From NCBI GenBank assembly GCA_033764955.1, contig JANRIL010000010.1:27754-91753 (forward strand): 64,000 nucleotides of DNA, given 5' to 3'. Positions 1 to 64,000 of this stretch are shown here, one piece after another (position 1 is the stretch's first letter; each line of letters starts with the position of its first letter). Under the pieces are notes generated by a model. It saw only the letters and a program-made list of their open reading frames with translations, did not search any database and was not told the origin of the DNA. The DNA is from Cyanobacteriota bacterium. GTDB taxonomy: Bacteria; Cyanobacteriota; Cyanobacteriia; Thermostichales; Thermostichaceae. The position numbers and the translations under genes were made by a program.

Positions 1-1
1 G

Positions 2-406
2 ACCGAAAAATCGGTAGCCAATTATGGCTTGATTGCGGTTGTGGATAGCTTAGAAACGGCGGTCTCCCTCTCCAATCTGTTTGCCCCTGAACACCTCGAA
101 TTACAGGTGGCGGATCCCTGGAGTCTTTTGGAAACAATCCGTCACGCGGGAGCGATCTTTCTCGGCCACCATACTCCAGAAGCAGTGGGGGATTATCTGG
201 CCGGCCCTAACCATACCTTGCCCACCTCAGGAGCCGCCCGCTATGCCTCAGCCCTGGGGGTGGAAGTGTTTATGAAGTCCTCCAGTATTATTCAATACAG
301 CCCCGCCGCCTTGTCAGAAGTGGCCACTGCGATTGATGCCCTCACCGAGGCGGAAGGGTTGCCCTCCCACGGGGAGTCGGTGCGCTTGCGTCTAACCTCC
401 GATTGA
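2..406 (+). CDS. hisD: Histidinol dehydrogenase, 3' part (5'-truncated by window edge)
   Basis: APEHLEL, HAGAIFLG, GDYLAGPNHTLPTSG and EGLPSHGESVRLR motifs; the frame is open to the window start. Confidence 0.95.
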   Translation, partial: TEKSVANYGLIAVVDSLETAVSLSNLFAPEHLELQVADPWSLLETIRHAGAIFLGHHTPEAVGDYLAGPNHTLPTSGAARYASALGVEVFMKSSSIIQYSPAALSEVATAIDALTEAEGLPSHGESVRLRLTSD

Positions 407-472
407 GTGCTATCCTTTGAGCGGGAAAACCAGAGAAGAGTTCATCCGCATCAGGTTCGGGAGCTGGCAGGC

Positions 473-1189
473 ATGGCGAGTCGATGGTTATGGCCGGGAA
501 CGCTAGTGCTTTTGGCGCTTTTGGGTGGATCGGGGAAAACCGAGGCCGCCACCATTCGGGATCCCTGGGATTGGGTGGAAACTCTACAAAAGCAGGCTCG
601 CACCCAGCGCTGTACCCTATCTGGGTTTCTGCGTAGCGACCCCGTGCCCGCTCCCAACGGCGATTGGCGGGTTTATAGCCGTTTGGATATGGTGGCTTCT
701 CCCAACGGACAGGCAGATCGCCTAACCAGTGTCTTGTTTGCGGAAAATGCGACGACGCAAGAGTTGCGGGTGCTCTATCAATCGGTGGCGGCGGTTTATG
801 CCCAAGAGGATCCGTTAGACTTCATCATGGTTTTGCCCCTGGCTTGGCAAAACAACACTCTGTTGGCTCGTGAGTTTGATGGATTATTTGCCTCAGACAT
901 CGCCTGGGATCGCGCCTTAGTGTGGTCACCCCAGACCCCCGACTCCTCTATCCAAATTTGGCAGCCACCGGCCAGCGGCTATAGTGAGATCCTGGGCTGG
1001 GATCCCCTCAGTGAGGGGAGGGTACTCTTTCGGGTGGGGGAATTGGGGGAATTGCCCCGCTTGGTGAGTGTGGGATCCGATCAGACTGCCCAGCCTTTAG
1101 CGGAACCGTTGGATCGCTTCCCGCCCCAGGGGATTGATTGGCAGTCCGCCCTGCCCCTCAGTACGGGATCCCTTTGTCGTCAGGAATAA
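473..1189 (+). CDS. Hypothetical exported protein
   Basis: ORF 407..1189; ATG at 473 gives an N-terminal hydrophobic signal-like segment; tightly follows hisD. Confidence 0.65.
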   Translation: MASRWLWPGTLVLLALLGGSGKTEAATIRDPWDWVETLQKQARTQRCTLSGFLRSDPVPAPNGDWRVYSRLDMVASPNGQADRLTSVLFAENATTQELRVLYQSVAAVYAQEDPLDFIMVLPLAWQNNTLLAREFDGLFASDIAWDRALVWSPQTPDSSIQIWQPPASGYSEILGWDPLSEGRVLFRVGELGELPRLVSVGSDQTAQPLAEPLDRFPPQGIDWQSALPLSTGSLCRQE

Positions 1190-1199
1190 GGCTAGGTGT

Positions 1200-1505
1200 A
1201 TGAGTAGACCCTTGATAACAGCAGGCTGGCCTTTAGAGGCATTTGTCGGGGATATCTTAGTCTGCACCTTGGAGGGAGCGCATTTGGATGCCGTCACAGA
1301 GATTAAAGTGGCTCCGGCAGCGAAGGGGATCCAGGTGCGGTTGGGGGATCCCTTGGGGCGCGCTCAATACCCTGTGCAGCAATCTTCTGAAGCGCTGACG
1401 GTGACGGTTGAGATTGGCTTTCAGGTCTATCCGGGCGAAAAACGGATGGTGGTGGTCTCTCCGGCTGGGGAGAGCGATCCCTTGCCCTTCCTGGTGATGA
1501 TGTAA
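1200..1505 (+). CDS. Small hypothetical protein, possibly Ig-like/IPT-TIG beta fold
   Basis: ATG at 1200, 10 nt after the previous stop; beta-strand-like pattern ending VVVSPAGESDPLPF. Confidence 0.55.
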   Translation: MSRPLITAGWPLEAFVGDILVCTLEGAHLDAVTEIKVAPAAKGIQVRLGDPLGRAQYPVQQSSEALTVTVEIGFQVYPGEKRMVVVSPAGESDPLPFLVMM

Positions 1506-1517
1506 GCGGAGGAGTCT

Positions 1518-2666
1518 GTGCCCATCCCCTTTTCTTTGGTATTGGTGGCAGTTGAATTTTCCCTCACGGATCCCGCCGATCTGTGGATTGCTGGTGGCAG
1601 CCTGAGTCTGCTCTGTTTGACAGGTTTCTTGGCTTGGCGACAACAACGACGCAGGCAATCCCCTCCTGCCCCACCGGATCTGGCTACTCCCATTGCTGGA
1701 CTGTCTGCGGAGGAGTCCGCCACGATCGCCAACTACGATGCCACCTTGGGATCCCAGCCCAATGATGCCCTTACCTGGTATAACCGTGCCACCACCCTCG
1801 ATCGTCTGGGGCATCATCAGGAATCGATTGCCAGCTATGATCAGGCGCTCCGCCTCAAGCCCGACTTTTATCAAGCTTTTAATAACAAAGGCTCTGCCCT
1901 TGATGATCTGGGGCAGCATCCAGAGGCGATCCAGTGCTATGAGCAGGCACTTGCCCTCAAACCGGATTTTTTTGAAGCCCGCTTTAACCAGGCCAACAGT
2001 TTTCGCAGCATGGGACGCCATCAAGAAGCCCTGCGCGCCTATGAACAAGCCCTCGTGATCACGCCGGATAGCCCCGAAGCCTGGTTTGCCCTGGGAACCC
2101 TCTTTGCGTTGTTGCAGCGATATGCCTCTGCCCTCAACAGTTTTGAGAAAGCCCTCGCCATCAATGCGGTGGATCCCACCATTTGGTATCACCGTGCCCT
2201 TGCCCTCTCCAAACTGGAACGCTTTGCCGATGCCCTAGATAGCTACGCACGGGCGCTAGCGCTCCAACCCCAGGATCCCCAGATGTGGGCGAACCACGGC
2301 ATCACCTACTATCGGCTGCAACAACCCATGGAGGCCGTCAATAGTTTTGACCGCTCTCTGCAATTGCAACCCAACCAGCCCCAGATCTGGGTCTATCGTG
2401 GGCTTGCCCTGAGCAGCATGGGCTTGCATGAATTGGCTTTGGCTAGCCATGACCAAGCCATTGCTCAGCAACCAGACTATGCCGAGGCCTATTATCATCG
2501 CGCCTGTTGCCATGCTCAACAGGGGCGGGTCAACCCGATGATTGCCAATCTAGAACAGGCTTTTGCCTGCGATCGCACCCGCTTTCAGCCCCTAGCCATG
2601 CGGGATCCCGTTTTTCAGCCCTTTCGTCACATCCCCCAGTTTCAAGTTTTGATGCAGGGTTTTTAG
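1518..2666 (+). CDS. Membrane-anchored TPR repeat protein
   Basis: N-terminal TM helix followed by about 8 repeats of 34 aa (W..RA..L..L.R..EA...Y.QAL.L.P). Confidence 0.9.
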   Translation: MPIPFSLVLVAVEFSLTDPADLWIAGGSLSLLCLTGFLAWRQQRRRQSPPAPPDLATPIAGLSAEESATIANYDATLGSQPNDALTWYNRATTLDRLGHHQESIASYDQALRLKPDFYQAFNNKGSALDDLGQHPEAIQCYEQALALKPDFFEARFNQANSFRSMGRHQEALRAYEQALVITPDSPEAWFALGTLFALLQRYASALNSFEKALAINAVDPTIWYHRALALSKLERFADALDSYARALALQPQDPQMWANHGITYYRLQQPMEAVNSFDRSLQLQPNQPQIWVYRGLALSSMGLHELALASHDQAIAQQPDYAEAYYHRACCHAQQGRVNPMIANLEQAFACDRTRFQPLAMRDPVFQPFRHIPQFQVLMQGF

Positions 2667-2724
2667 TAATTTTCGATTGAATGGCTGAAGCCGATTCACC
2701 TCACAACCTGCACGGGATGAACCC

Positions 2725-3513
2725 TCAGTAGTTGATCTGGAGGGTGACTCTCGCGGAAATGCGCTGATCTCCGCCTATCACGGGAGTTGGCGCGTCGGAA
2801 CGAACCATATTGTAGGCTTCTACGGATTCTGGGCGCATCACAATCGGCGGGCTATCGCTGGCATCGACTTGAATGGTTTGAACGGACTGAATCGTCAAGT
2901 TGAGGACAGACAACACATCAGTAGCCTGGGTTTGGGCATCCTGAACCGCCGACTGGAGCGCCAGTTTTCGCCCAGCTTTGACTACACTTTCGGTGGCTTT
3001 GAAACTGACCGATTCCACTTGTGTGGCTCCTGCCGCAATCGCCTGATCCAAAATTTGACCCGCTTGATCAATGGGCACCTCAAACTGAACCGAGTTTTGC
3101 CCTTGCACCCCGATGGGTTTGGCTTGCCCATCTTTGTATTCATAGCGGGGGTTCAGGGAGATACCTGTGGTTTGTAGTGCTTGCACACGCAAATCCTTGA
3201 GTTTTTGCACTAACTCTCCCGACTGTTGCGCCACCTGCTGCTGCACCTGTTGCGCCGAAGTTCCATCGATCAAGACCCCTAGGCGCACCACCGCTATCGA
3301 AGTCTCCACCGCCACGGATCCCTGGCCCGTTACCGTCAAGAGACGGGGGGGATTATTTTCTGCTCCCACAACCGGATGACTCAACATAATGCTCCACCAC
3401 CCCAAACAACTGATCAACAAAACCAGCAGCCCAATCCACCCCCGCCACCCCTGTTGCGGGATCCGGAAGTGGTGGGTGGATATAGCCCCTAACCAAGGTT
3501 TTGGCAGTTTCAT
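2725..3513 (-). CDS. SIMPL / DUF541 periplasmic protein
   Basis: LTVTGQGSV, LQTTGISLNPRY, LD.AIAAGATQV.SVSF and GGDQRISARVTLQINY motifs. Confidence 0.9.
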   Translation of the reverse strand: MKLPKPWLGAISTHHFRIPQQGWRGWIGLLVLLISCLGWWSIMLSHPVVGAENNPPRLLTVTGQGSVAVETSIAVVRLGVLIDGTSAQQVQQQVAQQSGELVQKLKDLRVQALQTTGISLNPRYEYKDGQAKPIGVQGQNSVQFEVPIDQAGQILDQAIAAGATQVESVSFKATESVVKAGRKLALQSAVQDAQTQATDVLSVLNLTIQSVQTIQVDASDSPPIVMRPESVEAYNMVRSDAPTPVIGGDQRISARVTLQINY

Positions 3514-3682
3514 CCCGTTCTTCTCCTAAGCATGTCGCTCCTAGCCTAGCCAAGTCCCCCCTGCTCGTGAGTGCCGGATCAAAAATAGTAACGAAAAGTC
3601 GGTGCAAAGAACGCTTGAGAGATCGACCAAAACCTGAGTAGAGTCAAGTATTGTCCAGATAGGCCAAAGCATTGGGAAATCC

Positions 3683-4609
3683 ATGACTGGGTTACGCTCG
3701 GTGACAATAGGGGAAGTTTTGTTGGATGTTTTTCCAGATGGTCAGGTGGTTTTGGGGGGAGCACCCTTTAACATTGCTTGGCATCTGCGGGGGTTTGAAC
3801 TGAATCCCCTCCTGATTACTCGGATTGGCCAGGATGCCTACGGTGACAAAATTTGGCACGCCCTCGAATCTTGGCATCTCGACACCCAAGGGATCCAAAT
3901 CGACCCAGACCACCCCACAGGCCGCGTCGAAGTCACCTTGCCAGCCGGACAGCCCCACTTCCACATTCCCCCCGATCAAGCCTTTGACTTTATTGAAGGA
4001 TCTTTGGCCTTAGCCGCCATCCAAGCTCACCCCTGCCGTTTGATCTACCACGGAACCCTTGCCACTCGCACCCTTGCCGCCCGTCAAACTCTTTTGGATC
4101 TGCATCAGGTTAGCCAACTGCCGCTGTTTCTGGATCTCAACCTACGGGATCCCTGGTGGGATCGAGATTGGCTCGATCAGGTGATGCAGACGGCCACCTG
4201 GGTAAAAATGACGGAAGCAGAGCTAGCCACCCTACGGGATCCCCACCCCCTCAGCCGCACCCAATTACCTCCGGCAGCCTGTCACCTCCACAGCCAGTAT
4301 GGTTATGCCTTTTTGGCCGTAACGATGGGAGAGGACGGAGCCATGCTGGTCCTTCCCGACCGACTGCTCAGCCAGACCGCTCCCGTGGTGGATCCCATCT
4401 GCGATACGGTGGGAGCGGGGGATGCTTTTAGTGCTGTGCTGATCCTAGGGATCCATGAGGAGTGGAGAGCGGATGTGATGGTGCAGCGAGCCATTCAGTT
4501 TGCCTCGGCCACCTGCCGTTATCCCGGAGGGACAATAGCGGATCGCGGGTTTTATCAACGGTTTTGGGATCAATGGCAAGCGGATGACGAAGATTCCCTG
4601 ACTTCCTAG
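3683..4609 (+). CDS. PfkB-family carbohydrate kinase (fructokinase-like)
   Basis: IGEVLLD, GGAPFNIA, DLNLR and DTVGAGDAF signatures. Confidence 0.9.
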   Translation: MTGLRSVTIGEVLLDVFPDGQVVLGGAPFNIAWHLRGFELNPLLITRIGQDAYGDKIWHALESWHLDTQGIQIDPDHPTGRVEVTLPAGQPHFHIPPDQAFDFIEGSLALAAIQAHPCRLIYHGTLATRTLAARQTLLDLHQVSQLPLFLDLNLRDPWWDRDWLDQVMQTATWVKMTEAELATLRDPHPLSRTQLPPAACHLHSQYGYAFLAVTMGEDGAMLVLPDRLLSQTAPVVDPICDTVGAGDAFSAVLILGIHEEWRADVMVQRAIQFASATCRYPGGTIADRGFYQRFWDQWQADDEDSLTS

Positions 4610-4624
4610 GATCGGTTATCTGTT

Positions 4625-4680
4625 CGATAACGACTCCGTTCCCCCGCCGCAGTGGTGTCGGGTACAAACGTTTATTGGGG
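4625..4680 (-). mobile_element. Degenerate attC-like site downstream of the DUF5946-like gene
   Basis: Minus strand CCCCAAT-AAA-CGTTTGTACCCGAC...GCGGGGGAACG-GAGTC-GTTATCG; imperfect hairpin of 56 bp starting 6 nt after the stop. Confidence 0.5.
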
Positions 4681-4686
4681 ACGTGA

Positions 4687-5193
4687 TTATGCGATATTGC
4701 ACTTCCTGACAAACCTCTGAACTACGTGATGATAAGCTGACCAAGCATTCCAAACATTTCTTGCCCATTGATCAACCAGTTTTTGATGCTCTGGAAAATC
4801 TCTTGCCTTGACAATATCTAACACTGTCATTCGCCCATTTGGGGCAGGCGGATCCAACCATACAAACTGGCTTGCATATTCTAGTAATCTACCAATAGCA
4901 TGGGTAGCTTCAGCGCCTTCAAGTCCTTTTTCAACCATAAGATATAGACTGATCAGGTGTGTATTGACTGACTGAATGGATTGACGTGAGGGTTTGCCGG
5001 GATGTTGAACAGCGTAAGTATCCACTGTCAACCGATGCACTGTTTCAGGGTAACCATATTTACCATATTCTTTAGCAAGAATTTCGCCATAGATTTCCCA
5101 GCAACCTGCACATGCACCAATGTACTTGTGTGGTTCTCCAGGAATATCTTTGACCCAAGCACCGCATCCATAACATTGGATTCGTTTAGTCAT
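4687..5193 (-). CDS. DUF5946-like protein (putative gene cassette)
   Basis: N-terminal CxGCG, YIGACAGCWEIY and HRLTVDTYAVQHPG; AT-rich codon usage. Confidence 0.75.
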   Translation of the reverse strand: MTKRIQCYGCGAWVKDIPGEPHKYIGACAGCWEIYGEILAKEYGKYGYPETVHRLTVDTYAVQHPGKPSRQSIQSVNTHLISLYLMVEKGLEGAEATHAIGRLLEYASQFVWLDPPAPNGRMTVLDIVKARDFPEHQKLVDQWARNVWNAWSAYHHVVQRFVRKCNIA

Positions 5194-5242
5194 TGGATTC
5201 GTGTAGTTATTGTGTCACTAAGTTTTATTGATTTGAGGAAAT

Positions 5243-5321
5243 TACTAACGCAGTGGCGGCAAGCAACCTTGGATTTGGCACCACTCACTCCCAACTGTCC
5301 GCTGCATTTGAATTGTTGGGC
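5243..5321 (-). mobile_element. attC-like site between the GNAT and DUF5946-like cassettes
   Basis: Minus strand R'' GCCCAAC, left arm CAAAT(G)CAGCGG(A)C, damaged right arm GCCGC, R' GTTAGTA. Confidence 0.65.
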
Positions 5322-5350
5322 GGATCGCTATCCACTTACCATTTCTAGAT

Positions 5351-5806
5351 TCAGAACTCACATCGCATCACAAGTTCACCGTTCTCTTCTTTTCCGGTGT
5401 AAACAAAACCCATCTTCTCGTAGAACGGACCGGGACCACCTTTGGCTGGCACACAACTTGTTTCAACCCCATGTGCTCCAGGGCGAGTCTTGACATGTGC
5501 CAAGAACAACTCCATCGCCTTTCGCCCATACCCACACCCCTGGTATTGCTCATCTATCATAAAGCGCCACAGAAAATACTCTTGTTGAGCTACGTTGTCT
5601 TCCAACATCAAAAAACCGACTGGCACATCACCTGCGTAGATTGCACGGAACCAAGCAACCTCTGGATTGAAATGCGCTTCTGCAATAGACATGGCGTTGG
5701 ATGCTACAAATTGCTCCTGATGCGGGGCTACCTTTAAGCGTAGGATATCACTCCAGTTTTCTTTAGTTATCTCGCGCAGCGTTACTTCGATGCCGGACTT
5801 GAACAT
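5351..5806 (-). CDS. GNAT N-acetyltransferase (spermidine/diamine acetyltransferase-like; putative gene cassette)
   Basis: QEQFVASNAMSIAEA, LWRFMIDEQYQGCGYGR (acetyl-CoA motif A), FYEKMGF; AAGGAGG RBS upstream. Confidence 0.9.
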   Translation of the reverse strand: MFKSGIEVTLREITKENWSDILRLKVAPHQEQFVASNAMSIAEAHFNPEVAWFRAIYAGDVPVGFLMLEDNVAQQEYFLWRFMIDEQYQGCGYGRKAMELFLAHVKTRPGAHGVETSCVPAKGGPGPFYEKMGFVYTGKEENGELVMRCEF

Positions 5807-5881
5807 ACCGAGTATCCTCCTTAAACAATGTCTTTTAAGGATAGTTTCTTATTCAGAAACACACCCCCCACCACATCTGCC

Positions 5882-5987
5882 GCCCAACGTTCCGGTTAAG
5901 CAGCTACTGAATACAGCTCTTTTGGTGATTATCAAGCACGGCTTTGCCCCTCTCTTTCATAGAAGACGGTTTAACAGTAAGTGGTGA
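5882..5987 (-). mobile_element. Degenerate attC-like site upstream of the GNAT cassette
   Basis: Minus-strand right arm GCTGCTTAACCG-GAAC-GTTGGGC (R' fits GTTRRRY); left arm only weakly complementary. Confidence 0.45.
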
Positions 5988-6101
5988 TTGGGATGATCCG
6001 TAGCGGATAATTCACGTGTAAATTTGGTACTACCATGGCTCTGTTGTCGTTCTAGTTGACGAGAATATTTGGCTGTCAAAACCTGAGCCAGATTCAAAAA
6101 A

Positions 6102-6413
6102 TTAGTCTAAATAAGCTCGTAATTCTGCTTCCAGAGTGGGCAACTCTACCTCACCCTGACTAAGCTCTTGCAGATCTTGTAGCTGGGCTTGTAGACGGGT
6201 AATGCGTTCTTGCAGATAACTCTTGATATTGTTAGCACCGAGAGCCACACAACTGCGGCAGGCTTCTCCATAGATCCGTCCCTGATCGTTGTAAATCACG
6301 GCAATCAAGGAGGGCTGCCCTCGCCCCCGTTGAGGATTCACCCAGCGTCCACAGATCAAGCAGGGAATGGGGCTGCTCCCGCCATAAATACTTTGTTCCC
6401 AAACAATTTTCAT
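6102..6413 (-). CDS. Hypothetical protein with CxxC...CxxC and C-terminal coiled coil
   Basis: CLIC and CRSC pairs; heptad LQERITRLQAQLQDLQEL. Confidence 0.75.
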   Translation of the reverse strand: MKIVWEQSIYGGSSPIPCLICGRWVNPQRGRGQPSLIAVIYNDQGRIYGEACRSCVALGANNIKSYLQERITRLQAQLQDLQELSQGEVELPTLEAELRAYLD

Positions 6414-6482
6414 GGGATCCCCCTCGTCTTGCCAACGGATTGATCACTGCTTGAGCCCGTGATGGTTAATCACCGGGATGCC

Positions 6483-6929
6483 TCAGTCTGCCATCTCAAA
6501 ATCGACAAAGTCAAACCCTGGCACCACCACACATCCCACCAGCGCATAGCCCTTCTCTCCCGGCAAAGCCTCCGCCGACTGCCACGCCAGAGCCGGCACA
6601 AGGGCTTGATAGCAGGGAGATTCCCCCAGGCAATAGGTCATCGGATCCTGATGATCGGGGCAGACTTTCAGTTGCAAGGGATCCCCAGCCTGATGGAGCC
6701 ACAATTCTTCGGAGCGCACGCGATGCCAGCGGGATTGACAACCTGTGGGCAAGAGAAACAAAATCAGCGTGCCAGCCGCACGGCTGCCGGAATAGCCTCC
6801 AGGTAGCGCCTCCGCCGCCAAGGTTAAGGAGGAGCGCCAGGTTTCGCGGTAGTAGCCTCCTTCAGGGTGGGGCTGCAAGTGGAGATCTTTAATCAGTTGC
6901 GTGACTGGCAGAGATAGCTGAGGCGACAT
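6483..6929 (-). CDS. Cupin, DUF985 family
   Basis: LQPHPEGGYYRET, SRWHRVRSEELWLH and LVGCVVVPGFDF motifs. Confidence 0.92.
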   Translation of the reverse strand: MSPQLSLPVTQLIKDLHLQPHPEGGYYRETWRSSLTLAAEALPGGYSGSRAAGTLILFLLPTGCQSRWHRVRSEELWLHQAGDPLQLKVCPDHQDPMTYCLGESPCYQALVPALAWQSAEALPGEKGYALVGCVVVPGFDFVDFEMAD

Positions 6930-6932
6930 GGG

Positions 6933-7976
6933 TTAGGCGGAGAGAGAGGGGGGTGAGTAACGCTCCATCAAATAACACAAACAATCCTGTTGGATGATCG
7001 TGGCATTGAGGGTCAGCATACTGGGCATGACGGGGGTACGGGTGACAATTTGGTTGTTGACAATCTGAAAGTAGCGCTCCCCCACTTCCTCTCCCGTTTC
7101 ATCGATCACCTGCAATGGCAACTTAACGGTCGGGTGGCCGAGATGAGCAATTACTGTCTGGGCAGATAGTTCTTGAAAATTGAGGTGATCTAAATGGGGG
7201 GGAAACAAAACATGGCAGGTGGGATCCATAGCTTTTGGCTGAGCGGGATCGGGATCGGCAAAATCAAAGCGGATGGAATCGGGCACTCGCACCGTCGCCA
7301 CCGTATGAAACAGGTTGAGATCCTGGGGGGCTACGGGACGGTCGGGAATATGGGAAAGGCGCAGACAATCCTGTAGGTATTGCCAAGCATGGCTGACCCC
7401 GTGGGGCTGATCGGGTTTGCCACACTCCAAGACCACCGCCGGACAGAACTCCCCAAAAGCCGCCGACTGGGTTCCGGCGGGACGGGTGAAGTAGAGCACA
7501 ATCGAGCCAAACAGGGTAGCCAGTTGTAGAAATGGCGGATCGAGGCGGTTGAGGCAGGCGTAATGGGGGTTGAGTCCGGTGTTGTTGTGAATATCCAAGC
7601 TGGCAAACACGCCCCGTTGCCGCATTTGTTCGATCACCGCCGCCGCCATACCGTGTTCGGGACGGGATCCCTTTAGCCAGATCCGGTTATAGTCCGGCTG
7701 TTCATCCAGATGACGACGACCGTAGCGGGCCGCGGCCACATTGCCAATCAACAGAGACAAGGCGCGGGGCAAGCCGGTTGAGATCTGCTCTTGTAAAAGC
7801 TGCCGCACCGCCAGCCAGCCCGTGTCTTCGTTGCCATGCAACAGAACGGAGACAAAGAGGGGGGGATTGTGTTTCCCCGGCAGGTGGATCAAAGTGGGAC
7901 CAGTCAGGATCTCGTGCAGTTGGGGGGCAGTTCGATCCAGCAAACCAGCGGGGAGATAATCAAGGGTGGTCAGCAT
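6933..7976 (-). CDS. M14-type metallopeptidase (succinylglutamate desuccinylase / aspartoacylase-like)
   Basis: Zn ligands HGNE, DYNR.W, DIHNNTG and catalytic ECG. Confidence 0.85.
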   Translation of the reverse strand: MLTTLDYLPAGLLDRTAPQLHEILTGPTLIHLPGKHNPPLFVSVLLHGNEDTGWLAVRQLLQEQISTGLPRALSLLIGNVAAARYGRRHLDEQPDYNRIWLKGSRPEHGMAAAVIEQMRQRGVFASLDIHNNTGLNPHYACLNRLDPPFLQLATLFGSIVLYFTRPAGTQSAAFGEFCPAVVLECGKPDQPHGVSHAWQYLQDCLRLSHIPDRPVAPQDLNLFHTVATVRVPDSIRFDFADPDPAQPKAMDPTCHVLFPPHLDHLNFQELSAQTVIAHLGHPTVKLPLQVIDETGEEVGERYFQIVNNQIVTRTPVMPSMLTLNATIIQQDCLCYLMERYSPPSLSA

Positions 7977-9407
7977 CTAATCGAGATCCCAGGCATGGAC
8001 AGGAATACCACTCTGTTGGCGCTGCCAATAGGCGCGGGTTAATTGTTGCATATTGTTTCCATGTTTAGCACAGTAGCGCTGTTGCCAGATGGCTCCATTT
8101 TGGCTGTGGCTGAGCCGTGCCGCGATAATTCCTAAATAGTGATCGATGTCGTCGCCACTCACACACAGATCCATCAAACCTTGGCGAGCCTGCGGCAGTA
8201 ACACCTCTTGGATCAGGGGGAGGAGGGGGCGCGGATGGGAAGGATCCCACCAGATCACCGAGGCACTCAATCCATGCTGAGCCGCTTGATAAAAATTGCT
8301 GCGAGCGTGGGCAAAGGACAGTTGCGATTCGGGAGCTATCTCTTGGCTGGCGAGTGACTGCATTAATCCCAGGAAAAACGCTAGGTTAGCCATCATGTCG
8401 CTGACAGTGGGACCAGCGGCCAGACTGCGGTGTTCGAGGCGTAGGTGTGGGCGCTCCCCATCCACGCCAATCAGGGGGCGGTTCCATCGCCAGATCGTGC
8501 CATTGTGCAAGCGTAGGTGAGGCAACTGAGCCGGATCAGCCTCCATCAAAACGGGTAGCAGAATCGGATAGTTATGCAGATTTTCTTGAAAGCACTCCAA
8601 AAGAGAGTGTTGGACGTAGTGGGTGCCAAAACTGACCCGCTGCCGTGGAGATGTGGGGGTCGGGATCCCGTCAATAGCTTGTTCAAAGAGGGGAATGCGG
8701 GTTTCCTGCCAGAGATCGTGACCCAAAAAGTAGGGGGCATTGGCTCCCAACGCAACCGTGGGGGCGGAGGCAATCTGAGCGGCATTAAACAGTCGCACCG
8801 CTTGATCGGGATCCACCTGCACATGAATTTGAAAGGAGGTGGTGGCGGACTCTAGCATGATGATGTCGGCGTGCTGCATAGTTAAGGGATGGCGACCTGA
8901 GATATTTAGACCCAGCTCTTGTCCCTGGCGCAGACGCAGAACCTGCTCACTCAAAGCATAGTAGCGCTCCATCGGAGAAATAGTTGCCAGAGTTAGCAGC
9001 GCCGGATTGAGGGTGGGCAGGATGCCAATCATCAACAGTTGTGCCTCCAGATCCTCTGCCCCCTGACAACATTGCTGCCAGGTTTCAGCCAGTTCCGCCG
9101 CCATTTGACTGAGGGCTTTTTCCCGCAAAGGCTGAGGGGTGCCGTTGATTTCTACATTAAACTGAGCCAGTTCCGGCACCACCAGAGGATTATTCATGTG
9201 GCGCAAGTAGGCTTGATTGATCGGATTGGGATCCCCTGTGGGTGTGATCAAACACGCTTCCAGTTCAAAGCCCGCCACCGGATGCACCTGTTCAAACCGA
9301 TTGTCCTCAAACCATCTGGCTAGCAGAGCTGTTTCCGCTTGCAGATGGTGGGCAAACCGTTGAAAGTCCGCTTCGCTAAAGCTGTGGCTGGCAATCTCCT
9401 GACCCAT
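7977..9407 (-). CDS. Glutamate-cysteine ligase family 2 (COOH-NH2 ligase)-like protein
   Basis: GFELE, PELAQFNVEIN, TSFQIHVQV, ETRIPLFEQA, NGTIWRWNRP and RLEHRSLAAGPT. Confidence 0.88.
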   Translation of the reverse strand: MGQEIASHSFSEADFQRFAHHLQAETALLARWFEDNRFEQVHPVAGFELEACLITPTGDPNPINQAYLRHMNNPLVVPELAQFNVEINGTPQPLREKALSQMAAELAETWQQCCQGAEDLEAQLLMIGILPTLNPALLTLATISPMERYYALSEQVLRLRQGQELGLNISGRHPLTMQHADIIMLESATTSFQIHVQVDPDQAVRLFNAAQIASAPTVALGANAPYFLGHDLWQETRIPLFEQAIDGIPTPTSPRQRVSFGTHYVQHSLLECFQENLHNYPILLPVLMEADPAQLPHLRLHNGTIWRWNRPLIGVDGERPHLRLEHRSLAAGPTVSDMMANLAFFLGLMQSLASQEIAPESQLSFAHARSNFYQAAQHGLSASVIWWDPSHPRPLLPLIQEVLLPQARQGLMDLCVSGDDIDHYLGIIAARLSHSQNGAIWQQRYCAKHGNNMQQLTRAYWQRQQSGIPVHAWDLD

Positions 9408-9635
9408 AGTGGCTCACGCTAATGCTCAAGAGGTGGCTGGATAGGGATTGATCATGGCATCTATATCCCCATAGCACCACCATACAATACCCCTCCCCAA
9501 AAAGCGGAGGCCAATGCCGTCAAGCCATCTTTGGCCTTGGTCTTTTCAACATCACATAGTCTTTTCAACGTCAATGCTACTGGGGCTACGGCGTTGTCAA
9601 GGCTACGATAAGGAAACGTTCTCCTCCTGATCGGC

Positions 9636-10817
9636 ATGACCTTGGATTTTCGATTTGGCATTATCAGTGATCTGCATATTGCCCTCCCCCATACAGTCTG
9701 GGATCACCCCAGTCGTTTTCATTTAGTGGAGGTGAGTATTCCGGCGCTGGAGATTGTCTTAGCGGAATTAGCCGAGCTGGATCTGGATTTTCTCCTCTTA
9801 CCGGGGGATTTAACCCAGCACGGCGAACCGGATAACCATACGTGGCTGGCTGAACGGCTCCACCAACTGCCTTATCCTGTTTATGTTGTGCCGGGAAACC
9901 ACGATATTCCCTGTCTAAAAAATAATGGACATTCGATTGGAGTGAATGACTTTACCCATTATTATCAGCCCTTTGGTTATCAGGATCTCACCCAGCTCTA
10001 TTATACTTGTTCACTCCTTCCCCATGTGCGTTTGATTGGTCTCAATTCCAATCAATTTGATCCACAAGGTCGTCTGTTTGGCGGGCTGGATCAACAACAA
10101 CTTATCTGGCTAGAAAACGCTCTGCAAGAGGCATCAGAAGAACTAATTTTGGTGATGGTGCACCACAATGTTGTGGAGCATCTGCGCGGTCAATCTCAAC
10201 ATGGATGGGGTCGCCGCTATATGATTAAGAATGCTTCCGAGTTAATCCGAATTTTGCAGCGTTATGGTGTTCAACTGGTTTTTACGGGACATTTACATAT
10301 TCAAAATATTGCCTGCCGTAAGGGAGTTTATGATATTACCACGGGATCGTTGGTCAGCTATCCTCACCCCTATCGTATTTTGCGGGTGACGGGGGATCGG
10401 CATCATTCATCGGGGGCTTGGCAGATTCATATTCAATCTCGACGAGTGGAAGCTGTTGAGGAATGGCCGAATTTACAACATTTTTCCAGAGAGTGGATGG
10501 CCAATCGCAGTACCCCGCTGATGGAGCAGTTTTTAGCAGCGGATCCCCTCAATTTTTCGGGAGAACAGGCCAGAACTTTTGCCCCCCATTTGCGCTACTT
10601 GTGGGCAGACATTGCTGCTGGAGATGCCCATTTATGGTTCCCTGAATTTCCGCTGGCAGCCCGTCATTATCTCGAAAAAATGAATCGCTCCGTCAGTTGT
10701 GATCCCGATATTCCGATTACTTCCGATAATCAAACGACTTTATCCCTACAGCCCCGCTCCACAAAAGTTGGCTTGGCTAGCCCAGCGTTGTCGGCGAGTC
10801 CGCTGGCTCGTGAATAG
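9636..10817 (+). CDS. Calcineurin-like metallophosphoesterase (CpdA/Icc-like)
   Basis: SDLH, GDLT, PGNHD, HHN and TGHLH motifs. Confidence 0.9.
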   Translation: MTLDFRFGIISDLHIALPHTVWDHPSRFHLVEVSIPALEIVLAELAELDLDFLLLPGDLTQHGEPDNHTWLAERLHQLPYPVYVVPGNHDIPCLKNNGHSIGVNDFTHYYQPFGYQDLTQLYYTCSLLPHVRLIGLNSNQFDPQGRLFGGLDQQQLIWLENALQEASEELILVMVHHNVVEHLRGQSQHGWGRRYMIKNASELIRILQRYGVQLVFTGHLHIQNIACRKGVYDITTGSLVSYPHPYRILRVTGDRHHSSGAWQIHIQSRRVEAVEEWPNLQHFSREWMANRSTPLMEQFLAADPLNFSGEQARTFAPHLRYLWADIAAGDAHLWFPEFPLAARHYLEKMNRSVSCDPDIPITSDNQTTLSLQPRSTKVGLASPALSASPLARE

Positions 10818-13029
10818 GCCAGGGATCCCCTAAATCTGCGGTCAGAGGATCAACAGCTAACCCCCAGTCCTGGGCAATGGCTTGGGTGAGTCCCTGCTGG
10901 TTGCCACCGGGAAAACGAGCCAGCGCCAAGAGTAGGTTAAGCAGTTGGGGTGGGTGAGGGATCCGCCCGAAGATGTGCAGCCCATCGCGGATCTGAGCTT
11001 CCTTCAATTCGCAGAGATAGCCGTCGAGGGTGGGCAGCCATTCTGGGAAAGCGGTGGAACTAGCTGACGGCACGAGTTGTTCTTGCTCCACTAGCTCCTG
11101 AATCTGACTTTGGATCAAGCGGGCGCGACTGGGATCCAATCCTTGAGACTGAGCATATTCATCCAGCAGGTTTTCCAGGCGCAGCAGCGATCCATAGAGA
11201 TGGGCACGGCGGAGGGGAGGAGTTAGATGATCCAAAATCACCGCCTGGGCACGGCGCTTCGCCTGAGATCCCTCCCCCGGATCGTTGACGATGAAGGGAT
11301 AGAAATGGGGGAGAGGACCAAGGGCAATTTCTGGAAAACAATCCTCAGAGAGGGCGATGCTTTTACCGGGCAGCCATTCCAGATTGCCATGTTTGCCTAC
11401 ATGCACCACCGCATCCACCCCCATCACCTGCCGCAGCCAAACATAAAAGGCCAGATAAGTGTGGGTAGGTACTAAATCAGGAGCGTGATAGCTGAGGCTA
11501 GGATCTTGATCATAGCCACGGGAGGGTTGCAGCCCCACAAACACCTGTCCATAGCTGATGCCGGGAATGGGGATAGGTTGGTCGGGGGGATCCCCCCATT
11601 GCTGCTGGATGGCCGTCTGGATGGCCGGGGAAAGTGTTGTCCAAAAATCTTGATAAATAGCGGGAGCGAGGGCTTGCCGAATGGGTCGATAGTCTCGTCC
11701 TATTGGATCAAGGGTGACACCACTAGTCAGATGGGTGATCAACTGATCGCTGCTGTTGGGAATATCCTTCACCCCATAACCCGCCCGCTGCATAGCCTGC
11801 AAAAGCTCCACACAACTAGCCGGAGTATCTAGCCCCACTCCATTGGCGATCCGTCCATCACGGCAGGGATAGTTGGCAAGCACCAGCGCCACCCGGCGTT
11901 CTGCCACAGACTTGCGGCGCAATCTCACCCAATGCCCAGCTAGATCCGCCACAAACTCCACCCGATCCACCTGGGGCTGATAGACAACCACATCCGTTTG
12001 CAGGTGAGGATCCCCCACTTGAATAGATTTGAAGGAAATAGCCCGTGTCATGACTCGCCCATCCACTTCCGGCAACACAACATTCATGGCGAGATCACGG
12101 GATCCCAACCCTTGCGGAGATTCCTGCCATTGCTCATAGGATCCCCCACTCAAAACAACCTGCAAAACCGGAACATCGAGGGCTTGCCAAAGACTCAAAT
12201 CAACAGTTTCCTGATCCAAACGGGCTAAGGAAAAACTTGTGGTGATCAATAAAACATCGATTTTCCCCTGCCAAAAGGTCAGGGCTTGTCTCATCAAATC
12301 AGGTTCCTGCAATCCGTAGGTATAAAGGCAATGAGGACGGAGAGATCGCTCTCGCAAAGCCCGACAAAGGGCATCCATGGGAGCTATGTTTCCGGCTAAA
12401 AGATGAGCACGATAAAAAAGAATACCCACCCCCGGCCAATCGTGATCCACAGGTTGTTCATTTTCTTCTGAAATGGGCCTATCTTGATAAACGCCCACCC
12501 GTGGCAACACCTGTATAGGCTGGAGGGGATAGTCCGTCTTCAGGGCACAATTGGCAAAAGCTTTTAATCCTTGCTCTATATTATTGACCCCTCCTTCTAA
12601 AAAGTATTGCCAAATTTGATGAACAGCCCTCATCCCAATAGTAGAATGACTGATTAGATCCCAATCTGGTTGATCATCTCCCGGTAAAACTATCAACAGA
12701 GATCCATTTTCCTGAACCATTTGTTTGACGGTTTCTAACCCATAGCTCCAATAGGATTTCCCTCCCAATAAACGAATCAGGATCCCTTGGGCTGAGCTTA
12801 AAACGGTTTGGACATAGGCATCAATCGATATATTTTGTTGCAAATGCAAGAGATTGGTCACTCTCACCTCAGGAAAATGGCTGGGCAACTGGGGTTGAAC
12901 CTGCGCTAGCGTTTGAATATCCGTATCGGCTGCCGTCAAAATTACCAACGGTGCGGGATCCTGCTCTACAAAAATCACCCCTGTCGCTGAGGGATCCCAT
13001 CCGCCGGGACGGGCACTGATCCGGTGCAT
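10777..13029 (-). CDS. cobN: Cobaltochelatase CobN, N-terminal portion only (split or truncated)
   Basis: MHRISARPGGW start, RDLAMNVVLPEVDGR, HVGKHGNLEWLPGK, NDPGEGSQAKRR and LKEAQIRDGLHIFG; ends at about 750 aa. Confidence 0.9.
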   Translation of the reverse strand: MHRISARPGGWDPSATGVIFVEQDPAPLVILTAADTDIQTLAQVQPQLPSHFPEVRVTNLLHLQQNISIDAYVQTVLSSAQGILIRLLGGKSYWSYGLETVKQMVQENGSLLIVLPGDDQPDWDLISHSTIGMRAVHQIWQYFLEGGVNNIEQGLKAFANCALKTDYPLQPIQVLPRVGVYQDRPISEENEQPVDHDWPGVGILFYRAHLLAGNIAPMDALCRALRERSLRPHCLYTYGLQEPDLMRQALTFWQGKIDVLLITTSFSLARLDQETVDLSLWQALDVPVLQVVLSGGSYEQWQESPQGLGSRDLAMNVVLPEVDGRVMTRAISFKSIQVGDPHLQTDVVVYQPQVDRVEFVADLAGHWVRLRRKSVAERRVALVLANYPCRDGRIANGVGLDTPASCVELLQAMQRAGYGVKDIPNSSDQLITHLTSGVTLDPIGRDYRPIRQALAPAIYQDFWTTLSPAIQTAIQQQWGDPPDQPIPIPGISYGQVFVGLQPSRGYDQDPSLSYHAPDLVPTHTYLAFYVWLRQVMGVDAVVHVGKHGNLEWLPGKSIALSEDCFPEIALGPLPHFYPFIVNDPGEGSQAKRRAQAVILDHLTPPLRRAHLYGSLLRLENLLDEYAQSQGLDPSRARLIQSQIQELVEQEQLVPSASSTAFPEWLPTLDGYLCELKEAQIRDGLHIFGRIPHPPQLLNLLLALARFPGGNQQGLTQAIAQDWGLAVDPLTADLGDPWPIHEPADSPTTLG

Positions 13030-13297
13030 AAAGAACTCCAAGCTGATGGTGATCTGGCCTCTATCACCTTTGGTTGTAGCCTAGCCACTATTGGTAATGA
13101 TGTCAAAATGGATAGAATCTGTGTCGGCAAGTTTAATGACAACAGGTTCTATTTGTATAGGGGTAGAGGTGCGGGTATTTTTGACTGCACTCATCACTGT
13201 GTTTACAATATGAATGAATGCCATTTGGGATAGGTTGGTCACTAGCCCATGGCAGCCTTTTTGATTTACAGATAAGCCACCTAGGGAACAAGAAATT

Positions 13298-13738
13298 ATG
13301 ACTCAATCACTCTACGACCACGACATTCTTTTATGGGTTGAAGATACGGTTTCCAAGCTCAAAACCAGGGATTTTGATAGCTTAGATCTAGAAAATTTAA
13401 TTGAGGAGGTGGAATCTTTGGGGCGATCTGAAAAAAGGGAACTTCTTAGCCGCTTGACGATCCTCATTGAACATCTCATCAAAAGACTTTACGTTTCAAT
13501 GCCAGAGAACTATCGCGGCTGGGAAACTACAATTCGCAATCAACGAACAGAGCTAGGCTTTTTGTTGAAAGATGCACCTAGCCTGAAAGCCTTTTGGGGA
13601 GAGAGTTTTGCTTTAGCTCTTGCTACTGCTCTCAAAAATCTGTGTAAAGAATATCCCCAAGTCAATTTCCCTCAAGACTGGATCTATACCAATGATCTAG
13701 ATTTGATTTTGACTATTGATTTTTGGGAGGTGAAGTAA
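13298..13738 (+). CDS. DUF29 family protein
   Basis: LYDHDILLW, LDLENLIEEVESLGRSEKR, W..TIRNQR and PSLK. Confidence 0.92.
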   Translation: MTQSLYDHDILLWVEDTVSKLKTRDFDSLDLENLIEEVESLGRSEKRELLSRLTILIEHLIKRLYVSMPENYRGWETTIRNQRTELGFLLKDAPSLKAFWGESFALALATALKNLCKEYPQVNFPQDWIYTNDLDLILTIDFWEVK

Positions 13739-13827
13739 TGATTCAATCGATCTACGACCACGACATTCTTTTGTGGATTGAAGATACGGTTTCCAAGCTC
13801 AAGACTAGGGATTTTGATAGTTTATAG
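13738..13827 (+). pseudogene. Truncated tandem DUF29 paralog (29 codons)
   Basis: Near-identical to the 5' end of the 13298 gene (MIQSIYDHDILLWIEDTVSKLKTRDFDSL*); its ATG overlaps the upstream stop. Confidence 0.85.
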
Positions 13828-13916
13828 TCGTTCCAATTTAGTTTGAGAACCCCAAAATCTCTCAAAGCTTGGATATCAAGATTTAGGTGGTCGCATTCTT
13901 ATTTGGAATGACTATA
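13823..13916. mobile_element. MITE with about 26-bp imperfect terminal inverted repeats, TA-flanked
   Basis: Left end TATAGTCGTTCCAATTTAG; reverse complement of right end TATAGTCATTCCAAATAAG; no ORF. Confidence 0.75.
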
Positions 13917-13996
13917 GTTCCCGATTGTGGCTTGGATCGAGTTGCCCAATACGTGGTTTTTAGGTGGTCTGTCTAGATTTTCCTTTTCGGCAAGAG

Positions 13997-14347
13997 CTAC
14001 CCTTGTCGGGGAAAAATAGATTCATATTGCTGCAAAAATGGCTCGATTCGCTGCACCAATAAAAACAACGGCTGTTGCATTTGTTGCTGACCCTGGGGAG
14101 ACGAACGCCAGTAAGCCACCAATCCCCGTCGCACCTGGCTACTGACACTTTGCAACCGGCGGCGGCAGGCATCCAGACGAGTGCAGGATTTTTGTAACCG
14201 ACGCACCATCAACTGATCGCGGTTGGCGGCTAATTGCTCCTGCTGGCGGGCATTGATCTCCGCTAACCAGGTTTCGATAGCTTCCAGACGAGCCACCTGG
14301 GATCCCAGGTAGTTGACCAACCCCAATAGATCAGGAGAGTCCATCAT
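13997..14347 (-). CDS. Hypothetical coiled-coil protein
   Basis: Helical ORF overlapping the stop of the upstream gene. Confidence 0.55.
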   Translation of the reverse strand: MMDSPDLLGLVNYLGSQVARLEAIETWLAEINARQQEQLAANRDQLMVRRLQKSCTRLDACRRRLQSVSSQVRRGLVAYWRSSPQGQQQMQQPLFLLVQRIEPFLQQYESIFPRQG

Positions 14348-15899
14348 GGCTAGCCGCACGAATCGTGCGCTTCAGGGTGGTGCGGGGGCTTTGGTGCTGC
14401 CGATCCAAACTGACCGCCCAGGCTTCAAAGATCAGGTCGGGGATGGCGGCGGGAATGGTCATACGAGTCAGGGCTTGCCACTCCTTTTGATCAGTGTGGG
14501 TAAAGTCCAAAAGCCAACGGGGACCATCCACTAGAGAGCGGGTTTGTCCGTGCTTTACCCAAAATTTAATGCCGACCGGGGGAGTTGAGGTGGGGAAAAG
14601 ATTTTCTGAGGCGGGAAGGCGCAGCACAATATCAATGTTATCCCCCGCTTTGAGATCGAGGGGAACTCCCAACTCTGGTGGTAAAAGCTCCCCACTGGCT
14701 GAAGGGGTGGCGGGAGGGGAAAGGTCGGAGGGGGAGGGAGAGGGGGGTAATTCCTCTTGTGGGGCGGGAGGCGGGGGGGAGTCTAGGGGGGAGAGGGGGT
14801 TAGCCGCAGCTCCAGCCAGCTCAAGCGGGGGGGCGACGGCGACTTGAGGAGAATCGGGGAGCGATCCGTGACAAATAGCCAGCAACTTGCGGAGGGTACG
14901 TTCAGGAGAACAGGGATCCTCCGTCGAGGGGGGAGGGGGATCCATCTCATGAGTCTGAACGGAGCCATTGCGGGAGGAGGCGTCTGAACTAACTAAGGTG
15001 GCGGATTCGGTGGTGTCAACAAGGCGGCTATGGCTAGGGATACTTTGGGGGTCTTTGCTGATGTGGGGAGTATGCAAACCGGGTAAGAGGGGGCTGGGCT
15101 TGTCCTCAGCCGCCAAGGTGTCGGGGGATAAACAAGCTACCCGAAACGGAATACTACCAATGGGATCCCCGTTGGGGGCTGGGCGCAATACGAGATATCC
15201 TGTTAACTCCCCTAGCCAAGGGGCAGGCGGTAGCGCCACCGGAATGCTAAACACAGCGGTTTTTACTTCTGACAAGACTTGAATGGTGCGCTGGCTAGTG
15301 AACAATACCTGCTCATCGGCCAGTAAGTTCACCTCCAGTTCGCCGGAACAGCCAATCCGTCCCGTCAAGACCAGCACTTGCCCAGGGGATCCCTGCAACT
15401 GGGTGTGCATCAGGGAAAACTCCACCACTGGCAAGGGGACAAAATGGGGTTCCTGGGGATGGTTCGGTTCGGGGAGGGGGGGCGGAACAGGGGCAGGAAT
15501 CACCTTGAGACGTAGGATATCCACTTGACCTTCCCCAAATAATTCGGCAATCAAATCAGCGTCGTGACAGCGCAATTCCCACAACCCCGCTCCCAAAGGG
15601 GTCGGCGGCAGGATGACCCCCACCCCCTCATCATTGGTACGAATCGAGCGTTTTTGTTGGAACCAGAGTTCCCGCTCCTCCCCTGGATCGGAGGGAGATG
15701 TCTGGCTGATGGGGCGCTTGCCTGGAGGAACGGGCGCGGATCCCGCTAGACCAAATTGATAGAGTTCAACCGTGATCGTGAAGTGGGGTTGCGGGGAACG
15801 AGCAATGATCGTATAGACATCTGGTACCAGGACTGTGCCATCGGGGGGGATGGGGTTCCACTGCTCACTGTCCCCCCGCTTAATCCAAAAATCCATCAT
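14331..15899 (-). CDS. Hypothetical Pro-rich multidomain protein
   Basis: 522-aa ORF overlapping the hisS stop; beta-rich segments separated by Pro linkers; C-terminal VKFW...LVDGPRWLLDF-like motif. Confidence 0.75.
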   Translation of the reverse strand: MMDFWIKRGDSEQWNPIPPDGTVLVPDVYTIIARSPQPHFTITVELYQFGLAGSAPVPPGKRPISQTSPSDPGEERELWFQQKRSIRTNDEGVGVILPPTPLGAGLWELRCHDADLIAELFGEGQVDILRLKVIPAPVPPPLPEPNHPQEPHFVPLPVVEFSLMHTQLQGSPGQVLVLTGRIGCSGELEVNLLADEQVLFTSQRTIQVLSEVKTAVFSIPVALPPAPWLGELTGYLVLRPAPNGDPIGSIPFRVACLSPDTLAAEDKPSPLLPGLHTPHISKDPQSIPSHSRLVDTTESATLVSSDASSRNGSVQTHEMDPPPPSTEDPCSPERTLRKLLAICHGSLPDSPQVAVAPPLELAGAAANPLSPLDSPPPPAPQEELPPSPSPSDLSPPATPSASGELLPPELGVPLDLKAGDNIDIVLRLPASENLFPTSTPPVGIKFWVKHGQTRSLVDGPRWLLDFTHTDQKEWQALTRMTIPAAIPDLIFEAWAVSLDRQHQSPRTTLKRTIRAASHDGLS

Positions 15900-17197
15900 G
15901 ATTGCCTCCCTTGGCTGAGCATTGGATGAGCTAGCTGATGCTCCTTGAGATAATCCCTGAGGTGGGCATAGGGGAGCGTCACCTGCTCTGCGGTGAGGAG
16001 GTTTTTCAGTTGCAGCGTTTGGTTGGCGGCCTCCGCATCCCCCAGGATAACTGCCCAGCGGGCTTGACGGCGATTGGCTCGTTTCATTTGCTTAGCAAAG
16101 CCACTGCCGCTCAAGTCTAGCTCGGTAACAAAACCAGCTTGGCGGAGTTGCTGGGCAAGAGGCAAAGCTTGGGCTTCGGCGGCGGATCCCCGCGAGATGA
16201 TATAGAGATCCACCCCAGGCTGGAATTCGGCTTCACGGGATTGCAACAGTAAGATCAGTCGTTCTAGTCCCATTGCCCATCCCACCGCAGGTGTGGGCGG
16301 GCCTGCCAGCTCCTCCACTAACCCGTCATAGCGACCTCCCCCACAGACGGTACTCTGTGCCCCCAAATCCTGCGATTGAATTTCAAAGGCGGTGTGGGTG
16401 TAGTAGTCTAAGCCCCGTACCAGCAACGGATCCACTTGATAGGGGATCCCTAAGGCCGTCAACTGGGCTTGTACCTGGGCAAAATGCTGTTGGGCAGGAT
16501 CCCCCAGATAATCCAGCAAGCGAGGGGCTCCGGCTACAATCTCGCGGGTACGGGCATCTTTGCTATCCAAAATCCGCAAGGGGTTACGGGTGAGGCGTTG
16601 CTGAGAGTCGGCATCCAGATCTGCCTGATGGGGGGTGAGATAGTCGATCAAGGCTTGGCGGTAAGCCAAACGATCTTGGGGATCCCCAACAGAGTTGATC
16701 AGAAGATGCAAAGATTTGACGTTGAGGGCTTGCAGAATATCAAACGCAATCGCAATCACCTCGGCATCGGCGCGGGCATCGGCGGATCCCAAAACCTCGA
16801 TCCCCAACTGATGAAACTGCCGTTGTCGTCCGGCTTGGGGACGTTCATAGCGAAACATGGGTCCGCCGTACCACAACCGTTGGGTATCACCGCTGGCATA
16901 GAGACTGTGCTGAATGTAGGCTCTCACCACTCCGGCAGTATTTTCGGGGCGGAGGGTCACTTCTTTTTCGCCGCGTGTTGTGAAGGAATACATCTCCTTG
17001 CCCACAACATCGGTAGCCGTACCAATCCCCCGCACAAAAAGTTCACTCACCTCAAAAATGGGGGTGCGGATCTCCTGATAGCCAGCGCAAGCCAGGATAC
17101 GGCGCGCCACGGCCTCCACATGCTGCCAAATGGCAACCTCAGCGGGCAAAATATCTCGGGTTCCCCGTGTTGCCTGGATGATCTCCATGAAACTCAC
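15896..17197 (-). CDS. hisS: Histidine--tRNA ligase
   Basis: RGTRDILP, LRPENTAGVVRA, FRYERPQAGRQRQFHQ, LVRGLDYYTHTAFE and GGGRYDGL. Confidence 0.98.
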   Translation of the reverse strand: MSFMEIIQATRGTRDILPAEVAIWQHVEAVARRILACAGYQEIRTPIFEVSELFVRGIGTATDVVGKEMYSFTTRGEKEVTLRPENTAGVVRAYIQHSLYASGDTQRLWYGGPMFRYERPQAGRQRQFHQLGIEVLGSADARADAEVIAIAFDILQALNVKSLHLLINSVGDPQDRLAYRQALIDYLTPHQADLDADSQQRLTRNPLRILDSKDARTREIVAGAPRLLDYLGDPAQQHFAQVQAQLTALGIPYQVDPLLVRGLDYYTHTAFEIQSQDLGAQSTVCGGGRYDGLVEELAGPPTPAVGWAMGLERLILLLQSREAEFQPGVDLYIISRGSAAEAQALPLAQQLRQAGFVTELDLSGSGFAKQMKRANRRQARWAVILGDAEAANQTLQLKNLLTAEQVTLPYAHLRDYLKEHQLAHPMLSQGRQS

Positions 17198-17421
17198 ACC
17201 CTCAGTCCTAAACCCGATGCGGATCTATTGGTTGCTTGCCAACGGTTCAGTAACAGTTCAGTACCGATAAGTGCTGATCAGCGTAGACCCAAACCTTAGG
17301 CAAAAAAGCTAGCTAGGCGACTGCTCATCTGTTGATTGTTGAGGAAGCCACAACTTGCTTTACTATTCTTTAGCATTTTGTGTCCCTTTCTCACGCGCAA
17401 CAGCAAAAGATTCGGGATCCC

Positions 17422-17898
17422 CTATAGCGGGAAACAGGTCTGCAAATCTACCGCTACATGACTAGGTACCAAATGATCGATCGGTCCTCCCAGGCGTGCG
17501 ACTTCTTTGACCAGGCTACTGCTCAAAAAACTGTGCTTGCTGGAGGTGGCTAAAAAAATTGTTTCCAATTCGGAAGCCAGCATCTTGTTGGTATGCGCCA
17601 TTTGCAGTTCACCATCAAAATCCGATAGCACCCGTAGCCCGCGGATCAACACCTGTGCCCCCTGTTGACGAGCATAGGCAATCGTCAATCCATCAAAACT
17701 ATCTACCCGCACGTTTTTGAGATGGGCAACCGCTAGGGTAATCTGCTGTTGGCGTTGCTGGGGGGTAAAGAGGGGGCTTTTGTTGGGGTTCTTGAGCACG
17801 GCCACAATCACCTGATCAAAGAGACGGCTAGCTCGCTCAACAATATCCAAATGCCCGTAGGTAATCGGGTCAAAACTACCTGGATAGATACTGATCAT
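17422..17898 (-). CDS. coaD: Pantetheine-phosphate adenylyltransferase
   Basis: [24 protein letters not shown] and SSSLVKEVA. Confidence 0.97.
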
Positions 17899-17963
17899 GA
17901 ATAGGTCTCCTCTGGGCTAGGTTAGATCCTAAAACCTGTGATGTCCCCAGCCTCAGGAGGCCA

Positions 17964-18104
17964 ATGTCAGAAACCAATATCCCCGAGCTTTCTCTAGAAA
18001 ATCTGGCTGAGATTGAATCCGCCCTCGATCATCTCTTGACCCTCAACGAAGAGGAGGTCAGGGAACTGGAGCGCCTAGCCAGCCGCTTTCCAGCCAGCGA
18101 TTAG
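17964..18104 (+). CDS. Putative 46-aa acidic small protein (below the ORF-track cutoff)
   Basis: AGGAGG at 17955-17960, ATG 17964, MSETNIPELSLENLAEIESALDHLLTLNEEEVRELERLASRFPASD*. Confidence 0.5.
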   Translation: MSETNIPELSLENLAEIESALDHLLTLNEEEVRELERLASRFPASD

Positions 18105-18142
18105 CCCAAGCCGAAAGGAAACCGAGCCGTCAAGGGATCCCA

Positions 18143-18478
18143 TCAGCGAGTCAGGGAAAAGCTCCCACTGTCTTGGAGTAAAGGCAGTCCGCGCAGGCGG
18201 CGCACTTGATTGAGGTGAGCCGGACAATCGCAGCCAAACCAAGCAATGGCGGTGTTACTCTCCTCCTCACTAAATTCCAAAAAGGGGTGATCAGTCGCCA
18301 CGGAGGATGGTAAGGGATCCCAACGCTCTAGGGTTACGTCGAGGCTGAGGGGAGTCTGCTGCTCAATGGCATGACTAAGGGAAGCTGAGCAGAACCAGAA
18401 GAAAACCAGGGTGGGATAAGCCAGCAAAGCCAAACGCAGTCGGAACATCGGTGGGTGCGGTGGTGAAATTTTCAACAC
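18143..18478 (-). CDS. Hypothetical exported protein
   Basis: Signal-like N-terminus; C-terminal EFSEEESNTAIAWFGCDCPAHLNQVRRLRG motif. Confidence 0.65.
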   Translation of the reverse strand: MLKISPPHPPMFRLRLALLAYPTLVFFWFCSASLSHAIEQQTPLSLDVTLERWDPLPSSVATDHPFLEFSEEESNTAIAWFGCDCPAHLNQVRRLRGLPLLQDSGSFSLTR

Positions 18479-18555
18479 ATCATCACAAAACTCATCTCAA
18501 AAAACAGTCTACTCGAAAAATCGCGGCGGGCAGGAGGAAGAGGATAGGGATCCCG

Positions 18556-19869
18556 TTAGGGCACGGACAAAAACAAGAAAAGGGATTGCTCTAGATCGCC
18601 CACAGTCGCCCACACATCTTCTGCCATCTGAGATGGAGATGGCAACCCAGCCGCCGGCGGCGAGGAAGATGCTAGCTGTTTGGCGTGTTCTAACAAGTCA
18701 TGCAAAGTCATAGGCTGCTCTAATAAAGGAGCCAATGTTTTGACCATTGGGGCGGCAATCGTCAGTCTTCCCTGGGGTGAATTCGCCCAATTCATGCCAA
18801 AGTCACTGTTGGCTTGTGCCACCTGTTGCCAGTTATTTCGGAAATCCGGTCGCTCACTGAGAATGGGGTTAAATTGCAGCTTTCCCTGTTGCCAATCCTT
18901 CTCTTGCCAAATCCGGTCGGCAGGTCTATTGGAGGGGTGATCCGCCCATAAATCGATGAGGCGATGTGTGGGAGAAATTAGCTCAAACAGGTGCAGTCTT
19001 TGTTCGTAGCTAAGGGTAGTGAGTGCTTTTTGAACAAATTCTGGCATCGATTGAAATTGTGTGACGGGATCCCAACTCCGATAGTCTACGAGGTTGACAA
19101 AATTCAGTCCGGCAGCCTCCACCATCTGAACAATATCGGGAATACGATAGCCGCGATCATTGACCAATAAATAATTATTCAAAACATCAATATCTTCTTT
19201 GTAATTATTAGGATCCCAGCCTAAAGCTGCTTTAGTTTGGGGAGAGTGGAGAGCCTCCAAAAAATGGCGAATATTCTCCACTGCTTGAGGGCGAGGGATC
19301 TGAGTTTGTCCTAATTTTTGAAAAACTTGCTGCATTCGATACATGTGTTGACGTTGATAGATATTATGAAAATTGGCACGAATTACTCCTTCTGGTTTGA
19401 GCACCTTACGCATAGCAATCAGAGCCTCAACCGGTTCACTGATTAGGGACATGACATCACTGATGCCAATAAAGTCAAATTGAATATCTAAGCTCCCTAA
19501 ATCTAGTAAATCTAGCTGAAAAATCTCAATGTCATAATAGCCATGATAACGCAGTCGTTGCTCTGCTACTTTGACCGAATTAGGTGACAAATCAAAGGCA
19601 AAAATCTTGGCTCCAGGGTTGGAGGCTGCCATCAAAAGTGTTTGCCACCCTGATCCACAGCCTGCATTTAATAAAACCTTTCCCTCCGGAGAGTTAATCT
19701 GATGAGTTCGATAATAGTGAGCCGTTGTATAATTCATCTTAAATAGTGAATTAACAGCGGTTGTGGGAGGTGTGGAGAGGGGTAAATTGGGATAGGGAAG
19801 CTCTTCATATAACTCAAAAGAGTTTTGTGAGCCTGAACGCACCGAAGGTAAAAAGCTAAGCATAGGCAT
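18556..19869 (-). CDS. Class I SAM-dependent methyltransferase
   Basis: YEELPYP, LNAGCGSG, DLSPNSV and LKPEGVI; AT-rich. Confidence 0.88.
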   Translation of the reverse strand: MPMLSFLPSVRSGSQNSFELYEELPYPNLPLSTPPTTAVNSLFKMNYTTAHYYRTHQINSPEGKVLLNAGCGSGWQTLLMAASNPGAKIFAFDLSPNSVKVAEQRLRYHGYYDIEIFQLDLLDLGSLDIQFDFIGISDVMSLISEPVEALIAMRKVLKPEGVIRANFHNIYQRQHMYRMQQVFQKLGQTQIPRPQAVENIRHFLEALHSPQTKAALGWDPNNYKEDIDVLNNYLLVNDRGYRIPDIVQMVEAAGLNFVNLVDYRSWDPVTQFQSMPEFVQKALTTLSYEQRLHLFELISPTHRLIDLWADHPSNRPADRIWQEKDWQQGKLQFNPILSERPDFRNNWQQVAQANSDFGMNWANSPQGRLTIAAPMVKTLAPLLEQPMTLHDLLEHAKQLASSSPPAAGLPSPSQMAEDVWATVGDLEQSLFLFLSVP

Positions 19870-19999
19870 AAGTCATGATTAGAGAAAGGCAATTCAAAAA
19901 CAACCAAGAGCTAGCAGAGAAAAAGCAGTCAGCGAATCACCCAAAAGTTTAATCTTGTCTAGCTAAAATCATTAAAAAACTAGGCAACTGATCGGCTGA

Positions 20000-22900
20000 T
20001 TAGCTAAGTATATGCAATCGGGATCCCTGGGGAGAACGTTCCACCTCAATGCGATGGGGAAAGGCATCCCGCAGGCTGGGAATGTGGGTGATCACCAAGA
20101 TACAGGCAAAATCGCTGGATACGGCATTGATGGCCGCCACCAACTGTTGCCGCCCCGTTTGATCTTGGGTGCCAAAACCTTCATCAATCAGCAGGGTTTG
20201 CAGGCTGGCTCCTGAACGTTGCGCCAGCAGACGGGAGAGAGCGAGTCGAATCGCAAAGTTGATGCGGAAGGCTTCCCCCCCCGAATAGGTCTCATAAGGG
20301 CGGGTGCCTTGCGGGTCGGCAATCAGAATATCGAGGGTATCGATCAACTTGCTGGAACGGCGACCTGAGCGTTGGGTGACAAATTGCAGATGCAGTTGAT
20401 GGGCGGTCAGGCGGGAGAGAATCTGATTGGCGGTGGTTTCCAGCTCCGGTAATACATTTTCGATGATCAGAGCCGGGATCCCATTGCGCCCATAGGCATT
20501 AGCCAGTTCTTGGTAGATCAGTTGGTTGCGTTTGGCCTGTTGCAGGGATTGGTTGAGTTGAGCCTTTTGTTGAGCCAGGTGGGCGCTTTGCTCCAGTCGT
20601 TCTTGGATCCCACCCAGTTGAGAAAGCAGGAGATCCTGCTGCTGCCGCCGCTGTTGAATGATGGTCGCTAATCCTTTCAGTTGCCCCTCGGTAACAACCG
20701 GAGATTGCGCCAGTTGGTGATGCACCTGCTCAAGCTGCTGGTTGGTCTGGTGAAAGCGGCGGCGCTGTTGTTGCAGCATTTCCGCCAGATCGCTACAGCA
20801 CTCCTGGTAGGCGGGCCATTGTTGTTTGGCCTGTTGCAGTTTTTCCCATTGGTGCATCCAGCCCTGTTGCTGGGTGAGTTCGGCGCGAACCGCTTGGTGC
20901 TGAGCCACGTCATAGCTGAGGGTTTGCAATTGCGCCTCCAGATGGCGTAGGGATCCCGTGCTATCTCCCTGCGAGGGGGCGGTTTGCAGATACCGGATTT
21001 GCGCGTGCAGATGGGCTATCTCCTGATTAAGGGATCCCTGCCGTTCTTGGGCTTTTTGCAGGTCTGCCTGTTTGGTGAGTGCCCAGCGCCACCGTTCCAT
21101 CTCGGCACGACAGAGGGCATGATCTTTGTCGTTGTAGCCCAGTTGGGTTAGTTGCTGGTGCAGGTGGTGCAGGCGTTGGCGAATCTCTGCCCCAAAGGTT
21201 TCTTGCTGGAGGCTGGTGGCAATGCTGTGCAGTTGGGTTTGCCAGCTATGCAGTTGTTGCAGCCGTTGTTGCCCCGATTCCAGTTGGTGTTGCAGGCGTC
21301 CTTGATGGTGAAATTGCTCATCCAACTGCTGTAACTCGGCGGTGAGGGCTTGATATTCCCGTTGCAAAATTTCGATCTCCCGATCCGCCACCGCCAACTG
21401 TTCCCGAATCACAAACAACTGGCCTTCCAGATCTTTTTGCTCCTCCTGGTGTTTGTCGATGACCAAATGCCGCAAATCGGGGGTGAGGGGTTGGGTACAA
21501 AGGGGGCAGCTATGGAGCACCACGAGATCCCCAGCTTCTGCCCCAGGTACAGGGATCCCGATCCAGTGGCGTTTCTCCTCAAATAACTGCCATTGCCGTT
21601 GTAGGGTGCGCTGGCGTTCTTGCAGTTGGTGGACAAATTTTTGCCGTTCTTGAATTTTTTCCTGCACCCGTTGGTGATAGACCCGCCGCTTTTCCGCATC
21701 TGCTAGTTCCCCTTGCAGCGTTACCACCGCCTGCTGTACCTGCTGTACCTGTGCTTGCTGACTTTGCAGGTGCTGCACCTGCTGCTGGAGAAGCTGGTGT
21801 TGGGCTTGCAGTTGGTTCCGTTCCTGTTGCAGTTGGGCTTGGGTGGCTTGCCATTGTTGCCAGAGGGGGGTGGCCTCCGCCTGCTGTTGGTCGTAGCGGT
21901 TGAGGGCGGCTTGGGCTTGCCGATAGGCGGTGAGGGCGGCGGTGATCCGCTCCGCTTCCTGCAAAATTTGGGCATCCGCTTGGGCTTGCGCCTGCAAGGT
22001 CGCCAGTTGGTGTTGTCGCTGTTGCAACTGCTGGAGGCGTTGGTGTTGCTGCTCCCTCAGCTCGTCTTGCAGGCGTTGCCGCTCCTGTTGCAGGCTTTGG
22101 TGCTGTTGAAATTGCTGGTTAAGTTGTTGGTCAGCGGTCAGCAGCGCTTGATAGCGGCGACAGCCATTGAGGATCGTTTCCTCCTGCGCCAAGAGGGTTT
22201 CCAGTTCCTGCTGTTGCTGGTGCTGTTGCCGCCACTGGGTTTCGGTGGTTTTGAGGGTTGTCGCCAGATTGTGCAGTTGCTCCGTCAGTTGTTGGTAGTG
22301 CTGTTGCAGGCTCTGTCGCCGGGTCATTTGGGTTTGCAGGTCTTCAAGATTGGCCTGATCCGCCGCCTGCTGCTCGATCCACTCCCTCTGCTGTTGGTGC
22401 AAGCGATCCGCTTCTGCCTGAAGCTGCACCCTATCCTGCTCTTGACCCGCTAGCCGTTGCAGTTGTTCGTGGAGAGAATCCGCTTGCAGGCGGGCGGAAC
22501 GAGAGAACTCTCGACTTTTTTCGGCCCACTGTTCATAAACCCCCAGTTTGAGAATCTCGGCTAAAATCTGCTTGCGCTCCCCTGGTCGTTTCAGGGTAAA
22601 TTCGTCGGCTCGCCCCTGCCGCAAATAGGCTGAGTTGATAAAAGTTTCATAGTCTAACCGAAGCTGAGCTTGAATCGCCTGCTGCGTGGCACGGATCCCT
22701 TTGCGGGTCAGGGATCGCCAGCCAGAGGAGGTCTCGATTTGCCACTCCAGCGTCCCGGCGGATCCCAGGCTGCGGCTGCGGAGAATGCGATAAACCTGTG
22801 CTTGGGCACGATAGACCACCTCCACCTGCGCCTCTTTACAGCCTTTATGGATCAGATCATCGTCAGAAGGAGCACGACTTTGCCCCCAAATTCCCCAGGT

Positions 22901-23032
22901 GAGAGCTTCTAAGAGAGCTGATTTTCCCGATCCATTAGCTCCACAAATACAGGCCGTATGGATACTGGTCAGATCCAAAACGGCAGAACGATAGCTCAGA
23001 AACTGATGAAGTCGAAGACGAATGGGGATCAC
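20000..23032 (-). CDS. sbcC: SbcC / Rad50-like SMC ATPase
   Basis: Walker A GANGSGKS, Zn hook CPLC, signature YSGGE, Walker B LIDEGFG, long Gln-rich coiled coil. Confidence 0.93.
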   Translation of the reverse strand: MIPIRLRLHQFLSYRSAVLDLTSIHTACICGANGSGKSALLEALTWGIWGQSRAPSDDDLIHKGCKEAQVEVVYRAQAQVYRILRSRSLGSAGTLEWQIETSSGWRSLTRKGIRATQQAIQAQLRLDYETFINSAYLRQGRADEFTLKRPGERKQILAEILKLGVYEQWAEKSREFSRSARLQADSLHEQLQRLAGQEQDRVQLQAEADRLHQQQREWIEQQAADQANLEDLQTQMTRRQSLQQHYQQLTEQLHNLATTLKTTETQWRQQHQQQQELETLLAQEETILNGCRRYQALLTADQQLNQQFQQHQSLQQERQRLQDELREQQHQRLQQLQQRQHQLATLQAQAQADAQILQEAERITAALTAYRQAQAALNRYDQQQAEATPLWQQWQATQAQLQQERNQLQAQHQLLQQQVQHLQSQQAQVQQVQQAVVTLQGELADAEKRRVYHQRVQEKIQERQKFVHQLQERQRTLQRQWQLFEEKRHWIGIPVPGAEAGDLVVLHSCPLCTQPLTPDLRHLVIDKHQEEQKDLEGQLFVIREQLAVADREIEILQREYQALTAELQQLDEQFHHQGRLQHQLESGQQRLQQLHSWQTQLHSIATSLQQETFGAEIRQRLHHLHQQLTQLGYNDKDHALCRAEMERWRWALTKQADLQKAQERQGSLNQEIAHLHAQIRYLQTAPSQGDSTGSLRHLEAQLQTLSYDVAQHQAVRAELTQQQGWMHQWEKLQQAKQQWPAYQECCSDLAEMLQQQRRRFHQTNQQLEQVHHQLAQSPVVTEGQLKGLATIIQQRRQQQDLLLSQLGGIQERLEQSAHLAQQKAQLNQSLQQAKRNQLIYQELANAYGRNGIPALIIENVLPELETTANQILSRLTAHQLHLQFVTQRSGRRSSKLIDTLDILIADPQGTRPYETYSGGEAFRINFAIRLALSRLLAQRSGASLQTLLIDEGFGTQDQTGRQQLVAAINAVSSDFACILVITHIPSLRDAFPHRIEVERSPQGSRLHILS

Positions 23033-23319
23033 ACAACATCCGTGGGAGAAGCGTCGATAGAACTTTTAAGTAAAGAAAATTCAGAGATTTCGATTGGGGA
23101 TAGCAGAAAGGATACCTACTCTCTGTTTTATTGACACTGTTAATGATTACATCTGGTGAATAGCTATGTTGACAACCTACCCGTTTCTTGTCTCTTTGGC
23201 AAGATATAGGGTTGATTTCGGCTCCATGTTTTTCTCTGGGTTGCGGCCATTCCGGTGGACTAGAATAGCAGTCGATTGTTGAGCTAGATTAACCGAGATT
23301 GTTCATCTAGGAGGCGAGT

Positions 23320-24435
23320 TTGGATTCATTGCAACGCACCCCTTTGTGGTCTGAGCATCAAGAATTGGGGGCAAAGTTTGTGTCATTTAGTGGATGGCAA
23401 ATGCCCTTATATTACCAAGGCATTCTTAAAGAACATCAGGCGGTGCGCTCCCAGGCGGGAGTATTTGATATCTCCCACATGGGCAAATTTCTCTGGCAGG
23501 GATCCGATTTGCCCATCCAACTGGGTCAGTTGGTTCCCACCGATCTCTCCGGTCTGCGTTCTGGGGAAGGACAATATACTGTTTTATTAAACGAAGCGGG
23601 GGGGATCTTAGATGATGTGATTGTTTATAAACAGAGCGATACCTGCTGGCGAATGATCAGCAATGCGGCCACCTATGTCAAGGATCGAGATTGGCTCCGA
23701 CGGCATTTGCCCACGCTTGAGTTGGCCGATCTCACCCACACGCATGTTTTGCTGGCTTTACAGGGGCCAGAGGCGCTTCGACAGCTTCAGCCGTTGGTTC
23801 AAGAATCCCTCCTCAATTGTCGCCGTTTTCAGCATCGGGAAGTGACCCTAGCCCAGGGGGATCGCGAAAGCATTTGGGTGGCTCGCACCGGTTACACCGG
23901 AGAAGATGGTTTTGAAATTCTTTTAACTCCCTCAGCCGGTCGTAGACTGTGGCAAGCCCTGATGGCGGCTCAGGTGCAGCCCTGTGGGTTGGGATGCCGT
24001 GATACCCTCCGCTTAGAGGCAGCTATGCATCTGTATGGGCAGGATATGGATGAAACCACAACCCCACTTGAGGCTGGTTTGAAGTGGTTGATCACCTCCC
24101 CACTTGACTTTGTGGGAGGAACCGCCCTAGAGCAGCAAAAGCGCCTGGGTATCTCCCGTCAACTGGTGGGCTTGCAGATGCTAGATAAAGCCATCGCTCG
24201 CCATGGTTACCCGATCTTTGCGGAAGATCGCCAAGAGGCCAGCGACACCCCAGTCGGGGTGATCAGCAGTGGCACCCAGTCCCCCACCCTAGGGATCCCG
24301 ATTGCCCTAGCCTATTTGCCCCCGTCCCTTGCCAACCTGGGATCCCGTGTTTGGGTGGAAATCCGTCAAAAGCGCTATCTGGCTGTCGTGGTCAAGCGCC
24401 CTTTCTATCACAGTAGCCACCCTGCTCCCCGCTAA
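23320..24435 (+). CDS. gcvT: Glycine cleavage system aminomethyltransferase T
   Basis: FDISHMG, ARTGYTGEDGFE and GLGCRDTLRLEA; TTG start with AGGAGG RBS. Confidence 0.96.
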   Translation: MDSLQRTPLWSEHQELGAKFVSFSGWQMPLYYQGILKEHQAVRSQAGVFDISHMGKFLWQGSDLPIQLGQLVPTDLSGLRSGEGQYTVLLNEAGGILDDVIVYKQSDTCWRMISNAATYVKDRDWLRRHLPTLELADLTHTHVLLALQGPEALRQLQPLVQESLLNCRRFQHREVTLAQGDRESIWVARTGYTGEDGFEILLTPSAGRRLWQALMAAQVQPCGLGCRDTLRLEAAMHLYGQDMDETTTPLEAGLKWLITSPLDFVGGTALEQQKRLGISRQLVGLQMLDKAIARHGYPIFAEDRQEASDTPVGVISSGTQSPTLGIPIALAYLPPSLANLGSRVWVEIRQKRYLAVVVKRPFYHSSHPAPR

Positions 24436-24764
24436 CTCCCCAGCCACCGCCCTAGAGCTACGCCTATGACCAAGCCCAAGCCCACAAAGCGGACTACCTG
24501 CCAAAACAAGCTAGGGTAGGGATTAAAGCTGCCCAAATACTCCTGCATTCGGGTTTCCAGATCCGCTAACTGCTGTTGAGCCTCCGCCCACCGTTCCGGG
24601 GGAAGTTTTTCCAGTTGCGCCAGCTCTTGCAGATCTTTCCACTGACCTTGCAAGCGTTCTAACCGTTGGGCAAAGTCCTGCCATTCCTGGTCGGGATCCG
24701 ATTTCAACTCGCTCATAAGCCCAGCCACCTGCTCTCTAGACCGGTTTTTTCGGTAAATTGGCAC
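24432..24764 (-). CDS. Hypothetical protein with coiled coil and C-terminal TM helix
   Basis: C-terminus FWQVVRFVGLGLVIG; real start may be the internal Met (MSELK). Confidence 0.65.
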   Translation of the reverse strand: MPIYRKNRSREQVAGLMSELKSDPDQEWQDFAQRLERLQGQWKDLQELAQLEKLPPERWAEAQQQLADLETRMQEYLGSFNPYPSLFWQVVRFVGLGLVIGVALGRWLGS

Positions 24765-24776
24765 TCCCTCATCTGC

Positions 24777-25460
24777 CTAGCCTGGAGAACCATTCGCCTG
24801 AATGGCTGGATGCTTAGGTTTACTGGGGGCAGGTTGGGATCCAAAGCCCGTCTGCACCTCGTTAAACGATTGCGCCTGTTTGTTGGCCGCTTCCACGGGA
24901 GCCAATCCAAATAGCCCACGAATCGCATTTTCCACCTCGGTCAGGGAACGGGATCCTGTGGATTGATAGACTACCTGACCGGAGGCATCGAACAAGAGTG
25001 TCTGGGGCACTCGCCCCGTAAAATAGCGGGCTAACCCAGTCGGATCCTCAAGATCAAGGCTATCAACAGCATAGGCAACAAAATTGACCCCTAACCCATA
25101 GCGCACCTGTAGATTCGCCACCACCGCCGCATAGCGCTTGCAATCCCGGCTGTCATCGATATAGTAAACCAACAGGGAAGGGATCCCTTTGGCTTGGGCT
25201 TGCTCTAGGGTCATACGGGGAGGCAGCATCCCCCCATTCGAGCCATACAGAGCAAAAATGTTGCCATCATAGTGATCATCCGTCAGCCCCGCCCAGGCCG
25301 GACTCCATCCCCCCCAACTGCCTAGCCAGAGGAGGATAGCCAGCAACAACATCCCTAACCGCTGCCGTCGTCCGAACCCCCTAGGTTGCCTGCTGCCGAG
25401 TGGGTGAGTGGAGGACTGATTGTGGTGGTGCATAGCCTGAAAAATAACCCAAAAGAACAA
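24777..25460 (-). CDS. Thioredoxin-like thylakoid photosystem I accumulation factor (Slr1796-like)
   Basis: DDHYDGNIFALYG.NG, YIDDSRDCK and GRVPQT motifs after a signal peptide. Confidence 0.78.
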   Translation of the reverse strand: MFFWVIFQAMHHHNQSSTHPLGSRQPRGFGRRQRLGMLLLAILLWLGSWGGWSPAWAGLTDDHYDGNIFALYGSNGGMLPPRMTLEQAQAKGIPSLLVYYIDDSRDCKRYAAVVANLQVRYGLGVNFVAYAVDSLDLEDPTGLARYFTGRVPQTLLFDASGQVVYQSTGSRSLTEVENAIRGLFGLAPVEAANKQAQSFNEVQTGFGSQPAPSKPKHPAIQANGSPG

Positions 25461-25510
25461 ATTGCTTGGCTTTATTCTATCCAGGTTATGGGTGTTGCGG
25501 TTGGCTTGAT

Positions 25511-25951
25511 TTAGCTGGATAGCTTACTGGTCAAGCGCTTTGGACAGGTGGCACGAATATGAGCCTCACTCAAATCTGGCATCAGTGCCAACGCCTTTTG
25601 AGGATCGATTTGGGCATCGCACACCGCCTGCAAAATATCTTCCCCCATCAAGGAGAGGGGCTGATCCAGGGTAGCGGCGGGATCCGTATCGAGGGAGATC
25701 TGTCGCACCCCCAGGGGCGGAGGAGGCAACGTTTCGGGGGAAGAGGTTTGGGTGGTTGATGTTCCCACATTCAGTTCAACGGGGGGCTGGCCAGACTTCT
25801 CTTGAGCCAGGGCGGGCAAAGGAGAGAGGATCACGAATGGCATCCAGGAAATAGCCAAGCCTATCGATACAAAACTTCTTTTTTCTACTATCATTTCGCC
25901 CTTCCGGTGAGGATCACCGCAAAAAATTCCCCACAACTCTAAAATAACCAA
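25511..25951 (-). CDS. Hypothetical exported protein
   Basis: Signal peptide ending PALA-Q; two Cys; start uncertain. Confidence 0.55.
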   Translation of the reverse strand: MVILELWGIFCGDPHRKGEMIVEKRSFVSIGLAISWMPFVILSPLPALAQEKSGQPPVELNVGTSTTQTSSPETLPPPPLGVRQISLDTDPAATLDQPLSLMGEDILQAVCDAQIDPQKALALMPDLSEAHIRATCPKRLTSKLSS

Positions 25952-26345
25952 AACACATCGGCTTTACCCTAGGCGATGTTAGCAAAGGTTGATGTGGTTT
26001 TGGGTACTACCAATAGCTTCATCAGCTTTGTCGATCACTACCGGTAGTGATTGCAACCAAACTTCATGGGAAGCAGGGAGAGGGATACTGATGGTCAGAT
26101 CCGGGATCTGTGGGAAGGATTCTTGGTCAGATTTCTTGGCTACAGCCTCAGAAACACCCCTATAATCTCCACTATCGATTTTCGCCAGAGAGTAAATTTA
26201 CGGCATCCAGAACGGAGAGAAACTTGTTAGGATTAACCTTATCAAAATTGCATTTTATCTTTGAAGGGTGAGTTGAGTTTCAAAAAATTGGTTGTCAGAA
26301 GGATCTGCCCCTTGTTTGGTGTCATGCTGCCGGAGGTTTTTGTTG

Positions 26346-26663
26346 ATGAGCCTGCCCCGTGTCCCTCGCTCCCGTCCTCGCCCCAAGCTGCGGGCGATTC
26401 CAAAGCGCCGCACTGAAGCCGCGATTTATGCTGAATTGCAACAACTGACCATCGAAAAACAGCGGCTTCTCCAAGAACTTGAGTTTATTGAGGAACGGCG
26501 GGGACAGATCGCCGAGCGGCTGGGGGAAATTCAACAGGCGATGCAGGAAGCTAAAATCTCAGCCGAACAATTTGAACAACCCTCTGCTTCCGGCACTTCC
26601 CAAAGTGGGATCCGCTCTAGCTCTGATTCGCAGGCTTTCCCCCCCATGCTGATCGACTATTAG
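26346..26663 (+). CDS. gvpV: GvpV-like gas vesicle accessory protein
   Basis: Basic N-terminus, PK..RTEA.IY.ELQQLTIEKQRLLQEL coiled coil and C-terminal MLIDY, resembling cyanobacterial GvpV. Confidence 0.6.
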   Translation: MSLPRVPRSRPRPKLRAIPKRRTEAAIYAELQQLTIEKQRLLQELEFIEERRGQIAERLGEIQQAMQEAKISAEQFEQPSASGTSQSGIRSSSDSQAFPPMLIDY

Positions 26664-26688
26664 AAATTTCGTTTGGATAGATAAGGCT

Positions 26689-28551
26689 ATGGCTGATCTC
26701 AGCAACTTTTTTGAAGGTATTGAGCAACTGATCGACTTGGCTCAAAAGCTGGACGAGAAAAAACAAAGTGGTGAGTTGCGCACAGAAGTCAGAATTCAAG
26801 GACGCCCTCTGGGTAGCTCGATTCCGCGACATGGCTCGATTCCACGGCGGGGAGGAATCCAGACCGCCAGTGGGGGAGAAGACTCCTGGAGCAGTGAGCC
26901 GCAGGTGAAGCGAGCCACCGATGCGGAGAAAGCCCCCCCCGAACCTCCAACGGCTGCGGCAGTCGGATCGTCACCTCACCTCACTTTGCAGGATGTGGGG
27001 GGACTGCGCGAACCGCTGCAAACCCTGCGGGAATGGGTGGAAATTCCCCTGAAGCGACCGGATCTGCTCCACAAACTGGGGCTGGAGCCGCCACGGGGAG
27101 TGCTGTTGGTGGGATCCCCTGGCACGGGCAAAACCTTGACGGCGCGAGCACTGGCAGAAACGCTAGGGGTCAACTACATCGCCATTGTTGGGCCTGAGAT
27201 CATTGGCAAGTATTACGGCGAAGCAGAAGCCCGACTGCGGCAGGTTTTTGAGAAAGCCAGCAAATCAGCTCCCTGTTTGGTATTTATCGATGAAATTGAT
27301 GCCCTCGTGCCCAACCGAGCCAGCGTAGAAGGGGAAGTGGAAAAGCGGCTGGTGGCGCAGATGTTGGGCTTGATGGATGGCTTTGCCGCCCAAAAAGGGG
27401 TGATAGTTTTAGCAGCTACCAACCGTCCCGATGCCCTCGACCCTGCTCTGCGGCGTCCGGGACGGTTTGATCGGGAGGTGCTATTCAAGGTTCCAGATCG
27501 AGACGGACGACGGGAGATTTTGGGGATTCATACCCGTGATATGCCCTTGGGCAACGATGTCAGCCTGGAGGATCTGGCGGATCAAACCCTGGGATTTGTC
27601 GGGGCGGATATTCGGGGATTGTGTCAAGCAGCCGCTTATGTAGCCCTGCGGCGGCAAGTGCCCGATCTGCAAGCCCCTATTCCTGAGGATCTGCTGGTGA
27701 CGCAGACGGACTTTGCCCAGGCACTCCAACAGATTAAGCCTGCCGTGCTTCGCTCCGTCGAGATCGAATCGCCCCAGGTAAGTTGGCAAATGATCGGCGG
27801 ACTGGACTCGGTGAAGCAGGTGTTGCAAGAGGCGGTGGAGGGATCCCTCCTGCACCCAGAGCTGTACGAACATACTCAGGCGCAAGCCCCCAAAGGGATC
27901 CTCCTATCCGGACCACCTGGCACCGGTAAGACACTCTTAGCCAAAGCCATTGCCTCCCAAGCCAAAGCCAACTTTATCGCCATCTCAGGACCAGAACTGC
28001 TCAGCAAATGGGTGGGATCCTCAGAACAGGCGGTGCGTGAGCTGTTTGCCCGCGCCCGTCAATGTGCCCCCTGTGTGATCTTTGTGGATGAGATTGATAC
28101 CCTCGCCCCCGCCCGTGGCAGCTATGGGGGGGACAGCGGGGTCAGCGATCGCGTCTTGGGACAGCTTTTGGCCGAATTAGACGGGATCCGCCCCAGCCAA
28201 GGCATCTTATTGGTGGCGGCCACCAACCGGAAAGCTAGTTTGGATCCCGCGTTAACCCGTGCTGGGCGAGTTGAACTGCATTTGACGGTGGAATTGCCCG
28301 AAACCCCTTCCCGCCGCGCCATTTTAGCTGTACATAACAACACCCGACCCATATCCAGCGATGTTGATCTCGACACCTGGGCTGAACGTACCGCCGGATG
28401 GAGTGGAGCCGACCTCGCCCTCTTGAGCAACCGCGCGGCGATTGCCGCCATCCGTCGCCATCGCGCCACCGGAGTCAGTGAGGTGCAAACCCTGCAAATT
28501 CAATCGGTTGATTTTGAGCAAGCGTTTGCGGAGCTAGACAAGCAACGTTGA
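26689..28551 (+). CDS. CDC48/VCP-type double-ring AAA+ ATPase lacking the canonical N-domain
   Basis: Two AAA modules ([25 protein letters not shown] and [14 protein letters not shown]); short helical N-terminus. Confidence 0.92.
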
Positions 28552-28568
28552 CTCAGGAGTCCTAGGGA

Positions 28569-29633
28569 TTAAGGCTCAATGCTTTCTCGATAGGGGGCAG
28601 GGGGGTGGAGCAGGCCAACCAGCAGACTCGCCACCCCTGCTATCAACAGCCCAAATAGTACAGACAGAGCTGACGCATAACCCAGATCAAAAAACACCAG
28701 CCCGACCTTAAAAATGTAGTGGTGCAAAACCTCCGTAGCATTGCCGGGTCCGCCGCCTGTGATCAGCAAAACGGGTTCAAAAACCTTAAACGCTTCGAGG
28801 GTTCGCAGCAGGATCACCCAATCCAGGAGGGGTCTTAATAAAGGGAGGGAAACCCCCAGAAAGATCTGGCAGTCGTTGGCACCCTCCAACTGAGCCGCTT
28901 CTAAAAGGTGGAGATCCTGACGGCTCAATCCCGCCCACATCGTGATGGCTACCAGAGGGGTCCATTGCCAGATATCTACCACCAGCAGAGCCAGTAGAGC
29001 GGTTGAGGGTTCGGCGGTTAACCCCTGCCCAATCGGGATCCCTACGGGGCGCAAGGCCAGGGAAAGCAACCCCAGGTCAGGATGATAAAACAGTTTCCAG
29101 ATAAGTGCTGTCACCACCGATGACACCAGCAACGGGGAGAGCAGCAAAGCCCGCAGCCAGCGCATTCCCCAAAGATTGTGGTGGAGCAGCCACCCCAACC
29201 CCAGTCCCAAGCTGATTTCAAGGGGAACCGCCGTAATCACCCAGATCAAGCTATTGAGGGTAGCCCGTCCCCAGGAGGGATCCCGCCATGCCTGTTGATA
29301 ATAGGTTAACCCCACCCATGTCAGGGTATTGGCCTCCTCCCCCCAGCCGGAACGAACCACGGCCTGCACCATCGGATATAGCCCAAACAGGCCAATCCAC
29401 AATCCGGCGGGCAAAACCCAGCCCCACCATTTCTTCAGATGTGCCCAATCCTTAGCAAGCGCCACCGAAATATCTAGAAATTCTAAAAATGAAGAACAAC
29501 CACCTGAGGCCGAATCCGTTGCCATCGATTGCAGCCATCGCCACCAGCTTATGAGAACAGACCCAGTCCATGCCACCCCAGCTATCATGGGCTTTTTCCC
29601 CCTCTCCCCACAAAACCACGGCAACAACTCCAC
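28569..29633 (-). CDS. Carbohydrate ABC transporter permease (start uncertain)
   Basis: DIWQWTP, EAA loop (LLEAAQLEGA) and TGGGPGNAT. Confidence 0.88.
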   Translation of the reverse strand: MELLPWFCGERGKKPMIAGVAWTGSVLISWWRWLQSMATDSASGGCSSFLEFLDISVALAKDWAHLKKWWGWVLPAGLWIGLFGLYPMVQAVVRSGWGEEANTLTWVGLTYYQQAWRDPSWGRATLNSLIWVITAVPLEISLGLGLGWLLHHNLWGMRWLRALLLSPLLVSSVVTALIWKLFYHPDLGLLSLALRPVGIPIGQGLTAEPSTALLALLVVDIWQWTPLVAITMWAGLSRQDLHLLEAAQLEGANDCQIFLGVSLPLLRPLLDWVILLRTLEAFKVFEPVLLITGGGPGNATEVLHHYIFKVGLVFFDLGYASALSVLFGLLIAGVASLLVGLLHPPAPYRESIEP

Positions 29634-29756
29634 AGGGATCCCGGCCAGGATGGCTAATTTTTACGAGACTTTTTCAGCATCCGTGCCACTAGGTTGGATA
29701 CTAAGACAGGGGAGGTTGCTCCCCGGTGATTGAGCGAGTAGGAGATCAATAAAGTT

Positions 29757-30242
29757 TTGGATGCCGCTGATTGGAAGGAAATCCAGCAACTTGTCACTAC
29801 CCTGGAGCAAACCAGTGTGGTGGAATTAACTCTCGAAATCAAAGAGTTTCGTTTGGCTATCCGGCGAGATAGTGGTGCGGTCAGGGATCCCTTGCCGATG
29901 CCGGTTCCCCCGCCTGTTGTCAGCGTTACTCCCACCCCCCCACCCGTTGAGGCCGCTTCCGTGCCTCCTACCCGCAAACCCGCCGCTCCCCCCACCCATT
30001 GGATGGAGGTAACAGCCCCGATGGTGGGAACCTTTTATAGTGCACCCGCCCCCGGGGAACCGGATTTTGTCAAGGTGGGAGATCGGGTACAAAAGGGGCA
30101 AACCCTCTGCATCATTGAGGCGATGAAGTTAATGAATGAGCTAGAAGCCGAAACCTCCGGTCGCATTACGGAAATTTTGGTTACTAACAGTCAATCGGTA
30201 GAATTTGGTCAACCATTAATCCGCATCGATCCAACGGGCTAG
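29757..30242 (+). CDS. accB: Biotin carboxyl carrier protein of acetyl-CoA carboxylase
   Basis: APMVGTFY, biotinylation motif EAMKLMNE, Pro/Ala linker. Confidence 0.97.
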   Translation: MDAADWKEIQQLVTTLEQTSVVELTLEIKEFRLAIRRDSGAVRDPLPMPVPPPVVSVTPTPPPVEAASVPPTRKPAAPPTHWMEVTAPMVGTFYSAPAPGEPDFVKVGDRVQKGQTLCIIEAMKLMNELEAETSGRITEILVTNSQSVEFGQPLIRIDPTG

Positions 30243-30329
30243 TCAGGTAGTGGCGGTTGAACCCAAGCACGACCTTTGGTGGGAGGCTATCGCTAGCTAG
30301 GTTCCCCAACCAGTCAGAGCCTAAACCCG

Positions 30330-30548
30330 TCAATCAATAGCAATAGACTGAGGCCCCGCAGCTCCAGAGGAAGTGGGCGAGGATTGGATCCCTTGCTCTT
30401 CCAGCCAGCTTTTGAAGGGTTCTTGAGTCAGATCCAGACGCAGGATCCCGGCTAAGAATCCCCCACAAAACGGGATCGGATTTTGCAAAAACTCGGTCAT
30501 CACTTGGTTGGCATTCATAACCGTCAAACGTCCCAAAATAAGAGGCAT
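30330..30548 (-). CDS. Conserved small cyanobacterial hypothetical protein
   Basis: EFLQNPIPFCGGFLAGILRLDL.QEP.KSWL...GPQSIAID. Confidence 0.7.
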   Translation of the reverse strand: MPLILGRLTVMNANQVMTEFLQNPIPFCGGFLAGILRLDLTQEPFKSWLEEQGIQSSPTSSGAAGPQSIAID

Positions 30549-30634
30549 GGGTTGATCCTAGCAAGCTTGTCAGCAAGGGCTAGGGATCCCCTCTGGGTTT
30601 GTGCTGACGCAGGCTGCTTTTCTTGCTTTTCTGG

Positions 30635-31252
30635 CTAGGGAGGGGGAGAAGCGGTGCCTAGCACCTGACCCAAAAGGTTTTCAGCTTTTTCTGGGGATTC
30701 TTCCGCAATTGTGGTGGGGGGAGTGACTAGCCGCACTTGAATGTGGGTGGGAGGAACCAGATTAAATTTTTCTTTGGTGAGCGCCTCCTGTTGCAGGGGA
30801 TCCATGCTGCGATCCAGGGTTTCTTGCAAGCGGGAAACCCGCGAGTTCATGACGCTCACCTGCTCCTCCAGCAACTGCAGGCGATTGTGTTGAGCCAGTT
30901 GCACCGGCAGGAGGCGGGACAACCCATGCACGGCTCCCACCATCAAAACGATATTCACCCCAATCATGGTGACGGTTTCTAGGCAAAGGGTTTGGCAACG
31001 GCGGCGGCGAATGCTAGGACGACCGTAAGGAGGAGGGATGGAGGGACGAGCCGCCGGCACCGCCGCGGGAATAACCGTTGCCTTTACCTCCACAACCGGA
31101 TCTCCCATCCGAGCCACGAGGGGGCGAGCAAAGGGATCCCAATGGGGATCCACTTCTGCCCGTTTCAGAGGGGGCAAAACAACCCTAGTCTGACGGTGAA
31201 GTCGAGAGGAGTAACGAGTTTGCGAGTTGGCTGGATCATCAATCTTAGGCAT
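30635..31252 (-). CDS. FtsB/FtsL-like septum formation initiator (Slr1601-like)
   Basis: Basic stretch, one TM helix, coiled coil, then DP.QQ...KEKFNLV.P. Confidence 0.6.
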   Translation of the reverse strand: MPKIDDPANSQTRYSSRLHRQTRVVLPPLKRAEVDPHWDPFARPLVARMGDPVVEVKATVIPAAVPAARPSIPPPYGRPSIRRRRCQTLCLETVTMIGVNIVLMVGAVHGLSRLLPVQLAQHNRLQLLEEQVSVMNSRVSRLQETLDRSMDPLQQEALTKEKFNLVPPTHIQVRLVTPPTTIAEESPEKAENLLGQVLGTASPPP

Positions 31253-32017
31253 TCTCCACCACACCCTCAATAACAAAGAACCCCACTCAGGCGGCGTCAA
31301 TACTGACAGAGCGCAGATTACGGGGGGAAAAACGCCACCCATAATGCGGAAATCAGCAGCTACAGGCCCTATTGAAGCCGATTTTGCCTCGACTGTCAGG
31401 TTATGTCAGCAAAATTTTCTAGATTTTTGGGAACTCTCCTGCTGGCAAGGGGGAAACCGTCAGTTCAACACAGCCAAAAAAGGGATCCCGTTGAGGGATC
31501 CCAGAGGATGAGATTTGATGATGGGGGAAGACCGAAACCCTCTCCCAGGTGGATTTAGCGTTAGGAACGAGCCAGAGCGGATCCCAGCAAGAGAGCCAAA
31601 AACGCAGGAACCAAGGCCAGACCTAAAATCGTAAAAATCTGCACTTCTGACAAAGCCATAGCAAACTCCTAAAAAATGGTGCAATCGGCATCAAGGCAAC
31701 CGTTTCCCTACACTTTACTGTGCTTGGTTCCCCAGCATAGCGGCCTGCCCTCAAACCTCAAGAGAACTTTACAAAACCTCGTTACCCGCTCAGGCGGGAT
31801 CCGCTCAGGGGGGGTGGTCAAGGGGTGGACTATCCTGCAAAAGACCGCCAAGGATGCCCCGCCGCCATGACGCTCCGTTGCTAGGGGGTGCAAGGGCGGG
31901 ATCCCTCCCAGCTAAGTCAACCTCGCCGGATCCCTATGGTAGTCGTGTTAGCATATCGAAGCATTATCTTATGCTAAGTATTTCCGTCATTTGTCACTCT
32001 ATGTGAGGCTGTTGTTT

Positions 32018-33355
32018 GTGGTCAGCAAAACCTCTTCTCCCCTTACCCAACTGGATATTTTGGCGGAGACGGATCCCGCCATCTTTGACCTGATTGCTCA
32101 AGAACTGGGTCGTCAACGGGATCATTTAGAACTGATCGCCAGCGAAAACTTTACGTCAGCCGCCGTTTTGGCCGCCCAGGGATCCGTCCTCACCAATAAA
32201 TATGCAGAAGGACTCCCCGGCAAGCGCTACTACGGGGGCTGCGAATTTGTTGATCGTATTGAGCAGTTGGCGATTGATCGAGCGAAGCAACTGTTCGGAG
32301 CTGCCAGCGCCAACGTGCAACCCCATTCCGGTGCCCAAGCTAATTTTGCTGTCTTTCTGGCGCTGCTCCAGCCCGGTGACACCATCATGGGCATGGATCT
32401 TTCCCATGGGGGACACCTCACCCACGGATCCCCCGTGAACGTGTCGGGCAAGTGGTTTAACGTAGTGCATTATGGCGTTAACCCCCAAACAGAACGGCTC
32501 GACTTCGACCGGATTCGGGATTTGGCTCTTCAGCACCGCCCCCAGATGATCATCTGCGGCTATTCTGCCTATCCCCGCCTCATCGACTTTGCGGCCTTCC
32601 GCCAGATTGCCGACGAGGTGGGAGCCTATCTGCTGGCGGATATTGCTCATATCGCTGGATTGGTTGCCAGCGGACACCACCCCAATCCCTTGCCGATTTG
32701 CGATGTCGTCACCACCACCACCCACAAAACCCTACGGGGGCCACGGGGGGGCATGATTCTCTCGCGGGATCCTGAGATGGGCAAAAAGCTGGATAAAGCC
32801 GTTTTCCCCGGATGCCAAGGGGGACCCCTGGAGCATGTGATTGCTGGCAAAGCGGTTGCCCTGGCGGAGGCCCTCAAACCCAGTTTCTCCAGTTATTCGG
32901 CGCAGGTGATCGCCAACGCCCAAGCCCTTGCCCAACGCCTCGATCAACGGGGCATTCGTTTGGTCTCAGGTGGCACCGATAATCACTTACTGCTGCTGGA
33001 TCTACGCTCCGTTTCGGCTCAACTGGCGACGGCGGGGGCGCTCAATCCGGTGATGACCGGAAAGCGAGCCGATCAACTCATGGATCAGATTCACCTGACC
33101 ACCAACAAAAACACGATTCCCTTTGACCCCGAATCTCCCTTTGTCACCAGTGGTCTGCGCCTGGGATCCCCTGCCCTCACCACCCGTGGCATGAGCGAGT
33201 TGGAGTTTCGCCAGATTGGCGATATCATTGCTGATTGTTTGCTGCATCCTGAAGATGAGCAAGTTTTGGCAGATTGTCGGCAACGCGCCCTAGATCTTTG
33301 TCGGCAGTTTCCTCTCTATCCCCACTTGTTGATGCAGCGACCCGCCCTGGTTTAG
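32018..33355 (+). CDS. glyA: Serine hydroxymethyltransferase
   Basis: LIASENF, NKYAEG and the PLP lysine motif [14 protein letters not shown]. Confidence 0.98.
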
Positions 33356-33364
33356 AGAATTCGC

Positions 33365-34459
33365 ATGACCTACCTGGTCGCTTTTCTGGCTGCTGCCTGC
33401 GTGGTTCTGTGGGCAACCCCGACGGTCAAGGCCGTTGGACTACGCAGTGGTCAGGTGGATCTGCCGGATGAGCGGAAAGTGCATAGCCAGCCGATGGTGC
33501 GGTTGGGAGGCGTGTCTATTTTCTCCGGCAACTTGGTGGCGCTCTTGCTGCTCTGGGGAACGGGGGCGTTTGGGGGATTGCAGACGGATCAAGAATACGA
33601 GATCTGGGGCGTCACGGTTGGCGGACTGCTGTTTTTTTTGATTGGGCTGGCGGATGATCTGTTTCATCTCTCGGCATGGCGGCGCTTGGTCATGCAGTTT
33701 GTCGTCGCCACAGCCGCTTGGGGGGTAGGGGTAAGAATTGAATTTATCAGCTTGCCCCTCTGGGGGGTGCATGTCTTTCCTTGGTGGCTCAGCCTGCTTT
33801 TGACCCTACTGTGGTTGGTGGGGATGGCTAATGCCATCAATTGGATGGATGGCTTGGATGGCCTCGCGGCTGGGGTATCGGGGATTGCGGCGGTGGTGAT
33901 GTTGATTGTCACCCTCCTGGTGGATCGTCCGGCAGCGGCGATGATTGCGGCGGCATTGGCGGGGGGATCCCTGGGGTTCTTGCGCTACAACTTTAATCCC
34001 GCCCAAATTTTTATGGGGGATGGCGGGGCTTACTTTTTGGGCTTTACGCTGGCGGGGATCGGGGTGATTGGCGTAGCCAAAGTGGTAACGACGCTGGCGG
34101 TATTTTTGCCCTTCTGCATTTTGGCGGTGCCGATCCTCGACATGTCAACGGTGATTGTGGAGCGGGTGCGGCAGGGGAAATCCCCCTTTCATCCCGACAA
34201 ACGCCACCTCCACCATCGCTTACTCAAGGCGGGTTTATCTCAGCGCCACTCCGTGCTGGTCATTTATGTGTTGACTCTGTGGGGAGGCTGCTTGGCGCTG
34301 GCCTTGGTGGGACTGCCGGCGGGAGGAACCTATCTGGCGGGAGCCTCGATATTGATGGCAGTGGTGGGATGGGGAGTTTGGCAGCGGCGCAAACAGTTTC
34401 AGCAGGAGCAACAACGCTTGCCGATGCCCCCCTCCTCTCCTCCCGCGGAGGGAAAGTGA
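33365..34459 (+). CDS. WecA/MraY-like glycosyltransferase family 4 (polyprenyl-phosphate GlcNAc-1-P transferase)
   Basis: GLADD, NAINWMDGLDGLA, IFMGDGGA and DKRHLHHRL. Confidence 0.92.
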   Translation: MTYLVAFLAAACVVLWATPTVKAVGLRSGQVDLPDERKVHSQPMVRLGGVSIFSGNLVALLLLWGTGAFGGLQTDQEYEIWGVTVGGLLFFLIGLADDLFHLSAWRRLVMQFVVATAAWGVGVRIEFISLPLWGVHVFPWWLSLLLTLLWLVGMANAINWMDGLDGLAAGVSGIAAVVMLIVTLLVDRPAAAMIAAALAGGSLGFLRYNFNPAQIFMGDGGAYFLGFTLAGIGVIGVAKVVTTLAVFLPFCILAVPILDMSTVIVERVRQGKSPFHPDKRHLHHRLLKAGLSQRHSVLVIYVLTLWGGCLALALVGLPAGGTYLAGASILMAVVGWGVWQRRKQFQQEQQRLPMPPSSPPAEGK

Positions 34460-35067
34460 TGCCCAAATTGCCCCCCAAAGACTACATCGCCTCGGTGGAG
34501 TTTCCCAACAGCATTAGTCTGCAACCGATTGGCATTGTGCATTCCCCCTATAAAGAGCGGCATGGCACGCCTCGGCAAGCCCGTCTGCGGGCAGCCCCCA
34601 GCGATTATCAGCCAGTAACCGCCTCTATCGAACTGTTTGCCCCCCATGTGCCTGTGATCGCTGTCCAGGATTTGCAGGAATTTGAGCATATCTGGGTAAT
34701 CTCCTGGCTGCACCTCAACCAACATTGGAACCCCACCGTGCGGATCCCACGCCAACCCAGCTTGAGGAGGGGAACCCTAGCCACCCGTGCCCCCCATCGC
34801 CCCAACCCGATTGGCTTGAGTGCCGTCAAACTGTTGAGGGTGAATGGCTTATGCCTAGAAGTGGCGGGCATAGACTTGCTGGATCAAACACCCGTCTTGG
34901 ATATTAAGCCCTATATTCCCTACTGTGATGCCCTGCCAGACAGTCATTGTGGCTATGTGCAGCAGTTAGAATTTGCCGATCAATACGAACCGGATATCCT
35001 GGGTCAGCCCGCCTCCCAACCGTTCCCTAAGCCACGGGATCCCTTAACGGATGGGGCTGAGGATTGA
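34459..35067 (+). CDS. trmO: tRNA t6A37 N6-methyltransferase (TsaA/TrmO)
   Basis: PIGIVHSPY, GTPRQ, ATRAPHRPNPIGLS and DLLDQTPVLDIKPY. Confidence 0.9.
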   Translation: MPKLPPKDYIASVEFPNSISLQPIGIVHSPYKERHGTPRQARLRAAPSDYQPVTASIELFAPHVPVIAVQDLQEFEHIWVISWLHLNQHWNPTVRIPRQPSLRRGTLATRAPHRPNPIGLSAVKLLRVNGLCLEVAGIDLLDQTPVLDIKPYIPYCDALPDSHCGYVQQLEFADQYEPDILGQPASQPFPKPRDPLTDGAED

Positions 35068-35126
35068 GGGAGAAGGATTATGTTGTATCATCCTAAAACA
35101 CTTTTGATGAGCGAAGGATCCGGCTG

Positions 35127-35546
35127 ATGTTTGAGGAGTTTAAGAAGTTTATCCTGCGCGGCAATGTTGTCGATCTGGCGATCGCTGTGATCATGGGCGC
35201 AGCTTTTGGCGGGATTGTCAATTCCCTTGTCAATGACGTGATCATGCCCCCCATCGGACTGATTACCGGACGGGTAAACTTTAGCGATCTCTATATCAAT
35301 CTCTCAGGAGCAAGCTATGAATCTCTAGATGCGGCGGTAAAAGCTGGCGCACCCGTTATTAAATATGGGGTGTTTTTGAATGCGGTGATTAACTTTTTGA
35401 TCGTTTCTTTTGCCGTATTCATGTTGGTGCGCTTAGTCAACCAACTGCAAAAACCCAAAGCGGCTGACCCCCCCGCCCTCCCCACCCCCTCCCGCCAAGA
35501 GGAATTGCTGACCGAAATTCGGGATCTGTTGCGGGAGCGTCGCTGA
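35127..35546 (+). CDS. mscL: Large-conductance mechanosensitive channel
   Basis: EFKKFILRGNVVDLAIAV and LLTEIRDLL. Confidence 0.97.
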   Translation: MFEEFKKFILRGNVVDLAIAVIMGAAFGGIVNSLVNDVIMPPIGLITGRVNFSDLYINLSGASYESLDAAVKAGAPVIKYGVFLNAVINFLIVSFAVFMLVRLVNQLQKPKAADPPALPTPSRQEELLTEIRDLLRERR

Positions 35547-35640
35547 AGTAACTCAGGCGCTGATTTTCAGATCCTTCTCAGCACCCGTTCAGCCCAATCT
35601 GGCTATGATTGGAGCCTATCGACTTGCGGAGGGATCCCTG

Positions 35641-36714
35641 ATGCTGCTTTTGGATCGGCTGCATATTGAAGTCACCAACGTCTGTAACTTTAAGTGTGAG
35701 TTCTGCCCGGATGCCATTATGAAGCGGCGGCGGGGTCACATGGATCCAGACTTGTTGGCAAATCTTCTCGATCAAGTGGCCGCCGATCACTTAGCTCGCA
35801 TCGTTACCTTCCACCTGATGGGAGAACCCCTCCTTTATCCCCACATTTTTCGAGGGATGGCGATGGCGGTAGCACGAGGGATCCCGTTGCACTTGACTAC
35901 CAACGGCAGCACCTTTGCCCTCAAGCCCAATCAGATTGAGCAATTAGTGGCGGTCGGCATCCCCAAAGTCACCATTTCTCTACAAACCCCCGACGCTGAA
36001 ACCTTCCAGATTCGAGGTGCTCCCCCCCACCTCACCCCAGAAGCCTATTTCGCTGGCATCCGTCGCTATGTGCAGGCACATCTTGACCGCGACACCCCCA
36101 CTCAGGTTCACCTCAAGTTTCTAGATACCACCCCCCACCCGTTTCTCGTTCCCCACAAGCGGCTGTCGGTGATCGACGAGGGATCCACGATGCAGGCTCA
36201 GCTTTGGCAATGGGCGAGTGCTATTTTTCAAGACAGACCGGGATCCCCCTCCCCCGATTGGCTACGCCAACAGATCCAACAGCATCGTCCGGGACGCTGG
36301 CAATTGATCCATCTGCATCCCCGCCTTTGTCTAGAGACCTTCCCCCTGGATAGTTGGGGAAATGTTGAGGCCGATCAGGTCTATCCGGCTGGGTTTGGCT
36401 ACTGTAATGGGGCGGCTCAACAGGCGGGGATCCTCTACGATGGCACGGTGGTTCCCTGCTGCAAAGATTATGAAGGGCGGATCCCTTTGGGGCATCTGCG
36501 GGAAAAACCGCTACGGGACATTCTGGCGGATCAGCCCGCTTGTCAGTTGCGTCAGGGGTTTGACCGCTTTCAGGTTAACCATCCCGTCTGTCAACAATGT
36601 ATCGGGGCTGACAGTCCCCGTAAAACCCTGCTCCGTCAGGTGGGATCCGTTGCCTACTTCAAGGCTTATCGTCCCTTCATGCAACGGTGGGTGAAGGGGT
36701 GGGGGGAAGTCTAA
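35641..36714 (+). CDS. Radical SAM protein with SPASM/twitch domain
   Basis: CNFKCEFC, MGEPLLYP, LTTNG; C-terminal C..G...GTVVPCC and CQQC. Confidence 0.9.
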   Translation: MLLLDRLHIEVTNVCNFKCEFCPDAIMKRRRGHMDPDLLANLLDQVAADHLARIVTFHLMGEPLLYPHIFRGMAMAVARGIPLHLTTNGSTFALKPNQIEQLVAVGIPKVTISLQTPDAETFQIRGAPPHLTPEAYFAGIRRYVQAHLDRDTPTQVHLKFLDTTPHPFLVPHKRLSVIDEGSTMQAQLWQWASAIFQDRPGSPSPDWLRQQIQQHRPGRWQLIHLHPRLCLETFPLDSWGNVEADQVYPAGFGYCNGAAQQAGILYDGTVVPCCKDYEGRIPLGHLREKPLRDILADQPACQLRQGFDRFQVNHPVCQQCIGADSPRKTLLRQVGSVAYFKAYRPFMQRWVKGWGEV

Positions 36715-36781
36715 AGGAAGGGATCCCTACTGCTTGGAGATGGCTGAAGCTAGAGTGGAAGAGTTCCTCAATAGACGCGCC

Positions 36782-37852
36782 ATGGATTTAGCCATTGAAG
36801 TCCCCAAGCGGGGGTTGCCTGTCACCATCATTACGGGCTTTTTAGGTAGCGGCAAAACCACCTTGCTCAACCACATTCTAAACAACCAGCAGGGCATGAA
36901 AACGGCTGTGCTGGTCAATGAATTTGGGGAGATCAACATTGACTCAGAGTTGATTGTCTCCTCCGAAGAAGACATGGTGGAACTGAGCAATGGCTGTATG
37001 TGCTGCACGGTCAGGGATGATATCGCCAGTAGTGTCATCTCCCTCCTGGAGCGCTCTCCCCATCTCGATTATCTTGTTGTTGAAACCACGGGTCTGGCGG
37101 ATCCGTTGCCCGTTGCCTTAACCTTTTTGGGGCCAGAACTGCGGGATCTGACCCGGCTTGACTCGATTGTCACCACCGTTGATGCGGCTAACTTTGCGCC
37201 GGATCTGTTTAATAGCGAGATTGCCTACAGTCAAATTGCCTATGGGGATGTAGTGCTACTTAACAAAACCGATCTCGTCACCCCAGAAGAGCTAGAGCGC
37301 CTAGAAGCCCGCATCTTGGATATCAAAGAGGGAGCCAGGATCCTCAAAACCGTTAATAGCCAAGTGGATCTGGCGTTGATCCTGGATACAGATTTGTTTC
37401 AAGCCGAATCGTTGAACCCAACAGCGGCGGAAGCGCATGATCATCACGACCACGATCACCATGATCATGATCATCACGACCACAGTCACCATGATCATGC
37501 CCATCACGATCACCACCATGACCACAGCCATCATATTGAAAATGACGGCTTTAACTCCGTAGCTTTTGAAAGTACCTCCCCTTTCGGACTGGAACCGTTT
37601 CAAGATTTTCTCAACAATCTGCCGGAGAATATTTTTCGAGCCAAAGGGCTATTGTGGTTTGCCGAAAGCCCAGAACGGCATATTTTTCACTTGAGTGGGC
37701 GGCGCTATACCCTCAACAGTGATCAGTGGCCAGGAAAGCCAAAAAATCAACTGGTTTTGATTGGGCAACACCTAGATACTCAGGCGCTGCGGCAGCAGTT
37801 GGAAGCTTGTGTTCGCCAACCCATCACCCGCGGCAAAGGGTTTAAGCGTTAG
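36782..37852 (+). CDS. CobW / COG0523 metallochaperone GTPase
   Basis: TGFLGSGKTT, NEFGE, GCMCC, ETTGLADP, NKTD; His-rich insert. Confidence 0.93.
   Translation: MDLAIEVPKRGLPVTIITGFLGSGKTTLLNHILNNQQGMKTAVLVNEFGEINIDSELIVSSEEDMVELSNGCMCCTVRDDIASSVISLLERSPHLDYLVVETTGLADPLPVALTFLGPELRDLTRLDSIVTTVDAANFAPDLFNSEIAYSQIAYGDVVLLNKTDLVTPEELERLEARILDIKEGARILKTVNSQVDLALILDTDLFQAESLNPTAAEAHDHHDHDHHDHDHHDHSHHDHAHHDHHHDHSHHIENDGFNSVAFESTSPFGLEPFQDFLNNLPENIFRAKGLLWFAESPERHIFHLSGRRYTLNSDQWPGKPKNQLVLIGQHLDTQALRQQLEACVRQPITRGKGFKR
37436..37535 (+). repeat. His/Asp-coding low-complexity tract within the COG0523 gene
   Basis: CATGATCATCACGAC-type repeats encoding HDHHDHDHHDH... Confidence 0.85.
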
Positions 37853-37855
37853 GCG

Positions 37856-40285
37856 ATGAGCAGAGACATTCAAGCGGATGGGTCTGGACAGCAAATCGGT
37901 GGGTATGGTCTAGCCAGCTTGGTTGGATTGGTGCTGCTCCTGTTGGTGGTCTGGAATTTGACCGACCCACTACCACCCGCTTGGGATGAAGCTCAGCATC
38001 TATTGCAGGGACAAGCTTTTGGATCCCATCTCCATCGCTTTGATGGATCGGCTCTTTGGTGGCAGCAGTTTTTCCACCTCAATCAACGCTATCCTCCCCT
38101 CACCTATTGGTTAGGGATCCCCTTTGCCTGGTTTCATCCCCTCAGTCGTGCGGATGGGCAGGTGATCAATCTGCTGTTGCTGGGGGTTTTGGGCGGAGCT
38201 ACCCAACGGATTGGCGTCAAAGCGTCGGGCAACGCTGGGGTGGGCTGGCTGGCAGCTGGGCTGTTGCTGCTCTACCCAGCGATAGGCGGACTGGCTCATG
38301 TTTATATGCTTGAGTTGGTTTTGCTAACCACCATTACTCTCAGTTTTTGGGCCGCTTTAGCCTATTGGCAGGATCCTAGCTGGCGCAGTGGAGTCGGATG
38401 GGGGGCTAGTCTGGGATTGGTGTTGTTGACCAAGTGGACAGGGGTATTTTTTTTGGTCTGGCCCTGTTTGGCAATCCTGGCACGGGTGGTGATGGGGCGG
38501 CGCTGGCGAGAACTGGCGTATCTGGGATTGGGATTGGGGGTGGCGGGTCTGCTGATCTGGCCTTGGTATAGCGCCAACTGGCTGTTTGTCTTGACCAATG
38601 GATTGGGCTATGCTTCCACCTCCCACTACTACGTGCAGTGTGACCGGGGATCCCTCTGTTGGTGGACGATTTATTTGCGTTGGTTGCCCCAGCAGATGTC
38701 TCCCGTCTTGTGCGGACTGCCCCTCTTAGCCGCATGGCGTTACCCGAAGCAAGGGTTGCAAATGGTTCGCTCGAACACCAAGGTGAGTTGGGGAGCCTTG
38801 CTCTCTACCCTGGTGGCAGGATACGGGTTTTATACCCTGATCGATATCAAAGACATCCGCTTTACCCTGCCTTTGCTACCCCTGCTGGCAGTGATCTCGG
38901 CGATTGGCATTCAGCGGCTCTGGGGATCCCGTCGATTCCCTTGGGGCAGGCAGCCCCCCTTGACATCATGGAAAACCATCAGCCTGTTGGGATTGGGATC
39001 CCTCAGCTTGTTGTGGCAGGGACAGCCCTTCACGCCGGGAGTAGCCCCCCTTTGGCAGGCTCTCTCGATGCAATGGCAGGAGCAGCAGCCTCAACAGCAA
39101 CTAACCACTTGGATGCAGACCTATGTGGTGGATCCCAGCCAACAAAAAACTCTAGGAGTCCTACCCAATACGGAATTGCTCTCCTCAGAAACCTTGACCT
39201 ATCTGGCTGCTCTGGCTGATTTGCCCTTGGCGTTTCGCCCCTTGGGGCAAACCCCCTGGCCTGAGGTGGAAATGACCTTACTGGATGCCCACCTCAGTAG
39301 TGCCGGAGATTGGGGAGTAACGGGGCCGTTTCTCGACTCCAAGCGGCAGATTTGGCGGCAACTCCATCAACATCCTCAGTGGCAGTCCCGCTCAGATGTT
39401 TTGCCCAGTGTGGGATCCCTCACCCTGTTTCAGCCCGTCCGCCCCCCCTTCTCCATCTTCCCCCTTCAAGAAAAAAGTCCCCCTGCTCTGGTGGGAGTGG
39501 AACCTGCTCCAGACCGTCTCAACCTGCAACTCACCTGGCAAGGCAATGTGGCAGCGCTGGCTCAAACCCTCCTCTGGGCGGATCTCACCGATCCAGAGGG
39601 GATCCCACTGGCTTCGGGACATCTAGGCCATTTCCGATTGCGACCCGATGTCGATACCCCCGTAGAATTACAAGAAATCCTGACCCTGGAAAGAGAAAAT
39701 GCCCTGGGAGCAGGAGAGTATTCCCTGACCCTAACCTGGCAAACCGCCGACTCCCTCCGACAGAGCCAGATTTTTCCCTGGACATTGACCGCCGCCGTGG
39801 ATCCCAGTCCAAAATCAGTGCGGGATCCCTTGGATTTGTTAGAACAGGCGGCGCTGGCGGCCTCAGAGGGAAATCTGGAGGAGTTATCCACCTCTCTGGC
39901 GGCCTGGACGACACTGCAATACCACACCTACCTCACCCAGCCGGATCGGGTTTTGGTGCGAAAGCTGCTGGAGGGATCCCTCAACCGGAGTCCTTCTCTT
40001 GTGCAACAACAACGGCTGCACTATCAACTGGGCTTACTGGCCATCACACAACTGCAATATGCAGCGGCTCAGGGGCATTTTCAGACCCTCACCACCCTCG
40101 ACCCTCAAGACGACTGGGCATGGGCTTATCTGGCTCTGGTCAAGCTGGTTTTCACCCACGATATCGCCGGGATCCCCGATCTCAAACAGCAGTTGCGCCT
40201 GCTCAGCCAACCCATCTGTCAATCCACTGTCGCGGATCCTGGCCTGTCCTCCATCTGCCAAAAGCTAGCAGCATGGCTAGAATAA
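37856..40285 (+). CDS. GT-C glycosyltransferase (ArnT / PMT family 39-like) with C-terminal TPR-like region
   Basis: PPAWDEAQHL, YPPLTY, LLTKWTG, KDIRFTLPLLP and multiple TM helices. Confidence 0.85.
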   Translation: MSRDIQADGSGQQIGGYGLASLVGLVLLLLVVWNLTDPLPPAWDEAQHLLQGQAFGSHLHRFDGSALWWQQFFHLNQRYPPLTYWLGIPFAWFHPLSRADGQVINLLLLGVLGGATQRIGVKASGNAGVGWLAAGLLLLYPAIGGLAHVYMLELVLLTTITLSFWAALAYWQDPSWRSGVGWGASLGLVLLTKWTGVFFLVWPCLAILARVVMGRRWRELAYLGLGLGVAGLLIWPWYSANWLFVLTNGLGYASTSHYYVQCDRGSLCWWTIYLRWLPQQMSPVLCGLPLLAAWRYPKQGLQMVRSNTKVSWGALLSTLVAGYGFYTLIDIKDIRFTLPLLPLLAVISAIGIQRLWGSRRFPWGRQPPLTSWKTISLLGLGSLSLLWQGQPFTPGVAPLWQALSMQWQEQQPQQQLTTWMQTYVVDPSQQKTLGVLPNTELLSSETLTYLAALADLPLAFRPLGQTPWPEVEMTLLDAHLSSAGDWGVTGPFLDSKRQIWRQLHQHPQWQSRSDVLPSVGSLTLFQPVRPPFSIFPLQEKSPPALVGVEPAPDRLNLQLTWQGNVAALAQTLLWADLTDPEGIPLASGHLGHFRLRPDVDTPVELQEILTLERENALGAGEYSLTLTWQTADSLRQSQIFPWTLTAAVDPSPKSVRDPLDLLEQAALAASEGNLEELSTSLAAWTTLQYHTYLTQPDRVLVRKLLEGSLNRSPSLVQQQRLHYQLGLLAITQLQYAAAQGHFQTLTTLDPQDDWAWAYLALVKLVFTHDIAGIPDLKQQLRLLSQPICQSTVADPGLSSICQKLAAWLE

Positions 40286-40422
40286 GCTCCCCTTTGACAA
40301 CCCAACTCCCTCAATATTTTGGGATCCTTAATCTTCTGAGTCTTTTTGCCTCCCTGAATGCGCTACCGCTTGTCAATCTGCTCAAGACACGGTAGACCAG
40401 AAACAATTCATCCCCAGTGATT

Positions 40423-40851
40423 ATGTCAGACTCCCCTCCCTATCGCCCCAAACAGCTTTCCTTAGGCTCTTTGGAGGCAGAAATTGTCCAGATCCTCTGG
40501 GGCTTCGGATCGGCCTCCGCCAAAGAGATTCACGAAGCTATTTTGAGGGATCCCGACCGCGAATTAGCCTATCCCTCCGTGATGACGGTTTTGCAACGGT
40601 TGACCCACAAGGGTTGGGTGCGTTGCGACAAGAGCGAGCGCTCCTTTCGCTGGTATCCCCTCCTCTCCCAACAGGAAGCCAAAGCGATAGCGGCTCATGA
40701 TCACCTGCAACATCTGCTTTCGGTGGATCACCCCGATATCGTGGCGGCTTTTGCCGAACGGTTGGATGCCCAGAGTGTGGAGCAACTGGAAACCCTAGCG
40801 GCACAGGTACGGGCGGCACGACGAGCCAAACAGCAGGAGCATCAGCCATGA
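40423..40851 (+). CDS. BlaI/MecI/CopY family transcriptional repressor
   Basis: LGSLEAEIVQILW and LAYPSVMTVLQRL..KGW. Confidence 0.9.
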   Translation: MSDSPPYRPKQLSLGSLEAEIVQILWGFGSASAKEIHEAILRDPDRELAYPSVMTVLQRLTHKGWVRCDKSERSFRWYPLLSQQEAKAIAAHDHLQHLLSVDHPDIVAAFAERLDAQSVEQLETLAAQVRAARRAKQQEHQP

Positions 40852-41717
40852 TTCATACGTTGATGTTGGCGTTCGCTCTGATCGGAGCTTGGGGTTGGCG
40901 ATGCCTCCCCTATCAACCAGATGGCAGTTGGCAAGCGCGATGGCAGCGGGCGATCGGGCAGTTTGTTGGCCCCCCTCTCCTGCTGCTTGTGACCGGATTG
41001 GCCGTGTTGGGCATGGGTCGGCAAGGGGAAATGGCGGGGGCTTGGCAGGGACAGATTGGCTATGACCTAGCGGTAGCGGGTCTAGGATTTTCCCTTGTGC
41101 TGGGGATCTATCTGGCTGGGCTGGGCTGGCGGTCACTGCACCGAATGCAAACCTATCCCCAGGTCGAAGTTGCCGGACAAACCCTCTATCTCCTCGAATC
41201 CCCCAGTTTCTTTGCGGCTCAAGTCGGGTTTTGGCAATCCTATCTGCTGGTGAGTCGTGGACTCTGGCAAGGGATCCCCCCCCAGCACATGCAGGCCATC
41301 CTATCTCACGAACAAGCCCATCACCATTACCGCGATCCCTTCTGTTTTTTTGGTTTAGGCTGGCTGCGCCGCTTGACCCCTTGGCTGCCCCAAACCCAAC
41401 TGCTCTGGGGAGAATTAGTCTTGCTACGGGAATTGCGGGCGGATCGCTGGGCGGCTCGGCAGGTGGATCCCTTAACCCTAGCGGAGGCGATGCTGATGGT
41501 GAGTGCGGATGGAGTGCCTGTGAATTGGCCGGAATGTGTTGCCTTTGCCTCAGCTATGGATCCCCACCACCGCTTGCAGGAGCGCATCCAAGCCCTCTTG
41601 ATCGAGGGATCCCAAACCTCCTCCAAGCAAGCTTGGTGGCAGCCACTGACAGCCTGGGGTTGGTTAGTCGGTGTAGCCGCTCCCCTCCTCAGCCTGCCCT
41701 TTCATCACGCCTCCTAG
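40848..41717 (+). CDS. M56 / BlaR1-like membrane metallopeptidase
   Basis: HEQAH zinc motif, RELRAD, TM helices; ATGA overlap with the BlaI-like gene. Confidence 0.88.
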   Translation: MIHTLMLAFALIGAWGWRCLPYQPDGSWQARWQRAIGQFVGPPLLLLVTGLAVLGMGRQGEMAGAWQGQIGYDLAVAGLGFSLVLGIYLAGLGWRSLHRMQTYPQVEVAGQTLYLLESPSFFAAQVGFWQSYLLVSRGLWQGIPPQHMQAILSHEQAHHHYRDPFCFFGLGWLRRLTPWLPQTQLLWGELVLLRELRADRWAARQVDPLTLAEAMLMVSADGVPVNWPECVAFASAMDPHHRLQERIQALLIEGSQTSSKQAWWQPLTAWGWLVGVAAPLLSLPFHHAS

Positions 41718-42127
41718 TCCATTCCCTTACCCAACGCGGATTCCAACGTTGAGGGCATTCCATATCATTTCATTACACATATTGGATTCACGGTCTCGAA
41801 TGATCTCAATTTCTTCATTGCTTGTGATCCATTCATTATGTTCAGATAAGAGTTAATTTTTACGAATGGAGTTTAAGATAGTTTTCGCTCTGACTTGCCA
41901 GGGATCCAGATTTGGGTGAGACTGAAGAGCAGTTCTGAATTGATAATGAATAAAAACTAAGGTTGATCGGCTGATAAGCTATCCTCAGTGGTTGAGACTG
42001 AATCAATTGAATTCACCTAAATGCACCGAGTCGGAAAAACAGAGCGGCAACCAGGGTATTGACCATTTCTTAATGAGTTTAGATTGATTTGGATTGATTG
42101 ATTTGAATTGATAACGAGGATCCCTTC

Positions 42128-43654
42128 ATGAAGTTAGCTTATTGGATGTATGCCGGCCCCGCTCATATTGGCACATTGCGTGTCGCCAGTTCCTTCAAGA
42201 ATGTCCATAGCATTATGCACGCTCCTTTGGGAGATGACTATTTTAATGTGATGCGTTCGATGCTAGAGCGGGATCGCAACTTTACTCCCGTAACCACGAG
42301 TGTTGTGGATCGGCATGTTTTAGCGCGGGGATCCGATGAAAAGGTTGTTAACAATATCACCCGTAAAGATAGTGAGGAACATCCTGATTTGATCGTTTTA
42401 ACCCCAACCTGCACCTCCAGTATTCTGCAAGAAGACCTCAATCATTTTGTGCAGCAAGCCCAGATGATTAGCCATGCTGATGTCATGCTTGCTGATGTTA
42501 ATCACTATCGAGTCAACGAATTGCAGGCTGCGGATCGTACCCTTCGACAAATTGTGCAATTCTACCTTCAAAAAGCTCGTAAATCGGGATCCCTAGTGAC
42601 GGAGAAAACAGCGGAGCCTTCTTGTAATATCATAGGAACCTCCACTCTAGGATTTCACAATGCCCATGATTTAAGAGAACTGCGGGTATTGATGCAAGAC
42701 TTAGGGATCCGAATCAACCTCGAAATCCCTGAGGGAGCCTATGTCAATGATCTCAAAAAACTAGGGCAAGCCTGGTTTAATGTGGTTCCCTATCGAGAGT
42801 TAGGGCCATTGGCAGCAGAATATTTGCAGGCAGAACTGGGCACTCCCTTCATTGATATCACCCCGATGGGAGTGGTAGAAACCGCGCGATTTATTCGCAA
42901 GATCCAAGAAATCCTCAACGCTCAGGGATCCCCTGTCAACTATGAGGCTTATATTGAGAACCAAACCCTCTATGTTTCTCAAGCCGCATGGTTTTCTCGC
43001 TCGATTGACTGCCAAAATTTGACCGGTAAAAAGGCAGTTGTGTTTGGAGATTCTACTCATGCGGCAGCGATCACTAAAATTCTCTCCCGTGAAATGGGTA
43101 TTCATGTTGTTTGGGCGGGTAGCTACTGCACCTATGATCAGGAATGGTTTACCGAACAGGTGGGTCGTTATTGCGATGAAATTTTGATGACGGACGACCA
43201 CACCAAAGTGGGAGATGCTATTGCTAAGGTTGAACCCGCTGCTATTTTTGGAACCCAAATGGAGCGGCACGTGGGCAAACGCTTAAAAACTCCCTGCGGT
43301 GTGATTTCGGCTCCCATTCATATTCAAGATTTTCCGATTGGCTATAAACCCTTTTTGGGCTACGAAGGAACGAATCAAATTGCCGATTTGGTTTACAACT
43401 CCTTTACGCTGGGGATGGAAGATCACCTCCTAGAAATCTTTGGCGGGCATGATACGGCTGAAATTATGACCAAGTCCTTGACGGCTGACTCTGACCTAGC
43501 GTGGGATGGCGAAGCCATGCAAGAACTAAAGAAAGTACCTGGATTTGTCCGCAATAAAGTTAAGAAAAACACCGAAAAATTTGCTCGTGAACGGGGGTTT
43601 TCCGGCGTTACTTTGGAAGTTATGTACGCCGCGAAGGAGGCTGCTGGAGCCTAA
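42128..43654 (+). CDS. chlB: Light-independent protochlorophyllide reductase subunit B
   Basis: [26 protein letters not shown] and C-terminal PCP_red domain VPGFVR. Confidence 0.98.
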
Positions 43655-43831
43655 GTATCGTCACTTCACTCCGTCTTCTCCACCACAGCGTCTCGCTAGG
43701 CGAGGCACGAAGCTAGACGTTAAGAAGTCTTTGAGTGAGTTCTTGCCAGGAGAAAGAGTAGAGGTGTAGGATAGAGAGCCATTGTTAGTTAAGAATTCGG
43801 CTCAAACCCACTTTCTTAACTTCTTTGGACT

Positions 43832-43903
43832 GGGCAGTTAACTCAGAGGTAGAGTACTACCTTGACACGGTAGGAGTCACAAGTTCGATTCTTGTACTGC
43901 CCA
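43832..43903 (+). tRNA. tRNA-Val(GAC)
   Basis: Acceptor stem GGGCAGT/ACTGCCC, anticodon arm CTACC-TTGACAC-GGTAG, T-loop GTTCGA; CCA not encoded. Confidence 0.95.
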
Positions 43904-43915
43904 TATTTCCCCAAT

Positions 43916-43937
43916 CCCGCTCTCCAAGCGGGTTTTT
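43916..43937 (+). terminator. Intrinsic terminator after tRNA-Val
   Basis: CCCGCT-CTCCA-AGCGGG followed by TTTTT. Confidence 0.65.
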
Positions 43938-44047
43938 GATAAGCCTTTGTGGATTTTTTGCCTGCTTGCCCTGCTGAAATGCAGCCTCCATGCAGCCTCA
44001 CCCATGCTTGACTAGAGATCAGGCAATGCTAGAGAGGATCCGCAGTG

Positions 44048-44881
44048 ATGGCGATGCAGTGGCAGACCGTAAAAACCTACGACGACATTATTTATGAACG
44101 GTGGGATGGCATCGCTAAGCTAACCATCAACCGCCCCCACAAACGCAATGCTTTTCGTCCCCAAACCATCCAAGAATTGCTAGATGCCTTTCACCACACC
44201 CGTGAGGATCCCGATATCGGCGTGGTTTTGTTGACAGGAGCAGGTCCCCACCGTGACGGCAAATACGCCTTCTGCGCGGGAGGGGATCAAAGCATTCGGG
44301 GGGAAGCAGGCTATCTGGATGCCCAAGGGATCCCCCGCCTGAACGTTCTGGATTTACAAAAAGTTATTCGCTCGCTCCCCAAAGTCGTGATTGCCCTGGT
44401 CGCTGGTTATGCCATTGGCGGGGGGCATGTCTTGCACTTGGTCTGCGATCTGACCATTGCCGCCGATAATGCCATCTTTGGACAAACAGGACCGAAGGTG
44501 GGCAGTTTTGACGGCGGATTTGGAGCCAGTTACCTAGCGCGCATCGTTGGCCAAAAAAAAGCCCGTGAAATTTGGTTTCTCTGTCGGCAATACAACGCCC
44601 AACAAGCCCTTGAGATGGGGTTGGTCAATCACGTCGTGCCCGTTGAACAACTGGAGGCGGAAGGGATCCAATGGGCACAAGAGATTTTGCAAAAAAGCCC
44701 TCTGGCAATTCGCATCCTTAAATCAGCCTTTAATGCGGACTGTGACGGCCAAGCAGGATTGCAGGAGCTAGCGGGTAACGCCACCCTCCTCTACTATATG
44801 ACCGCCGAAGCCGCCGAAGGCAAACGAGCCTTTCTGGAAAAAGGATCCCCTGACTTTCGCCAATTTCCCTGGCTACCCTAA
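44048..44881 (+). CDS. menB: 1,4-dihydroxy-2-naphthoyl-CoA synthase
   Basis: [27 protein letters not shown] and FPWLP terminus. Confidence 0.97.
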
Positions 44882-44902
44882 GGGTTTAGCCCGCCGGTTC
44901 GA

Positions 44903-45277
44903 TTACTGGGTGCAGAGAGAGTATTTGATGTAGCACCCTCCCCCATATTGACTACAGGTTTGTACGGCATAGGCTTGAGCCAAGGCTACCGTGGCTCCCC
45001 AACCTGTCCCAAAGGCTCCACTTGGGCTGACGGCTAAGGCTCCACATGAATTTTGGAACCAAAGCTGAGCTTGGCAATCCCCAGCGTAGGCGGAACACGC
45101 TTGCACCGCTGCAAACTCTGCGCCAGCCTGCGTAGTGTGATTGTAGGAATATCCATAGGATCCGGTGGCAGGGGAATAGGCAATCGCTCCAAATCCAGCA
45201 TGAGCCTGCTGGGATCCCACTACAACCGCGCCCACAGCCAAAACCGAGGCAGCCATCCATTGAGAAAAGCGGTTCAT
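44903..45277 (-). CDS. Secreted DUF4189-like protein
   Basis: Signal peptide (AHA), FGAIAYS, F.NSCGALA; six Cys. Confidence 0.85.
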   Translation of the reverse strand: MNRFSQWMAASVLAVGAVVVGSQQAHAGFGAIAYSPATGSYGYSYNHTTQAGAEFAAVQACSAYAGDCQAQLWFQNSCGALAVSPSGAFGTGWGATVALAQAYAVQTCSQYGGGCYIKYSLCTQ

Positions 45278-45479
45278 GTTCTTTTTTCCTCCGACAGTGG
45301 TGAATGATTAACTCCTGCCCACCCCTCGAACACAAACCACATGGAATTGCTAACACCATATCTGCTCAAAACAGCAGATACATCCGCCAAATTACGTAAC
45401 TCCATGGGAGATGGCCGTTGCTGCTGTGGCTTTAGTTGCCTCAATTTGTCCGCAGGGATCCGTGAGTTTTACCCTATCC

Positions 45480-45495
45480 GTAGGGAAATCCGTAC
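45480..45495 (+). promoter_or_regulatory. K-box-like element upstream of groESL
   Basis: GTAGGG-AAAT-CCGTAC versus cyanobacterial K-box GTTCGG-NNAN-CCNNAC (2 mismatches). Confidence 0.45.
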
Positions 45496-45566
45496 CTGAC
45501 CGAACCCCTAAAAAAGGCTGAGTGACCAATGATGGCTATTGTCAGCGATCGATCTGGCCTGATAAG

Positions 45567-45593
45567 CTAGCACTCGTGTGGTGAGAGTGCTAA
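45567..45593 (+). promoter_or_regulatory. CIRCE element (HrcA operator)
   Basis: CTAGCACTC-N9-GAGTGCTAA, one mismatch to consensus, upstream of groES. Confidence 0.93.
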
Positions 45594-45685
45594 AGACAGG
45601 CATTCCCCGCAAGAATCTTGATCGCTTTTGCTTCATCATCTAGACATTTGACTTCGTGTATCCACTTCACGGAGAGGAGATTTTT

Positions 45686-45997
45686 ATGGCAACACTATCT
45701 TTGAATGTATCGACCCTCAAGCCTTTGGGTGATCGAGTCCTGATCAAAATTGCTCAGCAGGACGAAAAAACCGCAGGTGGCATCTTTTTACCTGACACGG
45801 CCAAAGAAAAGCCCCAAGTGGGAGAAATCGCCGCCGTTGGTCCTGGCAAGCGCAATGACGATGGAACCATTGCTCCCCTGGAAGTTAAGCAGGGAGATAA
45901 AGTCCTTTACTCCAAATATGCCGGAACGGAAGTCAAGTTGGGCGCTGAAGAATATGTCCTCTTGGCCGAACGGGATATTTTGGCAATTGTTCAGTAA
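45686..45997 (+). CDS. groES: Co-chaperonin GroES
   Basis: [24 protein letters not shown] and YSKYAGTE. Confidence 0.98.
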
Positions 45998-46028
45998 TGA
46001 CCACCCCAATTCTCTGACAATTCCCTAA

Positions 46029-47684
<1,656 letters not shown>

Positions 47685-47754
47685 GGTGGCATATAAGTCT
47701 GGCCTCTAAAGGGGGATGGGATCCCTTCCTCCTTCGGCCTTACTAACACTCCCT

Positions 47755-47781
47755 AAGCCCTGCCCCGTGGCGGGGCTTTTT
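47755..47781 (+). terminator. Intrinsic terminator after groEL
   Basis: AAGCCCTGCC-CCGT-GGCGGGGCTT followed by a T-run, between convergent genes. Confidence 0.75.
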
Positions 47782-47789
47782 GTATCCCG

Positions 47790-48617
47790 TTATTGGTAAC
47801 GCTCCAAGAAATCGAGAGCTTGATTCCGCAAATCATAATAATCTTTGGACTCCCGCAGGGCATGGCGATCCCGTGGGCGCGATAATGGAATATCTAGGAT
47901 TTGACCAATTTTGGCATGAGGGCCATTGGTCATCATCACCACCCGATCGGACATAAAGATTGCTTCGTCTACGTCATGGGTAATCATCATCACCGCCTGC
48001 GGATGTTGTCGCCAGATTTCCAAGACTTCCTGTTGCAATTTGGGACGAGTCAACGCATCCAAAGCACCAAACGGTTCATCCAACAGCAACATCTTAGGGC
48101 GGGTTGCCAAGGCACGCGCTACCCCCACCCGTTGTTTCATTCCTCCTGACAGTTCATGGGGATATTTATCGGCAGCGGCTGTCAGTTTGACCATTTGAAT
48201 ATGCTCATTCACGATGGACAATTTCTCTTCCCGACTAGCGGTTTTGAACACCTCCTCCACCGCCATGCGGATGTTTTCTCGCACCGTTAGCCAGGGCAGG
48301 AGGGCGTATCCCTGAAACACCATCATCCGCTCGGATCCCGGCTTGCGAATCGTCTTGTCCTCCAGCCGAACAGAACCGGAGGTAGCCTGTTCTAAGCCAG
48401 CCACAATCCGCATCAGGGTCGATTTGCCACAGCCCGAATGCCCAATCACCGAGACATATTCCTGCTCACCGATGGTCATGTTAATCCCATCCAAGACAAC
48501 AAAGGAACTGCCATCCGGTTTGGGAAAGGCTTTGACAACATCCTCGATCACCAAGAAATCTTGGGAGGAGCGGGTATGAATCGGATTGGGATCCATCGAT
48601 TGAGTAGACATCACCAT
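47790..48617 (-). CDS. NrtD/CmpD-family ABC transporter ATP-binding subunit
   Basis: GHSGCGKST, LSGGMKQRV and LLLDEPFGALDALTR. Confidence 0.92.
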   Translation of the reverse strand: MVMSTQSMDPNPIHTRSSQDFLVIEDVVKAFPKPDGSSFVVLDGINMTIGEQEYVSVIGHSGCGKSTLMRIVAGLEQATSGSVRLEDKTIRKPGSERMMVFQGYALLPWLTVRENIRMAVEEVFKTASREEKLSIVNEHIQMVKLTAAADKYPHELSGGMKQRVGVARALATRPKMLLLDEPFGALDALTRPKLQQEVLEIWRQHPQAVMMITHDVDEAIFMSDRVVMMTNGPHAKIGQILDIPLSRPRDRHALRESKDYYDLRNQALDFLERYQ

Positions 48618-48702
48618 AAGCTTTCTCCACGAAAAACTAAAAACAATAACAGAGATAACAGCACTAGATGCCTGAAAAGCTGAGAAAAAAGGGCGTTGGC
48701 AG

Positions 48703-50094
48703 CTAGAGAAAATAAAGTTGGGGAGCCTTAGCCCGAATCGCAAAACTCTCTAAATAGCCCACCGGATCGCTGGGATCAAAGGATTGACCATCGATAAAAG
48801 CTTCCGCCGGTTCCACCTTATAGTCTTCACTAGGACAAGCAATCCCCAATTCACCCGCAATGTCTCGATAGAGATCGGTTCTCCAGGCTTGACGGGCAAT
48901 TTGCTCAGCCTGTTTGGGAAATTCGGGGAGTTGCCCCCAACGAGCCGCTTGCGTCATCAACCAGAGGCTTTGGGACTGCCACAAAAAGGTGGAATGGTCA
49001 TGAGTGACTGAAGAAATGGCAGGGGACATTTCAAAAAACAGGGTGGTTTCTGGGCTATTGACAATGCGGGATTCTCCGTCAAATCCCCCATAGTTATATC
49101 CCCCTACAATCCCAGGTCGGGTAAAGTCCACCTTGGCTCCGGTGAAAGAGCGTTGAGAAATAATCTGAGCCACTTCCTCTCGATGGGCGGGATCCCCACA
49201 ATATCGGCAAGCCTCAATCATGGCTTTCACGAGGGAGCGGTAGGTTTTGGGATAGTTCTCGATAAACGACTCCCGCATGGCTAAAACGCGGTCAGGATGT
49301 CCTTGCCAGATTTCTCGCCCTTGAGCAAACGTAAAGCCTACCCCAGCATTCCCAGTAATCCCTCTGGTATTCCAGGGTTCCGCCACCATATAAGCCTGCA
49401 TCACCCCAATCCGCATGTTGCTGACCATCTGGGGAGGAGGGGTAATAATCAAGCGCAAATCAGTGATCGGATTGATGCCCGCTGCCGCTATTAAATAGCG
49501 GACAAAATACTCATAGATAGATGAACTCAACACCACCGCCCAGACCCGTTCATGTAGGGGAGCAGTCTGCCAGTATTGCCGCAGCTCTTGTCCAAAGGTT
49601 TCCAGATTGCCACCATAGCTTGACCAGGGACGGATCCCACTTTCCCACAGCTTGCGATTGAAGGTGATGGCATTGCCATGGCGATGAATGGTCATGGCAG
49701 CACAGAGAGGGAACTGGCGGGCACCTTCTGCCCCGGTTCTGGCATTGGTGACGGCTCCCGACACCACCGGAGAGGCATCTAGCCGCCCAAAAATAATCCC
49801 ATCGCGGGAATTTGCCCAACTGGCTTCTCGGCTGAGGGTGACATTGAGACCATATTTGCGAAAAAATCCTTTCTCCCAAGCGATGGCAAAAGGAGCACAG
49901 TCATTGACCGGCACAAAACCAACGGTGATGTTGGGTTTTTCTAAACTGGCGGGATCCACCACTGGTTCCACCGCCAAGGCAGGGTCGGGGATCCGAGCCG
50001 GATTGCGGGGTTGACTACAGGCCGAAACCGTCAGAGCCGAAACCGCCCCACTCATCCCCCGTAAAACCGCCCGTCGCGTCCAGGAGTTGTTCAT
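48703..50094 (-). CDS. NrtA/CmpA-family ABC substrate-binding lipoprotein
   Basis: Twin-Arg signal (TRR) plus lipobox VSAC; LEKPNITVGFVPVNDCAP and VAEPWN. Confidence 0.9.
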   Translation of the reverse strand: MNNSWTRRAVLRGMSGAVSALTVSACSQPRNPARIPDPALAVEPVVDPASLEKPNITVGFVPVNDCAPFAIAWEKGFFRKYGLNVTLSREASWANSRDGIIFGRLDASPVVSGAVTNARTGAEGARQFPLCAAMTIHRHGNAITFNRKLWESGIRPWSSYGGNLETFGQELRQYWQTAPLHERVWAVVLSSSIYEYFVRYLIAAAGINPITDLRLIITPPPQMVSNMRIGVMQAYMVAEPWNTRGITGNAGVGFTFAQGREIWQGHPDRVLAMRESFIENYPKTYRSLVKAMIEACRYCGDPAHREEVAQIISQRSFTGAKVDFTRPGIVGGYNYGGFDGESRIVNSPETTLFFEMSPAISSVTHDHSTFLWQSQSLWLMTQAARWGQLPEFPKQAEQIARQAWRTDLYRDIAGELGIACPSEDYKVEPAEAFIDGQSFDPSDPVGYLESFAIRAKAPQLYFL

Positions 50095-50117
50095 AGTTGT
50101 CCTCTCGATGGCTAGGT

Positions 50118-50945
50118 CTAGGTGTTGCGATGGGTCACAAACGCTTGCAGTTGGGCGAGGGCATAGTCTAGGAGCAATCCGGTTAAGCCAATCACAAATA
50201 CCGCCAAAAAGACAGAACTGACATTCAAGCGATTCCACTCATCCCAGACGAAGAAGCCGATGCCAATACCTCCGGTCAGCATTTCCACCGCCACAATCAC
50301 CAGCCAGGCAATCCCCAGACTAATCCGCAACCCCGTAAAAATGTAGGGCAAACTGGCAGGTATAACCACCTTCAGCAGTTGCTTCCAGCGGGGCATCTCT
50401 AGCACCTGTGCTACCTCTAGATAGTCTTTCGGCACATTCCGCACTCCCTCGGCAGTATTGATAATCGTCGGCCAGAGGGAAGTAATAAAAATCACAAAGA
50501 TCGCCGAGGGTTCCGCCGCATTAAAAATTGCCAGGGCAATCGGCAACCAAACCAGAGGAGAAACGGGCTTAAACACCTGAATAATCGGATTGAAAGCTAG
50601 CCATGCCTTGCTGGATAGACCAATCCAAACCCCCACTGGAATTGCCACAACGGCTCCCACCAAAAAGCCAATACAAACACGGCGCAGGCTAGCCAATAAC
50701 AACCATCCCAACCCAATATCCCCAGGCCCCCGCCGATAAAACGGATGCAAAATAAAATCCAGATTTTTTAGCAAAGCCTCCGCTGGAGTGGGCATCATTT
50801 CTTGGCGAAACAGAGCAATCACCCACCACAGGACAATCACTCCCCCAAAACCTGCCAAAGGAAGCAGCCGATCAAGCTGAACCCACCGATGCAACGATCC
50901 AATCAGGGATCCCTTGGCATCTCTAGCCAAACTCAGCCAACTCAT
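50118..50945 (-). CDS. NrtB/CmpB-family ABC permease
   Basis: PVSPLVWLP, WPTIINTA.GV and TGLRISLGIAWLVIVAVEM. Confidence 0.92.
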   Translation of the reverse strand: MSWLSLARDAKGSLIGSLHRWVQLDRLLPLAGFGGVIVLWWVIALFRQEMMPTPAEALLKNLDFILHPFYRRGPGDIGLGWLLLASLRRVCIGFLVGAVVAIPVGVWIGLSSKAWLAFNPIIQVFKPVSPLVWLPIALAIFNAAEPSAIFVIFITSLWPTIINTAEGVRNVPKDYLEVAQVLEMPRWKQLLKVVIPASLPYIFTGLRISLGIAWLVIVAVEMLTGGIGIGFFVWDEWNRLNVSSVFLAVFVIGLTGLLLDYALAQLQAFVTHRNT

Positions 50946-51091
50946 AGTTTGTAGTGCCTTAACGATTAACAGCGAATCAATGGACAAGTATCCCTGAGAG
51001 TCCAAACAAGAATCCTGTTGAAATTGGCACTACAGAACAACAACGCTCAAAATAGTTGAAGCGGTTGAACAGTAAGCATTACCCTATCACA

Positions 51092-51265
51092 GTCTTCTCT
51101 CAATGCTGACGAGGTTAGCTGACGGGCTAGGGCTGAGAGATGCCCTTTTTCAGATGTTGAAACAGTGCTGAAAATACGCCCCTATACTCCAAAAGAAGCT
51201 GGTTCCCCCGTTTTTCACCTCAGCATTCTCACTGGCTTTAGACAGATAGCCAACACCGAACGACA
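51092..51265 (-). ncRNA. c-di-AMP (ydaO/yuaA) riboswitch
   Basis: Minus strand GAGGTGAAAAACGGGGGAACCAGC...TTTGGAG...TCTCTCAGCCCTAGCCCGTCAGCTAACCTCGTCAGCATTGAGAGAAGA; hallmark CCCGTCAGCTAAC; in the 5' UTR of the ABC operon. Confidence 0.85.
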
Positions 51266-51489
51266 AAGGGAAAACTAAGCTGACTTTACTCAGTGGTACG
51301 CCCTTCTTCTAGCATTCTGATTTGAAATCTGTCAATAGCCCATTACGGTTCGCTCAACCAAGACAACCCTGTTGAGAGAGCAAGTTAAGATAGGCAGAGG
51401 AGGGTTGGAGTCCCAGACAAATCTCGATAGACTAGGCGAACTGGGTTATTCTGAAGCCCATCTAGCCAATTTCTGTTTTTGTTGACACT

Positions 51490-52389
51490 ATGAATGCCAA
51501 AACAATTCGCTCCCAGGCTGTTTCCTCCTTCTCGATGGATGATTTTACCCAAGCCTTGGAGTCCCATGATTATCAGTTTCAATCGGGACAAGTGGTGCGG
51601 GGACGGGTGATTGAACTGGATAGCAACGGGGCTTTTATTGATATTGGCGGAAAATCCTTAGCCTTTTTGCCGCAACGGGAAGCCGCCCTCAAGCCCATCG
51701 CCGAACTGAGCGAACTGTTACCCCCCAAAAGTGAAGCTGAGTTTTTGATTATTAGCGAACAGAACAGCGACGGACAAGTCACCCTCTCGCGGCGGCGGCT
51801 GCAACTGAAACAGGTATGGCAAACGTTGGCGGAGCAACAAGCGGAAGGTAAGACCCTCTCAGTGCGGGTGATCGGCATCAATAAGGGGGGAGTGATTGTG
51901 GACGTGGAGGGATTGCGAGGATTTATTCCCCGTTCCCATCTGACGGAGCGGGAAAATTTGCAGGGGTTAGTCGGTCAAACCTTAACAGTGGGCTTCGTAG
52001 AAGTTAACCCCGAAACGAATAAGCTGGTACTCTCGCAAAAAATGGTGGCGCAGGTGGCTAGCATCAGTCACTTTGCCGTAGGGCAACTGGTGGAGGGAGA
52101 GATTACCGGCATCAAACCCTTTGGTTTGTTTATCAATCTGAACGGCTCTACGGGCTTGTTGCACATCAAGGAAATTAGCCAAAACTACATTGCCTCTCTG
52201 CCGGCGCTCTTCAAAATCGGGCAGCCCATCAAGGCGGTGGTGGCAAGTTTAGATGAGATGAAGGGGCGGATTGCGCTCTCCACCAAGGTTTTGGAAAAAT
52301 CTCCTGGAGAGATGATTGAGCAGATGGCAACGGTCATGGCGGAAGCAGAGGAGCGCCTACCCAAGATCAAGGGCAAGATCGAGGGATAG
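51490..52389 (+). CDS. Ribosomal protein S1 homolog (S1 RNA-binding domain protein, Rps1b-like)
   Basis: Three S1 domains: DIGGKSLAFLP, GLRGFIPRSH and GLLHIKEIS. Confidence 0.88.
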   Translation: MNAKTIRSQAVSSFSMDDFTQALESHDYQFQSGQVVRGRVIELDSNGAFIDIGGKSLAFLPQREAALKPIAELSELLPPKSEAEFLIISEQNSDGQVTLSRRRLQLKQVWQTLAEQQAEGKTLSVRVIGINKGGVIVDVEGLRGFIPRSHLTERENLQGLVGQTLTVGFVEVNPETNKLVLSQKMVAQVASISHFAVGQLVEGEITGIKPFGLFINLNGSTGLLHIKEISQNYIASLPALFKIGQPIKAVVASLDEMKGRIALSTKVLEKSPGEMIEQMATVMAEAEERLPKIKGKIEG

Positions 52390-52407
52390 GATTTCTGGTG
52401 ATAGAAA

Positions 52408-53124
52408 TTATCCCAAAGCCGTCAAGGAACTTGTCAGGGCGGGCAGAATTGGCTGAAAATAGCCTCGGATCCCGCCCAAAATTGTCTCTACGGCTAGAGC
52501 CGCGACCAACAATCCGATCACCCGAATGATGATATTCACACCTGTGGATCCCAAGCATTTTTGAATGGAGTCAGCCGCTAGCAAGCAGAGATAGGTGATC
52601 AGAAGAATGATCAGCATCGCCCCCGTTGTTTCCAGTTGATCCCACAGACCAAATTGGGCATTGTCGGTTAGCAAAACCACCGTCATCATTGATCCTGGCC
52701 CAGCAATAAAGGGGATCGCCAAGGGGAAAACAGCCACCTCTGCCCATGTTGTGGATGCTTCAGCCATCGCTTGCTCGCCAGGGGATCCCGGATCGGTGGG
52801 GGAGGCTACCGCCGAGGTAGTGGTTTTGCCCAGCACCATCTGGATTCCTAACAGAAACAGAACGATACCGCCGGCAATCCGAAAGGCAGGGAGGCTAATC
52901 CCTAGCACCTCCAACAGATATTGCCCCCCTGTGATAAACAGCAGAAGAATTAGGGCTGAGATCAAAACTCCCAGCAGAGCGGTTTTCTGGCGATCTGGAG
53001 AGGTTTGTTGATAGGTGACGGCGATAAAAATTGGGATGACCCCCACTGGGTCAATCACCACAAATAGGGTGATGGCATCCTGCAAGACATGGTGGAGGCT
53101 CTGGTTGAGCATAGGATGAAGCAT
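52408..53124 (-). CDS. marC: MarC family membrane protein
   Basis: LFVVIDPVG, FRIAGGIVLF and FPLAIPFIAGPG. Confidence 0.9.
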   Translation of the reverse strand: MLHPMLNQSLHHVLQDAITLFVVIDPVGVIPIFIAVTYQQTSPDRQKTALLGVLISALILLLFITGGQYLLEVLGISLPAFRIAGGIVLFLLGIQMVLGKTTTSAVASPTDPGSPGEQAMAEASTTWAEVAVFPLAIPFIAGPGSMMTVVLLTDNAQFGLWDQLETTGAMLIILLITYLCLLAADSIQKCLGSTGVNIIIRVIGLLVAALAVETILGGIRGYFQPILPALTSSLTALG

Positions 53125-53139
53125 GAAGGGGGGATCCCG

Positions 53140-54498
53140 CTAACGATCAGCCATCGGATCCGTTACGACTTCTCCAAAGAGATCATAAGGTTCGGCACGG
53201 GTAATGCGAACGGGTACAAAGGATCCCAGGGATCCCTGCCCACGCACATGCACCCAGCCATCCACATCGGGAGCAAAACGGGCGGAACGTCCCAACCATT
53301 CTCCCTTGCCGGGGTGATGTTGCTCTAACAAGACCGGAACAATCTGCCCGACTTCCTGACGATGGCGGCGAAAGGAGATACCCTGCTGCCGTTGCATCAA
53401 CCGTTGGCGGCGGGATTGCATCACCTCACCGGAAACCGGATTGGGTAAATCATAGGCGGCTGTGCCTGCTTCAGCGGAAAAGGTAAAAACCCCTACATGG
53501 TCAAATTGATGACGCTCGACAAAATCAAGTAAGTGTTGAAAATGCTCCTCGCTTTCCCCCGGAAAACCCACAATCAAGGTTGTCCGCAACACCGCGTTGG
53601 GCAAACTAGCCCGTAAGCGCTCGATCACCCGATCATTGACGGCAGCCTGCCAGGGACGATTCATCGCCTTCAAGATCTCAGGATGGCTGTGTTGCAGGGG
53701 CAAGTCGAGATAGGGCAAGACATTGGGGGTTTCGGCGATGGCAGCCAAAACTTGCGGCGTCAATCCGGTGGGGTAGGCATAGAGCATCCGAATCCAGGGG
53801 ATCCCAACTCGCCCAAGGGCGCGGATCAACTCGGCTAAACGGGGTTCCCCATAGCGATCACTGCCATAGTTGGTGGTGATCTGAGAAATCAGGATTAACT
53901 CCTGCACACCCTCTTCCGCCAGTTGCTCGGCTTCTGCCACAATCGACTCAATGGAGCGGGAGCGTTGGTTGCCCCGCAGATGAGGAATAATGCAAAAGGC
54001 ACAGCGATAGTCACAACCCTCCGCCACCCGCAGATAGGCCACGGGAGCATGGGTGGTACGGTAGCGGGGCACGGTTTCATCGGCAATGTAGGTGAGATCA
54101 GAGGTAACGGCATTGACGCGATCCCCTCCCTCCACACGGCGGATTACCTCGACAATTTGGTGATAGTCCCCTGTGCCCACCAAGGCCACCGCTTCCGGGA
54201 TTTCGTCTAGTAACTCCTGCTGAAAATGTTGAGCCATGCAACCGGAAATTACCAGTTTTTTTCCCTGCACCGCCAACTCCATCAGGGTACGCACCGACTC
54301 GCGGCGAGCGGACTCGATAAAGCTACAGGTGTTGACGATCACATAATCAGCCAATTCTTCATCCCCATCCACCGAATAGCCCGCTGTTGCCAACAGACCC
54401 AGCATATGCTCGGTATCCACCCGATTTTTTTCACAACCGAGATGATAGACCGCAATTTTAGGCCGCGTCTGGGGAACCGGAGAGGGAGCAAGTGTCAT
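53140..54498 (-). CDS. rimO: Ribosomal protein S12 methylthiotransferase
   Basis: [31 protein letters not shown] and TRAM domain APDVDG. Confidence 0.96.
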
Positions 54499-54707
54499 GA
54501 AACAACCAGTTCAGAATATGGCTTTACGATTCTAATGCAAATTGTTGATGGGGTTATGGGTTGGCAGCTTGTGGCGGAGCAGACAAGTATGATGGGGAAA
54601 TGCAGGGGATCCCAAGCGATGCTTGCTGGCGGATGGAGGGATGAGTCAGTGGACTGAATGGCAGACCGCCACCAAGAAAGGTTTCCTTAATATTGAAGGA
54701 CAGGGCA

Positions 54708-55547
54708 ATGGAGCATCGGCAACAGGAGCCTGCTGGGGGTGAACCCATCGGGGGAAAAATTGAGAAAACCGAAAAAACCGTTTTCCTAGAGATCGATACC
54801 AGTCTCAAGCGTCTCCATCGCCACTGGCAAGAACTCAAAAAATCTCGCCAAACCTGGGACTTCAAGCTGACCGCGCAAGCCCACCAAGCCTACCAAGCCG
54901 AATGGCAAACCCTGTCTGAGCAATGGCCGCACCAGCAAGCCCTTCTGCAAGCGGCGGCTGTTCAGGATCAAGCTTTTGTCCAATCCCCCGATTATCCTGT
55001 GGCGGTGGAAGCTGCTCTCCGCCAGATGGGCATCCCGTTGCGGGGGGAGTTTCCCCACTACGAATTTCCCCCCTTCAAGCTGACATTTTCTCTAGAGCAG
55101 CAGACGATTCGCCTTAGCTTGGGACGTAAGTCTGAGCAAACTCGTATATTTGCCCATGCCCACTTAGCGACTTGGGTTAGCCGACACTATAAGCGGGTGC
55201 TGGAGGGCCGCTTTGATGCCAACCGCTTTTGCCAAGAATTGTTGGCCGCTTACCAAATTCTTAATCCACTGCTCATGCACGCCCCCAGTGTTACCTGGGG
55301 TCATCCCGTTCCCCTCAAAGAGATCTACCGCCTCCTCACCTTGCGGCAGGTTGCCCGCCAGGACTATCCCGAAGCTCTTTTTGCCTTTGATCTGGCTCGC
55401 CTCCAAGAACAAGCGGATATACACGATGACAGCTATCGCTTGGAGTTAATTCCCTCTCGCCAGTCTGCCACGGGTCTGCTGCTCGTCAATAGCCGTGGGC
55501 AGGAAAGTCGTGTGAGCAGTCTGGCTATTTACCGCTTGCAAGCCTAG
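54708..55547 (+). CDS. Hypothetical protein
   Basis: About 280-aa ORF with host-like codon usage; no recognised motif. Confidence 0.7.
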   Translation: MEHRQQEPAGGEPIGGKIEKTEKTVFLEIDTSLKRLHRHWQELKKSRQTWDFKLTAQAHQAYQAEWQTLSEQWPHQQALLQAAAVQDQAFVQSPDYPVAVEAALRQMGIPLRGEFPHYEFPPFKLTFSLEQQTIRLSLGRKSEQTRIFAHAHLATWVSRHYKRVLEGRFDANRFCQELLAAYQILNPLLMHAPSVTWGHPVPLKEIYRLLTLRQVARQDYPEALFAFDLARLQEQADIHDDSYRLELIPSRQSATGLLLVNSRGQESRVSSLAIYRLQA

Positions 55548-55642
55548 AAAGAGAAAAGGGATCCCCACCTAAATAGACTGTGGATCCCTTGCGGACTCTC
55601 AGGTTGTTCTAAGTCAAGGAATGCAAGATAGGGGGATGGAGG

Positions 55643-56116
55643 TTAGTGATGGGTACTGTCAGGGTGGGAATCACGGCTTTTCTTTCCCTCTTCCAGGGTT
55701 GTCTCTAGCCGCAAGACTGGCTCATTAGCCGCTTCCAATTCTCCAGCAGGTCCACCATGATCATCGCTGGAGCGCTCATTGAGGAGAATCTCTAGATCCT
55801 CTCGCACAGATTCATCCACTTGATCCAACAACATCTCATCTTCAGGACATTCATCGGCGATCAGCAGATCGGTAGGAGAGGCTAATCCCTTGGGAATCGT
55901 GGAAAGTTTTTGCGCCACCGCCCCGATACTATCCAGGCGCACCATCTCCTCCCAAGAACAAATCTCATCTTCATCTTCCGTCTCATAGCGCACCTGCACC
56001 GTGTCTCCCTCGATGTCGAGGATGCGGGCACGCTCTAGCCAACGCCCTTGGTCTCGCAGGTAAATCCAAACGTCTTTTCCCTCACGGGAGAGTTGATAAA
56101 CCTTACGATGAAGCAT
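55643..56116 (-). CDS. Conserved cyanobacterial protein (DUF6679-like) with acidic tail
   Basis: MLHRKVYQL...RDQGRWLE.ARI...RYET...SWEEMVRLDSIGAV. Confidence 0.75.
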   Translation of the reverse strand: MLHRKVYQLSREGKDVWIYLRDQGRWLERARILDIEGDTVQVRYETEDEDEICSWEEMVRLDSIGAVAQKLSTIPKGLASPTDLLIADECPEDEMLLDQVDESVREDLEILLNERSSDDHGGPAGELEAANEPVLRLETTLEEGKKSRDSHPDSTHH

Positions 56117-56311
56117 AATCTCCTCCTCCTCAGGCAACTGCCAACGTTGGACTGTGATGTGGGTTACTCTCCCATCCCTCTATCTTAGCGGTTGTATTCA
56201 CGACTGCACGGTGAGTGCTTAAGAGTGATCACAGGATTGATTGCCAGTGAAAAGCGTTGGCATCCCTCATTTCATCAGGACACAGGGTCATCTAGTCGCG
56301 CCAGCCCCCCT

Positions 56312-59300
56312 CTAAAAACGGGTTTCCCATTCAATCGAGGCACTGCTGTTGCCCTCAAAGTCAGTGCTGAGGCGAGTGAGGATATTGGGATGAAGGCGGT
56401 AACGGGCGTTGTAGCGGGTGGGTTGAAAGGCATCGGTTAAGTTGCGCTGGGCGGATACGGAAATTTGGGATCCCAAATCCTTGGCGACTTCCAGCCCCAG
56501 GCCCACCGAAAAACGGTTGGGAGCTGCGGTAGAAATCTGAGGAATCGGGCGCAGACTGATATCCAGCCCCAGACTTTGTCCCAGTTCATCCTGGATGTTG
56601 TTAAGGAGGGTGGATCCCGCCAATCCGACCGCCGATCCACTGCTAAGCAGGGCGACGGCATCACTACCCAGCAGGGCAATAATTTCTGACTCGGATCGGG
56701 GGGGGCTACTGGTCAACTCCAGGATGCTGTCTTGCGGATCGGTGCCCCCCAGGGCGCTGGCTCGCCCCTGCACACTGGCAAAGATATCAATATTTTCCGT
56801 GGAGCCAAGGGTGTTGCTGCTGTTGTTAAAAAGGGCAATGTCTTGGGGGTTTTGATAGACTTCGGTGGCCTGCGTGACCAGCCGCAGATCCAAAAAAGGA
56901 TCCAAGCCGTTATCCAGGTCAAAAACGGCAGTGTTGCGGCGGGAGCGATCCAGACGAAAGCTGGCAATCGCCAGATCGATCAATCCCCGCTCCAGATTGA
57001 TCGTGCCCGCAGGCTGGGGATCCTGCAGCGTCCCAAAGATTTTCAGATCGCCACTGGCTCTAAAGTTGAAGAGGCGTCCCCGTGTAATTTCGGTGTTGGA
57101 TCCTAGCGTTACCAGCAAGCCATTCAGTTGTGGTTGCCAAGCGGGATCCCCATCATCTCCCTCTGGGGTAACGACCTCAGTTGCCGAGGGATCCGTGTTG
57201 GGGCTGACATCCAGCTTACCGTCTGAAACCACCAGTTGTCCCTCCAGCAGAGGTTGCTGCAATAACCCGCCCACCTTGACGGATCCAGCCAGCTTACCTT
57301 GATAGAACTTGGGCAGATCCAGATACAGTTGGTTGAGTTGCACCGTCAGAGGGACAAAGGCATCCCCTTGACTCAAGGCTCCCTGGGTGTTGATGGGCAG
57401 ACTACCGGAGGCGGTCAGGGATCCCTGGCTAAAGGATCCTGTCAAGTTTTTCACCTCGAGTTGGTCGGTGTTAAAGGCGATCTCCCCCTGGATATCGGTG
57501 ATCGGTTGGGGAAAGGCGGAGAGCTGCATCGTACCGGAGTTAACCGTCAGGGATCCCTGGATCACGGGTTCCTGGAGGGTTCCCTGCACCAAGAGAGAGA
57601 TTTGGCTATCGCCCCCCTGCCAGCGCACCTGATCCGTCAGCAGATTGATCAACTTCAATCCTTCGTCTTGCGCCAAGAGTTGTACATCGATCTCCTGGCG
57701 GGGGGATTCCACCTCCGCAAAGGGTAGGCGGTAGGGTACTAAGCCGGCAATCGTGATGGGGTTTTCGCCGCCCGTGGCGATGGTACTATCTAAGCGCAGT
57801 TGGCCTTCGTCATAGTCAAAGCTGGCATTGACCGCTTGTAGGGGCACTTGATTGATCCGCGTCTCTGCCAGAGTGATCTGACCCTGCGCCGAGGGATCCC
57901 GCAGATTACCCATCAGGGTCATGCTGCCGTTCAGATCCCCCTGCAAGTTGAGGTGATCCGGCACAAACCGATTCAACAAATCTAAAGGAAACGCAGTGAT
58001 TTGCAGGGATCCCGATTGTTCCTCTAGACCTAGATTGCCTTGAAAGGAGGTGACTCGTTCGCCGGAGCGCAGACTGAGGGCGGTCAAATTGACGGAGCCT
58101 TCTGCCAGGGATCCAGCGGCGGTCAAGGATTCCACCCGAAATTCGGCGGCTGACCAGTTTTGTCCTGCCAGATCAAAGCCCACCTTCAGATCCGTCAGGG
58201 ATCCCGCTAGGGTAACGGCGGCTTGAAAATCCCCTTGCAGGGCGGTAGGAGGTGGGATCAACGGCTCCATCTGGGCGGCAGCCAAAGCCAGTTGCGTCCT
58301 TACCTGCTCAGCATGGAGAGCCAGTTGGTCCCAGAGGGGCAAGGATGAGGTCTCAATCGGTTGAGCCGCCACCGCCGCCGCCGGCTTGAGGGGGGGCAAC
58401 CGCCAGCCCCGTTCCGCTAGATCCTGCCATTCCTGCCACTTAAACGTAGAGACAATATCCTGGAGCTTGCCGGTGCTAGTGGCCAACTGTAACTCCAGGT
58501 GGGGAGTGGGGGAAGCCGGAGTGGGTAAGCGCAGATGACCTTTGGCTTGGTAGAGACTGTCAAACAATTGCAAACTGGCCTGAGCTAGACGAAATTGCCC
58601 ATCCCCATAGGCAAAATCCGCCGAAAGCTGTTGGGCGGTCAACCCAGCCATTTGCAGTTGAGCCACCGTGGCCTTGCCTTGGGTGCTCCAGTCTTTCAGG
58701 TTAACGGTCAGGTTAGCTTCTAGGTTGCCGGCTATCCCCACCTGACCGGCTAATCCTGCCAACAGTTGCAGAGGCAATTGGCTCAGGCTGATGGCAAACT
58801 GCTGGGGCTGATCGGGAACGGGGGATCCCTTGGCCTCGATTTCCCCCTGTTTGAGGTGAAATGCTAGGGGCTGCCATCGGGAATCGAGCCGAACCGCCAA
58901 GCGATCCCCATTGCCCTGTAAATCTAGGTGGCTCTCCTGGGGATCCCAGCGAATCGGGCCCGCCAATTCACTAAATTGCAGCCCCCCTGCCTTCGCCCCT
59001 CGCAGACGCAGATCGCCGATTAGTTGGAGGGCATCCCGTTCTCCCGTCAGGCGTGCTTGCCCCTCCACTTGTCCACTCACATCCAAGAGAGCCGGAATCT
59101 GGGGCAGGGTGGCCAGGGAGAGGGGTTGAGCCGTGACCGTCAAATCTAGGGATCCCACCGCTAGGGTTTGGGGATTGACCGGGATCCGCCCCGTCACCGC
59201 CACCTGCGGCAACAGATTAGCCTGTTCAACTGTCAAGCCCTGGCCATCCCAACTGACCAGACCCGTGATGGAGCCAGGCAGTCCGGCTAGCCCCTCGGTC

Positions 59301-61027
59301 AGCTCCACCCTGCCACTGGCGCGCAACCCCGCCAAGCTCAAATCCCGCCGACTGGCGCGCAGGCGAAAATCTCCCGATAATGCTCCCGTCTGACCGGGGC
59401 TAAAAAAGGCTAAAGCCACCTGATCGGGACTCACTTCGGCTTCTAGCCAATCCGCTTGCAGGCGCGCCGTCACCGCCGCCTTCCCTTGGCCTAGCAACAG
59501 TTGCGACTGCGGAATCGTCAGCATGCCCGCTTGCCAATCCAGTTGTCCCTTGCCCTGAATCTCGCCGCCGATCACCCGCCAGTCCGCTTGCAGGCTGGGA
59601 ATGGATCCCGTGATTTGCAACTGCCCCTGTCCATCTAACTGACCGAGGGAGCGGGGTAGGGTGGCTCCATAAAAACGGGCGAGGGCGGAGGTATCCACCC
59701 CCCTGACCTGCCAGTCAAACTGGGCAGTGGGCATAGCGGTCAAGCGCACTTCTCCGGATCCCTCGGCGGATCCCCCGGCAGACTGGGTGCGGATGTTGGC
59801 AAAGCGCAGCACTTGATTTTCTAGAGCAAAGTCAGTGGCATAGGCAGTCAATGGGATCCGATCCACCTGCCCTGTTCCCAATGACTGCACTTTGCCCGAC
59901 AGCAACGGATCATCAAGGGATCCCGTCAGTTGTACGAGGGCTTTGACATGGCCGCGACTATCGAGCGGATCGCTTAACTGAAAGGTTTGCAGGATATCCG
60001 GCAGGGCAACCTTCGCCACCGTTGCCTCCAGTTGGTAGCCTGGTTCTTCTCCTGCCCAACGAATCGGGCCGTTGGCTTGAAAGGGGATCCCTCCATAGCG
60101 AGCTTGCAGATTGGTGAGGGTAATCCGGTCACTAGCAATCTCTAGAGATCCCTGAATTTGCGTGAAGGGTTTGGGAATGGGAGTGATCCCTAAAGAAGCC
60201 CGTTTGACCTGGGCGGATCCCGCTAGGAAGAGCGGTTGATTGGGCTGCCAACCCAGGGTCAGATCCAGGCTGCTGTCTCCGGTGATGCTGGGGATCGGTA
60301 AATTGGGCAGAATGCTGGGCAACAGATCGAGGGGGAGCTGCGGACTGGTCAGGGTGATCGATCCCCGGCTGCCCCCAAAATCCGCCCAGCCCTGCAAATC
60401 TAGAGGCTGATCCGCCAGACGGCTCTTCACCCGAAACTGGGCGGGGGATCCCTCGCCCAGTTTCCAGTTTCCGTCAGCGGTCAGTTGCTTGAGGGTGCGC
60501 CGTTCCCCTCGGATCGGGATCGCGGTCAGTTCCCCCTCCTGCACCGAGAGGGTGAGTTCCGTCAGGGGTAGGGCGGGAGCACCGGATCCGGCAGGCAAAC
60601 GCAGATCCAAATCCGCCCAGCCTCGATCTAGGGTTTCCATCCATAACAGTTGCGGTTTAACCAGATGCACATGCAGGGCGAGTTGTTGCTGGCTGAGCAG
60701 CCGCCACAGATCGGGTCGAATCTGAATCGCCGAGACAGTGGCTAAATTTTCAATGGTGCTGGAGCCAATGGCTATTTGCCACGGCCAAAGATAGGTGGGA
60801 TCCCCCAAATCCACCTGCCGCCCTAGGGTATCGGCTAGGGTGGTCTCTAGCTGGGGGAGGAGGTGCTGAGCCACGTAGGTATGGGATCCCCAGGCAATAC
60901 CCAGGGAGGCGGCGGTCAATCCCAGGCTAGTCACCGCCAGACCACGCAAAATTTTGCCCGTACCACCACGAGCCAGTGCCCAGAACTGCTCCTGGAAGTC
61001 TTTCTTGTACCAGAACGGTTCAGGCAT
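56312..61027 (-). CDS. tamB: Translocation/assembly module TamB-like protein (DUF490)
   Basis: About 1570 aa, N-terminal TM anchor, repetitive beta-taco segments, C-terminal DPFLDL...LTSSPPRSESEIIALLG...ETRF. Confidence 0.85.
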   Translation of the reverse strand: MPEPFWYKKDFQEQFWALARGGTGKILRGLAVTSLGLTAASLGIAWGSHTYVAQHLLPQLETTLADTLGRQVDLGDPTYLWPWQIAIGSSTIENLATVSAIQIRPDLWRLLSQQQLALHVHLVKPQLLWMETLDRGWADLDLRLPAGSGAPALPLTELTLSVQEGELTAIPIRGERRTLKQLTADGNWKLGEGSPAQFRVKSRLADQPLDLQGWADFGGSRGSITLTSPQLPLDLLPSILPNLPIPSITGDSSLDLTLGWQPNQPLFLAGSAQVKRASLGITPIPKPFTQIQGSLEIASDRITLTNLQARYGGIPFQANGPIRWAGEEPGYQLEATVAKVALPDILQTFQLSDPLDSRGHVKALVQLTGSLDDPLLSGKVQSLGTGQVDRIPLTAYATDFALENQVLRFANIRTQSAGGSAEGSGEVRLTAMPTAQFDWQVRGVDTSALARFYGATLPRSLGQLDGQGQLQITGSIPSLQADWRVIGGEIQGKGQLDWQAGMLTIPQSQLLLGQGKAAVTARLQADWLEAEVSPDQVALAFFSPGQTGALSGDFRLRASRRDLSLAGLRASGRVELTEGLAGLPGSITGLVSWDGQGLTVEQANLLPQVAVTGRIPVNPQTLAVGSLDLTVTAQPLSLATLPQIPALLDVSGQVEGQARLTGERDALQLIGDLRLRGAKAGGLQFSELAGPIRWDPQESHLDLQGNGDRLAVRLDSRWQPLAFHLKQGEIEAKGSPVPDQPQQFAISLSQLPLQLLAGLAGQVGIAGNLEANLTVNLKDWSTQGKATVAQLQMAGLTAQQLSADFAYGDGQFRLAQASLQLFDSLYQAKGHLRLPTPASPTPHLELQLATSTGKLQDIVSTFKWQEWQDLAERGWRLPPLKPAAAVAAQPIETSSLPLWDQLALHAEQVRTQLALAAAQMEPLIPPPTALQGDFQAAVTLAGSLTDLKVGFDLAGQNWSAAEFRVESLTAAGSLAEGSVNLTALSLRSGERVTSFQGNLGLEEQSGSLQITAFPLDLLNRFVPDHLNLQGDLNGSMTLMGNLRDPSAQGQITLAETRINQVPLQAVNASFDYDEGQLRLDSTIATGGENPITIAGLVPYRLPFAEVESPRQEIDVQLLAQDEGLKLINLLTDQVRWQGGDSQISLLVQGTLQEPVIQGSLTVNSGTMQLSAFPQPITDIQGEIAFNTDQLEVKNLTGSFSQGSLTASGSLPINTQGALSQGDAFVPLTVQLNQLYLDLPKFYQGKLAGSVKVGGLLQQPLLEGQLVVSDGKLDVSPNTDPSATEVVTPEGDDGDPAWQPQLNGLLVTLGSNTEITRGRLFNFRASGDLKIFGTLQDPQPAGTINLERGLIDLAIASFRLDRSRRNTAVFDLDNGLDPFLDLRLVTQATEVYQNPQDIALFNNSSNTLGSTENIDIFASVQGRASALGGTDPQDSILELTSSPPRSESEIIALLGSDAVALLSSGSAVGLAGSTLLNNIQDELGQSLGLDISLRPIPQISTAAPNRFSVGLGLEVAKDLGSQISVSAQRNLTDAFQPTRYNARYRLHPNILTRLSTDFEGNSSASIEWETRF

Positions 61028-61225
61028 TGGATTGCCGATCCAGATGGTATTTCTGACCACTACCCACACCACTCACTGCCTATCATGTTACTCAACATGC
61101 CCTAGGCTGCCACATTCGCAGAGCCGCAACCCACAGCCAAAAGTCCCAGATTTTTGGGTGGTATCGATCTTTACAGCCTATCCCTTGATCGTTAACTACA
61201 ACGCAGCGTCTCGTTTGGAGGTGAG

Positions 61226-61300
61226 GGATCCGCCTAAATCCCCCTTAATAAGGGGGACTTTGCATCTGGTTCCCCTTTCAAGGGGGGCTGGGGGGGATCT
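61226..61300. repeat. Cyanobacterial dispersed palindromic repeat (double hairpin)
   Basis: GGATCCGCCTAAATCCCCCTTAATAAGGGGGACTT...CCCCTTTCAAGGGGGGCTGGGGGGGATC. Confidence 0.7.
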
Positions 61301-61351
61301 CTGGACTGTGTTTAGTGGACTGTGTTTAGTTTTTCAGGGAAGGGCTGTAAC

Positions 61352-62974
61352 TCAGAGCATTGGCAATCGCAGTTGGGAGGGGGTATCTCCTCCACAGGTG
61401 AGGGTGAGGGTGATCACCTGCGCCTCGATCAGGCGGGCTGTGGCGGGTGGGGATCCCGTGCCAGGATTGACCGGAAAGGCGGGAAAGCTGGTGGCACTAA
61501 TGCTCAAGCGCAGGGCACTTCCCGGCGGAATGGCTAGGCAAGTGGGTTGAAGGGGAATGCGGAGGGGTTGGGTGGGATCCCCTGGGTTGACACGCCGATA
61601 GCCCTGCGTAAAGTTCAAAACACTGGCTCCTTTTACCTCCGAAAGCACAACCGCGATGTCAAAGCTGGGGCTGTCTGCTGTTACATACAAATCCACCCAG
61701 GGATCCCCAGATAGGCGCATCGTCTGTTCAAATACTCCTGTGGTATAGGTTAAAACGTCGCTGCGATCATCGAGGCTCGACCGATCCATCGGTCCTGCAA
61801 ATCCCCCTAGACTGGGCACAGGTCGCCAGGGATCTGCCACCCAGCGATCGGCAGCAGCAGCAGCAGGAGCCTGTGGTTGTAGGGATCCCTCACTCACCGC
61901 CATCGCCGCTAAGCCAGAGGAGGCTAAATAGAGGGGAAAGGGGGAGGGTTGCGGCCATGCGGCGTATTCTCGCCATTGATTGCTGCCCATTTCAAACAGG
62001 CGGATGGGTTGGCTCTGGCTCAGGCCATTTTCGATTCCTTTCAAAAAGAAATCAAACCAGCGGATTTGCAGGCGGTCGATGGGATTGACGGCGGCTTCCC
62101 CAAAATCGACGGATCCCACCTTCCGTCCCCAGGGTAAGTGGGTCCAGGGGCCAACGATCAGATGTTGAGGGTGCTGACTGCGCTCGACCACATCACGAAA
62201 TAGATGGATAGTGCCGGTCAAATAGGGATCAAACCAGCCGCCAATATGTAGCATCGGCAGATCCACAGAGGCTAGGTGAGCATGGGGGGAAAGCTTTTGC
62301 CAGTAGGGATCCGTGGCCTCAGGATGAGCCAGCCAATCGTGATAGAAGGAATCGGCTGCTAGTTTTTTCAACAGTTTGGGACGCGCCGGAATGGGATCCG
62401 TCAGGGGGAGCTGCTGAGCCGCGCTCACGAGCTTTTGAAAGCGGGTTTCTTTTCCCTCTAGGCGGGCGGTTTCTGCTGCCAACTGAATCGCCCAACTTAG
62501 GTTGTTTTGCAGGCGAAAGGCTCCCCCCAGATAGGCCATATCCCCATAAAGGTCGTAGGCCATCATGGCAGGACAGAGGGTTTTGAGGGCGGGTGGGTGG
62601 GCGCTCGCGGCATAAAGCTGGGTCATGGCTTGATAGGAAAATCCATACATCCCCACCACTCCGCTACTGTTGGGCAAGCTAGCCGCCCATTGCACGCTGT
62701 CGTAGCCATCGCTGATTTCGTGGGCAAACAGGTCAAAGCATCCCTGAGAGGTTCCCCGTCCCCGCACATCCTGAATCACCACCAGATAGCCGTGCGCCGC
62801 ATACCAACTGGGATGGGCATAAACCACCGTCGAGGCAATCTTGCGTCCGTAGGGCTGGCGCATCAGCAAAACCGGAAAGGATCCCGGTGCATCAGGACGG
62901 TAGAGATCGGCATCCAGGCGGATCCCGTCACGGGTTGGCATCGATAGAGTTTGGGGGGGAGCTACAGCCAGCAT
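61352..62974 (-). CDS. CocE/NonD family hydrolase (peptidase S15)
   Basis: RDGIRLDADLYRP, QDVRGRG, GFSYQA nucleophile elbow, GGWFD and GPWTH. Confidence 0.92.
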   Translation of the reverse strand: MLAVAPPQTLSMPTRDGIRLDADLYRPDAPGSFPVLLMRQPYGRKIASTVVYAHPSWYAAHGYLVVIQDVRGRGTSQGCFDLFAHEISDGYDSVQWAASLPNSSGVVGMYGFSYQAMTQLYAASAHPPALKTLCPAMMAYDLYGDMAYLGGAFRLQNNLSWAIQLAAETARLEGKETRFQKLVSAAQQLPLTDPIPARPKLLKKLAADSFYHDWLAHPEATDPYWQKLSPHAHLASVDLPMLHIGGWFDPYLTGTIHLFRDVVERSQHPQHLIVGPWTHLPWGRKVGSVDFGEAAVNPIDRLQIRWFDFFLKGIENGLSQSQPIRLFEMGSNQWREYAAWPQPSPFPLYLASSGLAAMAVSEGSLQPQAPAAAAADRWVADPWRPVPSLGGFAGPMDRSSLDDRSDVLTYTTGVFEQTMRLSGDPWVDLYVTADSPSFDIAVVLSEVKGASVLNFTQGYRRVNPGDPTQPLRIPLQPTCLAIPPGSALRLSISATSFPAFPVNPGTGSPPATARLIEAQVITLTLTCGGDTPSQLRLPML

Positions 62975-63074
62975 GATGGAATCGGGATAATGGAATCGGG
63001 ATCCTTGAATGCGCCACCAACTGGGGGATCAAGGTTCAGCCACCAGCTTATTTTTACCCCTTCTGATGCCCGCC

Positions 63075-63863
63075 ATGCGTTACTTCAACCGAGTTTTGCT
63101 GAAAACCCCAGAGAGTATCGAGCTAGAGCTAACCCTAGCCGGAATTGGCAGCCGAGCCTTAGCCGTGATTATCGATGATTTGGTGATTGGTGGCCTATTG
63201 GTTTTTGTGATTTGGGGGACTGCCTTTTTGTTTTTGGGATCCCTCAACTTAGAGAGTCTCTTGGGGATTGAACAAACTCGTTTGGGTCAATGGTTGTTAG
63301 CCTTGCAGGGGCTACTCTCATTTTTTATTTATGTTGGCTATTTTGTGGTTTTTGAAACCCTTTGGCAGGGACAAACCCCCGGCAAACGCTATAGCCAGAT
63401 TCGCGTCATTCAAGATAACGGGCAGATGGTGGGGTTGCCGCAAGCGGTGTTGCGGGCTTTGATGCGACCGATTGATGAACTGTTTATGGTGGGGGTTCTG
63501 CTAATTACCCTGGGCAAACGGGAAAAACGGTTGGGGGACTGGCTGGCTGGCACGGTGGTGGTGCAAATGGAAAAACCAGAATCCACGCCCCTCCTCACAG
63601 TTTCATCAGCTAGTCAAGAGTTGGCCGAACAATGGCGGTTCACCACCGATTGGCACCGTCTCAAACCGGATGATTATGCCGTGATTCGAGAGTTTTTACA
63701 GCGCCGCCGCCACATGGATTCACAGGCGGTTCGTCAACTGGCTCAATCCCTGGCTCAGCCAGTCAGCCGCCGTCTGGGGCTAGATATCGGGTTGATGGAT
63801 CCCCAAATGGTCTTGGAGGCAGTGTATTGGGCCTATCAGGAGCAAAAGACGGAGAGATTGTGA
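63075..63863 (+). CDS. RDD family membrane protein
   Basis: TPESIEL.L.LAGIGSRALA..ID, GQTPGK and RLGDWLAGTVV. Confidence 0.9.
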   Translation: MRYFNRVLLKTPESIELELTLAGIGSRALAVIIDDLVIGGLLVFVIWGTAFLFLGSLNLESLLGIEQTRLGQWLLALQGLLSFFIYVGYFVVFETLWQGQTPGKRYSQIRVIQDNGQMVGLPQAVLRALMRPIDELFMVGVLLITLGKREKRLGDWLAGTVVVQMEKPESTPLLTVSSASQELAEQWRFTTDWHRLKPDDYAVIREFLQRRRHMDSQAVRQLAQSLAQPVSRRLGLDIGLMDPQMVLEAVYWAYQEQKTERL

Positions 63864-64000
63864 CGTACTCCCATCACCGATGCAAACATACGGTGTGGGC
63901 TTCTCCATCCTTTTCAGGACTTCGCGTTTTATAGTGAGGCGACGCCCAACCCCACTTGGAAACACCACAGCAAAAGTTGGTCGGCTAGTCCAAATTGTGC

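Follow-up and report, generated by a model that had tools for sequence, protein, structure and literature searches.

The low-GC segment at positions 4611–6101 of the DNA analysed here (the window, 64,000 nucleotides of contig C18 from a cyanobacterial genome of the family Thermostichaceae) is best read as a short, decayed and integrase-less piece of a gene-cassette array that is part of the integron system of the same genome, a reading to which we give a probability of about 0.8. The segment carries a recombination site of an attC family whose integrases are encoded elsewhere in the genome, a cassette bounded at G|TT, and a base composition that is foreign to its surroundings. Followed along the minus strand, it would consist of a leftover segment in which a small dispersed repeat is followed, at the segment's end, by the 3′ half of an attC site; a GNAT cassette (5887→5249) for a spermidine-acetyltransferase-like protein, whose attC is without 8 nt of one L arm; a DUF5946 cassette (5248→4631), whose attC would have drifted almost past recognition; and a spacer of about 21 nt, after which the stop codon of the convergent pfkB gene is reached. 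The genome is a 48-contig assembly of 89% completeness, with 10 matches to phycobilisome families; such matches were absent from all but one of 14 control genomes, the exception being Synechococcus elongatus. The coordinates of all features are collected in Table 1.

Table 1. Position, strand and main properties of the features in and around the cassette locus and of the integrases encoded on other contigs (window coordinates unless a contig is named).
Feature	Position	Strand	Properties
pfkB-family kinase gene	3683-4609	+	left neighbour of the island, convergent
Whole low-GC island	4611..6101	-	from pfkB stop (4609) to stop of conserved 103-aa gene (6102)
Site B, probable decayed attC	4623..4682	-	R′ GTTATCG 4631-4625; putative crossover G4631|T4630
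DUF5946 cassette, putative	4631..5248	-	from TT of preceding R′ to G of own R′, by R2 alignments
DUF5946 gene	4687..5193	-	168 aa; PF19371, E 6.4e-36; N-terminal CxxC...CxxC motif
Site A, attC of GNAT cassette	5241..5323	-	R″ 5321-5315; R′ GTTAGTA 5249-5243; crossover G5249|T5248
GNAT cassette	5249..5887	-	639 nt; edges of homology with G013 at G|TT
GNAT acetyltransferase gene	5351-5806	-	151 aa, intact; PF00583, E 4e-11; AGGAGG upstream of ATG
Site C, putative 3′ half (L′-R′) of upstream attC	5880..5910	-	R′ GTTGGGC 5888-5882; crossover G5888|T5887
Dispersed repeat, about 105 nt	5912..6016	-	occupies the expected place of the 5′ half of the upstream attC
103-aa gene	6102-6413	-	right neighbour, co-oriented with GNAT and DUF5946
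Integron integrase, C9	C9:16-1116	-	full length; 462.5 bits, TIGR02249 cut-off 265
Integron integrase, C38	C38:63588-64529	+	full length; 451 bits, TIGR02249 cut-off 265

The island spans about 1.49 kb and, as an earlier reading of the letters alone (the original prediction) had stated, contains two co-oriented, AT-rich minus-strand genes of GNAT and DUF5946-like type; the domain matches and a GC content of 42–46% confirm this. The low GC extends over about 4650–6250, as opposed to 55–59% in the flanks, and the island as a whole stands at 45.4% in a genome of 51.5%. The sequence GGGATCCC, of which the genome has 4915 copies in 3.8 Mb, occurs 0 times in the island (1.9 expected). In the eight cassette arrays of the genome (39.6 kb in total), the GC content is 43–50% and GGGATCCC is found 2 times versus 51 expected; low GC and GGGATCCC depletion are common to the island and these arrays. 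The 103-aa gene is conserved in the family, with matches in at least 13 genomes, and its 3′ spacer to the next gene measures 4–45 nt in two relatives versus 1492 nt here. Synteny of the two flanking genes was not found in the family, with no genome of the same genus among the 30 relatives compared, and in a metagenome scan the best relative of pfkB was 46% identical. A scan of 4400–6600 for promoters and terminators gave no terminator and 3 promoter-like sites, where 3.2 are expected, and in 4300–6500, at E ≤ 10, Rfam (which was without an attC family) returned only U7 and SNORD65, both at chance level. A 16-nt imperfect inverted repeat (4643–4658 / 6247–6262) was considered as the island boundary and set aside: it is by estimate about what chance provides, and one of its arms lies inside the 103-aa gene. 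One DNA sequencing run, sharing 0.07 of the words, covered 5578–5810 with one contig of 233 nt, and no RNA run turned up, which is uninformative on expression, habitat or an empty site.

The DNA downstream of the GNAT gene matched short sequences a few kilobases from both integrases of the genome, in the orientation expected for cassette arrays, and a fuzzy search for the conserved arm collected 14 copies. Eight full-length copies, none of them from the window, align as a textbook attC: in the consensus, a 4-bp R box (TAAC/GTTA) is separated by two unpaired nucleotides from an L helix of 7 bp, after which come a bulged G, six base pairs, a bulged A and more pairs, with a variable loop at the end. 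The G and the A that had been singled out as bulged in one arm of the window are exactly these two unpaired positions. A covariance model (R1) was built from the eight copies and a second one (R2) from 41 further R1 matches, with the window sites in neither; both models are home-made from the genome's own sites with a shortened calibration, and their E-values are rough. In the 41-site alignment, which was fitted to the model and therefore somewhat favours the structure, 83.5% of the cells pair (30–49% in slid controls), and 139 cells show a double change versus 48 in shuffles, a level of covariation reached by 0 of 500 shuffles. R2 also finds attC arrays on contigs of Lysobacteraceae and Gammaproteobacteria MAGs, so that it recognises attC sites generally and is not restricted to a repeat private to this genome. 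Intact sites of the family fold canonically as single-stranded DNA.

The search of the genome for similar sites and for intI, which the original prediction had proposed, was productive on both counts. Two full-length integron integrases are encoded on C9 and C38, and co-oriented cassette arrays are divergent from each of them; several intI fragments are also present, TIGR02249 has 9 matches genome-wide, and the cut-off was exceeded in 0 of the 14 control genomes. The density of GGGATCCC per kb on C9 (1.24) and C38 (1.26) is the same as on C18 (1.45), and thus the integrons belong to the same organism. The absence of intI that had been noted for the window extends to the whole of C18, on which none of the 9 matches lies. 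R2 gives 86 matches in the genome at E ≤ 1, of which 75 are at E < 1e-3, and by a 4-kb rule these 75 attC sites fall into 46 loci, namely 14 clusters, with one orientation throughout each, and 32 singletons; of the latter, about six lie less than 5 kb from a contig end and may therefore be pieces of broken arrays. At the level of the family, intI is above the cut-off in 10 of 23 genomes, and R2 matches attC sites in at least 16 of 23 (at least 15 of the 22 related genomes), a count that is drawn from the best 150 candidates and favours the genome from which the model originates.

When R1 and R2 were run with filters off over all 64 kb, each returned exactly one significant match, site A, with 41.5 and 42.0 bits, respectively (E-values of 7.5e-9 for the window and 4.4e-7 for the whole genome); the next best match has an E-value of 0.92. 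A match to an attC covariance model had been expected, and it was found at 42 bits with a model made from other sites of the genome; three attC sites had been proposed, and site A is the only one of them that reaches significance. It starts 27 nt past the GNAT stop codon. The 5′ arm is nearly consensus and keeps both bulges, and the end triplets are present (…CCCAAC at 5321–5315, and GTTAGTA), aligned to the R boxes of the model. The 3′ L arm (L′) is a different matter: 8 nt are missing, seen as an 8-column gap, and all 7 L-box pairs are broken. Of the attC pattern of paired L boxes, an unpaired spacer and a variable terminal structure of 20–100 nt, site A thus has no paired L box, the 3′ L arm being deleted. 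Folded as single-stranded DNA, the stretch after the GNAT gene forms no attC-like hairpin (z +0.36/−0.17 versus shuffles).

The limits of the GNAT cassette are provided by a genome from another genus of the same family (G013), in which C66:1650–2288 is 86% identical to window positions 5251–5887, the rest of the island being unmatched. In the alignment, identity begins at TTGGGCGG, the nucleotide just before it being the G of the upstream R′; it stops at the L′ arm, and the flanks diverge. As the homology begins at the G|TT crossover (5888|5887), the GNAT cassette runs from 5887 to 5249. In G013, the unit is flanked by attC sites that score 72.5 and 82.6 bits and belong, with others, to a series of one orientation; the G013 orthologue of site A is intact, at 82.6 bits, and has the 8 nt that are absent in the window. 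The GNAT unit therefore shows both marks of a gene cassette, that is, G|TT bounds and a discrete unit in different contexts. Its open reading frame is intact in the window and split into two in G013. The nearest solved structures of the encoded protein are the spermine/spermidine acetyltransferases 2fl4 and 9dsb (E 1e-12).

The observations on which the original prediction was built are weak when taken alone. The exact 9-bp complement is present (5315–5323 / 5880–5888), but 2.1 kb of sequence contain 6 exact 9-nt inverted repeats, this one included; one of its arms is what remains of R′ where the GNAT cassette begins, the other is the R″ of the cassette's own attC, and a circularised GNAT cassette would restore the R′/R″ pairing over these 9 nt. 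The GNAT unit had been taken to end at 5323–5315, which is in fact the R″ just mentioned; the cassette ends at G5249. The gap in GGGATCCC is real, with none between 4236 and 6414, but gaps of that length (2178 nt) or longer number 239 of 4868 genome-wide, which alone is chance level. Ends of the RYYYAAC...GTTRRRY type were claimed for the sites, and 0 strict pairs 40–130 nt apart were found on the minus strand of the island, with 5 per strand in the whole window. The imperfect hairpins claimed after both genes were not recovered either: as single-stranded DNA, neither stretch folds in an attC-like manner or better than shuffles. As the 9-nt complement, the gap, the motif and the folds are either at chance level or absent, these raw observations carry little weight alone.

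The original prediction also implied that the two genes would not be syntenic in relatives, and this is what was observed: the GNAT unit lies inside an attC array in the other genus, and DUF5946 was found in 0 of the 22 other family genomes. The best 80 relatives of DUF5946 include no cyanobacterial record, and the top three, with 80, 73 and 70% amino acid identity, come from Chloroflexota MAGs, a label that rests on short MAG contigs and may reflect mis-binning. The closest homologue (L066, from a Chloroflexota MAG) has 84.8% DNA identity over 499 nt, confined to the open reading frame. An attC site lies directly 3′ of the gene in L066 (3012–3077; a local search gives 21.3 bits and E 5e-5), the same contig carries further co-oriented attC sites of 39.2 and 20.8 bits, and the DUF5946 cassette of L066 has a lower GC content than the contig that carries it. 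In L115, a weak R2 match (E 0.95) follows the DUF5946 gene.

In an alternative reading, only the GNAT unit would be a cassette (a SALIN), DUF5946 having arrived by another horizontal route and site B being a chance likeness in an intergenic or terminator region. Site B is indeed poor as an attC: it scores 7.1 bits in a local R2 search (E 0.052 in 103 nt), is not reported by the R2 search of the whole window, has 5 of 7 L-box pairs broken and R boxes that are off consensus (AAT/AAAC and GTTATCG), and gives no attC-like hairpin as single-stranded DNA (z +0.83/+0.62). In addition, a strong attC directly after the gene was found with default filters in just 2 of the 80 DUF5946 loci (L108 and L119; E 2e-9 and 1e-6). 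However, the 60 nt of site B lie on the right strand, begin 5 nt past the DUF5946 stop codon and end in GTTAT like the R′ of the family. They align to the attC of the closest homologue with a score of 25 versus 9.8 ± 4.2 in shuffles, 12 of 2000 shuffles being as high. Moreover, the R′ of the preceding attC abuts the DUF5946 unit in an array-like manner, and one composition prevails across the entire 4611–6101. On these grounds, we consider it likely, at odds of about two to one, that site B is an eroded attC, and a history in which only the GNAT unit came as a cassette is unlikely.

Upstream of the GNAT cassette, site C appears, with moderate confidence, to be a truncated attC. It shares 12 consecutive nucleotides with the L′–R′ end of an attC in the C38 array, and it aligns column for column with the upstream attC of G013. 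A 5′-truncated R2 match places model positions 31–91 on 5880–5925 (7 bits, E 0.03 in 54 nt), and a sequence-only nhmmer profile of the 3′ half finds 5910–5882 at E 64 genome-wide. No 5′ half of site C was found, the 5′-half profile matching only site A within the window, and folding as single-stranded DNA gave neither a canonical hairpin nor an energy beyond that of shuffles. The repeat that stands in its place has further copies at C20:15935–16040 (81%) and C38:184402–184507 (79%) and a partial one on C29, occurs in 0 of the 22 other family genomes, and looks MITE-like. It was also considered as an attC variant and rejected: its fold is weak (three copies, 1 compensatory pair), one copy is in a non-integron intergenic region, and it has no R2 site.

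It counts against the array reading that only 1 of the 3 sites is significant, with B and C at about 7 bits in tiny search spaces. The term "decaying", which was used in the original prediction, is apt for all three, since site A is without 8 nt of L′, site B retains 7.1 bits and site C has only its 3′ half. This erosion also bears on the idea that the array is still active, that is, a mobilisable CALIN whose cassettes are excised and reinserted by the genome's IntI despite imperfect sites. The genome does have two apparently intact integrases, site A's R″ is still perfectly complementary over 9 nt to the R′ at 5888–5880, and the GNAT reading frame is intact. But with the 3′ L arm of site A lost (7 of 7 L-box pairs broken), site C without a 5′ half, site B nearly unrecognisable and no site of the window folding canonically as the intact family sites do, an active array is very improbable. 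As all three sites are damaged and show no canonical folding, the cassette unit is probably immobile and now fixed in place. Finally, the idea that the island is simply some horizontally acquired DNA without an integron past, its attC-like match being chance or an unrelated repeat, is effectively refuted, for although neither the 9-nt complement nor the GGGATCCC gap exceeds chance level alone, site A is significant genome-wide (E 4.4e-7) with a model that excludes the window, the orthologous GNAT unit stands in an attC array with G|TT boundaries, and the attC family flanks integron integrases.

The locus has next to be placed among known systems. Integrons in Cyanobacteria, CALINs and isolated attC sites have already been published (Cury et al. 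2016, PMC4889954; Loot et al., bioRxiv 10.1101/2022.09.11.507474). CALINs are defined by at least two detectable attC sites, and in about half of them the genome encodes IntI elsewhere (Cury et al. 2016, PMC4889954). The island resembles CALINs as described there (PMC4889954) in its co-oriented, promoterless cassettes with attC sites and in having intI elsewhere in the genome and none nearby; it differs in that one significant attC is accompanied by a sub-threshold remnant and a 3′ half. Within 4 kb there are one significant site and two sub-threshold ones, so that the locus counts as a singleton at E < 1e-3, and the adjacent divergent intI of a complete integron is lacking, with no intI on C18. 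Judged by its sites, the locus would be a SALIN by significant matches alone, or else a degenerate CALIN, and not a clean CALIN. The name CALIN in the original prediction is thus right as regards a decayed, integrase-less cassette array and borderline as regards the number of sites, with a single significant attC where two or more are needed.

Recombination between an attC and a non-att genomic site (attC × attG) has been shown experimentally (Loot et al., bioRxiv 10.1101/2022.09.11.507474). The likeness of our locus to the SALINs and attC × attG products of that work (10.1101/2022.09.11.507474) lies in an isolated cassette that has one recognisable attC and is not next to attI or intI, placed behind a host gene from which read-through could express it, and in a genome in which 32 of 46 loci are singletons. 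The difference from the attG products described there is that an attC-like 3′ half, and not plain genomic sequence, stands upstream of GNAT. The attG motif GWT...CRGM was not convincingly seen at the island junctions by sequence inspection. In comparison with the genome's own sedentary chromosomal integrons (C9:16–8480 and C38:53282–64529), the island shares the attC family, low GC and GGGATCCC depletion, as well as a cargo of small accessory genes, to which the C9 array adds toxin-antitoxin-like pairs; those integrons have their own adjacent intI and intact attC sites of 60–98 bits, whereas the island has neither. In class 1 integrons, cassettes can be inserted at secondary sites and become fixed outside the integron, with incomplete recombination sites, a state that the island would share.

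For the decayed array piece that we favour, the cassettes would have been delivered by an integron integrase acting in trans, and two routes can be envisaged. In the first, an attC would have recombined with a non-att genomic site, as in the route described by Loot et al. (10.1101/2022.09.11.507474); in the second, the locus would be what is left of a larger array after later erosion or rearrangement (options ii–iv as given in Cury et al., PMC4889954). The attC-like 3′ half upstream of GNAT fits an array fragment slightly better than the insertion of a single cassette at an attG site, and the array-fragment route is therefore slightly favoured. Expression, if any, would be by read-through from the 103-aa gene, which is likely because the cassettes are co-oriented with this gene and directly downstream of it, and because its 3′ spacer is only 4–45 nt in two relatives. 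The GNAT gene retains an AGGAGG ribosome-binding site.

More broadly, the DUF5946 cassette shows 85% DNA identity to one in a Chloroflexota MAG, and each of the two differs in composition from its host, which suggests that the cassette pool crosses phylum boundaries. It can be proposed, tentatively and with more doubt than confidence, that the genome's own integrases have scattered cassettes chromosome-wide (46 loci, 32 of them single) out of a pool shared across phyla, that the locus in the window is an old and eroded product of this scattering, and that GNAT and DUF5946 have been domesticated under read-through from the 103-aa gene. If true, this chromosome-wide scattering would be a natural counterpart of the attC × attG insertion route known from the laboratory.

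The locus is what a known system ordinarily produces, yet it is a clean example of cassettes becoming fixed accessory genes. Its value as an example lies in the base-exact boundaries of one cassette, with an orthologue in a live array of another genus, and in sites A, B and C, which display three stages of attC erosion. The surrounding genome, with two intact integrases and 75 attC sites in 46 loci, is more notable than the locus itself. This cyanobacterial family would be a useful natural system for studying how often cassettes leave their arrays and land elsewhere.

The source genome (G000) carries two complete chromosomal integrons, L015 and L016 (table below), in each of which the cassettes are co-oriented and intI is divergent from the array. 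As read by eye from the translations, the cargo of the array on contig C9 appears to include pairs of toxin-antitoxin-like genes as well as one gene resembling a short-chain dehydrogenase and one resembling a methyltransferase. Genome-wide, 75 attC matches at E<1e-3 were grouped into 46 loci, 32 of them singletons and 14 clusters, with orientation uniform inside every cluster. Fragments of intI occur on four contigs. Within the window, a 56-nt segment at 44595-44650 (+), ending in CCCAAC...CGTTGAA, was not significant (12.7 bits, E 0.92) with R2, the attC covariance model built from 41 other sites of this genome.

Coordinates of integrons, intI fragments, repeat copies and low-GC patches (C, contigs of G000)
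Feature	Location	Details
Complete integron L015	C9:16-8480	intI 366 aa; 7-8 attC sites
Complete integron L016	C38:53282-64529	intI 351 aa; 5-6 attC sites
intI fragment	C36:180-860	
intI fragment	C4:4-123	
intI fragment	C30:655-831	
intI fragment	C38:182627-182934	
~105-nt dispersed repeat	window 5912-6016; C20:15935-16040; C38:184402-184507; C29:1737-1790	79-81% identity
Other low-GC patches	window 42128-43654; 12251-14000; 9751-10500; 18751-20000	40-46% GC

The ~105-nt dispersed repeat, one copy of which lies outside any integron, looks MITE-like, and the ends of the C20 and C38 copies resemble terminal inverted repeats. Copies were found in G000 alone, with none in 22 relatives. At the DUF5946 gene, a 17-nt tandem duplication (5174-5207, 94% identical) spans the start codon and provides two in-frame ATGs. 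On the pfkB side of the island, there is a perfect 6-bp hairpin (4615-4631; arms GTTATC and GATAAC, loop of 5 nt), 6 nt away from the stop of pfkB and overlapping the putative final R'. This hairpin may serve as a terminator stem for both sides or be a piece of the insertion target.

Among the other low-GC patches of the window, one spans a chlB-like gene (PF00148 + PF08369), and another contains a DUF29 gene (13298-13738) neighboring a CobN/Mg-chelatase ORF, whose match is limited to profile positions 1-626 of 1090. Elsewhere in the genome, contig C25 (16984 nt) is the only one devoid of GGGATCCC (0 vs 22 expected); a foreign origin, an episome or a binning error are possible explanations.

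Counterparts of both cassettes exist in other genomes. In G013, a family relative of a different genus, the orthologous GNAT cassette gene (locus L053, C66:150-3788) is broken into two ORFs (94 and 53 aa) but the cassette retains an intact attC, a decay pattern that is the reverse of that in the window copy. In a Chloroflexi MAG (locus L066, contig JAKBYW010000120.1), the DUF5946 cassette has a GC content of 44% and the adjoining region 57-59%; its low GC there too suggests a foreign origin of the cassette in either host.
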